DNA from: a virus
Direction: 5' to 3' (one strand)
Virus record (IMG/VR): IMGVR_UViG_3300036770_004732
Span: 1-64,000 of that record
Length of the DNA: 64,000 nucleotides
Shown: positions 1 through 64,000 of the stretch, piece by piece
How positions within the stretch are numbered: position 1 is the first letter of the stretch
Layout: the number at the start of each line of letters is the position of its first letter
The notes under the pieces: model-generated
What the model saw: only the letters and a program-made list of their open reading frames with translations
Database searches by the model: none
Told to the model about the DNA's origin: nothing
Program-made: the position numbers and the translations under genes

Positions 1-113
1 TAAGAATATTTTGTTGGTTGTTCAATTTCTCCTCGTTTTACTCTTGAGTTGAGAATATTCTGTGCTCTTACGGCAGCAGAAAGGTCTTTTGGGGTCATCC
101 ATCTAAAACTCAT
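1..113 (-). CDS. Hypothetical protein, 3' end runs off the window (MSFRWMTPKDLSAAVRAQNILNSRVKRGEIEQPTKYS...)
   Basis: Read manually; ATG at 113 overlaps the upstream TGA (ATGA) and the frame is open to the window edge. Confidence 0.6.
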   Translation of the reverse strand, partial: MSFRWMTPKDLSAAVRAQNILNSRVKRGEIEQPTKYS

Positions 114-352
114 TTTTCAACCTCACAAAGTGGGAATACTCTTACTGACCTGATAAACCCTGGTTTTGTATATTTGTCCTTATAGTTTGAAGCAAAAACC
201 CGTGCTTCATTTTGAGTTTCAAAAACTCCAAAGTATCGGTGAAGTCCTTCTACCCCTTCGTGTCTACTATAAAGTGCGACTATCCACTTATGAGAATGTT
301 CTGGATATGTGTCGTTTTCGGCAATCCAGTCGTAGTATGCGTCCTTATTCAT
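110..352 (-). CDS. Hypothetical phage protein
   Basis: ORF track; ATGA-coupled chain of small minus-strand ORFs. Confidence 0.75.
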   Translation of the reverse strand: MNKDAYYDWIAENDTYPEHSHKWIVALYSRHEGVEGLHRYFGVFETQNEARVFASNYKDKYTKPGFIRSVRVFPLCEVEK

Positions 353-582
353 TCTTCCACCTCAATCTCAATAATTTCATAAGGAGTCCAGAAGCATTCA
401 TCTACTTTTTCTTTTGCTTTCTCGTAATCAAATCCACGAAGCACTTGTTGTTTAATAGCATAATCATATTTTTGTTTAATCTTTATATCTAATGCTACTT
501 GTGCTTTATCCTTGGAAGTGGAAGCACACAGAACGTGATAACCCAAATCAACATTATCAACCACACAATAGATTTTAATCAT
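349..582 (-). CDS. Hypothetical phage protein
   Basis: ORF track; 4-nt overlaps on both sides. Confidence 0.75.
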   Translation of the reverse strand: MIKIYCVVDNVDLGYHVLCASTSKDKAQVALDIKIKQKYDYAIKQQVLRGFDYEKAKEKVDECFWTPYEIIEIEVEE

Positions 583-779
583 AATTCTTCCTCATTTACT
601 TTAAGCATCGTTTTTTCGGTGATAATGTCCTTTTCCAGTTCGTATGGTGATGCTACTTGAAGATAGGTTTGATACTGATGTTCGTTGAGGTCTTTGGATG
701 GAATGTATCCCTTATAAGTCAGCATTTTTTGAATTGCTTTTTTGGTTGGTTCTTCCCAGTCCTCTTTGAAGATAAACAT
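579..779 (-). CDS. Hypothetical phage protein
   Basis: ORF track; translationally coupled. Confidence 0.7.
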   Translation of the reverse strand: MFIFKEDWEEPTKKAIQKMLTYKGYIPSKDLNEHQYQTYLQVASPYELEKDIITEKTMLKVNEEEL

Positions 780-1036
780 CAGTCATTCCACCCCTCAAAG
801 TATTCTGCGAAAAATTCAAAAGCAAGAGATTGTTTGTCGTTATTAAGTTCTACACCAAAAAGAGAACTGGCAAGAAAAGAAAGTGTGATATGAAATCCAC
901 CAGAAGACCAATGATGAGCAGTAGGATTTTCATAATTCACCCACAGAAATGAATGATTTTTGAAGATGCCAAACTGCCAAGTGCGTGAAGTTTCACCACC
1001 TTCCCAAACTTTTAGGTTATACTGATAGGGTTTCAT
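779..1036 (-). CDS. Hypothetical phage protein, aromatic/beta-rich
   Basis: ORF track; coupled to neighbours. Confidence 0.7.
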   Translation of the reverse strand: MKPYQYNLKVWEGGETSRTWQFGIFKNHSFLWVNYENPTAHHWSSGGFHITLSFLASSLFGVELNNDKQSLAFEFFAEYFEGWND

Positions 1037-1314
1037 AGCAACTCCAATTTACATTTACCATTCACATCATACACCACTTTGACTTGATAATCTACTGACA
1101 TATCTGCTCTCCATATAGCATCTATGAACTCTTGTGTTTCTTTGTCTGGGTATTTGGCAACAAAATGACCATTCTCATCCATTTCATTACCATTCACATC
1201 ACCAAGATAATGGAGATTTAGGAAACGATTGAGTTGTTGTCTTTGTTCATAGTCAAGTTCAATTTTCACAAATGTGATGAATTCGTTTGATACTGGGAGT
1301 TCTTCGTTAGTCAT
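1033..1314 (-). CDS. Hypothetical phage protein
   Basis: ORF track; coupled to neighbours. Confidence 0.7.
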   Translation of the reverse strand: MTNEELPVSNEFITFVKIELDYEQRQQLNRFLNLHYLGDVNGNEMDENGHFVAKYPDKETQEFIDAIWRADMSVDYQVKVVYDVNGKCKLELL

Positions 1315-1469
1315 TCTTCTTCACCATATTCAGTAGTAATACTATCAATCACATAATCTCCGTGAGCAATCAGAAGATTAGCAGTGGCAATTGCAATCGG
1401 CATAGTTTTGTGTCTTTGGTGTCGTTGCTCCAAATCGTTCTTGTAGTAATATGTGATGAGGTAGGTCAT
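1311..1469 (-). CDS. Hypothetical 52-aa protein (MTYLITYYYKNDLEQRHQRHK...EYGEEE)
   Basis: Read manually; fills the gap exactly with ATGA overlaps at both ends. Confidence 0.7.
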   Translation of the reverse strand: MTYLITYYYKNDLEQRHQRHKTMPIAIATANLLIAHGDYVIDSITTEYGEEE

Positions 1470-1705
1470 TTCAGTTTTTGCAGTTGGTAAATAAGATGTT
1501 CAATGTCTTCAGTTTCTACACATTTAACAGAACCACCCCAACCATCCGCATCATACTCAACATTGTAAGCAAAGTTGTCCAGTAGATACTGAAGAGTAGC
1601 AATACATACCCGAGCACGATCACCTGTTTTGGGTCGTAGAGTGTATTCTTCTGTGACCTTGATTAGTGTCTCTGCGTGTGTTTTTTGTGGTAATGATTTA
1701 GTCAT
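1466..1705 (-). CDS. Hypothetical phage protein
   Basis: ORF track; coupled. Confidence 0.7.
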   Translation of the reverse strand: MTKSLPQKTHAETLIKVTEEYTLRPKTGDRARVCIATLQYLLDNFAYNVEYDADGWGGSVKCVETEDIEHLIYQLQKLK

Positions 1706-2004
1706 GGTTTCACAGTTTGAATGAGAATTCGTTCTTTGGTAGTATCACGCTTTTTTGCAAGATACTCAATCGCTTCTTGATTTCGTTTGGGTAACTGATC
1801 CCATTCTACTTGCTTTTCAACATAAGGTGATGGAAGAAATTTATCAATCTTATGACACATTTTGTCCAAAGAGTTGGAGATAAATTCTGCAGTTGCTTGT
1901 GCAATCGCAAAGGGACCAAGTACAATCAACCGAATTGCAACAAAATGTGGAATGTATTTGAGGTAGGGATAGGTTTTGGTTTCAGTCATCGTTTTGAATG
2001 TCAT
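1702..2004 (-). CDS. Hypothetical phage protein
   Basis: ORF track; coupled. Confidence 0.7.
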   Translation of the reverse strand: MTFKTMTETKTYPYLKYIPHFVAIRLIVLGPFAIAQATAEFISNSLDKMCHKIDKFLPSPYVEKQVEWDQLPKRNQEAIEYLAKKRDTTKERILIQTVKP

Positions 2005-2073
2005 TTAGTCCGTCAAGTTTGGAAAGAATACTACAAATGATTAAAGCAATAAAACTACCTGTAATAATTACAA

Positions 2074-2247
2074 TCATTTGCCCGTAAGATAATTGAGGTC
2101 ACTTACGATGCGTTGTGCTTCTTCTGGTGAGTTACATTCTTCTACAATGTAACTAAATCCGTTTGAGAATGTCCTACGGATCTTGTTACCTTCAGCAGAA
2201 TAAGATCCATAGCGAACTGGAAACTGATTGAGAATTGCTCTGATCAT
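2074..2247 (-). CDS. Hypothetical 57-aa protein (MIRAILNQFPVRYGSYSAEGNKIRRTF...)
   Basis: Read manually; ATGA overlap with the upstream ORF. Confidence 0.65.
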   Translation of the reverse strand: MIRAILNQFPVRYGSYSAEGNKIRRTFSNGFSYIVEECNSPEEAQRIVSDLNYLTGK

Positions 2248-2402
2248 TTGATGTTCAGATAAGGTTTGTTGTAGATCATATGATCCAGAACTTGACCGAT
2301 CATTTGTCGGTAAGTCTCATCATAGTTCTTACTGCACTCTTCATATGCCTCATAGAGTTTGGTGTAGAGTGTGTCCCAGTGCTCTTGAGTGATGGTGGTC
2401 AT
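2244..2402 (-). CDS. Hypothetical early protein (MTTITQEHWDTLY...)
   Basis: Start moved to ATG 2402, just downstream of the promoter element at 2424-2480. Confidence 0.7.
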   Translation of the reverse strand: MTTITQEHWDTLYTKLYEAYEECSKNYDETYRQMIGQVLDHMIYNKPYLNIK

Positions 2403-2423
2403 CGCTTTGTTGTGTATGAAGTC

Positions 2424-2480
2424 ATTATAAGGCAAAAAGGAGTCTTGTGGATATGCCCTGTGCCAGTTTCTCAACTGACC
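2424..2480 (-). promoter_or_regulatory. Putative early promoter: palindromic box GGTCAGTT-N4-AACTGGCACA plus TATAAT
   Basis: One of four similar copies in the window; 29 nt from the box to TATAAT. Confidence 0.75.
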
Positions 2481-2908
2481 CTTTCCAGTTTAGCAAGTGG
2501 TTCTGTTCCCCACTTCATAGGTAAATCAAAATCCACTGTGATAGGCATTTCATTTCTGGAAACATTTTCATTCTCAATAATGCCCTGTTCTACTGCTCGT
2601 TCCACGGAAAGTTTCCTACGAATGACCCGATGAAGGTCATAAAGAATACCATTACTTTCTGGAAGGTCTTGATGTCCTACTCCAAGTGAGGAAGCACCAC
2701 CATCAATACCATCAATCATATGTTTGGATAGAATTGCTCCAATAATTTTCATATCTTGATGAAATTCTGTATAATCAATCGGTTTTTGAAGAGGTAGATT
2801 ATCTTGAATTTCCCTCCACTGACCAAGTTGAACTCTTTGAAGCAAATCAGTAGCATCTACAAGTGCTCGTGCCTGCTTTTCAGTGATGGTGAGATTGTAG
2901 GTTTTCAT
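2471..2908 (-). CDS. Hypothetical phage protein
   Basis: ORF track, 145 aa. Confidence 0.8.
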   Translation of the reverse strand: MKTYNLTITEKQARALVDATDLLQRVQLGQWREIQDNLPLQKPIDYTEFHQDMKIIGAILSKHMIDGIDGGASSLGVGHQDLPESNGILYDLHRVIRRKLSVERAVEQGIIENENVSRNEMPITVDFDLPMKWGTEPLAKLERVS

Positions 2909-3096
2909 TGATTTTCAATAATGATTTTGATTTGTTTGAGGTCTTCTATTCGTTGTTTAGTAAGGTCGTACTGTTCAGTATACCAATCAAGGTCATTCAC
3001 TTCGTGATTGGTTTCTTCACGAATGTCCCATTCATAACACTGAAGGTTTCCTTCTTGGTCTTTTATGAGGTAATTGAGTGTATCAAGGAGTGACAT
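2905..3096 (-). CDS. Hypothetical phage protein
   Basis: ORF track; coupled. Confidence 0.7.
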   Translation of the reverse strand: MSLLDTLNYLIKDQEGNLQCYEWDIREETNHEVNDLDWYTEQYDLTKQRIEDLKQIKIIIENQ

Positions 3097-3098
3097 TT

Positions 3099-3368
3099 TC
3101 AGGAACAGGGGGAGGAGGAAGCAGTTGAGGAGGAGGGGTTTGAGATGTTTGAGGCAGTTGAGGTTGGGGGGGTAGGAAGAATTACAGGTTGTGGAGCAAC
3201 TTGAGGTTGTTGTGCTTGGTCAAGTTTCTTCTCCAACTCCATCACCTTTTGGTCCAGTGGACTCAAAGGAACTTCTTTTTGAGAATCAGCAAGTTTCCAA
3301 CCAGTCGCCCCAGCAGCAAAGATACTTGCAAGTGCAGCAAAAACAGAAACAGTTTTAGAAAAACTCAT
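3099..3368 (-). CDS. Membrane-anchored coiled-coil protein with a low-complexity tail; possible frameshift at the G7 run
   Basis: Hydrophobic N-terminus VSVFAALASIFAAGA, short coiled coil, then Pro/Gln-rich segment. Confidence 0.7.
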   Translation of the reverse strand: MSFSKTVSVFAALASIFAAGATGWKLADSQKEVPLSPLDQKVMELEKKLDQAQQPQVAPQPVILPTPPTSTASNISNPSSSTASSSPCS

Positions 3369-3562
3369 TAAATAACCTCCCAATCACATTCCCAAAAGTC
3401 GTTGATATTTACCCAGAAAAAGTATTTTTGATTCTCTGATGCGAGAAACAACATACCATCTCCTTTGTCCTGCTCTACAATACAGATAGGATTGTTTTCC
3501 ATTAGATTACACAAGCGATTCTTACTCTTCTTGCTTTTGGGTCTTACAGTAACTTTTCTCAT
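3368..3562 (-). CDS. Cyanophage-type hypothetical protein
   Basis: ORF track; coupled. Confidence 0.75.
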   Translation of the reverse strand: MRKVTVRPKSKKSKNRLCNLMENNPICIVEQDKGDGMLFLASENQKYFFWVNINDFWECDWEVI

Positions 3563-3735
3563 TCTTCTTCATCCAAAGGAGCAAAAAATTGATCGTATTC
3601 TTCGTCAGTGAGAGTAAGATACTGGACTTCGGCATCTTGGTGCTCTTCGGCATACATTACCTGATAATGCTGAAATTGGTTCCAGTCATTAGCAGCGTAT
3701 TCTATGGTGCCGTCCAAAAGACACAGATAGTGCAT
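3559..3735 (-). CDS. Hypothetical acidic early protein (MHYLCLLDG...)
   Basis: Start moved to ATG 3735, downstream of the promoter element. Confidence 0.7.
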   Translation of the reverse strand: MHYLCLLDGTIEYAANDWNQFQHYQVMYAEEHQDAEVQYLTLTDEEYDQFFAPLDEEE

Positions 3736-3756
3736 TGGTCTGTTGCGTATGAGAGT

Positions 3757-3813
3757 ATTATACAACAAAAAAGGGTCTCCGTGAAGACCCCTTGTGACGG
3801 TTCTTTAAGTGTC
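3757..3813 (-). promoter_or_regulatory. Putative early promoter (GACACTT-N4-AACCGTCACA ... TGTATAAT) with embedded terminator hairpin
   Basis: Second copy of the motif; 30 nt from the box to TATAAT. Confidence 0.75.
3767..3791 (-). terminator. Rho-independent terminator
   Basis: GGGTCTTCACGGAGACCC hairpin followed by TTTTTT, just after the phosphoesterase stop. Confidence 0.75.
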
Positions 3814-4602
3814 TATCTCAAAGTGTGGGTCAAAGTCTGGATTGAGACCAGAAGTATTATAAGAATTCCAGTATCCGCGTGGATTACATACAACTCTACA
3901 ATCACCTATGAAATAATCCATACTTTCGTGCGTATGACCGTGTGAGAAGTATTTGATCTGTTGATGAGACAAAATCAAATCATCAAGGTGACTAGCATAA
4001 GACCCATTAACAGTTTCCGTTCGGTATTTTGGATGGATTGATTGGTACGAAGGTGCGTGATGTGTAAGAACCCAGACTTTTTGGTCTTCAAACATCGGCA
4101 GAGTATCCAGAAGAAACTGCTTTGACTTCTTATGAAATTCCAGAGTATCTTCTGGTCTCAACTTACGATAGTTGGAACCAATACGAATGGTCTTATAGTC
4201 ATTAAGAAATCTTTGTGCTTCCATCATTTCCAGAGGATTTTCTTTACGAAAGTCAGTCCAAAGGGTTGCGCCTAAAAAAACCATATCTTTGATTTTTACA
4301 TAATCGTTCTCAAGAAGATGAATGGAAGGAGGTATATGTTCTTTTAGAACATTCCAAGTTCCTTCGTAGTTATAACCATAATAACAATGATTTCCAAGAA
4401 CATAGAGAACTTCATCAAAATTATCCACACATTTTTGCAGAAAGTCCTTATAGACCTGATGAAGAGTTCCATTGGTCTTAAAGTGACGAGCACAAAGAAT
4501 GTCTCCACCAAGAATCAAAATTTCCCCTTCTCCCAAGTCAGGGACACCTTGATTATACTCGCAACATTCTAAATGAAGGTCACTGACCGTGCGGATTTTC
4601 AT
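3805..4602 (-). CDS. Calcineurin-like metallophosphoesterase
   Basis: Motifs SDLH, GGD, GNH, THH, HGHTH in canonical order. Confidence 0.9.
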   Translation of the reverse strand: MKIRTVSDLHLECCEYNQGVPDLGEGEILILGGDILCARHFKTNGTLHQVYKDFLQKCVDNFDEVLYVLGNHCYYGYNYEGTWNVLKEHIPPSIHLLENDYVKIKDMVFLGATLWTDFRKENPLEMMEAQRFLNDYKTIRIGSNYRKLRPEDTLEFHKKSKQFLLDTLPMFEDQKVWVLTHHAPSYQSIHPKYRTETVNGSYASHLDDLILSHQQIKYFSHGHTHESMDYFIGDCRVVCNPRGYWNSYNTSGLNPDFDPHFEIDT

Positions 4603-4762
4603 CGCAAAGTTCTACTCCGTATTTGTTTTTAATGTGGTCTGTAAGGTAATCATACAGCATATCAGCAAAACCGTAATGAGGTCTTGTACCAGTTTCCAAA
4701 GCGCCACTGGTCGCCACAGTCCACATAATATCCAGTTCTCGTTTTGAAGGTAATTGTTTCAT
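4580..4762 (-). CDS. Hypothetical protein (MKQLPSKRELDIMW...)
   Basis: Start moved to ATG 4762, overlapping the upstream stop (TGATG). Confidence 0.65.
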   Translation of the reverse strand: MKQLPSKRELDIMWTVATSGALETGTRPHYGFADMLYDYLTDHIKNKYGVELCDENPHGQ

Positions 4763-5352
4763 CAGTCCCACCACCAGCAGAGATTTGTAAGTGTATTTAA
4801 GAATTGTTCGTGATAAACAGTGCGACTTGGATTTGGTTTGCCGTCTTTCATATCTTGTAGATACTCTATGATACCACGAACTACTGGAGTATCCTGAAAG
4901 TATTCGTGCATTCTGTAACAATCAAACTTCTCAATGTAGGTTATGAAGTCGTGTAGTGGGTTCATATTGCGACGATATCCCCAGATGAATACATCTTCAT
5001 CTTTAATACCTTCCTTGTTGATGATTTCTAATGGATAAAACTTTTGACCGTCTTCGTCTTCTACAGCATCTTCTTCTTTTTCTTTTGTATCAAACTTAAA
5101 GTGAAGTCCATCATAATACTTATCGTGTAATTCTTCATCAGGAGCAACACGAACTCTCTCATTCTCTGCCAGAATATACTCCATACGACCTTTCGCACTC
5201 TCATCAGTCAAACGGAATACAATGTTGCCGATATAGTAATCCACCGGACCACCATACATATTCTCTGACCTTTTTTTCCGAAATGAAAGATGAAGAATCT
5301 CAAATCCAGGATTTTCGTTTTCAGTTTCTACAAGACCTTGTGTGATGCTCAT
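4762..5352 (-). CDS. Hypothetical phage protein ending LCWWWD
   Basis: ORF track; start at MSITQ (ATGA overlap). Confidence 0.8.
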   Translation of the reverse strand: MSITQGLVETENENPGFEILHLSFRKKRSENMYGGPVDYYIGNIVFRLTDESAKGRMEYILAENERVRVAPDEELHDKYYDGLHFKFDTKEKEEDAVEDEDGQKFYPLEIINKEGIKDEDVFIWGYRRNMNPLHDFITYIEKFDCYRMHEYFQDTPVVRGIIEYLQDMKDGKPNPSRTVYHEQFLNTLTNLCWWWD

Positions 5353-5612
5353 TCTCCTTCCTCCCTGTAATCTTTTTTCCAAGTTCTACTACAAATATCT
5401 ACATCTACCCCGAGTCTCCAAACCCAAAACAAAATACTCAAAAGACCATTACCACCTGATGTGATTTGAAGATAAGGAAATCCTGCATAATCATTGAAAC
5501 TTAAAGAGACTTGTAGCAGAGACCATTTATAAGTCTTTGGACGAATTGTAAAGAACTGAAAAGAATAATCGGTTCCAAAGTCCTCTCTTTTATAAAAATG
5601 AAAGAGTTTCAT
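5349..5612 (-). CDS. Cyanophage-type hypothetical protein
   Basis: ORF track; coupled. Confidence 0.75.
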   Translation of the reverse strand: MKLFHFYKREDFGTDYSFQFFTIRPKTYKWSLLQVSLSFNDYAGFPYLQITSGGNGLLSILFWVWRLGVDVDICSRTWKKDYREEGE

Positions 5613-5803
5613 TGATTCAGTTCCTCTGCAAGTTGTAACAGATCATTCTTATCCAGGACTATCATGTCGTTTTGAGCATTGTAATATTTTACAGTTTCGG
5701 CAGCAAGTGAAAGAACTGCCGCAACCAACTTTTCTTCTGTATTGGCACCAGTTTTATTTGCTTCCCAAACCTTATTCATAAATTCTTGTGCTCGATCGGT
5801 CAT
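5609..5803 (-). CDS. Hypothetical protein (MTDRAQEFMNKVW...)
   Basis: ORF track with start trimmed. Confidence 0.7.
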   Translation of the reverse strand: MTDRAQEFMNKVWEANKTGANTEEKLVAAVLSLAAETVKYYNAQNDMIVLDKNDLLQLAEELNQ

Positions 5804-5978
5804 TATAATGTTCCTCAAAGTCAAACCATTCATCAAGAGAGTTCATCACCTGTTCAACAATACTATCAATGATAGCACCTTCTGTTGGATTTTCTATGTG
5901 TTTATGAGCACGGGAATATCCATATTTTACACCTTGTTCGAGTGCCATTTCAAGCACATTGCGGAATTTTGGACGCAT
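5772..5978 (-). CDS. Hypothetical phage protein
   Basis: ORF track; directly downstream of a sigma70-like promoter. Confidence 0.7.
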   Translation of the reverse strand: MRPKFRNVLEMALEQGVKYGYSRAHKHIENPTEGAIIDSIVEQVMNSLDEWFDFEEHYNDRSSTRIYE

Positions 5979-6000
5979 AACTTGATTGATGAATACACAT

Positions 6001-6034
6001 ACTATAAGACCCTTAACTCAAAAAGTCAAGGGTC
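6001..6034 (-). promoter_or_regulatory. Sigma70-like promoter TTGACT-17-TATAGT inside an 11-bp hairpin
   Basis: Minus strand reads GACCCTTGACT TTTTG AGTTAAGGGTC T TATAGT. Confidence 0.7.
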
Positions 6035-6048
6035 AATGGTCTATTCAA

Positions 6049-6222
6049 TTAGGACTTCAATAATTCTCTACACACTCTCTTACATAATGATTGATTTTCA
6101 TTACATTCAATTAAGCAAGTATAATAATCATTAATTAATTCTTCTTGATTTATATATTCATTAATTGTTTTTTCAAGATGATTCCAAGAAGCAAGTTGAT
6201 TATGAGAAATTAAATTGTGCAT
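6049..6222 (-). CDS. Small Cys-rich protein (C-x3-C-x6-C-x3-C)
   Basis: MHNLISHNQL...DYYTCLIECNENQSLCKRVCRELL; GGAGG SD upstream of ATG 6222. Confidence 0.75.
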   Translation of the reverse strand: MHNLISHNQLASWNHLEKTINEYINQEELINDYYTCLIECNENQSLCKRVCRELLKS

Positions 6223-6337
6223 AATGACCTCCACGCACAAAAAACATTATAATAAAGAGTTTTATGTTGTAGTGCTCTCACAATACTATTTTATCATAAT
6301 GTTTGGATTTTATGATTTTCCTTTACATATCTCAATA

Positions 6338-6541
6338 CTAATAGGGCAAAGACTTCAATCCATTCAAAACTTCCTGAAAGCGTTCAGCACGACTTTTATG
6401 ATGCTCTACATTCTCTTCAAGCACACTCACAATGTCGTCCAGAACTACATCCAGAGACGCATCAGTATCAAAGTATTGTTGGATTGCTTCGGCAAGATAC
6501 CTCCGCCGACTCCACTCAATCGAATATGGTTTGTAGTTCAT
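6338..6541 (-). CDS. Hypothetical phage protein
   Basis: ORF track; promoter upstream. Confidence 0.7.
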   Translation of the reverse strand: MNYKPYSIEWSRRRYLAEAIQQYFDTDASLDVVLDDIVSVLEENVEHHKSRAERFQEVLNGLKSLPY

Positions 6542-6562
6542 AATCAAACTGTATATGCGAGT

Positions 6563-6591
6563 ATTATAGCAGATTTACTCTGGGTCGTCAA
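6563..6591 (-). promoter_or_regulatory. Sigma70-like (middle) promoter TTGACG-17-TATAAT with extended TG
   Basis: Minus strand reads TTGACG ACCCAGAGTAAATCTGC TATAAT. Confidence 0.75.
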
Positions 6592-6781
6592 GATCCCAGC
6601 AGCGTTGAAACTGCCCTCTTAATTCATTGAGTTTCATATCTTCCCAATAAGTCAACAAATGTTGATTAATTTCTTTTTCTTCTTCTGTAAAATCCAGACG
6701 ATATTTGTTTTTAATGATAATCACTTTCGTCATATCATCCAGAAAAGTTGTCGGCATATCCAAAAACTCTTCGTAAGTCAT
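6575..6781 (-). CDS. Hypothetical phage protein
   Basis: ORF track. Confidence 0.7.
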   Translation of the reverse strand: MTYEEFLDMPTTFLDDMTKVIIIKNKYRLDFTEEEKEINQHLLTYWEDMKLNELRGQFQRCWDLDDPE

Positions 6782-7014
6782 ATGAGGTTTCTCTCTTTGA
6801 AGTATTGAAGTGTTTCTTTCAATCCACCAAGATGTTGATAATCAATTGCGACTTGCGGATAAGATGCTTCACTACCAAACTCTGCTATAAATTGTTTATC
6901 CGTAAAGTCTTGTTGATGCTTATATTCAAGATAAGAAATATCAAGACTTTCTAGAAGCATTCTTGCCCTATCACATTCCTGACAGTTGTCTTTTGAATAT
7001 AAAACTGCTTTCAT
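6778..7014 (-). CDS. Glutaredoxin-like protein (CQEC active site)
   Basis: LYSKDNCQEC, SYPQV and LGG glutaredoxin motifs; start at MKAVL. Confidence 0.85.
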   Translation of the reverse strand: MKAVLYSKDNCQECDRARMLLESLDISYLEYKHQQDFTDKQFIAEFGSEASYPQVAIDYQHLGGLKETLQYFKERNLI

Positions 7015-7015
7015 C

Positions 7016-7345
7016 TCAATCACGCCGTCTCCAGTTTTCTTCATTATCATCTCTGTCTCTACCAAACCATTCTGCAATATCATCAGGTGAGTTGAATCCT
7101 CTTATACCTCTTCTTTCGTGCCCTAAACTCCCTATGTCTAACTGATTGAGGAAATCGTCAAGGTCATCTTTCTGCATATCAGGATTTTCTGCCGTCCTTC
7201 TTGCTTGACGAAGAAACTTTGCTGCGGTTTGATTTGCTTTTGCCAATTTTTCGGCCCAAATAATCTCATTTAATTCTACTGTTTCTCCTTTTGCAATTCT
7301 TTCGCAAATATTTTCTAATTTCAGTCTATAAGCAGTAGAAAGCAT
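7016..7345 (-). CDS. Cyanophage-type hypothetical protein
   Basis: ORF track, MLSTAYRLKLENIC... Confidence 0.8.
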   Translation of the reverse strand: MLSTAYRLKLENICERIAKGETVELNEIIWAEKLAKANQTAAKFLRQARRTAENPDMQKDDLDDFLNQLDIGSLGHERRGIRGFNSPDDIAEWFGRDRDDNEENWRRRD

Positions 7346-7368
7346 ATGCAGTCTCCATATGGGATTAT

Positions 7369-7938
7369 TTATTTTAAATTAAAAGAAATTGATATTCTTT
7401 CTTCATTACTTAGATTTGGATGAACTTTATGTGGTAACCAACTAGGAAAAATACACATCATCCCCTCCTGACTCATTATTTCAACCTGAGATCCATTGAA
7501 TACATTGTAATTCCTTACATTCAGTTCTATCATCATATCCATAGATGGATTTTGGAACTGTATATTTCCACAATTATTTGGTGTTTTTACATAGTAAACC
7601 CCACTTAGAGCAGAACCTGGATGAGTATGTAACCAATTAAAGTTACCATAATCATTAATATTCATCCATGCATGTCCAGATGCAACTCTTTCTATTTCTA
7701 AAAAATTACAAATATCATGAGAAAATTCAAAGATACATTTTACTAATTCTTCTAACTCTTTTGGTGGTTTATTTAAATTAAAATCATTTGATTGCCACCC
7801 ACCAACATTACTAATACATCTTCCTAAATCACTATTTCTTCTAGAAATACAAAAAGTTCTTATAACTTCATTGTCTAGAGTAAATTTTTCGGTAAATAAT
7901 GGAATTGAAAAAATAGTAGGATTAAAATCTATGTTCAT
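7369..7938 (-). CDS. Putative 2OG-Fe(II) oxygenase (TIGR02466-like)
   Basis: WMNIN, HTH, LSGVYYV, FPSWLPHKV, RISISFN motifs. Confidence 0.85.
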   Translation of the reverse strand: MNIDFNPTIFSIPLFTEKFTLDNEVIRTFCISRRNSDLGRCISNVGGWQSNDFNLNKPPKELEELVKCIFEFSHDICNFLEIERVASGHAWMNINDYGNFNWLHTHPGSALSGVYYVKTPNNCGNIQFQNPSMDMMIELNVRNYNVFNGSQVEIMSQEGMMCIFPSWLPHKVHPNLSNEERISISFNLK

Positions 7939-7943
7939 AAAAA

Positions 7944-8183
7944 TTATTTATTTTTGTATTCATTGTGTTCATTCATCAACTCTTGTGCGAGTTTTATAGA
8001 ACGACGCCATATTAGATATTTTACCACAGGGTTGCGTGGATTATTCAAAAACCACCATTTTTTTTTCTCAAAATCAATACTGATTAATTTTAACACATAA
8101 TCAAAAGCAGTGGCAATACTATTATCTGCAACTAACAGATAAGCAACCGCTGCAAAAATTAAAAGAGAAATGTAATAAGACAC
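7944..8183 (-). CDS. Hypothetical membrane protein
   Basis: N-terminal hydrophobic segment. Confidence 0.7.
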   Translation of the reverse strand: MSYYISLLIFAAVAYLLVADNSIATAFDYVLKLISIDFEKKKWWFLNNPRNPVVKYLIWRRSIKLAQELMNEHNEYKNK

Positions 8184-8203
8184 TTTATTGTATCAAACTG
8201 ATA

Positions 8204-8407
8204 CTATTTAACACCATCAAACTGCCTCATAAATCGCAAACACTTTTTAAACTGCTCCCATTCCTCATCAGAAAAATTGTCTGATGCATAAGGAATCTGC
8301 ACGATTGAAGCACAGACACGATTTACATTCACAGTAATCATCATATCATTTGCGAATGTTGGGGAAGCAAAAGCAAGCAGAAATGGAAGAATTAAAAGTT
8401 TTTTCAT
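8204..8407 (-). CDS. Hypothetical exported protein with signal peptide
   Basis: MKKLLILPFLLAFASPTFA signal-peptide pattern. Confidence 0.7.
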   Translation of the reverse strand: MKKLLILPFLLAFASPTFANDMMITVNVNRVCASIVQIPYASDNFSDEEWEQFKKCLRFMRQFDGVK

Positions 8408-8625
8408 AGAAATTGCTCTAAACTGGAAACTGATGCACCTTTTACGGACTTTTGAATGTAAGTTTTTGCGGACTTGTAGTTGTTTGCAGTGTGGACTTGT
8501 TGCCCGTTATGAAGAATAATAAACTTCTTACCACAAGGCACTGATGCCCACATTCCGTCTTTGGTCACATAACCAGCAGGGTCTCCTGGTTTTGGATTCA
8601 GAAGACCTTCGTTAGGAATGTTCAT
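8404..8625 (-). CDS. Cyanophage-type hypothetical protein
   Basis: ORF track; coupled. Confidence 0.75.
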   Translation of the reverse strand: MNIPNEGLLNPKPGDPAGYVTKDGMWASVPCGKKFIILHNGQQVHTANNYKSAKTYIQKSVKGASVSSLEQFL

Positions 8626-8765
8626 CCGAAAATGGCATTCACAGAAATAACTTTAGCACTTGGATTGCGAGCAAGAGCAGTACGCTTGGCGTCTTGATAG
8701 TCTTTTGCTTCAACGATTTCGTCAAAGACCTTACCAGCGACATAGAGTTGAACTTTGCAACGCAT
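8622..8765 (-). CDS. Small cyanomyovirus early protein (MRCKVQLYVAGKVFDEIVEAKDYQDAKRTALARNPSAKVISVNAIFG)
   Basis: Read manually, 47 aa; first ORF after the promoter element; ATGA overlap downstream. Confidence 0.8.
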   Translation of the reverse strand: MRCKVQLYVAGKVFDEIVEAKDYQDAKRTALARNPSAKVISVNAIFG

Positions 8766-8794
8766 TTGAGGATTCCCCCTGTGTTTACTTGTGT

Positions 8795-8850
8795 ATTATA
8801 GGGGATTTAGGCAGTCTTGAAGTACCCGTTGTGACGGTTTAGTAACTGGA
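8795..8850 (-). promoter_or_regulatory. Putative early promoter (TCCAGTT-N4-AACCGTCACA ... TATAAT)
   Basis: Third copy of the motif; 29 nt from the box to TATAAT. Confidence 0.75.
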
Positions 8851-10077
8851 TTAGCGGCGAACCACCGACACAGCGACCTCACCTTGCTTGAAGATGATGT
8901 CCATCACGTTCTGGACTGCTTTTGCAGTGCCCGTGGATGCCTTATCAAAGATCGGGCAGACCACCAGACCATAGGACTTGGTGTAGGACTGCAGATCGCC
9001 CGCCTGAAGCGCCCCAGAGCGGATTCCAGCGGCGTCTGCAGGATGCAGGCGCAGGGTGCGACCAACGGTCTGACCAATGCCCACAACATCCATAGAGCGC
9101 AGGAAAACGACCGCCTCCAGAGCAGAGATGTTGATACCTTCTGAAAGCACAGAATGATGAAAAACCACAAACTTCTTGTCGGCATCCTTACCCCAGGCAT
9201 TCAGGGTGTCGAAAAACACCTCACGATTGACCTTCTGCCCGTCAATAAAGGCACCGTGCTTCGCAGTGATATGAAGCACAGAGTAACCCTGCTCGGCAAC
9301 CTGAGAGGCAAAATCACTTTCAGACAGCAGAGCAATGATATGCTTGGTTGCCTTCGCACATACCAGAATCTTGTTGACGGGATTGTCCTGAATGATTTGA
9401 GTCAGATACTCACAGTCACGCTGAGCAATGTCCTCGCCTTTGACCGAAAGACGCATCGGAGTAGCAATCACCTGAGGAGGAATGATGTATCCATTCTTCA
9501 CCAGTTCAGGAGCAGGAACCTTGACAATAATTTGACCATAAACATCAACATCATTCATGCCAGGTTTGGAAATAGTGGCGGAATACTTAGGAGTTGCCGT
9601 GAAGAAATAGCAACGCTTTGCTTCTTGACTGAAGTACTCTACAGCAGGGAAAAAGTCACGACGAACAGAATTGTGTGCCTCATCAAAATAAATGGTGTCA
9701 ACATCAATGTCAGAATATTGAAGTTGATGCAAAGAATGATAAGTTGTAAAGATCAATTTGTGACCTTGAGTTGCCTCATACCAACCACGAATGACGCGAG
9801 GATTCGTACTGCTAAAGTGATGAGTTTCACCCGTGTGAACATGAAGAACTTCAGCATTAGTGATAAACTCAAGGTACTCAAAAGACAACTGATCTGCCAG
9901 GAGGATGCGCGGTGCCACCACTACAACAGTCTTAGGAGCACTAGACTGGAAAACACGAATGGCATCAAAGATACCCACATTGGTCTTACCACCGCCTGTG
10001 GGAAACACGCACACCCCTTTGAGGTGCTGCGCCAAAGCATCCAGAGCAACTTGTTGGTGGGGGCGGAGTTGAATCAC
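8851..10077 (-). CDS. SF2 DEAD/DEAH-like helicase (ResIII-like)
   Basis: Q motif LRPHQ, Walker A PTGGGKT, DEAH, TAT, LSEGIN, QTVGRTLR. Confidence 0.92.
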   Translation of the reverse strand: MIQLRPHQQVALDALAQHLKGVCVFPTGGGKTNVGIFDAIRVFQSSAPKTVVVVAPRILLADQLSFEYLEFITNAEVLHVHTGETHHFSSTNPRVIRGWYEATQGHKLIFTTYHSLHQLQYSDIDVDTIYFDEAHNSVRRDFFPAVEYFSQEAKRCYFFTATPKYSATISKPGMNDVDVYGQIIVKVPAPELVKNGYIIPPQVIATPMRLSVKGEDIAQRDCEYLTQIIQDNPVNKILVCAKATKHIIALLSESDFASQVAEQGYSVLHITAKHGAFIDGQKVNREVFFDTLNAWGKDADKKFVVFHHSVLSEGINISALEAVVFLRSMDVVGIGQTVGRTLRLHPADAAGIRSGALQAGDLQSYTKSYGLVVCPIFDKASTGTAKAVQNVMDIIFKQGEVAVSVVRR

Positions 10078-10100
10078 GAGTCCTCATTGAATATAGGAAT

Positions 10101-10159
10101 ATTATAGCAGCAAAAAAGGGGGGTCTTGGGAACCCCCTTGTACCAGTTTGAAAAGTGTC
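10101..10159 (-). promoter_or_regulatory. Putative early promoter (GACACTT-N4-AACTGGTACA ... TGCTATAAT) with embedded terminator
   Basis: Fourth copy of the motif; sits at the boundary between the late fibre block and the early block. Confidence 0.75.
10112..10137 (-). terminator. Rho-independent terminator ending the tail-fibre transcript
   Basis: GGGGG-TTCCCAAGA-CCCCCC followed by TTTTTT. Confidence 0.75.
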
Positions 10160-10161
10160 TA

Positions 10162-12672
10162 TCAGTACAGTGTGAGACTTGTAGAACCTACACCAGCGAC
10201 GATAAAGGTCAGAACATTTCCAGAAACTATGATTTGAACTGGGTCAGTTACTCCAATGCCGCTTGTAAAACCACCGACTGATGTTGTGACTCCAGTAATA
10301 CTTGTATCACCAGAAACTGTAAGAGCACTTGTTGGATTTGTAGTTCCGATACCAACATTAGACAGTGTTGAATATCCATACTCCGTTGAGTTCCATACAC
10401 CCAATTCAATCACATCATTTGGTAATTGTGGAAATGGAATTGATAATGTTCCTACTCCCACTGCAGACAATACAAAACTTCCCCCAAATCCAGTATCAAC
10501 AAATCCATCAATTTCAATTGGAGTTCCAATACCACTTGAAAATCCACCATCAGAAATAATATAATCATCGACAACTAAAACATTACTAATATAAGTGTCT
10601 CCTTGAATATGAAGTTTAAAATTAGTATCAACTTGATCTGTTCCTATTCCAATTGTAACATCCGTTCCAATTCCGATATTTGGTGATAATGATATTGTAG
10701 TAATACCAGAATTAATAGGAGATAATAAAAAGTCTGTATTAAATACTAATAAATCAATAGTTCCAGAATTACTTGCATCTATAGTCGAAATAGTAATACC
10801 AGAACCAACAGCAGTAACCCCCGTAGTGGACCCTGTTACTATTAAATTTTTAATAGTTACAGTATCTGATAATCCATCTAAAATAATAAAATCATTTTCA
10901 CCAACAGTTAACGCACCAGTAATTTTAGAATTTCCAACTACAGATAATGTTTGTGATGGTATCGTAGATCCTATACCAACTCTTTCGTTAAGAGAATCAA
11001 TAACTAAAATATTACTAAAATCAAAATTATTAAATGCAGCATTTCCATTAACTTCAAAATCTTGATTAATGATGACTGTTCCCGTTTGAGAATCAAGAAT
11101 TAAATCTCCAGTTCTTGTATTAATAATATTAGAATCGGATACTCCGAATTGAAGATCGCTAATAAAAGCTTGACCGAAAGATTTTCCAACAGTTCCTATG
11201 GAACCAGATTGATCACTATATGGTATTAATTCATCTTGAAATGATGATATTCCACTTACACTGAGAAGAGTTACATCCGATATTCCTCCTACTACATTAG
11301 TAGCAGTAGTTGCAGTTCCAGTTAAATTACCTACAAAACCACTAATTGAATTTACTGTTCCACTGACATTGATATAAGATGCATCTACATTTCCTCCACT
11401 TAAATTAGTCGCCGTAGTTGCAGTGCCAGTTAAATTTCCTATAAAGCCACTACTTGCAGTAATTATTCCGGTAGCATATATATTTGTAATCGTAATATCT
11501 GATGCGTCAATTTGTTCAGTAATTGATAATTCATTTGCACTTATTTTGCCAGAAGCTATAATTCCACCACCAGCAGTTATTGCCACTCCTGGACGAAAAA
11601 GGGGATCACCACCAACAAAAAATTCATAAGAATTATTAGAAATTGTATTTGTTGCAATTCCTAATCTTGCCAAAGTGGTAATTCCAAGATCTCCAATTAT
11701 ATTTCCAGTAAAACTTATATCTCCATTTACAGTTAAATTATTATTAACGGTAGTTAATCCAGTGAAGTAAGAATTTTGCGAAACTAAAAGATTGTTATTA
11801 ATAGTTGCAGTTCCAATTGAAGCAAAATCAGTATTAACAGATTTAATTGTTATGTTTGCATCAGATGTAAGATCTATTGCGGTTGATGATATTCCTACTA
11901 AATTGCCTACAAAAGTTGTTGCTGTAATAATCCCACCAATAGCAATATCTTGAGGAAATCTATCAGTAGATATTGTTCCTGATGAAATATTAGAAGCATT
12001 AAGTTGTGTTATACTGGATCCAGAACCAATTATAGTACCACCAGAAAATTGTGTTGCTGTAATAATCCCACCAATAGCAATATCTTGAGGAAATCTATCA
12101 GTAGATATTGTTCCTGATGAAATATTAGAAGCATTAAGTTGTGTTAAACTAGATCCAAGACCAGCAAAGGATAATGCAGTAATTATACCTACGCTATAAA
12201 CATTTCCAGATGAATTAATACCAATCCCCGTTGAATTTAAAATAGGATCTCCACCCACCTGAAAAGTAAATGATGGATTTGTTGTTGCTATACCAACATT
12301 TCCAACTGCATATATACTTTCATAACCATTCAAGGATGGATCAACATCTACCCATTGAGAAGTTGGCAATCCCTGAAGTTTAGATCCATCACCATAGTAA
12401 GTTACTATTCCAGTTTCAGAAGCAGCACTAATAATACCAGATGTTATTGATGTTACTCCAACATTAATTGTATTAATGTTCAATTTTTGATCACTAAAAT
12501 TTATAACATTTGCTGTTAATGTTCCTCTAATGTTTACATTACCAGTTACATCTAAAATTTCTGTTGGAATTGTAGATCCTATTCCAACTAATCCATTTGA
12601 ATTTACAATGAAATTATCATCATCGACTTGTATTCCACTTCTAAAATTAAATGATTTTTTAATATTTGCCAT
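10162..12672 (-). CDS. Tail-fibre-like virion structural protein
   Basis: Repeated VGIGTTNP / GIITA / FxGNLTGTAT fibre motifs; TAAATA late promoter at 12692-12697. Confidence 0.85.
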   Translation of the reverse strand: MANIKKSFNFRSGIQVDDDNFIVNSNGLVGIGSTIPTEILDVTGNVNIRGTLTANVINFSDQKLNINTINVGVTSITSGIISAASETGIVTYYGDGSKLQGLPTSQWVDVDPSLNGYESIYAVGNVGIATTNPSFTFQVGGDPILNSTGIGINSSGNVYSVGIITALSFAGLGSSLTQLNASNISSGTISTDRFPQDIAIGGIITATQFSGGTIIGSGSSITQLNASNISSGTISTDRFPQDIAIGGIITATTFVGNLVGISSTAIDLTSDANITIKSVNTDFASIGTATINNNLLVSQNSYFTGLTTVNNNLTVNGDISFTGNIIGDLGITTLARLGIATNTISNNSYEFFVGGDPLFRPGVAITAGGGIIASGKISANELSITEQIDASDITITNIYATGIITASSGFIGNLTGTATTATNLSGGNVDASYINVSGTVNSISGFVGNLTGTATTATNVVGGISDVTLLSVSGISSFQDELIPYSDQSGSIGTVGKSFGQAFISDLQFGVSDSNIINTRTGDLILDSQTGTVIINQDFEVNGNAAFNNFDFSNILVIDSLNERVGIGSTIPSQTLSVVGNSKITGALTVGENDFIILDGLSDTVTIKNLIVTGSTTGVTAVGSGITISTIDASNSGTIDLLVFNTDFLLSPINSGITTISLSPNIGIGTDVTIGIGTDQVDTNFKLHIQGDTYISNVLVVDDYIISDGGFSSGIGTPIEIDGFVDTGFGGSFVLSAVGVGTLSIPFPQLPNDVIELGVWNSTEYGYSTLSNVGIGTTNPTSALTVSGDTSITGVTTSVGGFTSGIGVTDPVQIIVSGNVLTFIVAGVGSTSLTLY
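11917..12146. repeat. Exact 95-nt direct repeat (11917-12011 and 12052-12146), period 135 nt
   Basis: Both copies encode TQLNASNISSGTISTDRFPQDIAIGGIITAT. Confidence 0.9.
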
Positions 12673-12708
12673 TTTATATGGAATTTTTAGTTATTTATGA
12701 TTATTTCA

Positions 12709-14178
12709 TTAAAATGATGAATATGTTGTATTACCAAGAAGTCTTCCTCCTTGTGAAACTAGGGTATAACTTCCTCCAGGTGCAACTATAAATGCAAATC
12801 CAGGAGAACCTCCCGAAGTTCCTCCTCCACCACCTCCTCCAGTTGGTGAATATGGGCTGAGAGAACCGCCATTTCCAGCTCTATTTGCTTCTCTTAGCAT
12901 ATAAACAGTGTTTGCCAATCCTCCGGTTAATTCTGTTCCATCACCACCATTATATGCAAACCTATAATCTCCACTACACCCCCCATCATATGCACCTGGA
13001 GCAAAATTTTGTTCTCTTCCACCTTTACCAGCAGGAATTCCAGCGCCGCCGCCGCCGCCATCACCATTATATCTCTGCCCACAACCTCGACCAATGTCTT
13101 GATACTGAAATGAACCGCCGCCACCACCGCCTGCTCCATTTCTTATATCACCCCTAAGATATATAGTGCATGGAACACTAACACCAAAAGCATTCCCCCC
13201 ATTCTCCCCATTTTTCCCCGGATCGGAATTTTGCCCACCATTTCCACCATCCCCACCTCGACCACCAATTACTGCACCCGATTCAATATAATAATTTAAT
13301 TGGACTAAACCATTCCAACCCGATCCTGTTCTAAAGGAAGGTCCGCCAGAACTAATACTAGATACAGTAAAATTAAAAGTTCTTCCATCCCAACTCGTTG
13401 TAACTGTATCATTAACATTATATCTAGCCCCACCAGAAATTAATGTAGCAGTATATGTATCATATATTTCATCCCAATATCTATAAAAACTACTTCTACC
13501 CCCCGCTGAAGTGCGTTTAATTAAATTTGTTCGTGTTTTAGTCATAGATATAGTTGCCCCAGATCCTCCTCCACCACTCAAACTCAAAATTGGACTATTA
13601 GTTGTGGTTGTACTGTAAACACCTAAAGTTGGTGCCGTTCGTGTACAACCTCTCCAAGTGCATACTTGAGGCCACTCCGTGTATGGAATTTCTGTTCTAG
13701 AAACTAGAAATGGTCCCAGAGTATTTGCATTTAGATTTATAAAAAATGCGAATCCCCCAAAATTGATAGGGTTAGATTGAGTTGGAGTTATTGATGCAAT
13801 CGTACTATTTCCACCTATTTTTTTTCTAATCACATGATGCACTTTTTTGGTATCAGATGAAGATGAATTTGGTCTGGAAATAAATCCTCCCACAACAACA
13901 CCAGATGAGTTATAACGAGTTTCACTATTCACATCATACTCAGTTTCGCCAGAATAATCCACCACAATATTTAAAGTCTTACCTCTTAATTCACCTAAAC
14001 TAATAGGATTTCTAAGTCCTCCATTACGTTGAACACCATCATCTAATCCCCATTCTCTACCAGCAATAAATTGTTTTACTCTATAATTTCCAAGTGAAAC
14101 TCGACTCGAAAATTGAACAGATGCACCAAATTCATCTCTAACGTTTCCTAAACTAATTTGACCAGTTGGAGTAGTCAT
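12709..14178 (-). CDS. Glycine-rich tail-fibre tip adhesin (gp38-like)
   Basis: N-terminal ISLGNVRDEFG...LGELRGK attachment-like motif; C-terminal polyglycine motifs (IGGRGGDGG, GAGGGGGG, GGGGGAG); lies downstream of an S74 fibre. Confidence 0.75.
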   Translation of the reverse strand: MTTPTGQISLGNVRDEFGASVQFSSRVSLGNYRVKQFIAGREWGLDDGVQRNGGLRNPISLGELRGKTLNIVVDYSGETEYDVNSETRYNSSGVVVGGFISRPNSSSSDTKKVHHVIRKKIGGNSTIASITPTQSNPINFGGFAFFINLNANTLGPFLVSRTEIPYTEWPQVCTWRGCTRTAPTLGVYSTTTTNSPILSLSGGGGSGATISMTKTRTNLIKRTSAGGRSSFYRYWDEIYDTYTATLISGGARYNVNDTVTTSWDGRTFNFTVSSISSGGPSFRTGSGWNGLVQLNYYIESGAVIGGRGGDGGNGGQNSDPGKNGENGGNAFGVSVPCTIYLRGDIRNGAGGGGGGSFQYQDIGRGCGQRYNGDGGGGGAGIPAGKGGREQNFAPGAYDGGCSGDYRFAYNGGDGTELTGGLANTVYMLREANRAGNGGSLSPYSPTGGGGGGGTSGGSPGFAFIVAPGGSYTLVSQGGRLLGNTTYSSF

Positions 14179-14191
14179 TTAAATAATTTCC

Positions 14192-17100
14192 TTACTTTTT
14201 TAATTCTTGTATTTCTCTTTTTAATTCATCAACTTCACCTTTCAATTCTTTAATTGCTTCAATTAATAATGGAACTAATTTTTCATATTTAACAGTTAAG
14301 TATTCGGAATTTATAGGTGCTTGAGCAACTGCTTCGGGTAAAACTTTTTCAACATCTTGTGCAAATACACCAACATGATTTATTGTTGTATTATAACCAA
14401 GAGAACCAGCAAGATCATTTAAATTATATGTAAATCCACTTAATTCCAAAACTTTTTTAAGAGGATTGTCAATAAATTTAATGTTTGTTTTGAGTCTTTT
14501 ATCTGATGCAAATGCGATTACATCCCCATAACAAGTAAGAGAAATATTACTTGGGTTTGCACCAAATGAAGAAGCTCCTCCAATGCCTCTCATAACTAGA
14601 GTATTTGCAAGTCCACCACCAGCATTATCCCCATTTGCAGTTGCATTTATTGAGGTTTGAAGAGTTGGTGTGGCAAAAAAAGTAGCATTTACCTGTCCAG
14701 TAAAATAAACTGAAGTTGTTTCTGGTATTGTAATAGATTGAGTCGAACTATTATTAAAAGTAGTTGTATTACCTGCATATGAAACGGAAAAACTATGTTG
14801 CAATGTTCCCCTAAGTTGAGAAGCACTGACATATTGACCAGCACCACTAACAGTCAAATTTCCAGATGAAAGATTTACATTACCACTAAAACTTCCTCCA
14901 GTACATTGAATAATATCATTTAATGTAAGTTTTCCTGTAGATGCAATTACAGCATTACCATTAGCTGCAGAAATTGTACCTCCATTAGTGTTTAATTGAA
15001 GTGTTGTAGATCCCCCAACACTATTTCTAAATGACAATGATTTTGAAGATCCTTCAAGTACGACATTATCTCTAAATGAAGATGTTCCTGTTACAGTTAA
15101 ATTATCATTAATTGTAGTTGTTCCGCCAGTGGAATCAATCGTTAAATTACCACTCGAAGTATCAATTGTATTATCATCAGTAATTCCAATTCGAATATTA
15201 TCAATTGTTGCACCAGCATTTGCATCTAAAAGAGCATTAACCGTTAGAGTTCCATCAATAGTTGTAGAATCAAGAGTTGTAGTTCCAATGACATTTAGTC
15301 CACCATTTAATGTTGAAAATCCAAATACTTGAAGATTTCCCTTAGCCGATATATAAGTTTCCGCACTGATATATCCATTTACATATAGATCATCTTGAAT
15401 CAATGTTAAACCATCGACGGAATTAAGTGTCAACGTTCCACTAGTAGTGTCAATTGTATTATCGTTTGCAACACCAATTCTTATATTTCCAACAAAAGAT
15501 TCACTAAAAGGAAGACTTTGAGTTCCCAAATAGGCTCCATATTGTTCATCAGGTACAATACCAGTACCAGTCTTTACTTCACCTACAATTTCAACTTTGG
15601 CGCGGAAGTATGAATCATCACCAACACCTATACCACCTTTAGAAACAATCGACCCACTATTTTCATTAACTGCCTTATCGCGGAAAGTAACTCTAAGTTG
15701 ACCATTTAATGTAGTTTTTCCTTTGACCCTCAAAGAACGAGTCATTGTAACAGGACCATCAAATTGGGAAAGAACGAATCCAGATGTTCCACCCTCAACA
15801 AGGATTCTTTCTCTTACAGTTACTTCATCAAAAGCAACACTTAATTTTGAAGGATCTTGTCCAGTAATTGTTGGTTTTGGAATATCATAAGAAATTGTTT
15901 GTCCACTAGAAGCAGATACCTTTGTATTACCATTAAATGTATCACCTCTATTGTTCATACCAGTGTAAATTACGGCACCAGCAGATCTTTCTTGTGCTTG
16001 AACAAGGAAATCTTCTCTTTCAGAAAGAGATTTAAATTGAACCTGCGGAAGAGCAGTTGAATAGTTTCCTGGGCCGTAACCAAGATATTCAAATGTATGA
16101 CCAGATGCACGAATAATTGAAGGTCTTCTAAACTCAATTGGAACTACTTCAATTTTTTTAACAATAGAATTAATTGGATGATTTCCTTGACGAGTACCTG
16201 CATAACCACGGAACACTTGAATTGATGTATCTGAAGGAGATGCACTAATTCTCATGATTTCGTCATTGACCTGAACGAAATCTCCAAGTTTCAATCTCTT
16301 TGAAGTTGATATACCAGTTAAACATTGAATATTCAATGTTCCCGTATCGCCAGCATTAATTGCCGAAGTCAGTTTAAATGTTTCACCACCATAGAATGGT
16401 ACAGTTCTCGATGAATAACTTTCAGTTCTAATATCCGAAATTCCTTGATTAGATGATAAACCGTGCTTTAGAATATAACCGTTTTCAGCAGAACTTGGTA
16501 AATTTGATTCAGTTCTTACTGCAAATGAAGTTGTACTTAAAACATCTTTAATTACATAATCACCAAGATTTAAATTGGAAGAATTGATGACTCTAAATTT
16601 ATTTCCAACACTTAATCCATGAGAATCGTATGTTGTAAAAGTAATAATTCCTACTGTAACTGCAGTTTCTCCATCAATAATTGTTTGAGAAACTCCATAT
16701 TCTGTGGATTGAATCTTAACTGATTGACCAACAACGAATGCATACTGACCAGCAGAAATAAGAGGATCAGTTGAATGCTTATTAATACCAATTGTATTGA
16801 CACCTACAGAATTAATTCTATAGTATCCATCTTCAGTAAATCCATTACCAGTAATTTGAACAACATCACCAATGTATGTTGTAATGCCAGAAGTTGCTAA
16901 TGTAATATAAGCATCAGAAGATCCACCAATATCAGCAATGTCAAAGTATAATTGATCTCCATTTTTATAACCAGATCCTTTGTTCATAATTTCAAAGGAT
17001 GTGATTGATCCACCAGAAACTACAACCTTTGCAGTTGCACCAGACCATGTTTCTAATGCTAATGCTGAATCATTTGTATGTAATTTTACATTATAATAAG

Positions 17101-20100
17101 TTCCATTATTTCTTCCCCCACTACCAGCGACTAATGTTCCATTTACAACTCCACCTAGTCCATGATTTTGAGTAAATGTAAGTGTTGCGGTTGGTTGTTG
17201 TGTTGCAGAAACACTTTGAATTTGCAATCCCTTACCAAATTCCTTACAGAAAATATCAACTGTTTCTCTTGTAATACTCTTTTTAAGATCATTTGTTACA
17301 ACATCACCAATAGGTGCTCTCTTCGCATAAGTCTTTGCAGATTTTGGATTTGAATCAATGTTGTCTCTATCTAACTGTGGATAAAGATCTACTGGTGTTT
17401 GAGTAAACTTATAATCTGTAAATGTATTTGCTGGAGCATAATTTGCATTTAAAATATAAAGATGATAAATTCCATCTCTTTCATCTTTAATGTAATCTGA
17501 AATTACATCATTTCTGTAAATGTATAAATTTGACTTAATATCATTTTTTTCTATTCTTGGAAGTTCATCAACCGTTCTTGTATTTGTGTCATTTTGAAAA
17601 GTACCTGGAATATGAACCAAACCTGCAATATCAGTAGTAGAATACTGAAATTGCATATCATTTACGATAGTTGTAACTGTAAATGATCCATTAAATCCAC
17701 GATTAAATTCTCCTGTAGTTGTTTCACTACTATCTTTTATATCTCTAACAATTACAATGTCACCAACTTTTAATTTATGTGGTGTTTCGGTTGTAATTGT
17801 TACTGTTGCTCCTGCTAAAGAACAATCTACAATGAATTTTTGATTTCTTTTATATCTTGTATCATTTAAAGATAAAGTAGATTTTAAGGATCCAAATATT
17901 TCAGTATCATTGAGTGCTCCAGTATAACTAGAATCTTGCATAATAAATCCAATTTCTGGATTTTTTGCATTAACAGATTCTTTTGGAATTACTACTCTTA
18001 ACTTATAAACTTTTTCATCAAGTCCTCTTTCATCTGCATTTCTTGTTACAAATGCTAAATCTGTTGATTCTGAGAATTTATTTTCATCATCTGGATCATA
18101 ACCAATTCCAGAGTCTAAGAAAGAATTGTAAATTTCATTTCCAGACCCAACATTAATATACCATTGAGAATTTGAATTATCCCATTGTATTGGGGAACCA
18201 ATATCACCAGCGTCTTTATCAGATACTCTACTGTTTATAATAATGTCGGAGTTTGGATCGCCACCATATGTTTGAACTGATTCATTTAAGAATGCATAAG
18301 TAAATGATGCTGCGATTTTAATTTGTTGAGAATTTAATGTGTTATCAATTTCATTGGTAATTGCATAATAAACAATATGTTCAGTTAAATTTTCTGGGAG
18401 ATCACCTTTTTTACTTTGAATAATAATTTTTTCACCTGTTTTTAAATTATGACTTCCAATTGTGAATATATTTCCATTAATAAATGATACAGTATAACTC
18501 TTTTCATTTCTTGATGTTTGATCATTTTTACCGGTCATGTAAATGTCGGCTTCATAATCAATACCTAAAAATCTAATAAAAAGTTTATCATTTACCTTTG
18601 CACCAATACGGTAACCTTGAGTTACTGAAACAGGTGTTGCACTTTCTGAGGTAAATCCATATAAGTATAACTTCTGGGAATTTCCTATTGTTCTTGTTTT
18701 AACTACATCCAATGATAACCATTCAATTTCATCACTAATTGAGGTATCAATGTCTCTTGGTGCAACAATTGATGTAATATAAGCATGATCATCTTTTTCA
18801 AATGCTTCTGCTTTATAGGTAGAAGACTTTAATGCAATTTGGCCAAAGTTTGAGTTTGAGTTTGTAATCGATGCGTCTGCACCAGAGTTAGCATCAAAAT
18901 GGTATGTAAAACCGATTGCAAAAACAGAAACGATTTGAATAAATGAATCGTTAGAAATTTTAATATGACTTGATTCCCAATCAGGTCTGTAAACTGCATC
19001 TTGATCTAAGTGATATACTTTTTCAGTATTGGTTTGTGATGCACCTAGTGGTAATGCAGATCCATAAACTGGTGTATATGATACTGAATCGTATGTTCTT
19101 GTTACTTTATTATATTTTACAAATGCACGATCATCTTTTTGAAGAGAAACTGCAGTGAATTGTGCAACAACCATTGAACGGAATCCAGATGCTTTTGCAC
19201 CATCTGCGTGCATTCCATTCATACCCCAAACCGATCTCAATGAAATATTGAACACATATGGAGAAGCACCACCGACTGTATCGGTTTCAACAGTAACGTT
19301 TGCATCGTTTAGTTGAGGAGTTGCATTTAAGTTTGGTGGAAAAGTTGGTAAAAGATAAGTAAATTGCGTTTCACTTAAAACATCTTGAACAAATGTTGAT
19401 ACATTATATTCCGATGCAGAAACTCCACGAATTTTAATAGGTGTACCAAAGTTTAAACCATGAGATACATCAGTAGTTACAGTAATTCTATTAGATGCTG
19501 TTGTACCATTTCCCGAGAAAATATTTGTAATAGTGATTGGATCGGATCTAAATGATCCAACAATTTCCCATTCTGGAGCTCTTTTTGCAAAAGATGTTGA
19601 CGATTGTGGAAACTTAGATGCATTTTCAATTTCTCTATATGAATTATATGCATTACTGACCTTACTGTAATACATGTCAAGATCAGTAAGTTCACCATAT
19701 GAAGTTCTATTAACACTATTAACACCATCACAATATTCAAAACAAGTTAGTTTGTGGTGGCTAAATCTTGGTGTTGAACTGAATTCAGAACTAAAATCTC
19801 TTGGATTTGTATAAACTAATCCAGTATCGTCCCCATCAAATAATGAGAATTGCCAAAAATAACAAGCACCAGTAATTCTAAAAATTGCAGAATTTGGTAC
19901 ATTTGAATCTGTTGGATTAGGAACATATTTTGGTCTTAATTTTGTTTTTCTTAAATCTAATCCAACAATAGAAGTTCCTCTTGGAACTACAACACCACCA
20001 TAAACACTATTAAATTTATATAAAATATTATCTTCTTGAGTTAAATCAAAAATAGAATCCAGTTCTAATGATAATGTAGTTTGGGCGGGAGTTCCTATGC

Positions 20101-20410
20101 CACCATCAATAGGAGTAACTCTTGCTACGTTATTATTATCCGCATAAATTGCATAACCAGGTCTATTATCAATGACATGCTCCCCAGGAAATAATAAAAT
20201 AGTTGTTTTTTCTGTTAAATCGTTATTATTTCCTCTTAAATATGAAAATCTTGCCGCCTCTAAAAGTGCTCTTTGAACAGTTTTAAAGGGTTGTGCAAGA
20301 GAATTTCCTTCATTAGTGATAGAATCAGTAGAATCCAAATCACTTGGATTTACATAAAGAATACGTCCTTCTGTATTTTTTATAAATTGATCAAGCTTGT
20401 TGAGTGGCAT
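14192..20410 (-). CDS. Large cyanomyovirus virion/tail-fibre protein with C-terminal Peptidase_S74 intramolecular chaperone
   Basis: N-terminus MPLNKLDQFIKNTEGRILYVNP typical of cyanomyovirus fibres; C-terminal SDKRLKTNI...GVFAQDVEKVLPEAV...YEKLVPLLIEAIKEL; TAAATA upstream. Confidence 0.9.
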   Translation of the reverse strand: MPLNKLDQFIKNTEGRILYVNPSDLDSTDSITNEGNSLAQPFKTVQRALLEAARFSYLRGNNNDLTEKTTILLFPGEHVIDNRPGYAIYADNNNVARVTPIDGGIGTPAQTTLSLELDSIFDLTQEDNILYKFNSVYGGVVVPRGTSIVGLDLRKTKLRPKYVPNPTDSNVPNSAIFRITGACYFWQFSLFDGDDTGLVYTNPRDFSSEFSSTPRFSHHKLTCFEYCDGVNSVNRTSYGELTDLDMYYSKVSNAYNSYREIENASKFPQSSTSFAKRAPEWEIVGSFRSDPITITNIFSGNGTTASNRITVTTDVSHGLNFGTPIKIRGVSASEYNVSTFVQDVLSETQFTYLLPTFPPNLNATPQLNDANVTVETDTVGGASPYVFNISLRSVWGMNGMHADGAKASGFRSMVVAQFTAVSLQKDDRAFVKYNKVTRTYDSVSYTPVYGSALPLGASQTNTEKVYHLDQDAVYRPDWESSHIKISNDSFIQIVSVFAIGFTYHFDANSGADASITNSNSNFGQIALKSSTYKAEAFEKDDHAYITSIVAPRDIDTSISDEIEWLSLDVVKTRTIGNSQKLYLYGFTSESATPVSVTQGYRIGAKVNDKLFIRFLGIDYEADIYMTGKNDQTSRNEKSYTVSFINGNIFTIGSHNLKTGEKIIIQSKKGDLPENLTEHIVYYAITNEIDNTLNSQQIKIAASFTYAFLNESVQTYGGDPNSDIIINSRVSDKDAGDIGSPIQWDNSNSQWYINVGSGNEIYNSFLDSGIGYDPDDENKFSESTDLAFVTRNADERGLDEKVYKLRVVIPKESVNAKNPEIGFIMQDSSYTGALNDTEIFGSLKSTLSLNDTRYKRNQKFIVDCSLAGATVTITTETPHKLKVGDIVIVRDIKDSSETTTGEFNRGFNGSFTVTTIVNDMQFQYSTTDIAGLVHIPGTFQNDTNTRTVDELPRIEKNDIKSNLYIYRNDVISDYIKDERDGIYHLYILNANYAPANTFTDYKFTQTPVDLYPQLDRDNIDSNPKSAKTYAKRAPIGDVVTNDLKKSITRETVDIFCKEFGKGLQIQSVSATQQPTATLTFTQNHGLGGVVNGTLVAGSGGRNNGTYYNVKLHTNDSALALETWSGATAKVVVSGGSITSFEIMNKGSGYKNGDQLYFDIADIGGSSDAYITLATSGITTYIGDVVQITGNGFTEDGYYRINSVGVNTIGINKHSTDPLISAGQYAFVVGQSVKIQSTEYGVSQTIIDGETAVTVGIITFTTYDSHGLSVGNKFRVINSSNLNLGDYVIKDVLSTTSFAVRTESNLPSSAENGYILKHGLSSNQGISDIRTESYSSRTVPFYGGETFKLTSAINAGDTGTLNIQCLTGISTSKRLKLGDFVQVNDEIMRISASPSDTSIQVFRGYAGTRQGNHPINSIVKKIEVVPIEFRRPSIIRASGHTFEYLGYGPGNYSTALPQVQFKSLSEREDFLVQAQERSAGAVIYTGMNNRGDTFNGNTKVSASSGQTISYDIPKPTITGQDPSKLSVAFDEVTVRERILVEGGTSGFVLSQFDGPVTMTRSLRVKGKTTLNGQLRVTFRDKAVNENSGSIVSKGGIGVGDDSYFRAKVEIVGEVKTGTGIVPDEQYGAYLGTQSLPFSESFVGNIRIGVANDNTIDTTSGTLTLNSVDGLTLIQDDLYVNGYISAETYISAKGNLQVFGFSTLNGGLNVIGTTTLDSTTIDGTLTVNALLDANAGATIDNIRIGITDDNTIDTSSGNLTIDSTGGTTTINDNLTVTGTSSFRDNVVLEGSSKSLSFRNSVGGSTTLQLNTNGGTISAANGNAVIASTGKLTLNDIIQCTGGSFSGNVNLSSGNLTVSGAGQYVSASQLRGTLQHSFSVSYAGNTTTFNNSSTQSITIPETTSVYFTGQVNATFFATPTLQTSINATANGDNAGGGLANTLVMRGIGGASSFGANPSNISLTCYGDVIAFASDKRLKTNIKFIDNPLKKVLELSGFTYNLNDLAGSLGYNTTINHVGVFAQDVEKVLPEAVAQAPINSEYLTVKYEKLVPLLIEAIKELKGEVDELKREIQELKK

Positions 20411-20445
20411 TTTATTATATTTGACTAAATATTTCTATGTTTTAT

Positions 20446-20766
20446 TTATGAGGACAAATCTTCCTCATCATAGAAATAATCAGCATCATCTGGCATATCT
20501 TCTGGATTCTCTAAGTCCACAGAAAAAAGGCACGGATGTACTTGTTCGTCAATTAAATAAAAAGAAGTTTTGTATAAATCATCTGGTTCAAAAGTTCTTT
20601 GTTTATCTGCTTCTCTACAAAGATCTAAATCGTATAAATGCCCATCAGGTAATTCATCAAAAGTAAAGGGAAGATGATTTATGAAATACATTTTCACAAT
20701 CATACTACCATTATTGTACCAACAATATGCAGAATCAATACGATAAGACATAGGATTTATTCCCAT
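20446..20766 (-). CDS. Cyanomyovirus-type acidic hypothetical protein
   Basis: ORF track; TAAATA late promoter at 20773-20778. Confidence 0.8.
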   Translation of the reverse strand: MGINPMSYRIDSAYCWYNNGSMIVKMYFINHLPFTFDELPDGHLYDLDLCREADKQRTFEPDDLYKTSFYLIDEQVHPCLFSVDLENPEDMPDDADYFYDEEDLSS

Positions 20767-20787
20767 ATCTAATATTTATTTTTTAAA

Positions 20788-20838
20788 TGAAAGTGATGAG
20801 AATCGAACCCATAAAACTCACCAATTGAGTTCACTTTT
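20788..20838 (-). pseudogene. tRNA-like element lacking the anticodon arm
   Basis: Acceptor AAAGTG/CACTTT, D arm ACTC-AATTGGT-GAGT, T arm ATGGG-TTCGATT-CTCAT; only a few T residues between the D and T arms. Confidence 0.7.
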
Positions 20839-20842
20839 TGTT

Positions 20843-21016
20843 TTATGAAGCTTCGTTATTTAATTCGACATAAATTTTCATCAATTCATCATCTGCAGGA
20901 ATCATAACTGTTGCTTGTCCATCAGAATTCATAATTCCAATGTGCTCACCCTTTTCCACACGTTCGATTAATTCATCAAAAAGCTCTTGAAATTCTTCTG
21001 TTGTAAAAATTTCCAT
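20843..21016 (-). CDS. Phd/YefM antitoxin-like 57-aa protein
   Basis: Read manually: MEIFTTEEFQELFDELIERVEKGEHIGIMNSDGQATVMIPADD fits the Phd/YefM N-terminal pattern. Confidence 0.65.
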   Translation of the reverse strand: MEIFTTEEFQELFDELIERVEKGEHIGIMNSDGQATVMIPADDELMKIYVELNNEAS

Positions 21017-21018
21017 GA

Positions 21019-21213
21019 TCAAAAGGGATTTGAATAAACCAGTGTGTCTTCATCAAGTTTATTTCTAACAATTTCTAATACGTTCATGAATTGGTCTACA
21101 GTTTCACATTCCACAATTCGTTCGTCACCTTCATTTGAATAAAGGTAAAATTTTCGAGAAAGTGTATCGACCACGCAACGAGTCAGAAATTCTTCAGTGT
21201 TAGAGGGCATCAT
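21019..21213 (-). CDS. Cyanomyovirus-type hypothetical protein
   Basis: ORF track; promoter upstream. Confidence 0.8.
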   Translation of the reverse strand: MMPSNTEEFLTRCVVDTLSRKFYLYSNEGDERIVECETVDQFMNVLEIVRNKLDEDTLVYSNPF

Positions 21214-21232
21214 GATTTTTCAGTTCCCACAC

Positions 21233-21261
21233 ACTATAGGACACTTTGGTTCTGCTGTCAA
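21233..21261 (-). promoter_or_regulatory. Sigma70-like promoter TTGACA-17-TATAGT
   Basis: Near-consensus hexamers with a 17-nt spacer. Confidence 0.8.
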
Positions 21262-21272
21262 CCTTTAAGCAC

Positions 21273-23366
21273 CTATCCACTAATTTTTTCTATTTTTGAA
21301 TGCAATTCTTTAATACATTCTATTAATGCTGCAACTAATCCACTATAATTGACTGTTTTTTTGTTATCTGTAGTGAAAACAAGTTCTGGAAATATTTTTT
21401 CAACATCTTGTGCTAGCACACCCATTGATGGATTATTAGTATCTTTCCAGTTAAAAGTTATACCTCTGAGTTGATTAATTTTTTCGATTGGATTTTCAAT
21501 ACTTTTTATATTATATTTTAAATTTTCGTCAGATGATGAGGTAAAATCAACTGCAGTTATATATCCAGTAGAAGGATTAAATGTTAATTTAGATGTTGTT
21601 ATTCCGATTGAAGTAGAAAGTCCAACATTAGTCGCATATGTGAGATAATATTCGGAATTGGTTGAAGAATCATCATATATTAATATTTCATTTGAACCTT
21701 GAAGACCTTGAGTACCCTGAAAATTACTTAAAGGTCCTTGAAGACCTTGAAGACCTTGAAAATTGCTTAAAGATCCCTGAAGTCCTTGAAGACCTTGAAG
21801 ACCTTGAGTACCCTGAAGACCTTGAGTACCCTGAAAATTACTTAAAGATCCTTGAAGACCTTGAAGACCCTGAAGACCCTGAAGACCTTGAGTACCCTGA
21901 AGACCTTGAGTACCCTGAAGTCCTTGAGTTCCCTGAAAATTACTTAAAGATCCTTGAAGACCTTGAAGACCCTGAAGACCCTGAAGACCCTGAAGACCCT
22001 GAAGACCTTGAAGACCTTGAGTGCCTTGAAGTCCTTGAGTACCTTGAAAATTACTTAAAGCACCTTGTATTCCCCTAACATAATTTCCTAAATCATAAAC
22101 AATAGCATCAATAACATCACCTACACTTGCACCATCTACTAAATTTACATAAATGCCATCAGTTGCAACGTATTCTGATGGTGTTAAATGTGATCCATTC
22201 AAATAAATTTCAATAAAGTCTTCAGTATACCAAACATCTCCACTTGCACTAAATTGAGTTTGTCCCTCAGTAGAGGTAAAAGTATACGTAGTTATTGTGG
22301 ATGCGTAAGTTGGTTCTGCCGCTAATCCTTGAATACCTTGAATACCTTGAAGTCCTTGAACACCTTGAAGTCCTTGAACACCTTGAACACCTTGAGTACC
22401 CTGAAAATCACTTAAAGAACCTTGAAGTCCTTGTCTCCCTTGAGTACCTTGTGTTCCTTGAGCACCTTGTGTTCCTTGAAAATTACTTAAAGAACCTTGA
22501 AGTCCTTGTGTCCCTTGAGCACCTTGAACACCTTGAGTTCCTTGAAGACCTTGAGTTCCTTGAAGACCTTGAGTTCCTTGAGTTCCTTGAGCACCTTGAA
22601 GACCTTGAAGACCTTGAGTACCTTGAAGACCTTGAAGTCCTTGAGTGCCCTGAAAATTACTTAAAGAACCTTGAAGACCTTGAAGACCTTGAGTACCCTG
22701 AAGACCTTGAAGACCTTGAAGACCTTGCGTACCTTGAAGACCTTGAAGACCTTGAAGACCTTGAATTCCTTGAAGTCCTTGAGTGCCCTGAAAATTACTT
22801 AAAGATCCTTGAGCACCTTGAAGACCTTGAGCACCTTGAAGACCTTGAGCACCTTGAAGACCTTGAGCACCTTGAAGACCTTGAGCACCTTGAAGACCTT
22901 GAGTACCCTGAAAATTACTTAAAGAACCTTGAAGACCTTGGAGACCTTGAGTACCTTGAAGACCTTGAGCACCTTGAAGACCTTGAGCACCTTGAAGACC
23001 TTGAGTTCCTTGAAGACCTTGAGTTCCTTGAGCACCTTGAAGACCTTGAGTACCTTGAAAATTACCTAAAGAACCTTGTGTTCCTTGAAAATTACTTAAA
23101 GCGCCTTGAACACCCTGAGAACCATCTTGTCCAGAACCCTGTTGATCAGTTGATTTAATCCAATATCTACTTCCAAGATACCCATCAACAGAAATTAAAA
23201 CATACTGTTCTCCTTCTGGAACAGGTTTTACTCCAACAGATGATACTCCAACTATAGGATCACCTAAATCTGGTTCGGCTTGCTCTAAACCAAGAAACTC
23301 ATATCTATCTGAGGTTATTCCTGTCTGATCAAATTTTTTTACTCTTCCAGAATTATATTTTCCCAT
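21273..23366 (-). CDS. Collagen-like (Gly-X-Gln) tail fibre with C-terminal S74 chaperone
   Basis: Two GXQ blocks split by a small beta domain; C-terminal SDENLKYNI...[15 protein letters not shown]...[15 protein letters not shown]. Confidence 0.9.
21695..23125. repeat. 9-bp tandem coding repeats (CAAGGTCTT-type), two blocks at about 21695-22070 and 22327-23125
   Basis: Visible CCTTGAAGA periodicity with recurring GAAAATTACTTAAAG interruptions. Confidence 0.95.
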
Positions 23367-23376
23367 ATCACTTTAA

Positions 23377-23739
23377 TTATTGTTTTGCTGTTTCAAGCAC
23401 ACTTAAAATTAGAGACAAGACACCATTTTCGTTACTTTGAATTTTAATGATATCACTAGTTTCTAAAGCCAGTCTTCCATCAGAAACTAAATTATAACTA
23501 TCATTAGGCGGAACTGGTACTGAATTTGCAATTTTATAATCTATGTTTGGTGTTTCTCTTGGTCTAGAATGAAATGCAGTTACAGTATATGTACTAGACG
23601 CTGCTCCAGAAGATACATTAACTACCTGAGACAAAATAACAATTGAAGAAACACCAATGGGACAAGTATAAATTCCCACATTGTCTGTAGTAATTCCAAC
23701 TCTAATAGTTCTGAATTTATTAAGTGCAACTGCTGCCAT
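23377..23739 (-). CDS. Small virion structural protein (beta-sandwich type)
   Basis: IYTCP...IVILSQVVN...LALETSDIIKI pattern typical of cyanophage fibre-associated proteins. Confidence 0.75.
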   Translation of the reverse strand: MAAVALNKFRTIRVGITTDNVGIYTCPIGVSSIVILSQVVNVSSGAASSTYTVTAFHSRPRETPNIDYKIANSVPVPPNDSYNLVSDGRLALETSDIIKIQSNENGVLSLILSVLETAKQ

Positions 23740-23741
23740 TA

Positions 23742-26700
23742 CTATCCTAATGCAATAATTAAAGGTGTTACTGTATTTAACAAACTTTGATTAAACGCTC
23801 TTCCACTAATTGTTCCTGTAAGTTGATTAATCACTATACCCTCACCAATTTGGAAGTTACCAGACTGGTTTGTGCTGGTGTAAACAACTTGACCACCATT
23901 TCTCATGTCAACTTCATTTTCTTGAATTGAAACACCACCTAATGCTGGTTTTGCACTATTGATATTAGTACCAGAACCTACCCATTCTAATGAAATTGAT
24001 GTTGCAATTTGAAGACTTAATCTAGAAAAGTAAACAGTTGTTCCAACACTAACTATATTATTTAGATTTTGTGTAAGAGTAATTGTTGAAATTCCTGAGA
24101 TTGGAAGAGTTGCAGATTCAATATTGTAATATAATGGATACATTACTGCCTCAGCCGTTGCTCCACCATCTATTACAATAGATGGTGGATTTAAATATTG
24201 ACTACCATTACTAATGATATCAATAGAAGTAATTTGACCTGATTGATTAACATTTGCCGATGCTTCGGCAGTAATTCCATTAGGACCTTCTGGATCTCCT
24301 AAAGTAACTGTTGGAGGATTATTTGGATCATATCCACTACCACCATCAATTACATTAATTGAATTGACCTGATAATATAATTCTCCAAAATATATTGCCT
24401 GACCATCATAAGGTCTATTTTTTCCAACGCCAGATACTACAATAACTGCAGTATCTTCTTCAGGTTCTTCTAAAACTTCTCCAGTATAACGATAAATTGA
24501 TTTTGATTCATAATCGCCAACACCGTCAGATACTAAACCATAGTTACCAAATGAACAATTTGAATTCGTAATATCACATTGTCCACCGGATTTAGTAAAA
24601 ATTCCTATGTCATCACAAATAGTAAAAATTGAAACTAATTGAGAGTATGCACCATTTGTAATAGATACTCCAATTCCACCTTGATTATATTGAGTGTATG
24701 AATCAACACTCATTGTACCAGTAACACCAATATCATCTTGATCACCTGGTTCTGCATTGAACCCATCAACTCTCATTCCAATACTATCGCCAATGAAGTT
24801 GGTACAATTTCTAATATAAGGTCCTTGTGTGATTGGTCCAACACCTCTAGAGTATGGTGGTTTAACGACGCCACCAGAAACATAACTGTGTGCCATTGGT
24901 GCAGTACCTACATTCACGGTAAAAGTAGTTCCTGTTCCAACTACACTTAAGACTCTAAAATTGTATCCATTATTTCCAGTTGGATAAATTGTTGTAGTTC
25001 CCGAACCACTTAAACAAGAGAACTCTAAATCTCTTAATGAAATAATATCATTAACTTTTACATTTAATCCTGGGGCAACAATGGTAGTGATACCGCTAAG
25101 GTGATCGTATGATGCTGATGTAATTCCTATAGCACGATTAATTGCATACCCACCAGAAACATAATTGTGTGGTATTGTTGAAACACCAGTATAAACATCA
25201 AAAGAATTATCACTGTAAACTTTATTAACATAAAATTCATATCCATAATATCCAGATGGAAATCTTTGTGTTGATATTGATCCACTAGATGAACAGGAGA
25301 ACAATAAGTCACGTATTTCAACCATATCACCAACTTTAACTGACAAACCTGGGGCTTTTAATGTAGTTTTACCAGAAGTCTCATTATATACTGCACTCGT
25401 AATGCCTACAACTGTTGTAAATCCTGTTCCTCTATTTCCAGGGTATGATGTAGTAATTCCAGATTGTGAACCAAGACCAACAATTGTGGTAACTACACCA
25501 ACACAAGAATGAATTGCCGACACAACATTTGCACATCCATTAATTGCATTATTAAAACCAGTGTCTGGATCTACTTGCATTGAAAGATCCTTTACCTGAG
25601 TAAAATCATTTTGGAAATTCGTATATTTTTGCACACTTCCACCAGAAACATAAGTATGTGGAAGAGTTGATTGACCAACTACAACTTCAAAAGTATTAAT
25701 TCCTACTACTTTATTAACATTAAAAATGTAACCATAAGATCCAGTTGGATATGTTAATGTTAAAGGACCTGATGGACAAGTAAATCCCAAACCAATAATT
25801 TTTACTGAATCATTTTTGGACAATCCATGATTTATTGCTGTAATTGTAGTAATTCCAGTTATATTATCATATTCAGCATCTATTACTGTTGTACCAAGTC
25901 CAACAGGATATCCTCCCCAGGTAACATTATTAATTACTGCGCGTGAAATTTCATATGAATAATTTAATGTTGCAATTGTTTGTTGAACTTCTTCGGGATT
26001 CTTAAGAATTTGTGGTATTAAATTCCAATTATCATCATAATATGATTTTCCTGCACCAACACACTTAGAATTTCCACCTCTGGTAATATCATGTATAATG
26101 CATTTCCAAATGTCTTTTACATCATCAGCACAATCTTGACTTTCAAGTGTTACACCGTAAATTGTTGTTACTCCCACAGAATAGTTAAAATCACCAAGAA
26201 TATTTGTAATAATTCCTGCACGATTCTGTATTGTAGAAACAACACCAACACAACCACCAGGAACTAAAATTGGAGAATAACTAAAATCTTGTACTAATGA
26301 ACTATATGTAGTAACTCCAGAAAGTGACGCATAATCTGTATTATCAATAACATGAGTTGCAATACCTATAGCATAATTAATTGCATCAATAGTTGCTTCT
26401 TTAACACTATAACCATTAAGATCGTTACCAGTAATGTGTAAAAGTGTTCCTTCAGAACTATAGTAAGATAATCCAGCACCAATTGATTTTTTATTACTTC
26501 CCGCCTTTAAATCGTATGAAATTGCATCAATAATTGACTTAATATCATCCTCACAGTTTACTGGATCAGTTGCAATTCCTGAAGAATTTACAACAGTAAA
26601 TGCAGGATTCTTGTAATCTGTTGATGTTAAGAATCCAATTGTTTCTGCAGCAATAAAATCTTTATTTAAATCAATAAGTCTAGCAGCGTCTTGCTCCCTA

Positions 26701-29700
26701 TGAGATCCTGCAAATCCACTAAATCCACTTGTTAAGAATCCTACAGACTCTTGAGCAATGTAATCTAAATTATAACGAATCATTCTTGCAGCATCAAAAA
26801 ATCTATCGGAAGAAACACCTTCTAAAGGTTGTAATGATATAACTGCTGCCCCATCAGTCATTGGTGCCGAAATAAAACTTAAATCTGTAACGTGACATCC
26901 ATTATTAACATAAAATAAATCTCTATCACGATTAAGTGGTGTAATTACACAATTTCTAAGTTCTGTTCCTTCAACAGAAACTGTTTTTGCAAGAACAATT
27001 GGATTATCTTCAAGATAAGTTCCAGGAAATACTTTGATTGTGTCACCAAATACGGCAACAGAGGCTGCAGACTTGATAGTTCTTTTTGGATAATTTTCAG
27101 CCAATCCAGTATTATTATCATTTCCATTTTGTGATACGTAAATAGTCTTTCCAACTGGTTTGTAAGCATCTACTGTTACAGCACCTTTACCAAAATCTTG
27201 AGAAGAACTAATGTCTACACCGATTCCAGGAATTAACTGAGTTACAATACCAACTAAATTAATTCCCCCACCATAATAATCTGTTGCAGTTGCAGTTCCA
27301 ACAACTGTTAAAGTATTTGTAATTGTGCTTGTTCCAATACCAATACTTCCAGATACTGGATCAAAAACTAATTTTTCTGGATTAGTAAAAACAGAAGATA
27401 TTGAAGCGTTTGTTGTAGTTGAAAATGTTGGATAAGTAATATTATTTTCATAATAAGGTCTGACATCAATATTATTATTACCAATTGGTCCTTGAAGACC
27501 TTGAGTACCTTGAGTACCTTGAGCGCCTTGAGTACCTTGAGCGCCTTGAGTACCTTGAAGTCCTTGAATACCTTGAAGTCCTTGAATACCTTGAAGACCT
27601 TGAGTACCTTGAAGTCCTTGAAGACCTTGAGTTCCTTGAAGACCTTGAATACCTTGAATACCTTGAAGTCCTTGAGTACCCTGAGATCCTTGAGTACCCT
27701 GAGGTCCTTGAGTACCCTGAATTCCTTGACGACCTTGAGTACCCTGAAGACCTTGAAGACCTTGAGTACCCTGAAGACCTTGAGTACCCTGAAGACCTTG
27801 AGTACCCTGAAAATTACTTAAAGGTCCTTGAAGACCTTGGAGACCCTGAAGACCCTGAAGACCTTGAGTTCCTTGAAGACCTTGAGTTCCTTGAAGACCT
27901 TGAGTTCCTTGAAGACCTTGAGTTCCTTGACGACCTTGAAGACCCTGAAGACCCTGAAGACCCTGAAGACCCTGAAGACCCTGAAGACCTTGAATACCTT
28001 GGAGACCTTGAAGACCTTGAAGGCCTTGAAGACCTTGAGTACCCTGAAAATTACTTAAAGGTCCTTGAAGACCTTGAAGACCTTGAAGACCTTGACGACC
28101 TTGACGACCTTGAAGACCTTGTGTTCCTTGAGTGCCCTGAAAATCATTTAAAGATCCTTGAAGACCCTGAAGACCTTGAAGTCCTTGATTACCTTGAAGA
28201 CCTTGAGTACCTTGAGTACCTTGAAGACCTTGACGACCTTGAGTACCTTGAAGACCTTGACGACCTTGAGTACCTTGAAGACCTTGACGACCTTGAGTTC
28301 CCTGAAAATTACTTAAAGGTCCTTGAATACCTTGTGTTCCTTGATCACCTTGATCACCAACACCTTGAAGTCCTTGAAGTCCTTGAGTGCCCTGAAAATT
28401 ACTTAAAGATCCTTGAACACCCTGGTTACTTAAACCTTGAAGACCTTGAAGACCTTGAAGACCTTGGAGACCTTGTGTACCTTGAAAATTACTTAAAGTA
28501 CCTTGAGTACCTTGATCACCAACACCTTGAGTACCTTGACGACCTTGAAGACCTTGAAGACCTTGAGTGCCCTGAAAATTACTTAAAGAACCTTGAAGAC
28601 CCTGAAGACCCTGAAGACCTTGAGCACCTTGAGCACCTTGAGTTCCTTGAAGACCTTGAAGACCTTGAGTACCTTGAAAATTACTTAAAGTTCCTTGAAG
28701 ACCTTGAGTACCCTGAAGACCTTGAAGTCCTTGCGTTCCTTGAAGACCTTGAAGACCTTGAAGACCTTGAAGTCCTTGAGTGCCCTGAAAATTACTTAAA
28801 GATCCTTGAAGACCCTGAAGACCTTGAGTACCTTGATCACCAACACCTTGAGTACCTTGACGACCTTGAGCACCTTGAAGACCTTGAGTACCTTGAGTAC
28901 CTTGAGCGCCTTGAGTACCTTGAGCGCCTTGAGTACCTTGAAAATCATTTAAAGCTCCTTGAAGACCTTGAAGACCTTGAGTACCCTGAGTTCCTTGATC
29001 ACCTTGAAGACCTTGCGTACCTTGAGTACCTTGACGACCTTGAGTTCCTTGAGCACCTTGGGTTCCTTGAGCACCTTGGGTTCCTTGACGACCTTGAAGA
29101 CCTTGAGTACCCTGAAAATTACTTAAAGGTCCTTGAAGACCTTGAGTACCTTGACGACCTTGAAGACCTTGAGTACCTTGACGACCTTGAAGACCTTGAG
29201 TACCCTGAAGACCTTGAGTACCCTGAAAATTACTTAAAGGTCCTTGTAGACCCTGAAGACCCTGAAGACCCTGAAGACCTTGAGTACCTTGACGACCTTG
29301 AGTACCCTGAAGTCCTTGAGTTCCCTGAAAATTACTTAAAGGTCCTTGAAGACCTTGAAGACCCTGAAGACCTTGAAGACCCTGAAGACCCTGAAGACCC
29401 TGAAGACCTTGAGTGCCCTGAAAATTACTTAAAGTTCCTTGAAGACCCTGAAGACCTTGGAGACCTTGGAGACCTTGGAGACCTTGGAGACCTTGGAGAC
29501 CTTGGAGACCTTGAAGACCTTGGAGACCTTGAAGACCTTGGAGACCTTGAAGACCTTGAAGACCTTGAAGACCTTGAAGACCTTGAAGACCTTGTGTTCC
29601 TTGAGTGCCCTGAAAATTATTTAAAGATCCTTGAAGTCCTTGAGCACCTTGAGTGCCTTGAGTACCTTGAAAATTACTTAAAGCACCTTGAAGACCTTGA

Positions 29701-29921
29701 AGACCTTGAAGACCTTGAAGACCTTGAAGACCTTGAGTTCCTTGAGTACCTTGAAAATTACTTAAAGCACCTTGGAGACCTTGTGCTCCTTGAGCACCTT
29801 GAGCACCAAATTTTTCACCGGTGTCACCATTTATTGCATCACCATAAGCAACCATACCTTTAAAGAAAGTTACCTTTTCGTTAAAATAAGACTCGTTACC
29901 AGTTACTGTAATATCTGCCAT
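23742..29921 (-). CDS. 2059-aa fibre: about 770-aa Gly-X-Gln collagen domain plus large C-terminal globular/beta-helix region
   Basis: GXQ repeats, then IYVSQNGNDNNTG...KRTIKSA...IKVFPGTYLE beta-helix cap motif and repeated Ig-like modules. Confidence 0.9.
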   Translation of the reverse strand: MADITVTGNESYFNEKVTFFKGMVAYGDAINGDTGEKFGAQGAQGAQGLQGALSNFQGTQGTQGLQGLQGLQGLQGLQGALSNFQGTQGTQGAQGLQGSLNNFQGTQGTQGLQGLQGLQGLQGLQGLQGLQGLQGLQGLQGLQGLQGLQGLQGLQGLQGLQGTLSNFQGTQGLQGLQGLQGLQGLQGLQGLQGPLSNFQGTQGLQGTQGRQGTQGLQGLQGLQGLQGPLSNFQGTQGLQGTQGLQGRQGTQGLQGRQGTQGLQGPLSNFQGTQGLQGRQGTQGAQGTQGAQGTQGRQGTQGTQGLQGDQGTQGTQGLQGLQGALNDFQGTQGAQGTQGAQGTQGTQGLQGAQGRQGTQGVGDQGTQGLQGLQGSLSNFQGTQGLQGLQGLQGLQGTQGLQGLQGTQGLQGTLSNFQGTQGLQGLQGTQGAQGAQGLQGLQGLQGSLSNFQGTQGLQGLQGRQGTQGVGDQGTQGTLSNFQGTQGLQGLQGLQGLQGLSNQGVQGSLSNFQGTQGLQGLQGVGDQGDQGTQGIQGPLSNFQGTQGRQGLQGTQGRQGLQGTQGRQGLQGTQGTQGLQGNQGLQGLQGLQGSLNDFQGTQGTQGLQGRQGRQGLQGLQGLQGPLSNFQGTQGLQGLQGLQGLQGIQGLQGLQGLQGLQGLQGLQGRQGTQGLQGTQGLQGTQGLQGTQGLQGLQGLQGLQGPLSNFQGTQGLQGTQGLQGTQGLQGLQGTQGRQGIQGTQGPQGTQGSQGTQGLQGIQGIQGLQGTQGLQGLQGTQGLQGIQGLQGIQGLQGTQGAQGTQGAQGTQGTQGLQGPIGNNNIDVRPYYENNITYPTFSTTTNASISSVFTNPEKLVFDPVSGSIGIGTSTITNTLTVVGTATATDYYGGGINLVGIVTQLIPGIGVDISSSQDFGKGAVTVDAYKPVGKTIYVSQNGNDNNTGLAENYPKRTIKSAASVAVFGDTIKVFPGTYLEDNPIVLAKTVSVEGTELRNCVITPLNRDRDLFYVNNGCHVTDLSFISAPMTDGAAVISLQPLEGVSSDRFFDAARMIRYNLDYIAQESVGFLTSGFSGFAGSHREQDAARLIDLNKDFIAAETIGFLTSTDYKNPAFTVVNSSGIATDPVNCEDDIKSIIDAISYDLKAGSNKKSIGAGLSYYSSEGTLLHITGNDLNGYSVKEATIDAINYAIGIATHVIDNTDYASLSGVTTYSSLVQDFSYSPILVPGGCVGVVSTIQNRAGIITNILGDFNYSVGVTTIYGVTLESQDCADDVKDIWKCIIHDITRGGNSKCVGAGKSYYDDNWNLIPQILKNPEEVQQTIATLNYSYEISRAVINNVTWGGYPVGLGTTVIDAEYDNITGITTITAINHGLSKNDSVKIIGLGFTCPSGPLTLTYPTGSYGYIFNVNKVVGINTFEVVVGQSTLPHTYVSGGSVQKYTNFQNDFTQVKDLSMQVDPDTGFNNAINGCANVVSAIHSCVGVVTTIVGLGSQSGITTSYPGNRGTGFTTVVGITSAVYNETSGKTTLKAPGLSVKVGDMVEIRDLLFSCSSSGSISTQRFPSGYYGYEFYVNKVYSDNSFDVYTGVSTIPHNYVSGGYAINRAIGITSASYDHLSGITTIVAPGLNVKVNDIISLRDLEFSCLSGSGTTTIYPTGNNGYNFRVLSVVGTGTTFTVNVGTAPMAHSYVSGGVVKPPYSRGVGPITQGPYIRNCTNFIGDSIGMRVDGFNAEPGDQDDIGVTGTMSVDSYTQYNQGGIGVSITNGAYSQLVSIFTICDDIGIFTKSGGQCDITNSNCSFGNYGLVSDGVGDYESKSIYRYTGEVLEEPEEDTAVIVVSGVGKNRPYDGQAIYFGELYYQVNSINVIDGGSGYDPNNPPTVTLGDPEGPNGITAEASANVNQSGQITSIDIISNGSQYLNPPSIVIDGGATAEAVMYPLYYNIESATLPISGISTITLTQNLNNIVSVGTTVYFSRLSLQIATSISLEWVGSGTNINSAKPALGGVSIQENEVDMRNGGQVVYTSTNQSGNFQIGEGIVINQLTGTISGRAFNQSLLNTVTPLIIALG
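27485..29806. repeat. About 2.3 kb of 9-bp tandem coding repeats (collagen domain)
   Basis: Same repeat unit and same 21-nt interruption as in the 697-aa gene. Confidence 0.95.
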
Positions 29922-29922
29922 A

Positions 29923-30663
29923 TCATGTTTCCGTTATTACAGAATTTAATGAGTCTCTAAAATCTTCAGCGGATTGTAATGTATGAATCGTAGAATCTAC
30001 AATTTGATCAATTGGAAGATTAGATTTCAAATTATTTGTTGCTAATTTTGCAGCACCAAAAATCAAAGATCCTGGACCACCAGAAAGGGCATCTTTTGCA
30101 CCAATAGCAATATCTTGAGCTGTTCCAATAACATCTGGTAAACCTGCCATAAAAGTACTACTAATAATATCTCCACCAACAAAACTTCCAGCAAATGATA
30201 ATGCACCAAAACTATTTGGAATCAAATTTCCTAGTAATCCATCAGCCTCACATTTATTACCCTTAAGTAAAACTCTTGATTTTCCACTTATATTGATATT
30301 TCTTCCGGCTTTTAAATCAATATCCTCATCTGCTTCGATAACAATATTTTTACCTTTTATTTTCACTGAACCATTTCTCATTGCAGTGATTGTAACATCA
30401 CCACTTACTCCAGCAATTACAATGTCTACACCATCACTAGAATCTTTATTTCCCCCAATAAACTCAATTGCTCTATCATTCCATATTCTATAAGTACCAC
30501 ATTCAGTTAATCCTGAAAAGTTTATATCTTTCTTATCAGTTGTTGCATATAATGCATAAACATTTGTTCCATTTCCACCCATTTGTGGATTGTTTGTATC
30601 AATCCTAAATTTAGGACCATAACTGCATATATCTCTTCGTTCCCAATTTTGCTTTCTTGGCAT
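29923..30663 (-). CDS. gp5 C-terminal-like spike/beta-helix protein
   Basis: VKIKGKNIVIEADEDIDLKAGRNINISG repeats typical of gp5/VgrG needle; directly follows gp5. Confidence 0.65.
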   Translation of the reverse strand: MPRKQNWERRDICSYGPKFRIDTNNPQMGGNGTNVYALYATTDKKDINFSGLTECGTYRIWNDRAIEFIGGNKDSSDGVDIVIAGVSGDVTITAMRNGSVKIKGKNIVIEADEDIDLKAGRNINISGKSRVLLKGNKCEADGLLGNLIPNSFGALSFAGSFVGGDIISSTFMAGLPDVIGTAQDIAIGAKDALSGGPGSLIFGAAKLATNNLKSNLPIDQIVDSTIHTLQSAEDFRDSLNSVITET

Positions 30664-30664
30664 T

Positions 30665-32845
30665 TTATGTGATACAATCTTTTACAAACTTGGTTTCTCT
30701 TATAGAAGATTCATTTGATCTAATTACTTCAATTGGCAATTTATCTAAAATTGGGTTTAAAATAGCACCAGTGCCAGTTTCAGATTCAATGGTAATTATC
30801 GGCAAATCTTCAACAACAATATAGTTATTTATTATTAATCGTGGAGTTGATAATGTTGTAGGTGTTGTAATTGAATCTGAAATGATATTATCATCAACAC
30901 CCAAAACATCTTCAAGACTATCAATACTAACACTAACTATTGATCCATCTTCATCAACGGCAATTGAGTATTGATTTCCAAAATCATCAAATCCTTTATC
31001 TGTTGACTGATATCCAAATCCAGACTGTTCAATGTAAACATTAGAAACATAATTTGGTATTTGTGCTGGATTTGTTTCTGCAATTTCTTCAGCAGTATTA
31101 ATATTGACATTTCCTATTGGATAATTTTCCCCCTCAGATACCATATAAACATCAACCACTTCACCATTTTCGTCAATTACAGTTCTTGCAACAGCACCAT
31201 ATCCTTGTTCACAATCATCAACAATTTCTACAAATGGTGGATATTTATATTTTTTACCTCTTTTCTTAAGTTTTATACCAATGACACTTGCAGTTATAAC
31301 TTCAGATGAGTCTGTAGAAAATGATCCAAGAATAGCTTCTGCTTCTGCACCTTCTCCAGATCCTCCAAATATTTTAACTTTTGGTGCAGAGCAACTTGTT
31401 CGTTGCTGCGTATAGCATCCACCAACATCACTTTCATTTTGTATATTTTTTGTTTTTTCCGAAAAAATATCCCACCCAGATTTAATATCTTTAACACCAT
31501 CAACTACATCTGCAATTGCATTTGCAGTATTCATATTTTTAAGAATACTTGCAAATTTTACAGCATCTTCGCCAGCATCAACAATTCCTATTCCGATTGT
31601 CCATTCTTCAACACCACCCACAGATTTATTTTTATTTTGATTGACATCAAACAATCCACCAATTGATCTTATAGCACTTACTCCGCTTCTTAGAAAATTA
31701 CCTACACTAGAAACACCAAAAGATACAAATTGCAATATTTTCATTATTCCTTCTAAAGGAGAAGAAATTGCACTTTGTATTTTTCCAATAATGTCATTTA
31801 ATAAAGATCCTACAAATTGATCCCCAACACAAGATCTAAAATATCTGACATTTTTTACAACATCAGTTAACATACTCTCAACAGTTTTGAATATACTATT
31901 AGCAACAATACCTGCTATTTTTGGAATGTATGACTCAAGTAACTTTACAGGTATAACCATTGCTTTTTGTGCCGCGACACCAGCCAAATGAGCGACGGCT
32001 GGGTTTTGTGTAGCAGCAAGAACAGCAGCATAAACTGCTTTATATAATGCTTCTAATCCTTTTTGTATTAAAGGAATTAATTTATTATATAAAGAATTAA
32101 TTGCCTGCCCAACAAATCCATTTGAAATACCAACAATTTTATCTACAGACCTACTAATCTCTGGTTTTACATTTTGGATTTTATTTGTTACGTCATTAAC
32201 TTTTTGTAATAGATTATTAACTTCCGCTCCAATTCCTTTTGCAACAGTATCATTACTTGAGTTACCAAGTACAATTTTTTTACCTACTCCAGAAAAATAA
32301 AATACTTCATCCTTTGCTTCACTTTTTTGATTTAACTTACTTATAATTTCTGGTGTTACATCTCTTGGAGATTTTTGAGAATTGCTTTTTTCTTCACTCG
32401 ATTCAGATTTATATAAAGTTCCATTTGGTGGTGGTATTCTTTCAGTATAACCAGTAAAAGGCACAAATGGAGACCTAAAACTTGTACTAGGCACTTGATC
32501 TGTTCTACCAAAACAACCAATAATAACTGGTATTTGAGCATTATCACCATCTAAAAAGAATCCAAGTACAGTATCCCCAGGTCTTAGTTTTGGATTAACT
32601 GCATAATTTGCTGCACCACTTCCCGATGTTGGTGGCATGAGAACTTGTGCCCAAGGAAGATCATCATTTGAAAGTTCCGCTGTACTATAAGGATGATAAC
32701 CTAAAATTCTAACCTTTGTTCTATTTCCCCATCCACCACCATTTGCTTGAGTTTTTTGCGCTTCAATAGGTGGAATCTGTCCAATCCACCATCTAAACCC
32801 ATCTCTCCCTATAAAATTACTTTTAAGTATTGACTCGTCAATCAT
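30665..32845 (-). CDS. gp5: Baseplate hub subunit gp5 (N-terminal OB fold)
   Basis: FRWWIGQI...RTKVRILGYH...LPWAQV...GDTVLGFFLDGDNAQIPVIIG. Confidence 0.85.
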   Translation of the reverse strand: MIDESILKSNFIGRDGFRWWIGQIPPIEAQKTQANGGGWGNRTKVRILGYHPYSTAELSNDDLPWAQVLMPPTSGSGAANYAVNPKLRPGDTVLGFFLDGDNAQIPVIIGCFGRTDQVPSTSFRSPFVPFTGYTERIPPPNGTLYKSESSEEKSNSQKSPRDVTPEIISKLNQKSEAKDEVFYFSGVGKKIVLGNSSNDTVAKGIGAEVNNLLQKVNDVTNKIQNVKPEISRSVDKIVGISNGFVGQAINSLYNKLIPLIQKGLEALYKAVYAAVLAATQNPAVAHLAGVAAQKAMVIPVKLLESYIPKIAGIVANSIFKTVESMLTDVVKNVRYFRSCVGDQFVGSLLNDIIGKIQSAISSPLEGIMKILQFVSFGVSSVGNFLRSGVSAIRSIGGLFDVNQNKNKSVGGVEEWTIGIGIVDAGEDAVKFASILKNMNTANAIADVVDGVKDIKSGWDIFSEKTKNIQNESDVGGCYTQQRTSCSAPKVKIFGGSGEGAEAEAILGSFSTDSSEVITASVIGIKLKKRGKKYKYPPFVEIVDDCEQGYGAVARTVIDENGEVVDVYMVSEGENYPIGNVNINTAEEIAETNPAQIPNYVSNVYIEQSGFGYQSTDKGFDDFGNQYSIAVDEDGSIVSVSIDSLEDVLGVDDNIISDSITTPTTLSTPRLIINNYIVVEDLPIITIESETGTGAILNPILDKLPIEVIRSNESSIRETKFVKDCIT

Positions 32846-34164
32846 TTTTTCTGTCCGAAGGTATCTCTGATTAGTTTCATAGAGGTATAAGAACTTTCAG
32901 TATCAAAATGGTGACATAATTCCTTTATCATATATAGTCCACTTGTTTCCTGGTCAAATTCTTTTTTATCAGAACTGCTAATTTTTGGAAAATTACATTC
33001 AATTATATTTCCAGCACTTAAATTTGTGTTTAGGGGAACTATTATATTTAATTGTTGAGTAAACAGACTGTTATATCTCATCAAAGATTGTGATTGATAC
33101 TTCTGAGGATCAGAATTTTTATCCGTAGATACATTTTGCTCTAATGTTCCAACATCTAATATTTGAGTGATCATTCTTGAAGGAATATCTCCAAGAGTCT
33201 GATCAGAACCATCAGAAACTTTTGGTAATTTTAATCTATCGCCAAGATTCTCAGTTGACTTTACATAATCACTTTGCTTGAATAACCCTTCTTCTGGATT
33301 TGAAAATTTAAAGTCCAAGGGATTGAAAAACATTCTATGACTTGCATATGTCCCTAGTCTTAATTTTTCAATTAAATTTTGATTTCGATCAATAAAATAA
33401 TTCAGAATCTTAAAGTCATTATTAATTTTACCACTATCTGAATAAGATTCAACTGCTTCACTGTAAATATAAGTTGCCTTTGATTTTTCTTTATTCATTT
33501 CATCAATAGATCTAAAATTAAATCCATCTTTTGTTTGATAGAATAGAAATCCTGCTGTACCATCTTTAGATTCTACTGGTACAGATTTAGACGCTAACCA
33601 AGTTAAAATCGTAAATGGTTTTCTCATATTTCCAATAAAACCATACTTATTAGAAGTCTTATCAATTTTACCAATTTTATTTGATCTTAATACTTCCTTT
33701 AAAATCTTCTCTACAGACCCATCAATACTTAATGTTGTTGGATACTTTCTTGTAACTCTTACAGTTTCATTTGTAATTGCTTCCCTTGGAACTAAATGCA
33801 ACGTAAAACTTTCTTTCTGTGTTTCTGCAATTACATCAGTAATACTTGAAACATAAAAATAGTTTTCAACTTTGCTTGCAAAATCTAAAGCAATATTTGT
33901 TCTCGTATTTGGTTTCATTTTAAGTGCTAATCTTTCACCACCTCTCAGAGGAAGCCCGTTATATAATGATTGTTTGCTGATATCTTTTTCAGTGGAGGCA
34001 GAATTTCCAGTGTTTACTATTTTTAATTTTGCAGTAACAATAGGTGAAAATATATCTTCATAATATTCAAATGCTACAATAGATGTTCTTAGATCAATTC
34101 TCTGTTTTTGATCATTTGATTCTATTAATACTGTATCGTATATGGACTTTGTTGCTGCTTCCAT
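32842..34164 (-). CDS. Baseplate hub / tail protein (gp27-like)
   Basis: YYEDIFSP, FLFYQTKDGFNFRSID, SGLYMIKELCHHF motifs; position upstream of gp5. Confidence 0.7.
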   Translation of the reverse strand: MEAATKSIYDTVLIESNDQKQRIDLRTSIVAFEYYEDIFSPIVTAKLKIVNTGNSASTEKDISKQSLYNGLPLRGGERLALKMKPNTRTNIALDFASKVENYFYVSSITDVIAETQKESFTLHLVPREAITNETVRVTRKYPTTLSIDGSVEKILKEVLRSNKIGKIDKTSNKYGFIGNMRKPFTILTWLASKSVPVESKDGTAGFLFYQTKDGFNFRSIDEMNKEKSKATYIYSEAVESYSDSGKINNDFKILNYFIDRNQNLIEKLRLGTYASHRMFFNPLDFKFSNPEEGLFKQSDYVKSTENLGDRLKLPKVSDGSDQTLGDIPSRMITQILDVGTLEQNVSTDKNSDPQKYQSQSLMRYNSLFTQQLNIIVPLNTNLSAGNIIECNFPKISSSDKKEFDQETSGLYMIKELCHHFDTESSYTSMKLIRDTFGQKK

Positions 34165-36152
34165 TAGAGGTAATTAAAATCTAAGAGTAATTTTTGTTTC
34201 ATAAATTTATTTAACAGATCAAACTCAGCAATTTGACCAGAAACACCACCACCATAAGATTTTTGAGATCCTACAGAAACTGATGGTTGTTGTGCAGATG
34301 ATCTGTCATCAATAAAAAGAAACTGCTGTCCCATTCTTTCAGTTGTTACCGAATCAGCAACTGCTCTTTGTTGTTGTGACACCGCAGAAGAAATCTGTGG
34401 TTGTTGTGCAGCAGGAGTTACTTCCTTTTCTGATGGAATTTTTGCAAGTTGAGGAGAAACCTGACTCGCTTTTGATCCTGCAGCACCATGAGATACGGTG
34501 ATTCCTCCACTTCCTATAATTTCTGCTTCTCTACCATAACCACCACGATAGTAAACTTCACCAACAGCAAAAGGGAACTTAGTTGCAGATCCTGGTTGTG
34601 AAGGAAATGTTTGTTTTGTTTTTGGATTGTGCTCTTGAATATCAACTCCTGCACTACTTCTTGCACCATGTGCTCTTTGCTCCGCAGCAATCAATGCTTT
34701 TAATTCAGAATCTGATACATTACTGTAAACATCCTTTTTAATATTTCCAAAGTGAACCCAAGATCCTCTAGCAAACATTGCTTTTACTGCTTGGAAGGAA
34801 ACTTCTCTAATGTTTGCCAATTGTGCTGCAGATGGATTTGTAGTTTTTGCATCAATGTGGAAGTGAGTTGCATAGGTAGTATCACCACCACTTCCGGATC
34901 CACCTTGAATAAATCCACCAGATCCAGTCTGAGGAATCAAATTCATTGTTCCTGTAGATGTTGGTCTTGGTGGTGCAGATGAAGATTGCTGTTTTACTTG
35001 AGCAAGGACAGATTTTACCTTTTCTGGTTTAAGAGAACTACTTTGTCCGGAATATGAGAAATTTCCATACGCATTAGGTAATGCTGCCCATACATCCGCC
35101 AAACCTTGCATGAAGTCTTCGGTTTTCATTTTACCAGATAACCAAGAATTACCTCCTTTTCCTTCAATGAGTTTTACTGCAAGAACATCTTGAACTTGTG
35201 GACTAAAAACTGTGTTCTCATTATATCCAGCCGCTTTTGCTCTTCCAAGAAGAAATTGTGGCATTTGTTGATATCGACCAGAAGCACCGGGAGCAGTTCT
35301 AGCAATTTCGCCAATAGTCATTTGACTCAATCCAGGTCTAACTCCCCCAGGAGCACCATTTTGAGCATCATAACCATTATTTTTTTTATCTGTTGATGAT
35401 TCGACCGAATGTATTAAATCAAGTAAAGGTTTCCATCTTCCACCACCACTTCCACCCCCAGGAGTAGGTGCTGGAACTCCTGAAGATTCAGTATCAGGTT
35501 GTTGTTCCCCAGTAGAAGGTATATCAACCTCCCCAGTTGGTTCTAAAAGTGCTTTAAATCCGTCTGCAATTTGTGTTCCTAATAACTCTACCGTACTAGT
35601 CAATTCCGAAAATGAATTTCTTATATCACCAGAAGAATCAGTAAAATCTAAGTTACGTATATCTCTACTAATAAAACCTAATGTTGTACCAAATGATTGA
35701 AGAATTCGGTACATTGTTTGTGGTATAGAGTATATAATTTCTCCCGCTTTTTTCATTCTTGCAATGAATTCTTTTCCCATTGCAATCCAGGTAGGGAGAT
35801 TCTCTAAAATCCATCCCGCTCCAAGATAACCAAGAAAGGATAAGATTCTACTAAGAGGCCCTTGACTACTGGAAGATGCAACTCTTAGTCCAGACTGAAA
35901 ATTTGTTGTTACTTTTGATGCCTCTATTTGATCCTCATATTCTTTTCTTTTTGTTGCCTCTTTTCTTCTTCTTTCTATTATTTGATTTTTAAAGAATAAA
36001 TCACTTCTTACTTTAGTTTTTGTTTCTATTATTTTTTGAATTCTACCAATTGTTACATTAGAACTTGTTAAAGTAGAACGAGTACTAGATATTGATTTTG
36101 ATATTAAATTAATACTAGATGTTTGAGATATAACTTCTGCGGTTGCTGCCAT
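34164..36152 (-). CDS. Tail/baseplate protein with lysozyme-like domain and putative M23-like peptidase domain
   Basis: LLDLIHSVES...MTIGEI...ASGRYQ...FSPQVQD...WAALP lysozyme-like motifs; HFH, GVDI, GGYG motifs downstream. Confidence 0.75.
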   Translation of the reverse strand: MAATAEVISQTSSINLISKSISSTRSTLTSSNVTIGRIQKIIETKTKVRSDLFFKNQIIERRRKEATKRKEYEDQIEASKVTTNFQSGLRVASSSSQGPLSRILSFLGYLGAGWILENLPTWIAMGKEFIARMKKAGEIIYSIPQTMYRILQSFGTTLGFISRDIRNLDFTDSSGDIRNSFSELTSTVELLGTQIADGFKALLEPTGEVDIPSTGEQQPDTESSGVPAPTPGGGSGGGRWKPLLDLIHSVESSTDKKNNGYDAQNGAPGGVRPGLSQMTIGEIARTAPGASGRYQQMPQFLLGRAKAAGYNENTVFSPQVQDVLAVKLIEGKGGNSWLSGKMKTEDFMQGLADVWAALPNAYGNFSYSGQSSSLKPEKVKSVLAQVKQQSSSAPPRPTSTGTMNLIPQTGSGGFIQGGSGSGGDTTYATHFHIDAKTTNPSAAQLANIREVSFQAVKAMFARGSWVHFGNIKKDVYSNVSDSELKALIAAEQRAHGARSSAGVDIQEHNPKTKQTFPSQPGSATKFPFAVGEVYYRGGYGREAEIIGSGGITVSHGAAGSKASQVSPQLAKIPSEKEVTPAAQQPQISSAVSQQQRAVADSVTTERMGQQFLFIDDRSSAQQPSVSVGSQKSYGGGVSGQIAEFDLLNKFMKQKLLLDFNYL

Positions 36153-36153
36153 C

Positions 36154-37878
36154 TTAGATCACCACATTATAGCAGGAATATGAATATAATGTATAAAAAT
36201 TATCTGGATTAGATGAACGAATCATAGGAACATCAGTCAAAGGCCCATTTGTTGAAGTTTGATTCATTTGAGCACCTTGTTGTTGAGAAGATCCAGAAGA
36301 TGCATAAATGATATTTGGTTTTGGTTCTGGGAGTTCTCCAACATTAGGTGTTTGTGTCGGAACACTTTGAATTTGTGCTGGTTGTATTGGTGAAGTTTTT
36401 GGAGGTATATTTTCTTCTGATTTTAAATTATTATAATTTTCTAGGAAATTGTCAGTATTTCCAGGTTTAAATGTGGACGATGCATCAAAACTTAATTCTT
36501 TATTTCCAGGTAACATTGCTTGATTGGGTTTTACTTCGTTATCAGGAGGTTTTTCTGCAATTGTACTTGAAAAATCAAAAGTATTATTTGCAGAAAGATT
36601 AAATGTATTTGAATAATCTGGAAAATTTATTTTTGGTTCTGAAACCATTTCTTGTTGTGGAGATGGTTTTAATGCTTCAGTTTTTTGTGTTGCTATTGAC
36701 TCTGCATTTGCAGGCAAAACTAATGGTTGTGCAGGTTTTGCCTCTGCTTGAGGTTGTTGCTTATTTAACGATTGTGTAGGTTTTGCTTCTTGTTGAGGTT
36801 GTGATTGATTTCCGAAAAACTTATCATAAATTCCTTTGCCAAAATCTGCAGATGGACTATAAGCAAGAGCACTTGAAACCACACCACTTCCAGGAATAGG
36901 TAATAAAGATCCTGCAGCAAATGCCGCTGCTGATCCAATCATACCCGTAGTTGCTCCTGCAACTGCACGACCAGGATCTTCACCAGATGCAATATCAATA
37001 CCTGTCATTGCAGATCCAACTAGTAATGGTGCTGCTAATCCTCTTATAAAGTTTCCTGCTCCACTTGCCATACCCTTAACTGCACCACCAAGTCCACCAC
37101 CAGGAGGTTTTGCTCCTCCTGGTGGTTTTGCTCCTCCTGGTGGTTTACCTCCCCCACCAGGAGTTACTATGTTCTTGATAATATTAAATGGTGCCGCTAC
37201 TGTTCTACCCAGTAACTTAGCAATTTGACTAACAGCAAACCCTAAAGAAGTTTTTAACGCTCCAATACCAAATTTTATTGCTAATATTGTTCCACCAGCA
37301 ATAGAAAGATATTTGAGAATATTATTTTTAATCTCTGTTAATCTTTCATTATTTCCTTCACCTTCCGCCTTAATATATTCAATAACTTGATTTGTTAACC
37401 ATCCACCAAAAAGATAACTAAGAGATTGCAGAACATTTCCAAATAAACTTTGCACTTTTGGTGCAAGTGCTGCAACTGGAGCAACAATTGCATTTTGTAT
37501 TTTCTTCTCTATCTCACTTTCTTTTCCAATTCTTACTTGTTCTTCTGCAAGTCTTCTTTCACTTTCTTGTTGTGCTCTCAGTATGCTTTCTTCATTTGTT
37601 GCATCCTGTTGTAATAATGTAGAAATAGTGATTAAACCAGTATTTAACTGATTTATGTCTTGTCTTATTAAATTAAGTCCACTTTGAACTTCAACTAAAG
37701 ATGCTTGATTTTGTTGAAGTGTTTGAAGATTCTTAATCTCAGTTTCACTTGGAGTTACTCCAGATAATAAATTAGTTCCTCTTATGGTTTGTCCAGATAC
37801 TGTTGTATTTCCAGCAATAACTTGCCTAGACTCTTGAGAAAGAGGAGAACTTGTAAGTGGTGTGACCTGTTCAGCCAT
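36154..37878 (-). CDS. Tape-measure-like / baseplate hub tail protein
   Basis: Coiled coil plus Gly/Ala hydrophobic segments; SSNPDNFY C-terminal motif; follows gp51. Confidence 0.65.
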   Translation of the reverse strand: MAEQVTPLTSSPLSQESRQVIAGNTTVSGQTIRGTNLLSGVTPSETEIKNLQTLQQNQASLVEVQSGLNLIRQDINQLNTGLITISTLLQQDATNEESILRAQQESERRLAEEQVRIGKESEIEKKIQNAIVAPVAALAPKVQSLFGNVLQSLSYLFGGWLTNQVIEYIKAEGEGNNERLTEIKNNILKYLSIAGGTILAIKFGIGALKTSLGFAVSQIAKLLGRTVAAPFNIIKNIVTPGGGGKPPGGAKPPGGAKPPGGGLGGAVKGMASGAGNFIRGLAAPLLVGSAMTGIDIASGEDPGRAVAGATTGMIGSAAAFAAGSLLPIPGSGVVSSALAYSPSADFGKGIYDKFFGNQSQPQQEAKPTQSLNKQQPQAEAKPAQPLVLPANAESIATQKTEALKPSPQQEMVSEPKINFPDYSNTFNLSANNTFDFSSTIAEKPPDNEVKPNQAMLPGNKELSFDASSTFKPGNTDNFLENYNNLKSEENIPPKTSPIQPAQIQSVPTQTPNVGELPEPKPNIIYASSGSSQQQGAQMNQTSTNGPLTDVPMIRSSNPDNFYTLYSYSCYNVVI

Positions 37879-38047
37879 TATTTGATCCGTTCTTTAAATT
37901 TTCCTCTTCAATATACTGTTGAAGTAGAGAAACGTACACCTCTCTCTCCCAAGGTATCATATTTTCTAAGTCTGTCAAGCTATATTTATGATGCTGAAGA
38001 AGGGCAAAATTAATCTTATAATATGACGCAAGACTTTCATGCGCCAT
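37871..38047 (-). CDS. gp51: Baseplate hub assembly catalyst gp51
   Basis: Read manually: YYKINFALLQHHKYSLTDLENMIPWEREVYVSLL; follows gp26. Confidence 0.85.
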   Translation of the reverse strand: MAHESLASYYKINFALLQHHKYSLTDLENMIPWEREVYVSLLQQYIEEENLKNGSNNG

Positions 38048-38049
38048 TG

Positions 38050-38769
38050 CTAGGCGAAAAAACTTGTCAGGCCCTCTAATACAATTTTATTTTCAACTTC
38101 AGTATTTGGATTTATAACATTAATTGTATGACTTAGTTTTGGCATCGTTTCAAAGAATTTTTCAATTTTTTTAAATTGCTTCGAACTTAAAGATTCTAAG
38201 AAATCACTTAACTCTTTTTTACTACAATCAGATGCTGCCCAAGATTCTTCTTCACTGTAAATCTGTTCAATGCAAGATGTAATAACTCCAAATGTATCCT
38301 CTACACTAATTTGATCATTGCGAATAAAGTTATTTTTGATAAATTCTGTAATTGATGGATATTTCATCCGCACACTCAGATTATCATCCAATTGAATATC
38401 ACGACTATGATCTTTACTTACTTCAACCTTAATATCATCCAAACTAATAGTTACTGGTACTTGTGTCTCCCCATCATCTGGGCAAGTAATTAATACCTCT
38501 GCAGTTTCACCTACAGATTTTCCCCTGATATTTAAAAACAAATATTCTATATCGAAAGTTGCAAGATCATCAACTTTAATTCCTCTGGTAATAATGCAAT
38601 TTTTAATTACATCCTTTACTGCTTCAGTAATTTGCTTTGGTTCTTCACTCTCCATCGCAATGATTAAAATTTTCTCTTCTTTAACTAAAAAAGGTCTATA
38701 TTTAATTGTTTTCTTTAATGAAGGAATTTCCAACTCATATGTTGGTGTAGAAACTTTTGGTAATGGCAT
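38050..38769 (-). CDS. gp26: Baseplate hub subunit gp26
   Basis: MPLPK...YRPFLVKEEKILI...DIEYLFLNIRGKSVGE...FFETMPKL. Confidence 0.92.
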   Translation of the reverse strand: MPLPKVSTPTYELEIPSLKKTIKYRPFLVKEEKILIIAMESEEPKQITEAVKDVIKNCIITRGIKVDDLATFDIEYLFLNIRGKSVGETAEVLITCPDDGETQVPVTISLDDIKVEVSKDHSRDIQLDDNLSVRMKYPSITEFIKNNFIRNDQISVEDTFGVITSCIEQIYSEEESWAASDCSKKELSDFLESLSSKQFKKIEKFFETMPKLSHTINVINPNTEVENKIVLEGLTSFFA

Positions 38770-38794
38770 AATAATCAATGACTAGTGAAAATAT

Positions 38795-39571
38795 TTAGAC
38801 TGCTTTTTGATTCCCAGTCAGACTTGTATATAGTTCTCCTCTTACAATTGCTTCGGTTGGTGTTAAATTAGATGGTCTGAAAACAACTCCAGAAGTTCCT
38901 GCCTGACCAGGAGACATTGGAACTCTGGACACTCTTCTAATTGGATCATTATTTATTGATGTATGAGTATAAACTGAAAGACTTGTTGTTCTTCCAGAAA
39001 TATAACGATCATATTCGAATGTAGCAGCAACTTTTAGCACATCAGATGTCCCATATGAGATAGGTACACTTGAAATTGAAACAGGAAATAATCCTCTAAA
39101 AGTATATTCTATTTCTCTTCTGTAATCTCTATCAAACTTTATAATTCTAGTTTGATCTGATTTATATGTAGATGGATATTGCATCCTAATAAAATAATCA
39201 TTTGAAATTGGATTGGCAGAAGATCCGCTAGCAATATAGTCCATCCAATGTTCCAGTAATTTTAAAGTATTATAATTACTATCTACATAAAATTCTAATG
39301 TTATATTAGTATATAATCTTGTATGTGCTATCTTTTCTCTAATCCCAATATATGGTGATACTTCTGCTGTAGCAAATGACGATGTTGGTAATGATGCAGA
39401 AAAACATAATAATCCAAAATCTCCACCAGTAAAAAATGGAGTAATACCTTTAGTCAATAAAAAAGTTGATAACTCATTTGGAAGTCCACCAAATTGAACT
39501 TCATAATGAGATGTTTGTGCTAGATTTCCAAATAAAGATTTTACGCTAGATATACTTCTGGGAAAAGGCAC
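38795..39571 (-). CDS. Tail tube-family protein (gp19/gp54-like)
   Basis: LLCFSASLP, ITLEFYVD, EHWMDYI, FPVSISSVPISY, ATFEY. Confidence 0.75.
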   Translation of the reverse strand: MPFPRSISSVKSLFGNLAQTSHYEVQFGGLPNELSTFLLTKGITPFFTGGDFGLLCFSASLPTSSFATAEVSPYIGIREKIAHTRLYTNITLEFYVDSNYNTLKLLEHWMDYIASGSSANPISNDYFIRMQYPSTYKSDQTRIIKFDRDYRREIEYTFRGLFPVSISSVPISYGTSDVLKVAATFEYDRYISGRTTSLSVYTHTSINNDPIRRVSRVPMSPGQAGTSGVVFRPSNLTPTEAIVRGELYTSLTGNQKAV

Positions 39572-39573
39572 TC

Positions 39574-39610
39574 TAAATACCTATAAGTGATCTTTTATTA
39601 TAAGTATTTA
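39574..39610. promoter_or_regulatory. Face-to-face T4-type late promoters (TAAATA on + at 39574-39579; on - at 39605-39610)
   Basis: CTAAATA on both strands between divergent late genes. Confidence 0.7.
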
Positions 39611-39611
39611 G

Positions 39612-40049
39612 ATGTCGTATAAGGGAAAATATCAACCATCATACCCCAAAAAATATAAAGGTGATCCCACAAATATTATTTACCGTTCATTGTGGGAAAG
39701 GCGTTTTATGTCTTATTGCGATTTAAATGAAAATATTTTGGAATGGGGAAGTGAAGAACTTGCTCTTCCTTATCGTTCCCCAATAGATGGAAAAATTCAC
39801 AGATACGTTCCAGACTTTTATATCAAGGTAAAAGAAAATAATGGTTCAATTCAAAAGTATATTATAGAAATCAAACCAAAAAAACAAACAATAGAACCAA
39901 AAGTTCAAAAAAGAAAAACGAAAGGATATATTTTTGAAGTCACAGAATGGGCAAGAAACCAAGCAAAATGGAAAGTCGCTGAAGAATTTTGTGAAGATCG
40001 ACGATGGAAGTTTAAAATTCTCACCGAAGAAGATTTAGGTATTAAGTAA
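39612..40049 (+). CDS. gp4: Head completion nuclease gp4
   Basis: YKGDPTNIIYRSLWE...WGSEE...YVPDF...IEIKP...NQAKW. Confidence 0.93.
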   Translation: MSYKGKYQPSYPKKYKGDPTNIIYRSLWERRFMSYCDLNENILEWGSEELALPYRSPIDGKIHRYVPDFYIKVKENNGSIQKYIIEIKPKKQTIEPKVQKRKTKGYIFEVTEWARNQAKWKVAEEFCEDRRWKFKILTEEDLGIK

Positions 40050-40630
40050 TGGCACTCACAGGATATGAAAAACCAGAACTTGAAGATTATTCATTAAGTG
40101 AACTAAAAGAAATTGCAACCAATTATTATATACCTCATCAATATACTAAAACTGGTGCGACTAGTACAAACTATAGTCGTCTAAACAAAACTCAACTCAT
40201 TTATATTATTAAATATGATGCAGACTACCAGAGAGCAAATCCAAAATTAAGATCTGGTGGAAAAAAGGGACAAAGAAAATCAGAAAATAGAATTGCATCA
40301 ATTAAAAGAGATTTAATTGGTATTGAAAGTCCTTCTGAATTGATGAATATGATCATAGAAAGATTGCAAGATACTGAAAGTCAATATCCTTCTGGCGGCA
40401 AGTATTATACCTACATATATTATGCTAAGACACCAAATATTATTTACGATCGTTATCCATTGATTATGGCATCAGAACCAATGGATTATGGTTTCTTTGG
40501 ATTTAATTATCATTGGGGTAAAATGAGACAATATACTTTCAAGGAAGTTGCAAGTCCATTTTATGAAGTAACAGTTAATGAATTCAATACTCTTCGTTCT
40601 ATTCCTTATGCCGATTTTCGACAAACTTAA
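40049..40630 (+). CDS. DNA end protector gp2-like protein with Rho-N-like N-terminal extension
   Basis: GKYYTYIYYAKTP...YDRYPLI...GFNYHW motif; position after gp4. Confidence 0.7.
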   Translation: MALTGYEKPELEDYSLSELKEIATNYYIPHQYTKTGATSTNYSRLNKTQLIYIIKYDADYQRANPKLRSGGKKGQRKSENRIASIKRDLIGIESPSELMNMIIERLQDTESQYPSGGKYYTYIYYAKTPNIIYDRYPLIMASEPMDYGFFGFNYHWGKMRQYTFKEVASPFYEVTVNEFNTLRSIPYADFRQT

Positions 40631-40652
40631 AAATAAATAGTTAAAAAAATAA

Positions 40653-41540
40653 ATGGCACAAATACTACGATATCCTAAAGCTAGTATTGGAAAAAATGAC
40701 GATTTTTTCCAAATTGATGTTGTAGAATATAAACAACCTGGATTGACTGCTGGTACTGTAGGATTAAATGCATTAAGAACAACTGATCAAGCATTACAAG
40801 GAAGTGTTCCCATAAGTACAATACTACTTCCTATGCCCCAGTCAGTGTCAGATTCTAATTCAGCAAATTGGGGAGAAAATACTTTAAATGCTGCTCTTGC
40901 AGCAGGTTTAATTGCGGGACAAGGAGTTATTGAAGGAGCAGATCCTTTTTCGGCAGCAGTAAAATCTGGTGCAGAAATATTTAAAAAATTTGAAAGTGCA
41001 TTTACACAAGGAACAGGACAAAAAGTAACTTCAACAATATTTTCAAAGTTGGCAATTCAAGCACTCACTGGTCAAGATGCAAATATAAATGGATTAATTT
41101 CAAGAACAACTGGATCAGTAGTTAATCAAAATGTTGAAATGTTATTTCAAGGTGTAAATATTCGCACTGCGTTTCAATTTACTTTTGATTTAATTCCAAG
41201 ATCTCAACCAGAAGCAGATGAAATAAAAAGAATTATAAAAACTTTTAAAAGAGAAATGACTCCCAGAAGAACAGGATCTGGATCTGGTGGCGGATTCTTT
41301 GTAAAATCACCAAATGTATTTAAAATTCAATATAGAACAGGGTCAAGACCACATCCATTTTTAAATAAGTTTAAACCTTGTGCCTTAACAAACATGAGTG
41401 TTAATTATACAGGATCTGGTCAATATGCATCTTTTACTGATGCTACACCAGTTCATATGATCCTAACTCTACAATTTCAAGAACTTTCTCCAATTTACGC
41501 AGAAGATTATCAAAGTATTACAGAAGGAGTTGGTTACTAA
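40653..41540 (+). CDS. gp48: Baseplate tail tube cap gp48
   Basis: LRYP, ILLPMP, NVEMLFQG, FTFDLIPRS, CALTNMSVNY, LQFQEL; TAAATA at 40634. Confidence 0.88.
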   Translation: MAQILRYPKASIGKNDDFFQIDVVEYKQPGLTAGTVGLNALRTTDQALQGSVPISTILLPMPQSVSDSNSANWGENTLNAALAAGLIAGQGVIEGADPFSAAVKSGAEIFKKFESAFTQGTGQKVTSTIFSKLAIQALTGQDANINGLISRTTGSVVNQNVEMLFQGVNIRTAFQFTFDLIPRSQPEADEIKRIIKTFKREMTPRRTGSGSGGGFFVKSPNVFKIQYRTGSRPHPFLNKFKPCALTNMSVNYTGSGQYASFTDATPVHMILTLQFQELSPIYAEDYQSITEGVGY

Positions 41541-42187
41541 TGACATATTTTAGAGAACTTCCAAACGTACAATATCAATCTTTTCTTTCAGATAAACAAT
41601 CATCTCAAGATTATTTTCTTGTAAAAAATATTTTTAGAAGAGTGAAAATAAGAGATGATTTACAAAATATCTTTACTTTGTTCAATAAGTATCAAATCGT
41701 TGATGGTACAAGACCAGAATTAGTTGCAGAAGAAATTTATGGCAGTGTTGAATATGATTGGGTAGTTATTATTAGTGCAGGAATTACAGACATTAGAAAT
41801 GAATGGCCTTTATCAAATAAAGACTTATACCATTATTGTGAGAGAATCTATGGTAATGATTTAAATTCAATTCATCACTATGAAACAACTGAAGTAAAAG
41901 ATGACAAAGGCAGATTGATATTACCTTCGGGTCAAATTGTAAATTCTAACTTTACAATACCAAATCCAATCTCACCACTACAAACTTTAAATCCTGTAGT
42001 TGGTATTAGTAATTATGAGTATGAAACAATCAAAAATAATGAAAAAGGTTTGATTTATCTTTTAAAACCAGAGTATCTTCAAACTGCTCTGAAAGACATG
42101 AGAAGAGAATTATTTTACGATGAATCTTCTCAATACATTGATCAACAAACAATTAAAACCGAAAATACTTATATTACTTTACCATAA
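41540..42187 (+). CDS. gp53: Baseplate wedge subunit gp53
   Basis: YFRELP, KNIFRR, RPELVAEEIYG, WVVI, EWPLS, IHHYET. Confidence 0.92.
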   Translation: MTYFRELPNVQYQSFLSDKQSSQDYFLVKNIFRRVKIRDDLQNIFTLFNKYQIVDGTRPELVAEEIYGSVEYDWVVIISAGITDIRNEWPLSNKDLYHYCERIYGNDLNSIHHYETTEVKDDKGRLILPSGQIVNSNFTIPNPISPLQTLNPVVGISNYEYETIKNNEKGLIYLLKPEYLQTALKDMRRELFYDESSQYIDQQTIKTENTYITLP

Positions 42188-42766
42188 TAGTTTTAAACTC
42201 TTATCAAACATCATCACATATCGGTGCTTTCGGGAGCGTTCTTTCCATTCTCCTTCAGCATCTTTTACTTTGCCACGAGAGTGCTTAGTTCCGTCTGCAT
42301 AGTAGAAATCTTTCTTTGGATCTGTGAGACCTGCGTATACAAAATTACAAGCGCGATAGATTGTGCCAGAATGAAAATCACTATCAGCGTAAGAGATGAT
42401 TGCTTTAACCTCAGTATCCTTCCGTAACTGTCTAATCGATCTTGAAACAAACCAAGAAGTGATATTATGCTCTGCAGATTGCGTGTCTGGGTGTATGCAG
42501 AGTCTTGATAATTCAAATAGTCCTTGTTGCTCATTTCGTTCTAATCCAAAAGCACCTTTAGCGATTTCAGGAACAGGAAGTCCAGTGAAAATTACTGTCC
42601 CAAATAATTGTCCGATATTTAAAGGGCAAAAGTCATTTTTCTTGAAGAGACCATAATTATATCCAGAACGATACCCCTTTGAAAAATCTTTGAGATAATG
42701 ATAAGTCAGTAGAAGTTCTTCTGCTTGCTTCTTTGTGATGCGATCCAAGTAGTAATCAGATTTCAT
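42179..42766 (-). CDS. Mom-family (GNAT-fold) DNA adenine-modification protein
   Basis: HYL, ELSRL, SWFVSRSI, ISYAD, GTIYRACNF motifs as in Mu Mom-like proteins. Confidence 0.8.
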   Translation of the reverse strand: MKSDYYLDRITKKQAEELLLTYHYLKDFSKGYRSGYNYGLFKKNDFCPLNIGQLFGTVIFTGLPVPEIAKGAFGLERNEQQGLFELSRLCIHPDTQSAEHNITSWFVSRSIRQLRKDTEVKAIISYADSDFHSGTIYRACNFVYAGLTDPKKDFYYADGTKHSRGKVKDAEGEWKERSRKHRYVMMFDKSLKLLW

Positions 42767-42796
42767 AAAAAAGAGGGAGGATCTCTAACCTCCCTC
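42767..42796 (-). terminator. Terminator after gp32, abutting the mom-like start codon
   Basis: GAGGGAGG-8nt-CCTCCCTC then TTTTTT then ATG. Confidence 0.8.
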
Positions 42797-42813
42797 ATAT
42801 TATAGCACAGAAT

Positions 42814-43734
42814 TTATTCCGCCAATTTTGCGAAATACGACAAGGTGTCTTCCTCATCTTCATCATCCTCAACCGCAGCGGTGCGGCGAGTGGGTTGAAG
42901 ATTGTTAAGTTCACTACGAAGATCATCATCAAGTTCCTTCACAAGACCACGAGAATACTCTTCCTCATCCTCAACTTCTTCATCCATACGCTTAGATGCT
43001 TTTCCAAGAACAGAATCAAGACGCTTTTTCAGTTCTTCATAAGTCTTGAACTCACTAGGAGACATGAATTCTGCAAGAGAATACTGTTTCTTCCAGATTG
43101 CTTCCAGGGCATCATCATCATTGAGAAGAGCACCAGCAGAAGCAAATTCGCTAGAATCATAGTTACGATAACCAGCAACGTTCTTTGCTTTCAGTTTAAA
43201 GTTGGCACCAGTCCAAAAATCAAAAGGATCAATTGCTTGCTCATCTTCAAACTCAGGTTGCATTGCTTCAGTAATCTTATCAAAGATTTTCTTACCATAT
43301 TTGAAGAGGAAGACTTTACCTTCGTTTTCGGGATTAGCAGGATCCTTCACCACATAGATGTTAGAAACATAAGTCAGTTTACGCTTCTGCTTACGGGCAA
43401 CTTCTTTACCAGCATCAGTGCCATTATTCCAGAGACTAGAGTTGTGCTCACACACAGGGCACTTTTGATTGATAGAAGTAAGACAGTTATCAATCAACCA
43501 ACCACCAGGGCCTTGGAAAGCATGAGAATATACTTTCACAAAAGGAATGTCTTCTCCATCAGGTGCGGGAAGGAATCGAATAACTGCATAACCATTACCA
43601 GATTTGTCGCAATCAAGTTTCCATACACGGTCGTCACCAGTACTACCGCTAGTATTCATTTTTTCTACTTCTTTCACCAGTTTTTCGGTGAGAGAACCAA
43701 GTTTGGATTGTTTTTTAAGATCGGCAAATGCCAT
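42814..43734 (-). CDS. gp32: Single-stranded DNA-binding protein gp32
   Basis: GNGYAVIRFLP, HAFQGPGGW, CPVCE, YGKKIFDKI, NYDSSEF, acidic tail LSYFAKLA. Confidence 0.97.
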   Translation of the reverse strand: MAFADLKKQSKLGSLTEKLVKEVEKMNTSGSTGDDRVWKLDCDKSGNGYAVIRFLPAPDGEDIPFVKVYSHAFQGPGGWLIDNCLTSINQKCPVCEHNSSLWNNGTDAGKEVARKQKRKLTYVSNIYVVKDPANPENEGKVFLFKYGKKIFDKITEAMQPEFEDEQAIDPFDFWTGANFKLKAKNVAGYRNYDSSEFASAGALLNDDDALEAIWKKQYSLAEFMSPSEFKTYEELKKRLDSVLGKASKRMDEEVEDEEEYSRGLVKELDDDLRSELNNLQPTRRTAAVEDDEDEEDTLSYFAKLAE

Positions 43735-43775
43735 TGGATACCTCGGATAAATTGGATTCGGGGGATTACTCAGAT

Positions 43776-43804
43776 AGTATAACAGGATTTGGAGGATCAG
43801 TCAA
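43776..43804 (-). promoter_or_regulatory. Sigma70-like promoter of gp32, TTGACT-17-TATACT
   Basis: Near-consensus with extended TG. Confidence 0.8.
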
Positions 43805-44126
43805 GATATTTTTTGAGAGATTCAATCGTCTTTGTCATACTAGTGAATAAAACTTGCATATCAGTCTCTGGAGAAAATCCCATAAGTGCGACTGATTTAC
43901 GAAGGTTCTCTTTCATCTCAACCGCTTGTGGGTCGTCTGAGAGAGATAACCTAGTATACATTACTCTTTGCTTTTCTAGCAAGAGTTCTAGTTTTTCAAT
44001 GTGTTCTAATTTTGTTTCGCTGTCCATCATACCGAAAGTAAGAATACTTCCGTATATTTGTTCTTGTAGTTTGTTAATTTCCCTTAATTCATCTTGAATA
44101 ATATCAGAATCGAAAAAACTACTCAT
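43797..44126 (-). CDS. Conserved cyanobacterial/cyanophage protein (DUF1825-like)
   Basis: FFDSDIIQ...LLEKQRVMYTRLSLSDDPQA motif; lies between gp59 and gp32. Confidence 0.8.
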   Translation of the reverse strand: MSSFFDSDIIQDELREINKLQEQIYGSILTFGMMDSETKLEHIEKLELLLEKQRVMYTRLSLSDDPQAVEMKENLRKSVALMGFSPETDMQVLFTSMTKTIESLKKYLD

Positions 44127-44715
44127 TTATAATTTCCCGTAAAATTTTCTTGTAAAAGAACACGTCAATATTTATGAACGGCATGTATTTTTTGATTTTT
44201 AAACTTACGGTTTCCCACACAGGATCTAGAAGTTTTTTATCAAAATCTTTTGAAAAATGAAATATTTTTTCGTATATTATTAAAGTTTCTAGCGATAGTT
44301 GCCCGCTTAGAAATTTTTTGAGGATTGGTGGATGACCTCTGGAACAATTCAAGGCATCCTCTAATTTTGTTTCCAAGAGTAATTCGTTGCTTTGCTCTTT
44401 GAATAAGTAAGTCAAACTCTGCTGTCTTCGCATCCACTCTTGGTAGGTTCTTTCTCCAGAATTTATAATTTGACCAATCCATAAGTTACTCGGGGAATCC
44501 GCTGCCACAAAGTTTGATACTAAAAAATCTACGACTTCTTTATCATTATATTTTCTCGATGTCTTTTCGAACCAATATTTATCGGCACGACGGTTAAAGG
44601 AAGTAATGGTTGCCCTAACTTTCTTGTTATATTTGAAGTAATCGTAATTTATATTACTGAAATGTGATTTTTGGGCAAGGTATTCACAATAAACTTGATA
44701 GGGAGTCACCTTCAA
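44119..44715 (-). CDS. gp59: Helicase loader gp59
   Basis: YLAQKSHF...YDYFKY...FEKTSRKY...SLETL...KIKKYMPF. Confidence 0.9.
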   Translation of the reverse strand: MKVTPYQVYCEYLAQKSHFSNINYDYFKYNKKVRATITSFNRRADKYWFEKTSRKYNDKEVVDFLVSNFVAADSPSNLWIGQIINSGERTYQEWMRRQQSLTYLFKEQSNELLLETKLEDALNCSRGHPPILKKFLSGQLSLETLIIYEKIFHFSKDFDKKLLDPVWETVSLKIKKYMPFINIDVFFYKKILREIINE

Positions 44716-44738
44716 AGTGTTAAATTATCTCACTATGT

Positions 44739-44767
44739 ATTATGACATACTTCAAGAATATTGTCAA
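44739..44767 (-). promoter_or_regulatory. Sigma70-like promoter of gp59, TTGACA-17-CATAAT
   Basis: Near-consensus hexamers. Confidence 0.75.
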
Positions 44768-44831
44768 TAGGCGACAAAGGATACATTACATTTTCTTTTT
44801 CCACTTATCTTTATTTTTCTGAATACATTTC

Positions 44832-44923
44832 TGCTTTGACTGTCGTTATAAGTATTTATACAAGAAAAGGGTCATAAAGACCCCATTCTGCTTGAATAAC
44901 GACAGACAAGCATCATTATTTAG
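44832..44923 (-). ncRNA. Putative small structured RNA / regulatory cassette (late promoter - hairpin - terminator - late promoter - complementary leader)
   Basis: CTAAATA 44917-44923, TGCTTG/CAAGCA hairpin, GGGTC/GACCC+TTTT terminator, TATAAATA 44853-44860, 10-nt perfect complement CTGTCGTTAT/ATAACGACAG. Confidence 0.5.
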
Positions 44924-44929
44924 TTATAA

Positions 44930-45190
44930 TCATAAAGGCAATTTTGCTCTAGATGTTTTTTTCATAAAATTGAGACGTGTTGCGTCCCACTTTAACCTTT
45001 CTTTCAAAGGCTTTGAAATGAGTTTCGTTACCGATTCTACCTCAAGTCCATTGATTTCACAATAGTGGCAAATTGCATCAATGTAATTAATATTTTCAGT
45101 TGCCACAATATGTTCAATTTCTAAAGCAAATTTAGAAGGTGTTAAAAATTTATTTTCTATTGCTTGTTCTAATTCTTTATTCTTTTCCAT
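44930..45190 (-). CDS. gp33: Late-promoter transcription co-activator gp33
   Basis: FALEIE...YIDAICHYCE...KLISKPLKERLK...LNFMK. Confidence 0.9.
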   Translation of the reverse strand: MEKNKELEQAIENKFLTPSKFALEIEHIVATENINYIDAICHYCEINGLEVESVTKLISKPLKERLKWDATRLNFMKKTSRAKLPL

Positions 45191-45857
45191 ATTGTTCCAG
45201 TTTATCTCTAACAAACTTTCTAATGTATTCGGTGAGTAGTTTGATGTACTTTGATTTGTCTCTTTCTTCATAGATAACGCATTCTCCATTCTCGCAAGCC
45301 ATAATAATTACAAGTTTTTTAACGGGTATGTCAGTTAGTTCATAGAACATACATGCATAAGCAGCACACTGAACAAAATAATGTTCAATCCACTCCCGTG
45401 GTTTTGGTTTTTTAGACGTTTTAAAGTCAATTATTGCTAATTCACCATCAAACTCTGCGATACAATCAACGGTTCCTGCTACTCCAAGAACTTTGCTGTA
45501 TAAGGAACTTTCAAGAGCATAAACATTATTTATACGATTTAAATCTGGTTTGGCAATTTTAAATAAAAATTGTGACAAAGGTTGAACCTCTGGAAGATCT
45601 TCATTTTTTAAAAGATGTTCAACCAAAGTGTGCATATCAGTTCCTCGACTAGTTGCCTGTCGAGTAATCTTATCTGCTTTTTCTTCACCAACCTTTTTAC
45701 GCCAGTTTGCAAAAAACTGACGATTTTTATGACTTGTAACAGAAGTAATAGAAACTAAACGGAGAAGTTCTTCTTCATCTGGAACTTTATAATATCGAAC
45801 ACCATCTATAGTCTCCCTTTCAAGTTTAGGGAGATTCACTTCAATATGATTGAACAT
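45177..45857 (-). CDS. PD-(D/E)XK exonuclease
   Basis: SITSV, RGTDMH, AGTVDC, IIDFKTS, QCAAY. Confidence 0.88.
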   Translation of the reverse strand: MFNHIEVNLPKLERETIDGVRYYKVPDEEELLRLVSITSVTSHKNRQFFANWRKKVGEEKADKITRQATSRGTDMHTLVEHLLKNEDLPEVQPLSQFLFKIAKPDLNRINNVYALESSLYSKVLGVAGTVDCIAEFDGELAIIDFKTSKKPKPREWIEHYFVQCAAYACMFYELTDIPVKKLVIIMACENGECVIYEERDKSKYIKLLTEYIRKFVRDKLEQYGKE

Positions 45858-45883
45858 TAAGACCTCATTTTGTACATATTATA

Positions 45884-46648
45884 TCATATTTCAACGCCAG
45901 ATTGAATTTTAGCAATAATATACTCTTTAACTAACCCAGACCTGCATATATCATCAATACCAAATTCAATAATATCAAAAGAAGGCATTGAACGAAGAAT
46001 TTTCATAAAATCGATAATACCATTTCTTTCGTTAGTTTTTTGCAAATCAGATTGAGTTGCATCACCACAAAACATAATTTTAGAATTTTCTCCTACTCTA
46101 GTAATAATAGAATCAAGTTCGTGCCCTGACATGTTCTGGAACTCATCTACAATAATAATAGCATTATCAAGTGTAGTACCACGAAGAAATGAAGTACTCC
46201 AAAACTTAATTGTTTCTTGACCCTTGAGATTGCCATAAAGCATCTCAAATTCAGCATCAGAAGGCATCTGAAACATATATTTCACCATATTCTTATAAGG
46301 AATCTGATAAATGTCAGATTTATCCTCATATGTTCCAGGAAGAAATCCAATCTCTCTGGTGGCTACAAGAGAACGAACAATGTAAACCTTCTCATAAGGA
46401 GTTCTTTCATTTAAAACTTCTTTAAGTGCATTGTAAAGTGTAATAAAAGTTTTACCAGTTCCAGCACACCCATATGCAACCAAGTGTTTTTGATTTGCAT
46501 AAGAATCAAAAAGTTTTTTTTGATTCTCTGTAAGGGGTTCAATATCAATTAAATAATCTGAACTTAATGGTTTCCTACGCTTCATTTGACGGGTTGTTAA
46601 ACCAACGCCGATTGGTTGGTCAGTGTTGCTCCCTTTTCTTCTTGCCAT
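45884..46648 (-). CDS. phoH: PhoH-family ATPase
   Basis: GCAGTGKT, IGFLPG, FLRGTT, DEFQN, GDATQSD, RSGLV. Confidence 0.95.
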   Translation of the reverse strand: MARRKGSNTDQPIGVGLTTRQMKRRKPLSSDYLIDIEPLTENQKKLFDSYANQKHLVAYGCAGTGKTFITLYNALKEVLNERTPYEKVYIVRSLVATREIGFLPGTYEDKSDIYQIPYKNMVKYMFQMPSDAEFEMLYGNLKGQETIKFWSTSFLRGTTLDNAIIIVDEFQNMSGHELDSIITRVGENSKIMFCGDATQSDLQKTNERNGIIDFMKILRSMPSFDIIEFGIDDICRSGLVKEYIIAKIQSGVEI

Positions 46649-46654
46649 ATTTGA

Positions 46655-46903
46655 TTAGATTTTTTTTACTTTTGATCCCGGTGCTTTTGATGCTTTATGA
46701 AGAATATCATTCCATCCAGGATTTCTTGAGACAAGTTTATCCTTCCATTCACCAACCTCACCAGAAGATGGGCATGTGGATGGATCAGACCAATCACGTG
46801 TCCAGTCTGGATTATCATTTTTCCACTGATCCCAATCGTGGATGCTCATTTCCACTTCTTTCTGTTCACCAGTTTTTGTATTCACTATTGGATACGTTGG
46901 CAT
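46655..46903 (-). CDS. Conserved T4-like hypothetical protein (MPTY..., FmdB-like)
   Basis: Typical position upstream of phoH; TAAATA at 46926-46931. Confidence 0.8.
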   Translation of the reverse strand: MPTYPIVNTKTGEQKEVEMSIHDWDQWKNDNPDWTRDWSDPSTCPSSGEVGEWKDKLVSRNPGWNDILHKASKAPGSKVKKI

Positions 46904-46937
46904 TGTTATAAATTCAAGATATTGTTATTTAGATTCG

Positions 46938-47636
46938 TTAATCAATTCTGATCGAAGGTTGAAGTGCTTGAATTTCTTCACATTTGCAATCATCACTATA
47001 GCATTTCCATTCAAGTGCTTCTGCAACAATTGGAAATGTGCAAATAAAAATTCTTTTACACGCTTTTGCAATATCCATATGTTCTTTTTGAGTTCCGTTT
47101 TTTTCACGAAGATTGATATAATGAATCCAACTACGACAAGATCCCGTCATATAGATGCGTGTAGGCGTTGCCAGGGGCAATACAAACCTTGCACACTCTT
47201 TTGCTACCCCCGCTTCCAACATTCGCTTGTAGAGGTTGTTAGAGTGCTCAAAGAGTTCAGCAATCTCTGCCTGAAATTTGAGTTTTACATAGTCACCAAG
47301 ATCATCCGTAGAGTTCTGACGGTTTTTGGTATCCTGTCGGCGCAGGTCGGGCACAGGAATGTGATCAGTAATCAGATTAGTATCTGCATATCGTTGCGAA
47401 AATTCCTGGAATGTGAAGCTTCTATGGCGAAGAATTTGCGCCGCGATACCACGATTGGTTTCAATCTCAAGAGTCATAAATGCTTGCTCAAACACACTCC
47501 AGTGATTGTGCTTGATACAATACGCAAGAAGTTTTGCGTAATTCTCATTAGTCTGATTTTTTGGATTCGATACTCTCGCAACATATGCCATTGTTTTCTC
47601 GGCATCAGGAGTTACGCTAATTAGTTTTACACTCAT
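46938..47636 (-). CDS. thyX: FAD-dependent thymidylate synthase ThyX
   Basis: HWSVFE, QILRHRSFTFQEFSQRY, KECARFVLP. Confidence 0.97.
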   Translation of the reverse strand: MSVKLISVTPDAEKTMAYVARVSNPKNQTNENYAKLLAYCIKHNHWSVFEQAFMTLEIETNRGIAAQILRHRSFTFQEFSQRYADTNLITDHIPVPDLRRQDTKNRQNSTDDLGDYVKLKFQAEIAELFEHSNNLYKRMLEAGVAKECARFVLPLATPTRIYMTGSCRSWIHYINLREKNGTQKEHMDIAKACKRIFICTFPIVAEALEWKCYSDDCKCEEIQALQPSIRID

Positions 47637-47806
47637 TTCTTTCCAAATCCTTTCGATGTTTGCTCTTCTAATTCTTTAATTTGTTCTTTCACAGCACGGA
47701 GTTGTGCTTTCATTTCTTGAATTTTGTCATCAGTATAAAGATGATCTTGTTTGATTAACCTTTCAAGAAGTTTTACAAGTTGCTTTGCTCTTGATGTTTC
47801 AGTCAT
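47633..47806 (-). CDS. Hypothetical 57-aa coiled-coil protein ending KGFGKK
   Basis: Read manually; fills the gap, ATGA overlap with thyX. Confidence 0.75.
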   Translation of the reverse strand: MTETSRAKQLVKLLERLIKQDHLYTDDKIQEMKAQLRAVKEQIKELEEQTSKGFGKK

Positions 47807-47972
47807 CTAAATCAGAATCCTCAAATATTTCGTCGTAATCTAAGATTGGTCTTTTTCTCACATCTGGTTCTGTATATGAGTAGGCAGAAACATCAGAGTA
47901 TACTTCTGCTTTCAGAGAATCAACCAACAGTTCAAGATTACGGACGATAAGTTTTAGTTTTTCTTTGTCCAT
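47799..47972 (-). CDS. Cyanomyovirus-type hypothetical protein (MDKEKLKLIVRNLELLV...)
   Basis: ORF track with start trimmed; promoter upstream. Confidence 0.8.
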   Translation of the reverse strand: MDKEKLKLIVRNLELLVDSLKAEVYSDVSAYSYTEPDVRKRPILDYDEIFEDSDLDD

Positions 47973-47993
47973 AAGATACCATTCTCTCAACTC

Positions 47994-48030
47994 ATTTTAC
48001 ACAAAAAAAGAGGGGTAGTCAACCCCCCCT
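47994..48030 (-). terminator. Terminator hairpin overlapping a sigma70-like promoter (TTGACT-17-TAAAAT)
   Basis: AGGGGGGG-TTGACT-ACCCCTC-TTTTTTT-GTG-TAAAAT. Confidence 0.75.
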
Positions 48031-48189
48031 GTTATAAATTGGTTCAATAGATAGAATATCTTCAAACCATTCTCGTAAATGTATTCGGTAGCAAGACCAA
48101 TACTTACATCCCCTATAAGTTAGAAGATAGCAAGCAGGTGGTCTGCTTTCCTTATCCATGTCATCATGATGATAGACATAGTGTTGCAT
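48019..48189 (-). CDS. 56-aa peptide with LTYRG motif (DUF4278-like)
   Basis: Read manually: MQHYVYHHDDMDKESRPPACYLLTYRGCKYWSCYRIHLREWFEDILSIEPIYNRGG; ATG immediately follows the upstream TAA. Confidence 0.65.
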   Translation of the reverse strand: MQHYVYHHDDMDKESRPPACYLLTYRGCKYWSCYRIHLREWFEDILSIEPIYNRGG

Positions 48190-48267
48190 TTACTTACTCA
48201 GTAAGATAACTTCAATATATATCAAAAAAATGAACGCTGTTGATGCACCTGCAATAGCTGCAATCAT
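48190..48267 (-). CDS. 25-aa single transmembrane peptide
   Basis: Read manually: MIAAIAGASTAFIFLIYIEVILLSK. Confidence 0.55.
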   Translation of the reverse strand: MIAAIAGASTAFIFLIYIEVILLSK

Positions 48268-48272
48268 GGCAA

Positions 48273-48371
48273 TCACTTTCCTGCTCCTGCATTTGCAAGT
48301 AATGCTTGGTGACGGCGTTGCTCTTTTTCAATTTGTTCTTTAATCAATTGAAGAACATTGAGTTTCTTCAT
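48273..48371 (-). CDS. 32-aa helical peptide
   Basis: Read manually: MKKLNVLQLIKEQIEKEQRRHQALLANAGAGK; TGATG coupling with GGAGG SD. Confidence 0.65.
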   Translation of the reverse strand: MKKLNVLQLIKEQIEKEQRRHQALLANAGAGK

Positions 48372-48505
48372 CACTTTTCCTCCTTTACAAACTTAACACC
48401 ACGATAGGTTTCGTTGTATGCTTGAGGTTGTTGCTGTTGTTGTGCCTGTTCTTGGCGACGAACTTCGGTGTCATATGCGACACCACGATATACTACACGG
48501 CTCAT
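48371..48505 (-). CDS. DUF4278-like 44-aa protein with two YRG motifs
   Basis: Read manually: MSRVVYRGVAYDTEVRRQEQAQQQQQPQAYNETYRGVKFVKEEK; AAGGAG SD. Confidence 0.85.
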   Translation of the reverse strand: MSRVVYRGVAYDTEVRRQEQAQQQQQPQAYNETYRGVKFVKEEK

Positions 48506-48540
48506 TGGTTTTGCTCCTTAGAAATGAGAGGTTTAATTCC

Positions 48541-48643
48541 CGTTCCTTCAGGCGGCGTTTCCGTTCGCTATTTGCAAATAGCGAATGAACGAATTTGCGT
48601 TCCGCGTCGTCTTACTTGCGTCCAGATTTTCTGGATGAACGAT
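48541..48643 (-). ncRNA. glnA-class glutamine riboswitch with enlarged P3
   Basis: P1 CGUUC/GAACG, P2 UCCAG-AAAAU-CUGGA, E-loop AGUA/GAA, located upstream of a YRG peptide. Confidence 0.8.
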
Positions 48644-48649
48644 AAGAGT

Positions 48650-48678
48650 ATTATACTCTCTTCGACCATATTTATCAA
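48650..48678 (-). promoter_or_regulatory. Sigma70-like promoter TTGATA-17-TATAAT driving the riboswitch
   Basis: Predicted +1 falls at or next to the first A of AUCGUUC. Confidence 0.75.
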
Positions 48679-48762
48679 CTATGCATTGTATAATGTGATA
48701 CAGTTTTGGAAAATCTTAATAAGATAAATTTTTGCCGGAAATTTTTTACCCGATTTGACAAA

Positions 48763-49116
48763 TCACTTCCGCTTTTTGGTTTTAGGTGCCTGATAACCCC
48801 AAGTTTTTGGATTGAGTGTGCCAAATCCAAACTCAATACTCTTCAAGTTTTCACGAAACTTATCCCAATACATATCAAATAATTTAATTTTAGCTCCTCT
48901 TGTGAGATCAAAACAAATCTTGCCATCTACAAGATACTTGATAATATAAGCATCTCTTGGAGATTCCTTAGTGCATACCTCTTCATATGAACCATTTTCA
49001 ACAATGATATCACAACCATAGCGTGACTTACAGGTTTCTTTTTCTGCTGGTGTCCAGGAATCCATATGCTTTTCTTTGTTTTGTTCCTTTTCAATTACAT
49101 TACCAAGTTTACTCAC
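48763..49116 (-). CDS. Cyanomyovirus-type hypothetical protein
   Basis: GTGA-coupled start; FDMYWDKF...NPKTWG. Confidence 0.8.
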   Translation of the reverse strand: MSKLGNVIEKEQNKEKHMDSWTPAEKETCKSRYGCDIIVENGSYEEVCTKESPRDAYIIKYLVDGKICFDLTRGAKIKLFDMYWDKFRENLKSIEFGFGTLNPKTWGYQAPKTKKRK

Positions 49117-49709
49117 GAACGACCCCCCCATTGAATATTGGGGTATGCTTGACTTACAATTTCCTTGGTAATCTTATATTTTGTTTGTAATTTTTTATCT
49201 TTTACAAGACATAAAATCTCAGCTTCAAGTGGATGAAGTCCTTGAAGCATATTGATAAACATAGTTTCTCTACGAAGAGAACTTAATCCATCATTACCAC
49301 CTTTAACGAAATTATAAAATTTTTGATATTCTTTACGAATTGATGATCTTCCTTGATCTTGAGATCCTAATGAACTAGAACCAAGTTCTTCCATTTTAGA
49401 AACAGCATCAGTAATTTTTTCACTAACTGTTCCACTAAAAGAATTCTGATCTCCAACACTTGCGTATGGAACATCACCTTCTGGGATTACTGAAATAATA
49501 CTTTCATCAAAATTCCAAACAAATAATGTTTGAATAGATGGGTGAGAGTACTTTTGAAGTACTTCCACTTTCTTGGCATTACTTTTTTGTTTTGATGCTA
49601 AATTAAAAACTTCAAACGCAAATGGATTTGCTGGTAGTTCAATATTTGTCGAAGTTCTTGTAGTCGTTTTAGGTTTCGTCGTCGTCTTCTTCTGTGTCGT
49701 TGTAGTCAT
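49113..49709 (-). CDS. Conserved T4-like hypothetical protein
   Basis: WNFD..LPEG-like motif, RRETMFINMLQGLHPLEAEIL. Confidence 0.85.
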   Translation of the reverse strand: MTTTTQKKTTTKPKTTTRTSTNIELPANPFAFEVFNLASKQKSNAKKVEVLQKYSHPSIQTLFVWNFDESIISVIPEGDVPYASVGDQNSFSGTVSEKITDAVSKMEELGSSSLGSQDQGRSSIRKEYQKFYNFVKGGNDGLSSLRRETMFINMLQGLHPLEAEILCLVKDKKLQTKYKITKEIVSQAYPNIQWGGRS

Positions 49710-49902
49710 AATAGTTTTCAAAATTAAATGCAATTACCTCATCTGGAATTAAATTTCCTTGTCCATCAAACATTTCGGGGTGAGGTCTTGGGATTTCCCG
49801 ATAATTCATCATATATTCTCTAGCAACCCATCCACCTATAAGTCCCACTATAAGAAATAAAATTGTTAAAAATGAACCGAATACTAGACTAATTGCTAAC
49901 AT
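49669..49902 (-). CDS. Cyanomyovirus-type membrane protein
   Basis: TM helix followed by HPEMFDGQGNLIPDE. Confidence 0.8.
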   Translation of the reverse strand: MLAISLVFGSFLTILFLIVGLIGGWVAREYMMNYREIPRPHPEMFDGQGNLIPDEVIAFNFENYYDYNDTEEDDDET

Positions 49903-49921
49903 TTTTTTCTCCGGGAAACTA

Positions 49922-50167
49922 CTACTTTTTCCTGATTTTAAAGGAAAATTCAAAATAAATGGTTACTTCCCGTCTTAGAAAGCAAACCATCTTTTCAAAG
50001 ATGATGTGGAAAGGATAAGTTTGCTTTCGTTTACCTCCATTAAGAATAAGTTCAACACCCCGATTGATCTCTGGGTTCTTATTTTTATTTATAGTATCAT
50101 CAAACGATTTGCTGTTCTTTGAGGAATTTGATCGTGTCAACACACCCTCCCAATTTTTTAGTATCAC
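49922..50167 (-). CDS. Hypothetical protein (start uncertain)
   Basis: ORF track; INRGVELIL motif. Confidence 0.6.
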   Translation of the reverse strand: MILKNWEGVLTRSNSSKNSKSFDDTINKNKNPEINRGVELILNGGKRKQTYPFHIIFEKMVCFLRREVTIYFEFSFKIRKK

Positions 50168-50336
50168 AAATTACTTGTGGAAATGTAGATCCTTGACCAA
50201 ATTCAGAGTAAAACTCTTCCTTAGTGAAATCTTGATCTAAAATGTAAACAACATGCTTACACTCTGTTAATTCTAGCACTTGTTTTACTTTTGTGCAATA
50301 TGGACAATTTTCTTTTGAATAAACTGTAAAATTCAT
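50100..50336 (-). CDS. Glutaredoxin
   Basis: CPYC, TFPQV, GGC. Confidence 0.93.
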   Translation of the reverse strand: MNFTVYSKENCPYCTKVKQVLELTECKHVVYILDQDFTKEEFYSEFGQGSTFPQVICDTKKLGGCVDTIKFLKEQQIV

Positions 50337-50410
50337 ACTTAACTTAACGATTTTTAATATATATCATAAATTCGCAGGAATAATTATCAATAAAATTATT
50401 ATCAAATATT

Positions 50411-52648
50411 TTATCCTTTATTAGAATTATCATATTCAATATCATTCACTCCCATTTTTTTAAGATTATCTATTATAGACCATCTATCCCCCTCATTCAA
50501 GTTATGGATGTTCAACATTTCAAAAAATATTGATTTTGATTCTTCAACTTTTCCCCACCACCATCCAGAAATCGCTTTTTGGAAAAGTAACCCATACTTT
50601 CCAGGGTATTCAACATCTGTTCTTAATGGTGAAAGATCAAAATCACAATTTAACAGACAAAGTTCGGAAGTTGAATAACAGTCTTGCCACCATTCGTTTT
50701 TAGCAGCATATCTTGCTAAAAGATAGTATGCTTCTGGACGATTTGGTAAGAACATCTGCGCTTGCCACAACATTCCCCGTCCACTTCCATCTCTTGTACC
50801 CTGTTTAAAATAACAAGATGATCCCCTTATCAAGGCCTCATATGCAAGATCAGGATCTAATTCAAAACCCCGTTCTGCACATCTTAGAAAATATGAAAGA
50901 GCTGGAGCAGTGTGTCCTTGAGTTTCATACCACAAACCTAAGTTAAAATTGTGCTCTGGATTTTCAGTATCCAGAGAATATAGTTCTAAAAGTTTCTCAA
51001 GTTCCGTCTTTTCAACAACCACTATTTCAGATTTTAAAACTTGTTTTTTAGATTTCCACATATTTAAAACTATATCATATGCAATTATATGATTATTTTT
51101 TTGTCCCCCCTTTACATCATCATCTTGATTTTCAAAGGTTGATTTAAAACTTACATTTTCAACAAACAAAGGAATCGTATATGTATTAACAAATGAAAAA
51201 ATTATATTTTCAATTAAGGGCATTATTTCTTTATTGGGAACTTCTAAAGAATAAACATCTTCAAAAATATAAGAGTCTATTATTTTCTTTGCTCCATTTC
51301 TAGTCAATATATAAGCAGTTGCCCCCCAATCATCCCAATATCTTGATCTCATTTCAAAAGTATCATAATGATTGCGTATTGTGAGAAGTTGCACACACTC
51401 TGCATCATCAGGGATTTTTTCAATGAACTCATTCCAAGTAAAATCCCAGTAATCTATCGTTTCCAAACTTAAATCATCTTCACAGAAAAATGCATATTCT
51501 TCGTCAGTATTATTATACCACTCTTTAATCATTTTTAAATGTGATACACAACATCCTTTTGTACCATCATTTAAAGTGTGTAGATATTTTCCAACTACTT
51601 TATCATTAGACTCAGAATAACGCTTTGATATTAAAAATATCGGTTCTATACCATAATTATTAAATTGGGAAGTAAGTTCATGTCTTCTTTCTTGACACTC
51701 TTCGAGACTTACACAATAGACAGATGGAAATTCATCTATAATATTATTCGTCTTATCTTCAATTTCTACTGCATAATAATTTTGATCATTCAGTTGCGTA
51801 ATATTCCAATGACTTTTTGGTTCTATGTAATAATTGGTTATTTTTGAAAATCTATCTTTATTTACATTGACATGTTTTTCTGAAAGTGCATACTCAACTT
51901 GCCATTCTAATTCGTCACCATCATATGCTGAAGATAAATTTTCTCTAATTTTTTGTTCATATTCATCTTGACTTTCAAATCCTTTAAAATTTTCTGTTCT
52001 TTTTTTATCTGGATGTGGTAAATGAATGAAATAAAAATCCATTTCTAAGCATCTTTTTTTCAATCCATATAATTCCAATCTATTACAAATTTCTTCATCC
52101 TCAAAGGCATAACAGTCACCAAAATTTTCATTATACCCACCAACTACATCAAAATGTTCTTTCTTAACAAAAAGAATTCCAACTAAGTATCTAAAAATAG
52201 GTGAGTATGCATAAACATATTTTTTACGATTTTCTGAGGTAAAAAAATAACTATTATCTACATAATACTCTTTGGTATTTTCATCATAATATTCCGGATT
52301 ACTAAAATTTAAACTTCCACAAGTAAATTCATCATCTTTCGGAAAATACTTTTTTATACCATTATAGTATGAATTAAATATATGATCTGCATCAACTTTT
52401 ATAATATAATCTCCTGTTGCAATTTTTGCAGCAAGATTTAATGGCTTAGGTTGATTAAAATATTGCTTATCAGAAACACGTATTACTTTTATCCTAGGAT
52501 CTATTTCTGTCAGATAATTTATTGGATCATCAGAATTCCAATCAGTTATAATAATTTCGTGAATTTCTTCAAAATTTAACCAAGACATCAAAGATATTTT
52601 GAGAGCATCAACTCTATTTTTACATGCAGTTATTAATGAAATTTTCAT
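50411..52648 (-). CDS. Multidomain glycosyltransferase: GT2/GT7-like + GT25-like + TPR
   Basis: N-terminal ITACKNR, DAD, GGYNE, EDEE; middle VYCVSL..ERR, GCCVSH, CEDD, AYILT; C-terminal TPR-like helices. Confidence 0.85.
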   Translation of the reverse strand: MKISLITACKNRVDALKISLMSWLNFEEIHEIIITDWNSDDPINYLTEIDPRIKVIRVSDKQYFNQPKPLNLAAKIATGDYIIKVDADHIFNSYYNGIKKYFPKDDEFTCGSLNFSNPEYYDENTKEYYVDNSYFFTSENRKKYVYAYSPIFRYLVGILFVKKEHFDVVGGYNENFGDCYAFEDEEICNRLELYGLKKRCLEMDFYFIHLPHPDKKRTENFKGFESQDEYEQKIRENLSSAYDGDELEWQVEYALSEKHVNVNKDRFSKITNYYIEPKSHWNITQLNDQNYYAVEIEDKTNNIIDEFPSVYCVSLEECQERRHELTSQFNNYGIEPIFLISKRYSESNDKVVGKYLHTLNDGTKGCCVSHLKMIKEWYNNTDEEYAFFCEDDLSLETIDYWDFTWNEFIEKIPDDAECVQLLTIRNHYDTFEMRSRYWDDWGATAYILTRNGAKKIIDSYIFEDVYSLEVPNKEIMPLIENIIFSFVNTYTIPLFVENVSFKSTFENQDDDVKGGQKNNHIIAYDIVLNMWKSKKQVLKSEIVVVEKTELEKLLELYSLDTENPEHNFNLGLWYETQGHTAPALSYFLRCAERGFELDPDLAYEALIRGSSCYFKQGTRDGSGRGMLWQAQMFLPNRPEAYYLLARYAAKNEWWQDCYSTSELCLLNCDFDLSPLRTDVEYPGKYGLLFQKAISGWWWGKVEESKSIFFEMLNIHNLNEGDRWSIIDNLKKMGVNDIEYDNSNKG

Positions 52649-52668
52649 AAGATTTTTTATTCAATAAC

Positions 52669-53433
52669 TTATATAGTAATCCAATCAGAACGGTATAAAT
52701 CTTTAGTATTGTAATCTTTAAATTTTCCTGTTGGAGAAAACCACTGTTTAGGTGCAATTGTTTTTTTACTCTTTGCTAACCAGGATCCCCACCAACTAAA
52801 AGTGCTATTTGCAATAATATGATAAGTACATAAACTCATTAAACACAAATCAGAATAAGGATTTTCAAAAGACATTACAAAAAAATTATTTGAATTAAAA
52901 TGATTTTTACACCATTCAGGATCATCACTTATTACTAACACGGGAATATCTTTAGGAAAATATTCTAATGCTTTCATATAATAATCAATAGTAAGAACAT
53001 CAAAGTTTACCTCACTAATATAATCAGTTCTTCTCACATGCAAAGATATAACTTCAACATTATAAAACATACTATTCATATAATGAATGACTGAATCATA
53101 TATTTCTTTACGGAATGAAAAATCTTTTCTAATTTCACTTTCAATATTTTCGAAATATTTTTCACTCTGAAAAAATCCATCTAAATTAATATCATCTGGA
53201 CAATTATTAAATAGATTTTCATCAAATTCATATTTTTCCTCTAAAATATCATTTTCAAATTCATTTGTATAAGTAATTGGTATATTAAAACATTCTTTTA
53301 ATTCACAATTTCTTTGAGGTATTGAATACCAATATCCTTTGTTTCTAGATATTCCTTTTAAAGATGCATACTGAAACATTTGATTACCCAAACGTCCTTT
53401 ATATCCAAGATTTTTAAATGAGATCATAATCAA
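52669..53433 (-). CDS. Alpha-1,2-fucosyltransferase-like (GT11)
   Basis: GRLGNQMFQYA, GFFQSEKYF, HVRRTDY, NSTFSWW. Confidence 0.92.
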   Translation of the reverse strand: MIMISFKNLGYKGRLGNQMFQYASLKGISRNKGYWYSIPQRNCELKECFNIPITYTNEFENDILEEKYEFDENLFNNCPDDINLDGFFQSEKYFENIESEIRKDFSFRKEIYDSVIHYMNSMFYNVEVISLHVRRTDYISEVNFDVLTIDYYMKALEYFPKDIPVLVISDDPEWCKNHFNSNNFFVMSFENPYSDLCLMSLCTYHIIANSTFSWWGSWLAKSKKTIAPKQWFSPTGKFKDYNTKDLYRSDWITI

Positions 53434-53533
53434 TTATTAAATAATTTTTGTATTTCTTTTGCGTTTCTCATATTTTACACCAATCTATAATTTCTGAGGG
53501 TTGTTATTATCTTCTGTTATAAAAATTATTTGA

Positions 53534-54520
53534 TTATTCATTTTTAAAAATATACTCCTTTACAAACTCTTTATTCACTCTCAAAAGATACGCCGCATTA
53601 TCTTGAAAACCGAAGGTAATCAAATAATCATCATTATATTCACACATACCAACAGCAAATTCTACTTCTGCTTCCAAAAAAGAAAATCTTTTTGATACTT
53701 TTACAATATTCCAATCTTTATCCCAAACTATAAATCGATGTCGATAAGTCCCGTCTTTTCTTCCAGCTGGACTTTTAAATAAAAATGTTTCATGATTTAG
53801 TGCAAATCGATGTTCACCAAATGGAATTACTTGAGATCCACCACGAAGATCAATACATCCCAAATCTTTCCAATCTCTTAGTGCAACTTGTGTTGTTTGA
53901 CCAGTGTGAATGTCATACTTCACAACTTCAGTACCGTTTGTCCATTTCACAAAATGATATGGCATGTCAAGAATTGGCATCCAATTTTTTTCACAATAAG
54001 AGTTATTATCCCCAGGAGTTGGAATACGATGTTGACTCAATTCTTTAACCTGCCCATTGTCAATTTCAACTTCACAAAGTTCCATTCTACCAGTACCAAT
54101 AGTATCAAGATCTCTGCGAACACCACAAGTATAAAGTTTTCCTTCCCATCTAAAAATACGAGCATCTTCAAGTCCAACAAATTCCCACAATTCCTTATCA
54201 GGGTGTTTAGATGTATCAATATGGGTATGCCATTTGATTCTCATATTTTCGTCAAGTTCACCAATTACATTCCAAGTGCGAAGGCGTAAATCATTTTCTG
54301 GGTGAATATAAACTAATGGCCCCCAATGATGTTCAAACTTTTTCTTTTCCGAATGATAAAGGGTATAATTAATATTTCTAAGATTTACAATTAATTTACC
54401 ATTGTCATTGTAAATGGACGGGTTTGTGATTGCTGGTCCTTTTAGATCAGTCGAAGGGATAATAAGGGGATGGATAGATCCTCCATTTTCCAAAGCAAGT
54501 TTTACAAAATTTTCAGACAT
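53534..54520 (-). CDS. Five-bladed propeller glycosidase/phosphorylase-like protein (GH130/GH43 clan-like)
   Basis: NPSI, LEDARIF, EKNWMP, LRGGSQ, VEFAVGM motifs. Confidence 0.7.
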   Translation of the reverse strand: MSENFVKLALENGGSIHPLIIPSTDLKGPAITNPSIYNDNGKLIVNLRNINYTLYHSEKKKFEHHWGPLVYIHPENDLRLRTWNVIGELDENMRIKWHTHIDTSKHPDKELWEFVGLEDARIFRWEGKLYTCGVRRDLDTIGTGRMELCEVEIDNGQVKELSQHRIPTPGDNNSYCEKNWMPILDMPYHFVKWTNGTEVVKYDIHTGQTTQVALRDWKDLGCIDLRGGSQVIPFGEHRFALNHETFLFKSPAGRKDGTYRHRFIVWDKDWNIVKVSKRFSFLEAEVEFAVGMCEYNDDYLITFGFQDNAAYLLRVNKEFVKEYIFKNE

Positions 54521-54557
54521 GTCTTAAATAAAAAATCCTATAGGATATTTGTTATCT

Positions 54558-54596
54558 ATACTAGCACAACTATTCAAATTTTTCAACAAATAAATA
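54558..54596. promoter_or_regulatory. Divergent promoters: sigma70-like TTGAAA-17-TAGTAT (-) for the GH/GT operon and late TAAATA (+) for the oxygenase
   Basis: Hexamers at 54581-54586 and 54558-54563; TAAATA at 54591-54596. Confidence 0.55.
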
Positions 54597-54617
54597 TCAA
54601 AATAATGTTATAATTTT

Positions 54618-55196
54618 ATGAATGAATTTATTTCCAAAGGTTGGTATTATATTCCTAATATAATTACAAAAGAAGAAGCAATACAAATTAAATATAAAAA
54701 TTTAATGGGTGCTATAGGAGATCTTGGTAGTTTACAAACTCACTATGACCCAGAAAGAGGTAATGTATTAACCTGCTATGCTCCACCAGCATGTGCTTTT
54801 GTAATGAAAAGAATGCAACCAGTTCTTGAAGAACTTTTAGGAGAAGAACTTATTCCATCTTATTGGTTTTCTACAACATATCATAATAAAGGATGGATGA
54901 ATTGCCATACTGATAGACCATCTTGTGAAATATCCGTAACAATGAATATTTGTGGTGATGCTGCTTGGCCTATTAAACTTAAAGATTTAGAAGGAAACAA
55001 ACAATCTGTAGTTACACCTATAGGATGTGGACTTGCTTATCTTGGAATGAAGGTTCCCCATTGGAGAAGTCCATTGAGAACTCATCCAAATGACAGATTT
55101 ATGCAACTCTTTTTACACTTTGTAAGAAAAAATGGTTCTTGTGCAGAATATGCATATGATAAAAATCAAAAGTGTTATGAATTATTGAACAGGTGA
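54618..55196 (+). CDS. 2OG-Fe(II) oxygenase
   Basis: HTDRPSCEISVT (HxD), HWR distal His, QLFLHFV. Confidence 0.85.
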   Translation: MNEFISKGWYYIPNIITKEEAIQIKYKNLMGAIGDLGSLQTHYDPERGNVLTCYAPPACAFVMKRMQPVLEELLGEELIPSYWFSTTYHNKGWMNCHTDRPSCEISVTMNICGDAAWPIKLKDLEGNKQSVVTPIGCGLAYLGMKVPHWRSPLRTHPNDRFMQLFLHFVRKNGSCAEYAYDKNQKCYELLNR

Positions 55197-55919
55197 TTCT
55201 TCTTCTGGAAGTGGTGAAAGAGGATCATTAATCATATTAATATTTCTTACTTGATCAAATGAATTTGTTAGTTTCATCAACTCTTTATTGTTTTGTAAAC
55301 TAACTGGAAGTGATGGATATGAGGTTGGAAAAGTATCAGAATTTGGAAGTGTCCTTAATTCTTGCCTCCAAATTTTAAAATCTTCATCTAAGGTATTTCC
55401 TTGCTCTAATTCTTTTGTCACCATCCAATCAGTAAGTTCAAGCATTTTATCACGATTGACTCTAAGAATGTCATATCTCTTTTCTTTTTGACGATTATCA
55501 AAAAAAGTTATTTCATTATCCCATTGCTCTTGAGTCAGTATTGAAAGACCTTCAGATTCTTCAAGAACATAAGGTTCTCTATAAACTATATCATAAACTG
55601 TTACTATTTGAAAATCTCCAGTTGGTTGACCAGGAGATTCTGGATTTATAATTTCTTCTTTAACTTCTCTTTCAGTAGTACTTATAATAGTAATATTTGA
55701 ATTATTTTGATAATCTTTTAATTCATTACTACCTACTGTAATCTTATATTCGAAATATTCTGGAACATATGATAAGAAAAATGGAATGTCATTTTGATCT
55801 ATTAACTGATATTGAGTTTCCAACCCCTTAATATTTGGCATCATCAAACCAAAACGAGTGTCTGTTGCCCATGCACCAGTATCACGATTGATCCAATAAT
55901 GCTTGACTAATTGAGACAT
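55182..55919 (-). CDS. Tail fibre assembly chaperone-like protein
   Basis: C-terminal LRVNRDKMLELTDW...WRQELRTLP...FP..YP..P motif. Confidence 0.75.
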   Translation of the reverse strand: MSQLVKHYWINRDTGAWATDTRFGLMMPNIKGLETQYQLIDQNDIPFFLSYVPEYFEYKITVGSNELKDYQNNSNITIISTTEREVKEEIINPESPGQPTGDFQIVTVYDIVYREPYVLEESEGLSILTQEQWDNEITFFDNRQKEKRYDILRVNRDKMLELTDWMVTKELEQGNTLDEDFKIWRQELRTLPNSDTFPTSYPSLPVSLQNNKELMKLTNSFDQVRNINMINDPLSPLPEEESPVQ

Positions 55920-55923
55920 GTTT

Positions 55924-56583
55924 TTAATAAACTTCTATACCATATTTATCGGCAATCTCTTTATCAACCTCATCCTTTGTCTTGAATCCTTTGACTCTCA
56001 TCCAAGTTACGAGAGTATAACGATTGCCAGAAATAACAGGTTCTACCATATGCGTATACCATCTTGATGAAGGAAAACAAACTAAAAGTCCTGGTTCTGG
56101 TTTAATCTTAATTCTTAAATCTGGGAAAGAAAAATATCCACCTTCAAAATCATCATTCAGGAAAAGAACGGTAGAGAGGTCTCTGTCTATTGTCTTCTTC
56201 CATACTTGTGTTCCATCAGGATTCGTCCATAAACCTTCTCCATCATTATGAGGTTTATAGTGTCCTCCTGGACTATAGCAAAGTAATTGTGGTTCTTCAC
56301 TATCTCTTACTTCAAATCCATAAAAAGGATTAATGACATTTTTTACTACATTATCAAGTAAATCTTTAACTTGAGGAAAGACCGGAATTAAGTCAGCACA
56401 CTCTACATCTCTCACTGACTTATCTATTTTTGATTCTCTTTGTCTCGTTTTATCACTTTTTTCAGCATCAAAAACAGACATTCTCTCTTTGTGAGATTGT
56501 CTCATATAATCAGTTAAAAACTTTAATCCTTCTGGTGTAACAACTTTAGGTTGAATCAAAACATTAGCAAGAATATCATTCAT
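55924..56583 (-). CDS. Prolyl-4-hydroxylase-like 2OG-Fe(II) oxygenase
   Basis: QLLCY..GGHYKPHND, STVLFLNDDFEGG, HMVEPV.SGNRY; TAAATA at 56607-56612. Confidence 0.88.
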   Translation of the reverse strand: MNDILANVLIQPKVVTPEGLKFLTDYMRQSHKERMSVFDAEKSDKTRQRESKIDKSVRDVECADLIPVFPQVKDLLDNVVKNVINPFYGFEVRDSEEPQLLCYSPGGHYKPHNDGEGLWTNPDGTQVWKKTIDRDLSTVLFLNDDFEGGYFSFPDLRIKIKPEPGLLVCFPSSRWYTHMVEPVISGNRYTLVTWMRVKGFKTKDEVDKEIADKYGIEVY

Positions 56584-56609
56584 AATAGAATATTGTATAT
56601 CGTTTTTAT

Positions 56610-58466
56610 TTAGTTTGAGTTTGAAAATCCAGTGTTCCCAATTCTAGATGGACTAAAACCTGTTCCAGTAAGACTTACATCTTCAGTTGAAAATTCAATC
56701 CTAACAATTTGAGATTGGGAAGGTCCCATATTTACATAACCATAAAAACTACTTGATGATCCAGAAGCGGATGCCAAAGTTGTTGGCATATTTTTTCCTG
56801 GATTACTAAGTGTTTCATTTGAAAAATCAAGTCTTCTAATTGTACTAAATGCGAATGGACCGGGAGGACCATTACTACCACCACAAAAATATCCATATAG
56901 ATTATTTTGAACAGTTGTAGCATAATCTACACCCCTTGGAGACCAAGGAAAAGTGAGAGAAACTACTTCATTAGAATAATTTATCTTTAGTTGCTCTGAT
57001 GGGAAAAAAAATCCATTATCTCGTACAATGTATCCATAAGATTTAGTAGAAACAGAAGAAGAATTTAGTAAAGGTGCTGATAGATTTTTTCCTGGATTAT
57101 TCAATGTTTCACTAGAAAAATCAAGTCTTGTAATTGTAGTATAAGTCGCAAACGCTGGAAAAGTAGGAGTACCTCCAGTTTTATATCCACCATAAAAATA
57201 TCCATAATTATTCGAGTTAACAGAACCAACCTGAAGTACTGAATTTAATAAATTTTGTCCAGAGTCATTTGAAATTTCATTTGAAAAATCAAATCTAGTA
57301 ATTACAGTTGTACCTGATGGAGGTGGGCTTCCTGCAAAATAGTTATAATTGTTTGAAGTAACTGTTGCAATCAAATATCTTCCTGCTGGTAAATTTTTTC
57401 CAGGATCACTTAACGTTTCATTTGAAAAATCAAGTCTTGAGATTGTACTAATAGAAGAGGGAACGCTTCCACCACCAGCATAATAACCATAAGTCTTAAA
57501 TCCATTATTGCGGTAAACTGATTCCCCCCCTGAAACTGATGCCATACTAGATCTTGCTGTTGGTAAATTCTTTCCCGGATTACTTACAGTTTCGTTAGAG
57601 AAATCAAGTCTTGTTATGGTATTAATATATGTTGGTGTTGGAGTAAGACCACCACCATAATAACCATAAAAACTATCTGAAGTTGCTACTAAACCACCTC
57701 TTGATGTTGGTAAATTATTTCCAGGATCACTTAATGTCTCATTTGAGAAATCAAGTCTTGATATTGTACTAAATGAAGATGCTCCTGATTCACCTCCACC
57801 AAAATATCCATAAGAATTACTTGACGTTGCTTCTAAATAACTTTTTGCTGTTGGTAAATTTTTTCCAGGATCACTTAACGTTTCGTTTGAAAAATCAAGT
57901 CTTGATATTGTACTAATAGAAGAGGGAACGCTTCCACCACCAAAGTAACCATAAGAATTACTTGACGTTGCTGCTAAACTACTTCTTGCTGTTGGTAAAT
58001 TATTTCCAGGATTACTTACAGTTTCATTAGAGAAATCAAGTCTTGAGATTGTATTAACAAAAGGGGGAAGAGTACCGCCACCATAATAACCATAAGAATT
58101 ACTTGACGTTGCTGCTAAATTTTGAACAGATGCTGGTAAATTATTTCCAAGATCACTTAAAGTTTCATTAGAGTAATCAAGTCTTGATATTGTACTAATA
58201 GAAGAGGGAACGCTTCCACCACCAAAGTAACCATAAAAACTAGTTGATACTGCTGACAAAAAACCTCTTGCAGTTGGTAAATTATTTCCAGGATCACTTA
58301 CACTTTCATTAAAGAAATCAAGTCTTGATATTGTATTAATAATTCCCGGCAATCCGCCGCCACCATAATAACCATAAGCAGCACCCTCTGGCCAACTTTC
58401 AAAATTATTATCCGTTACATTTTGAATTTGTAATTCTTTGACTTCTTGTAGAGAGAATATTGCCAT
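56610..58466 (-). CDS. Kelch-like double beta-propeller protein, probably virion-associated
   Basis: About 12 repeats of YGY(F/Y)GGG-loop-TISRLDFSNET..PG.NLP. Confidence 0.85.
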   Translation of the reverse strand: MAIFSLQEVKELQIQNVTDNNFESWPEGAAYGYYGGGGLPGIINTISRLDFFNESVSDPGNNLPTARGFLSAVSTSFYGYFGGGSVPSSISTISRLDYSNETLSDLGNNLPASVQNLAATSSNSYGYYGGGTLPPFVNTISRLDFSNETVSNPGNNLPTARSSLAATSSNSYGYFGGGSVPSSISTISRLDFSNETLSDPGKNLPTAKSYLEATSSNSYGYFGGGESGASSFSTISRLDFSNETLSDPGNNLPTSRGGLVATSDSFYGYYGGGLTPTPTYINTITRLDFSNETVSNPGKNLPTARSSMASVSGGESVYRNNGFKTYGYYAGGGSVPSSISTISRLDFSNETLSDPGKNLPAGRYLIATVTSNNYNYFAGSPPPSGTTVITRFDFSNEISNDSGQNLLNSVLQVGSVNSNNYGYFYGGYKTGGTPTFPAFATYTTITRLDFSSETLNNPGKNLSAPLLNSSSVSTKSYGYIVRDNGFFFPSEQLKINYSNEVVSLTFPWSPRGVDYATTVQNNLYGYFCGGSNGPPGPFAFSTIRRLDFSNETLSNPGKNMPTTLASASGSSSSFYGYVNMGPSQSQIVRIEFSTEDVSLTGTGFSPSRIGNTGFSNSN

Positions 58467-59293
58467 CAGAGTCCAAAAATAGAATATCTTTGAGTTCCCC
58501 TTTTCCAGAACTCCATATGATTATATTTATTGATTACATATTCACTTAAGAACTTTGAATTATCACGATGTATTTTTTCTACTTTATCCCTTACCGTATG
58601 CATATTTTCTAACTTATAAACCTCATCATTCTCATCAAATTTTGGTTTTATATTCTCAAAAGTATGAATAAATCTTGGAAGTTCTAAGAAGTCGTAGATT
58701 TTATTCAGTTCACCTTGCAGATTATTTACTAGATCATCATAATCAACTAATATCAAATACTTATCATTCCCTTTACGAAATGCTTCTGCGAGTGCATGAT
58801 AAGATTGACCAATAATACCTTGAGGAGACATTAGGTAATCAGCACGATTATCATTACTAATTTCTATATTATTATTGATAAGTCCTTCATCAATAAATGA
58901 AGTTGTCTTGGAATGATAAATGAGATTTAAAAATGAAGATATAATGTCTTGTATGTCTCTGACTGGACAAATAATCTTTGGTTCTGGAGTGATGTAATCT
59001 TGAATATGCTGGATTTGGTTGACCCAACCTCTTGACTTATCAACAATAATATTTTGTGGAGTATTGAAGTAATAATTATGAGGTATAGATGATAATACTT
59101 TATGAGCACATTCTGGTTTAGGATGTGCTTTGTATTGTTCGGAATTATATAAAAGATACTCTTCAGTATAATGGATTGTATCTAAAAGTGGTGAATTTGT
59201 AGATGCGTGTATTTCTGGATTTTGATTGAGTAGTGCTGTTAATAAAGTTGAACCTGATCTTGGAAGACCAGACATAAAATAAAATGTTTTCAT
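58466..59293 (-). CDS. Sulfotransferase (Sulfotransfer_3-like)
   Basis: 5'-PSB motif SGLPRSGSTLL; 3'-PB motif VRDIQDIISS; YDDLV. Confidence 0.9.
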   Translation of the reverse strand: MKTFYFMSGLPRSGSTLLTALLNQNPEIHASTNSPLLDTIHYTEEYLLYNSEQYKAHPKPECAHKVLSSIPHNYYFNTPQNIIVDKSRGWVNQIQHIQDYITPEPKIICPVRDIQDIISSFLNLIYHSKTTSFIDEGLINNNIEISNDNRADYLMSPQGIIGQSYHALAEAFRKGNDKYLILVDYDDLVNNLQGELNKIYDFLELPRFIHTFENIKPKFDENDEVYKLENMHTVRDKVEKIHRDNSKFLSEYVINKYNHMEFWKRGTQRYSIFGL

Positions 59294-59295
59294 AA

Positions 59296-59434
59296 TTTAG
59301 TTTGAGTTTTCAAAATTTCCCATATTAGAAAACCATAATCTTATACATGTTGTTCTTAGTTCCTTTCCAAGATTAAATAAAACTTTTTCACTCACAAGTC
59401 CATCATAACAAGGTAAATCAATTAATAAAGACAT
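59296..59434 (-). pseudogene. Gene relic: broken glycosyltransferase-like start joined to a propeller-gene-like end
   Basis: ATG SLLIDLPCYDGLVSEKVFI then stop; the end AAACTCAAACTAAA matches the 3' end of the 618-aa gene. Confidence 0.5.
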
Positions 59435-59449
59435 AAAAAATTAATTATA

Positions 59450-60445
59450 CTATGTTATATATTTACCTGACAGAATAACTGCTAAAACATCAGTGGCAGA
59501 TGCTTCGGCAACAATACTATCATTTACAGCAAGATATGCAGGTTTGCCTAGTATCTCAATAACGCCATTTTTTGGAACTGTAAGATTATAAACCAAATAT
59601 CCTAATCTTACTCCCGTTGCTAATGATCCACGATAAATTGAAATGGAAGCATCAATGTCAGTATTTAAATTATAATTACAGATTTTAATGGATTGTAACA
59701 TAGCGGGATTTGTTGATGCTTGGAATATTTGAGTTCCCGATGCAGTAGTTACTGTTGTTCCTATTCCAACGTAATCCGTATCATCTTTTGTAGAGTATAT
59801 AATCCATGCATCAAGTCCTCCATCAATACCTGTTGCAGTAGATCCTGTTCCGGAAAGTGCTTGGAACCTTAAGACATCTGATGGATTTGCAATAATTGGT
59901 TGATCTAAAAACTGAATTGCTCCCTGATAAGGAACAATGACTCTTTGTGCCAAAGGTACTTTAGATCCACCATTAAAATCATGTCTTCCTACAAAATATA
60001 ATTCATTAGAGAATGAATTAGAAATATGAATTGATTCAATTATATATTTCTTATCTACAGTTGATGGAAATGAATATGCAATTCCAGGACCAACAAAAAT
60101 ATCATTTGTTTGAGAAGTATTTACACCAACACCAGAAGTTACAGAAACATAAATGGATGTTGTAATACCAGTATCAAATGTTCCAGAACCACCACTCCCA
60201 CCACTAGCATCAATAGTTACACTACCAGTGGAATCAGATATAGTAATATTAGTTCCAGCAACAATAGAAGTTACAATACCAGTTAAGTTTGATCCAGAAC
60301 CACTGAATGATGATGCAGTAATAGTTCCATTAACATCAAGTGTTGAAGTTGGTGATGTAGAGTTAATTCCAATCCTATCATTATTAATATCAACACTTAT
60401 AATATTTTCTGATGATAAATTACCAGTATTTCTAGGCCTTCCCAT
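59450..60445 (-). CDS. Virion structural protein (fibre-like N-terminus plus two beta-sandwich modules)
   Basis: RIGINSTSPTSTLDVNG and GSGSNLTGIVTSI fibre motifs; TAAATA at 60463-60468. Confidence 0.8.
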   Translation of the reverse strand: MGRPRNTGNLSSENIISVDINNDRIGINSTSPTSTLDVNGTITASSFSGSGSNLTGIVTSIVAGTNITISDSTGSVTIDASGGSGGSGTFDTGITTSIYVSVTSGVGVNTSQTNDIFVGPGIAYSFPSTVDKKYIIESIHISNSFSNELYFVGRHDFNGGSKVPLAQRVIVPYQGAIQFLDQPIIANPSDVLRFQALSGTGSTATGIDGGLDAWIIYSTKDDTDYVGIGTTVTTASGTQIFQASTNPAMLQSIKICNYNLNTDIDASISIYRGSLATGVRLGYLVYNLTVPKNGVIEILGKPAYLAVNDSIVAEASATDVLAVILSGKYIT

Positions 60446-60507
60446 AATTTATGTTTTATACGTATTTAGATTAAACATCATCAACACAAGTTAAAAGATT
60501 TCATGAT

Positions 60508-62406
60508 TTAGTTTGTAACTCCGTGATCAGAAGTAATAGCTACAGGTACATTATTTCCACTATCAGTTGTAACTTCAGTAGAAAAATTTAATCTAAGTAT
60601 ATTACTTGATGTTGTTGGTATAGATCCACCAACAATATATCCATAATAATCACTCGATAATGAAGCTGCAGATGAGGTAGTAACTGGTAGATTATTCGCT
60701 GGATTACTAACAGTTTCTGTAGAAAATGGAAATTTATATACCGTGTTAATATATGGAAAAGAACCTCCACATATGTATCCTTCAGAATTATTCTGAACCG
60801 CTGCGCGACCATCACATGTTGTTGGTGATACTGTACCAATTACTGAAGTAGTTTCACTTATAAAATCAAGTCTAGTTATAGTTGTAAACCAATCATCTGC
60901 TGGAGGATCATAATAATATCCACCCATAAAATAACCATATGAATTAGTAGAAAAATTTTGTCTATATCTACCTTTAAAAGGTAAATTTTTTCCAGTATCG
61001 GTTATAACTTCATTAGAAAAATCCATTCTGGTTATGTCGCTATATTCTTCGAAAGGAGGATATTGCCCACCGCAAAAATAACCATAGTTATTGTTCATGA
61101 CATTTTGAGATGGAAAATATGCAATACCTAATAAACGTTTTTGGGAATCAGTCGCAGTTTCGTTAGAGAAATCAAATCTTACTATTGTAGAAATAGTGGA
61201 TGGTGTGGGAGTACCCCCACCAGTAAAATATCCATAATTATTATTAAATACAAATCCACATGTATTTGCACTTGCTGGATTAGTTGCACTTATAAGTTGA
61301 GAAGATTCACTAGATAAATCAAGTCTAATGTAAGATGTTCTCGTTTGTATGTATCCATAAGTCCTAAATCCTTTAGAACGATAAGTTGATGTTCCACCAG
61401 AGAATGCTGCTGTTCCTGATCTAATTGTCGGTAAATTATTTCCCGGATCACTTATAGTTTCAGTATTCAAATCAAGTTTAGTAATTGTATTAATTGGCGT
61501 ATTTGAAGAATTTCTACCTCCACAATAATACCCAAAAGAATTACTTGGAGTTCCAGACACTCCATCTCTTGCTGTTGGTAAATCATTTCCTGGACTACTT
61601 ACAGTTTCGCTGGAAAAATCAAGTCTTTCTATTCTACAATAATAAGTTCCAGAAGGTGTTCCTGGGGGTGGATATGTAAATCCTCCACCAAAATATCCAT
61701 AAGAATTATTGGAAGTGGAAGCAAATCCATTTTTTGCCTCTAGCAAATTATTTCCAGGATCACCTATGGTTTCATTAGAAAAATCAAGTCGTGTTATTAC
61801 ATTTAAAGATCCAAAAGGAGATGATGGATCACCGCCACCACCAAAATATCCATAAGAAATAGATTGGATACCACATGATCTAAATCTTCCCGAAGGTAAA
61901 TTATTTCCCGGATCACTTACGGTTTCATTGGAGAAATCTAATCTAGATACTGTATTAGTGGTTGGAGCCGGTGGAGTATCACTACCACTGGATAAGTATC
62001 CATAAGAATTATTCGAAACTGTCGTCAAATTAAACTTTGATATCGGCAAATTATTTCCTGGATTGCTTACAGTTTCATTCGCAAAATCAAGTCTTGATAT
62101 TGTATTGAAAAAAACAGATGGGGGAGTTGGAGCAAGTCCACCAATAATATAACCATATAAATTATTTGAAGTTGCTGCAATCCGCTCCTTTCCTTCAAGT
62201 AAATTATTTCCTGGATTATTTACCGTCTCATTGAAAAAATCAATTCTTGATATTGTATTGTAATCAATATTGGGTGGAGCAAATCCACCAATAATATAAC
62301 CATAAGTAGCACCTTCTGGCCAACTTTCAAAGTTGTTATCATCTACATTTTTTACTTGCCCATCATAAACAGAATTTAATCCAAATACAGATCCGACTAC
62401 TGCCAT
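60508..62406 (-). CDS. Kelch-like double beta-propeller protein, paralog of 56610-58466
   Basis: Same repeat, same NNFESWPEGA N-terminal motif and SGG..YR..GF.TYGY linker. Confidence 0.85.
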   Translation of the reverse strand: MAVVGSVFGLNSVYDGQVKNVDDNNFESWPEGATYGYIIGGFAPPNIDYNTISRIDFFNETVNNPGNNLLEGKERIAATSNNLYGYIIGGLAPTPPSVFFNTISRLDFANETVSNPGNNLPISKFNLTTVSNNSYGYLSSGSDTPPAPTTNTVSRLDFSNETVSDPGNNLPSGRFRSCGIQSISYGYFGGGGDPSSPFGSLNVITRLDFSNETIGDPGNNLLEAKNGFASTSNNSYGYFGGGFTYPPPGTPSGTYYCRIERLDFSSETVSSPGNDLPTARDGVSGTPSNSFGYYCGGRNSSNTPINTITKLDLNTETISDPGNNLPTIRSGTAAFSGGTSTYRSKGFRTYGYIQTRTSYIRLDLSSESSQLISATNPASANTCGFVFNNNYGYFTGGGTPTPSTISTIVRFDFSNETATDSQKRLLGIAYFPSQNVMNNNYGYFCGGQYPPFEEYSDITRMDFSNEVITDTGKNLPFKGRYRQNFSTNSYGYFMGGYYYDPPADDWFTTITRLDFISETTSVIGTVSPTTCDGRAAVQNNSEGYICGGSFPYINTVYKFPFSTETVSNPANNLPVTTSSAASLSSDYYGYIVGGSIPTTSSNILRLNFSTEVTTDSGNNVPVAITSDHGVTN

Positions 62407-62412
62407 TGATTT

Positions 62413-63252
62413 TTACTCTATTTTAAGATCTTGATTAAATAATGATTGTGGAATTTGCTTTTGTTCTTGCTCTTCAACACCGCGAATAAGTTGTTGATCC
62501 ATTCCGGTAATTTCTTCAATGCCTGCAGAAACTGCTTGCTGAAGACTATTCAAAAAGTCCATAGGATTATTTGGATCACCAAAACTACCTTTGATACGAT
62601 TGGCATCATCAGTCAATACTGTAGGGGCACTTGCACGCCTCATAGAACGAATATTTCCAGCATTCACACCAGTTCTCGCAGCAAGCAAATCATCAAGTGA
62701 CTGATTAGCGAGTCTACGTTCCCAGTAGTTTGGTTGATCTTCATTATATTGTTCTCTTGAAACTAATTTACCACCATTTAATTCAATCAAACGATTAATT
62801 AATTTATCAAAACATTGAAGTTCTTCTACTGCTGCTTTAAATCCACGATTTAATCCTTCAAGCATACGATGAAAATGAAACTCATCGATATCATACCAAC
62901 ATAGTTGTTCACCACCTTCACGAGTTTTCCACCAAATTGGTTGAGTCTTATCCTTTCCTTCCCACTTATAATTAAACTCTCTTGCTGCTCTCTTTGCTTC
63001 AATGACTTGTTGTAAAAGACCTTCTGCTACACTTCTACGATTGATAAGTGCTGCCTTAAATGCTGATGGAATTGTAAAGTTGTCATGAATAATAAACTTT
63101 TCAATTTGGAAATCTGAACGACCTTGTGCAAGTTCAGTCTCACTTTCTTCCCAACGAGTTGCCTCTTGAAGAACCTTAAGCATAAATTCATTATTATCAT
63201 CTAAAACTTCTTTAGATGTTGCAAGTGCAATTGCTTCATAATTGTTAGACAT
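62413..63252 (-). CDS. Helical/coiled-coil protein co-transcribed with the propeller gene
   Basis: ORF track; perfect TATAAATA late promoter at 63283-63290. Confidence 0.8.
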   Translation of the reverse strand: MSNNYEAIALATSKEVLDDNNEFMLKVLQEATRWEESETELAQGRSDFQIEKFIIHDNFTIPSAFKAALINRRSVAEGLLQQVIEAKRAAREFNYKWEGKDKTQPIWWKTREGGEQLCWYDIDEFHFHRMLEGLNRGFKAAVEELQCFDKLINRLIELNGGKLVSREQYNEDQPNYWERRLANQSLDDLLAARTGVNAGNIRSMRRASAPTVLTDDANRIKGSFGDPNNPMDFLNSLQQAVSAGIEEITGMDQQLIRGVEEQEQKQIPQSLFNQDLKIE

Positions 63253-63285
63253 ACTTATCCAATTAAATTAATAGTGTTGTTTTAT

Positions 63286-64000
63286 TTATAGTGCAAATCT
63301 TTGAGTAACGGCAAGAGATAATCTTCTATCAGCAACTTCTTTTCCCCACTTTTTACAGAAGTGACGATACAATTGTTCCGTTCTTGAGTCTTTTTCTTCT
63401 TTAGTTTCATTATCTAAAGTTCTATGAGAAAAATGAAGTAAATATGATTGATGATTGAACTTGGTTTCAAATCCAAGTTGTTCTGCTCTAAGTCCATAAT
63501 CTATATCTTCTCCACCACCTTTTCCAAATTCCTCATCAAATAATCCAACCTTTGAACTGACTTCATGAGGAATATAAAAACAATAGAATGCTTTGATTAA
63601 GTTTGGTGCCACATTCTGGGGTTGTGTTGTAATTTGAGAAGCAATTTGATTGAGTGATTCTTCTTTACCAACAAATTCTTCAAGTTCCATTTCACCTTTT
63701 ATCCAATCACCTTGTAAGTGTTGGTTACATAAAGGAATAGAAACTGAATTTGAATCACCTAAATTTTGATTCCAGTTTTTTGTAAAAACAATATCATTAT
63801 TCAGTCCAACAAAATCAGCACCATCCATAATTGCTTGCTTAAGAATGAAATTCATATTCTCAGCAAAAGACTTTGGCAAAACATTTGAGACTACTGTAAT
63901 ATTTTCATAGTCCTTAGTAAATGATTTATCATTATCAATCAAGAAAAACTTATCTTGTTTTTTAAAAATACTATTTCTAAAAAATGTGTCTAGTGCAAGA
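63286..64000 (-). CDS. GT2-family glycosyltransferase, 5' end beyond the window
   Basis: LIDN, FAENMN, LNNDI, VGLFDEEFGKGGGEDIDY; frame is open to the window edge. Confidence 0.85.
   Translation of the reverse strand, partial: LALDTFFRNSIFKKQDKFFLIDNDKSFTKDYENITVVSNVLPKSFAENMNFILKQAIMDGADFVGLNNDIVFTKNWNQNLGDSNSVSIPLCNQHLQGDWIKGEMELEEFVGKEESLNQIASQITTQPQNVAPNLIKAFYCFYIPHEVSSKVGLFDEEFGKGGGEDIDYGLRAEQLGFETKFNHQSYLLHFSHRTLDNETKEEKDSRTEQLYRHFCKKWGKEVADRRLSLAVTQRFAL

Follow-up and report, generated by a model that had tools for sequence, protein, structure and literature searches.

The gp33 and gp59 genes of the phage analyzed here, which encode a late transcription co-activator and a helicase loader, are separated by a short segment that contains late-promoter-like motifs, a terminator-like hairpin and an open reading frame of only five codons. 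This raises the question of where the segment came from, which gene it once served and what its regulatory elements may still do between two core genes of a T4-like cyanomyovirus. The DNA examined, referred to as the window, comprises positions 1 to 64,000 of the IMG/VR record IMGVR_UViG_3300036770_004732, i.e. a stretch of 64,000 nucleotides, and all of the features discussed lie on its minus strand (Table 1).

The closest annotated relative of this phage is Synechococcus phage S-SKS1, in which gp33 and gp59 overlap as ATGA, with zero spacer. The absence of any spacer from this junction in S-SKS1 identifies the segment in the window as a 214-bp insertion (44929-44716), located exactly at the gp33/gp59 junction. 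The genes on both flanks of the insertion are intact: gp33 shows 83% identity to its S-SKS1 counterpart (the homologous part being the final 86 codons), and gp59 shows 67% identity across all 198 residues. Orthologues of the two genes in contig L074 match PHROG 254 ("late promoter transcriptional regulator") and PHROG 269, respectively. In the window, and also in contig L026, gp59 begins with a TTG codon (44715), where the ancestral ATGA overlap, as found in S-SKS1, has ATG.

A search of annotated phages with the insert (megablast and blastn) gave a sole meaningful match, with S-SRM01, a cultured carrier of the cassette. This phage, grown on Synechococcus KCZYC6, shows up to six tblastn matches to the nuclease family described below and has at least two confirmed cassettes. 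Staphylococcus and other blast matches to the insert were dismissed as low-complexity noise.

Table 1. Features of the gp33/gp59 region of the window
Feature	Position	Strand	Basis or remark
gp33 gene (late transcription co-activator)	44930..45289	-	stop TGA 44932-44930
Whole inserted element, 214 bp	44716..44929	-	absent from S-SKS1
Upstream late-promoter-like motif CTAAATA	44917..44923	-	TAAATA 44922-44917; 4 nt ahead of the local hairpin
Local hairpin TGCTTG / 12-nt loop / CAAGCA	44889..44912	-	short-RNA fold and stem versions in the family
5' arm of the long-range stem	44896..44912	-	MFE fold of read-through RNA, 16-bp stem; covariation
Intrinsic-terminator-like hairpin GGGGTC-TTTAT-GACCC(T) and T-run	44861..44884	-	terminator scan; covariation
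Consensus T4-type late promoter TATAAATA, between both arms	44853..44860	-	read directly from the sequence
Leader of the former HEG mRNA, 24 nt	44829..44852	-	3' arm 44849-44832, ending 3 nt before ATG
Five-codon residual ORF MYSEK	44811..44828	-	original HEG part only ATGTATT (44828-44822)
3' remnant of the HEG ORF, other frame (…QKNKDKWKKKM)	44786..44821	-	stop TAA 44788-44786; 96% DNA identity
Sigma-70-like promoter TTGACA-17-(TG)CATAAT, extended -10, facing gp59	44739..44767	-	promoter scan, top match, 11/12
gp59 gene (helicase loader), full length, 198 aa	44119..44715	-	homology to S-SKS1 gp59

The lost gene and its deletion

Judging from its sequence, the insert is what remains of a free-standing GIY-YIG homing endonuclease gene (HEG) cassette. 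The gene order of the window (ThyX, PhoH, exonuclease, gp33, ..., gp59) recurs in two viral contigs, L026 and L035, which carry a 203-aa ORF between gp33 and gp59. A two-piece alignment of the window with these contigs revealed 85% identity up to the sequence ATGTATT and 96% identity from the last 37 nt of the ORF onward. ATGTATT and the last 37 nt of the HEG ORF have been kept and approx. 569 bp have been lost; the two remaining pieces now join between 44822 and 44821. The start codon (ATG at 44828-44826) now opens the short frame ATG TAT TCA GAA AAA TAA, which terminates at 44811.

A preliminary description of this locus, made from the sequence of the window, had proposed that a control module has outlived its cargo, and that the cargo was plausibly a homing endonuclease once inserted between gp33 and gp59. 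Both proposals are borne out, the former by the internal deletion of approx. 569 bp relative to L026 and L035, and the latter by the intact GIY-YIG gene found at this site in the same two contigs. It had also pointed to a possible C-terminal scrap, IQKNKDKWKKKM, encoded in another frame. The HEG product of L026 ends with ...YYQKNKDKWKKKM, and this out-of-frame peptide is therefore the true C-terminus of the lost nuclease.

The word GTATTA adjoins both breakpoints in the intact gene, which would fit a deletion between short repeats, although the join is shifted by 2 nt when compared with L026. The junction sequence was searched for exactly in viral and metagenome collections, and no second contig was retrieved, i.e. 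the deletion is known from a single contig. The copy in the window is the only one without its ORF among approx. 50 distinct copies of the module (described below). The gp33/gp59 site is polymorphic, being empty in S-SKS1, occupied in L026, L035 and others, and decayed by deletion in the window; these three states represent the life cycle of a selfish element at one locus.

The assignment of the lost gene to the GIY-YIG family is based on NCBIfam and PHROG matches, conserved residues and VIA-align Z scores. PHROG homing-endonuclease families were matched by 27 of the 35 relatives of the lost nuclease and TIGR01453 ("group I intron endonuclease") by 14 of the 35; some members of the family carry NUMOD3, NUMOD1 or the I-TevI DNA-binding domain. 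In the alignment of intact orthologues, which omits two rows from an annotated-record locus, residues Y5, Y16, G18, E61 and N79 are invariant and R24 is nearly so. When the predicted structure of the L026 protein (pLDDT 80) was compared with known structures, the top nine rows were all GIY-YIG domains and the next, unrelated row had a Z score of 3.7. Residues 1-84 of the model were aligned with the I-TevI catalytic domain (1mk0) over 78 residues (Z 7.2, rmsd 2.8 Å), and the GIY-YIG domains of UvrC and PD-T4-3 gave Z scores of 6.4-7.2. No match to the Pfam GIY-YIG model was obtained among the nuclease relatives, the Foldseek E-values for the L026 model were not significant, and the PDB sequence-profile match of the nuclease was weak (E 0.24). 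That the cargo was toxic, as the preliminary description assumed, is a supposition only.

The control module and its family

Every element that the preliminary description had listed is present base for base on the minus strand. The local hairpin is composed of TGCTTG (44912-44907), the loop TCTGTCGTTATT (44906-44895) and CAAGCA (44894-44889). Its loop word CTGTCGTTAT (44905-44896) is the exact complement of the leader word ATAACGACAG (44849-44840), and the pairing extends into TGCTT/AAGCA, with AAGCA located at 44836-44832; a repeat search detected the arms as a 14-nt inverted repeat with 93% complementarity. The T-run of the terminator, which intervenes between the module's leader and the upstream gp33 gene on the same strand, continues into the downstream late promoter.

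The MFE fold of the read-through RNA of the window (-33 kcal/mol) contains a 16-bp long stem around the terminator. This helix extends over the initiation region, covering positions -22 to -4 and ending 3 nt before the AUG, and at the sequence level the late promoter is situated between its two strands. An RNA started after TATAAATA has an open, unstructured 5' end (-0.8 kcal/mol). The leader is without a Shine-Dalgarno sequence, so that any "RBS sequestration" would hide the -22 to -4 region instead.

When the 214-nt insert was shuffled with its dinucleotide composition kept, 50 of 2000 shuffles (2.5%) contained a perfect 10-nt inverted repeat within 120 nt; the inverted repeat of the window's copy alone is only modestly significant, and as such suggestive, not decisive. 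The arm complementarity gains its weight from the family, in which the same architecture, with different yet matching arms, is found in dozens of contigs. A search of Rfam returned nothing near the gathering threshold (best scores of 13.6-19.6 bits versus thresholds of 40-101, with E values of at least 1).

The pattern used to find this family was built from two conserved blocks of the module, and the upstream TAAATA was not part of it. The pattern search identified 87 viral contigs, with approx. 50 distinct copies showing the complete architecture. An ORF, of up to 334 aa where complete, is located behind each of the other usable copies (49/49), and it has a GIY-type N-terminus in all usable copies except L092. 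Similar cassettes, whose absence would have counted against the preliminary description, do occur elsewhere, nearly all of them ahead of GIY-type ORFs.

In order to avoid the circularity of a pattern search, loci were also gathered through the nuclease protein, using a tighter subfamily of its sequences. At least 589 stretches of viral contigs were found to encode members of the nuclease family, and the counts that follow were restricted to 46 distinct loci with enough upstream DNA. TAAATA is present 8-45 nt before the ATG in 45 of these loci (in the form of the full TATAAATA in 36 of the 45), and a second TAAATA lies 53-71 nt further upstream in 34 of the 46. In 33 of those 34 loci, strong pairing between the 5' segment and the leader was calculated (-21.5 kcal/mol versus -8.5 kcal/mol for shuffled leaders). 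A covariance model derived from the pattern-found set placed the module directly before the nuclease start in most of 80 protein-anchored loci.

When the copies were anchored on invariant bases, 19 distinct arm pairs were distinguished, nearly all of them fully complementary, and the duplex energy of an arm with its own leader was -21.0 kcal/mol, versus -12.7 kcal/mol with foreign leaders. In a MAFFT alignment, the subtypes were out of register with one another at the terminator and the distal arm, and the pair counts were made with the covariance-model alignment and with anchor-based analyses. In the model-based alignment, which was fitted to the structure of the model and thus leans towards it, 93.4% of the cells were standard pairs, versus 60% in shuffled alignments (0 of 500 shuffles reached the observed value) and only 31-51% when the partners were slid; the independent anchor-register and duplex analyses agree with this result. 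Changes on both sides were observed at 21 of the 22 pairs, with up to six pair types per position. The covariation between loop and leader, which the preliminary description had named as a test of its proposal, is thus strong. Within the terminator, all five pairs (5/5) change on both sides and 97.5% of the cells are paired.

The local hairpin exists in 38 distinct complementary stem versions across the family, and it starts mostly 4-6 nt after TAAATA; its energy is only modestly below that of shuffled sequences (-7.1 versus -4.4 kcal/mol). The 38 versions reveal that one 5' strand has been kept complementary to two alternative partners.

The insertion sites of the cassette are varied. Besides the gp33/gp59 junction, it was found after gp32, before Hsp20, before a tail-fibre gene, beside helicase and polymerase-exonuclease fragments, and within a CobS-like gene, which is thereby split. 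In the last case (L073:3379-5860; IMGVR_UViG_3300032236_001180), the cassette and a 334-aa HEG lie inside the CobS-like gene, whose upstream ORF corresponds to positions 4-177 and downstream ORF to positions 177-364 of PHROG 249. This is a "fractured gene" of the type described by Dassa et al. The control leader of cyanophage HEGs represents a portable, strongly covarying RNA module present at hundreds of loci.

Several copies deviate from the common pattern. Two model matches each were obtained for L190, L138 and L126, and some contigs contain two cassettes 1.3-2.1 kb apart, which suggests that homing endonucleases were inserted in tandem, with a separate arm sequence for each. In L092 (2503-3144), a cassette with the local hairpin TGCTTA/TAAGCA precedes a 173-aa ORF without a GIY N-terminus and without a Pfam match, which may represent a different cargo behind the same leader.

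A second module architecture was observed with the same nuclease family (in L137, L155, L167, L175, L184 and L187, and also in L149 and L166). Here, a long terminator-like hairpin is located approx. 110 nt upstream of the HEG start and carries the complement of the leader in its apical loop (e.g. TGTGTCTTGGCG versus CGCCAAGACACA), followed by TATAAATA and the leader. The upstream TAAATA is missing in most copies of this type.

Proposed function of the leader and its relation to known systems

It is well established for T4 e, I-TevI and Aeh1 mobE that a late promoter may be nested within a hairpin which hides the translation start, and the same mask has been predicted for segB and others; the examples comprise T4 e, soc, 49, I-TevI, I-TevII, I-TevIII and segB, and mobE of Aeromonas phage Aeh1 (PMC2988022, PMC3014915). 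Transcripts arriving from upstream contain both strands of the helix and are silent, whereas the late mRNA lacks the 5' strand and is translated (PMC2988022, PMC3014915). Such hairpins, formed by two complementary conserved motifs with TATAAATA inside, were also reported by Dassa et al. (2009) from phage loci in marine metagenomes, where they precede free-standing endonucleases of the GIY-YIG and Vsr types; one of these loci, gp41-7, kept the hairpin and lost the endonuclease (PMC2677866). As regards the core logic, the preliminary description was therefore mistaken in suggesting that the arrangement was undescribed: this logic is that of the classical T4/Aeh1 control and is also found in the marine loci (PMC2988022, PMC3014915, PMC2677866).

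With the anatomy, homology, deletion, covariation and fold energies given above, we consider it quite probable that a free-standing GIY-YIG HEG cassette invaded the gp33/gp59 junction, that approx. 569 bp of its coding region were later lost, and that the surviving leader is a translational mask of the T4/Aeh1 type. From the T4 and Aeh1 precedents we infer the following use of promoters, termination and masking. In transcripts entering from upstream, a helix of 16-17 bp would form between a segment that precedes the terminator and the part of the leader immediately ahead of the AUG. The intrinsic terminator, by virtue of its position within the loop of this long-range helix, would halt most of the read-through, and the read-through that escapes it would be translationally masked. 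An RNA initiated at the late promoter TATAAATA, which is also placed in the loop of the helix, would lack the 5' arm, and its open leader would be translated late in infection.

The module shares with the T-even masks a 5' strand upstream of TATAAATA, a 3' strand over the start region, and its use on HEGs. It differs from them in that the loop contains an intrinsic terminator, the 5' strand is itself part of a small hairpin that covaries and follows a second late-promoter-like motif, the masked region is without a Shine-Dalgarno sequence, and the whole forms a portable unit of approx. 105 nt common to hundreds of cyanophage loci; in the window, moreover, the regulated gene has been deleted. 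The hairpins of Dassa et al. resemble the module in environment, phage type, complementary motifs, the nested TATAAATA and the occurrence of one orphan, and in L073, too, a host gene is split. Going by the published description, no terminator, upstream motif or local hairpin is mentioned for them, and their loci are fractured genes, whereas the site in the window is the intergenic gp33/gp59 junction. What is new in the window is the orphaned state together with the mapped deletion.

A cis-acting mask alone does not need an invariant upstream [A/C]TAAATA, a covarying local hairpin presenting the arm, or a terminator between the arms. The preliminary description had interpreted these elements as a second late promoter giving rise to an RNA of approx. 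50 nt (local hairpin and terminator) that pairs in trans with the leader; on top of the cis mask, such an RNA would damp the translation of the late nuclease mRNA. Motif, hairpin and terminator together constitute every sequence mark of a separate, putative RNA of this size, which would have its own terminator and complementarity to a target. The upstream TAAATA is invariant in the 49 of 49 pattern-found copies, even though it was not searched for. CTAAATA, moreover, is a credible late-promoter variant in this phage, as had been proposed: in its 111-kb contig (G000), 24 of the 29 TAAATA sites that lie 8-40 nt ahead of the first ATG in a long ORF follow N[A/C] (examples on the minus strand are 65019, 60468, 56612, 46931 and 38797), versus 27 of 111 elsewhere, and the late-promoter consensus of the phage seems to be N[A/C]TAAATA, not strictly TATAAATA. 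The upstream motif, which fits this spectrum and is conserved across the family, is a candidate promoter; the distance from it to the hairpin in most copies is about that expected of a T4-type late start, and cofolding of the short RNA with the late leader gains a net -10.9 kcal/mol. The second module architecture likewise holds the complement in an apical loop. The upstream motif is, however, rarely the full TATAAATA that predominates downstream, and it is missing from 12 of the 46 protein-anchored loci; the hairpin is only modestly more stable than shuffled sequences, and Uzan and Miller record no functionally characterised trans-acting small RNA in T4 (PMC3014915).

The phage itself offers no other target for such an RNA. 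Its 111-kb contig contains a single module, and neither a second cassette, nor a HEG of the same family, nor further arm words were found in it, so that any RNA produced from the orphan module would target only its own stub. We know of no trans-acting phage RNA of such kind for T4-type phages. In cyanophage S-PM2, the antisense RNA CfrI links psbA to the F-CphI nuclease gene. The trans reading of the module would resemble CfrI and antisense RNAs of the type I toxin-antitoxin style in relying on a short structured RNA with a loop complementary to a target leader, and would differ from them in the position of the putative RNA gene, which lies upstream of the target on the same strand instead of opposite it. 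On balance, it appears unlikely that the [A/C]TAAATA motif, hairpin and terminator form an independent late gene acting in trans on the nuclease leader. If they did, hundreds of cyanophage HEG cassettes would contain an antisense regulator encoded upstream on the same strand, and the window would hold an orphan small-RNA gene without a target, left behind after deletion of that target. Silencing, by the orphan RNA, of the nuclease of a co-infecting relative was considered and set aside; the remnant already disrupts the likely target site.

The relic may owe its survival to the operon in which it resides. In the window, the module no longer controls a nuclease, and what remains is a predicted terminator downstream of gp33, a late promoter and, ahead of gp59, a sigma-70-like promoter. 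This last promoter, an 11/12 match, sits in the inserted 3' flank, in DNA missing from S-SKS1, and its TTGACA is also present in L026 and L035; its position recalls that of T4 promoters located within or downstream of seg and mob genes, which, by serving essential downstream genes, favour retention of these elements (PMC2988022). If the host operon came to depend on the module, the terminator would end gp33 transcripts, and the late and sigma-70-like promoters would drive gp59, the next ORF and gp32. The insertion did destroy the ATGA coupling of gp33 and gp59, with gp59 now starting at TTG. Against such a role, the window holds the one orphan found among approx. 50 distinct copies and its junction recurs in no second contig, so that nothing indicates that the module has been retained for long; the perfect match that still exists between the arms is explained equally well by a recent loss of the nuclease. 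Retention of the module as an insulator is thus somewhat doubtful, though conceivable.

Composite units of a terminator-like stem-loop and a promoter that occur at many different genomic sites are also known as PeSLs, in which an early promoter accompanies the stem-loop and which mediate modular shuffling in T4-type phages (PMC2839356, PMC4122927). It is highly improbable that the module is a mobile cassette of this type and not a nuclease leader. The movement of a terminator-like stem-loop together with a promoter between genomic sites is common to both, but PeSLs contain early promoters, are present in many copies per genome, and are without a leader-complementary arm or nuclease cargo. The nested promoter of the module is of the late type, and the unit always accompanies a GIY-YIG gene, bears an arm complementary to the leader and is not repeated in the 111-kb contig. 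PeSL identity, which calls for an early sigma-70 promoter and many copies, was rejected for this late-type, single-copy unit.

Since the basic logic of the translational mask is textbook T4 biology, the main value of these results lies in annotation. Leaders of this kind mark present or former HEGs and account for otherwise puzzling intergenic inserts, terminators and promoters within core replication operons. The labels "translation initiation factor 2" and "UvrC", given to members of the nuclease family in the cyanophage GenBank records MN695334/5 (B3, B23), PV340852 (Sf-CH5) and OR473000 (S-CREM2), are probably misannotations.
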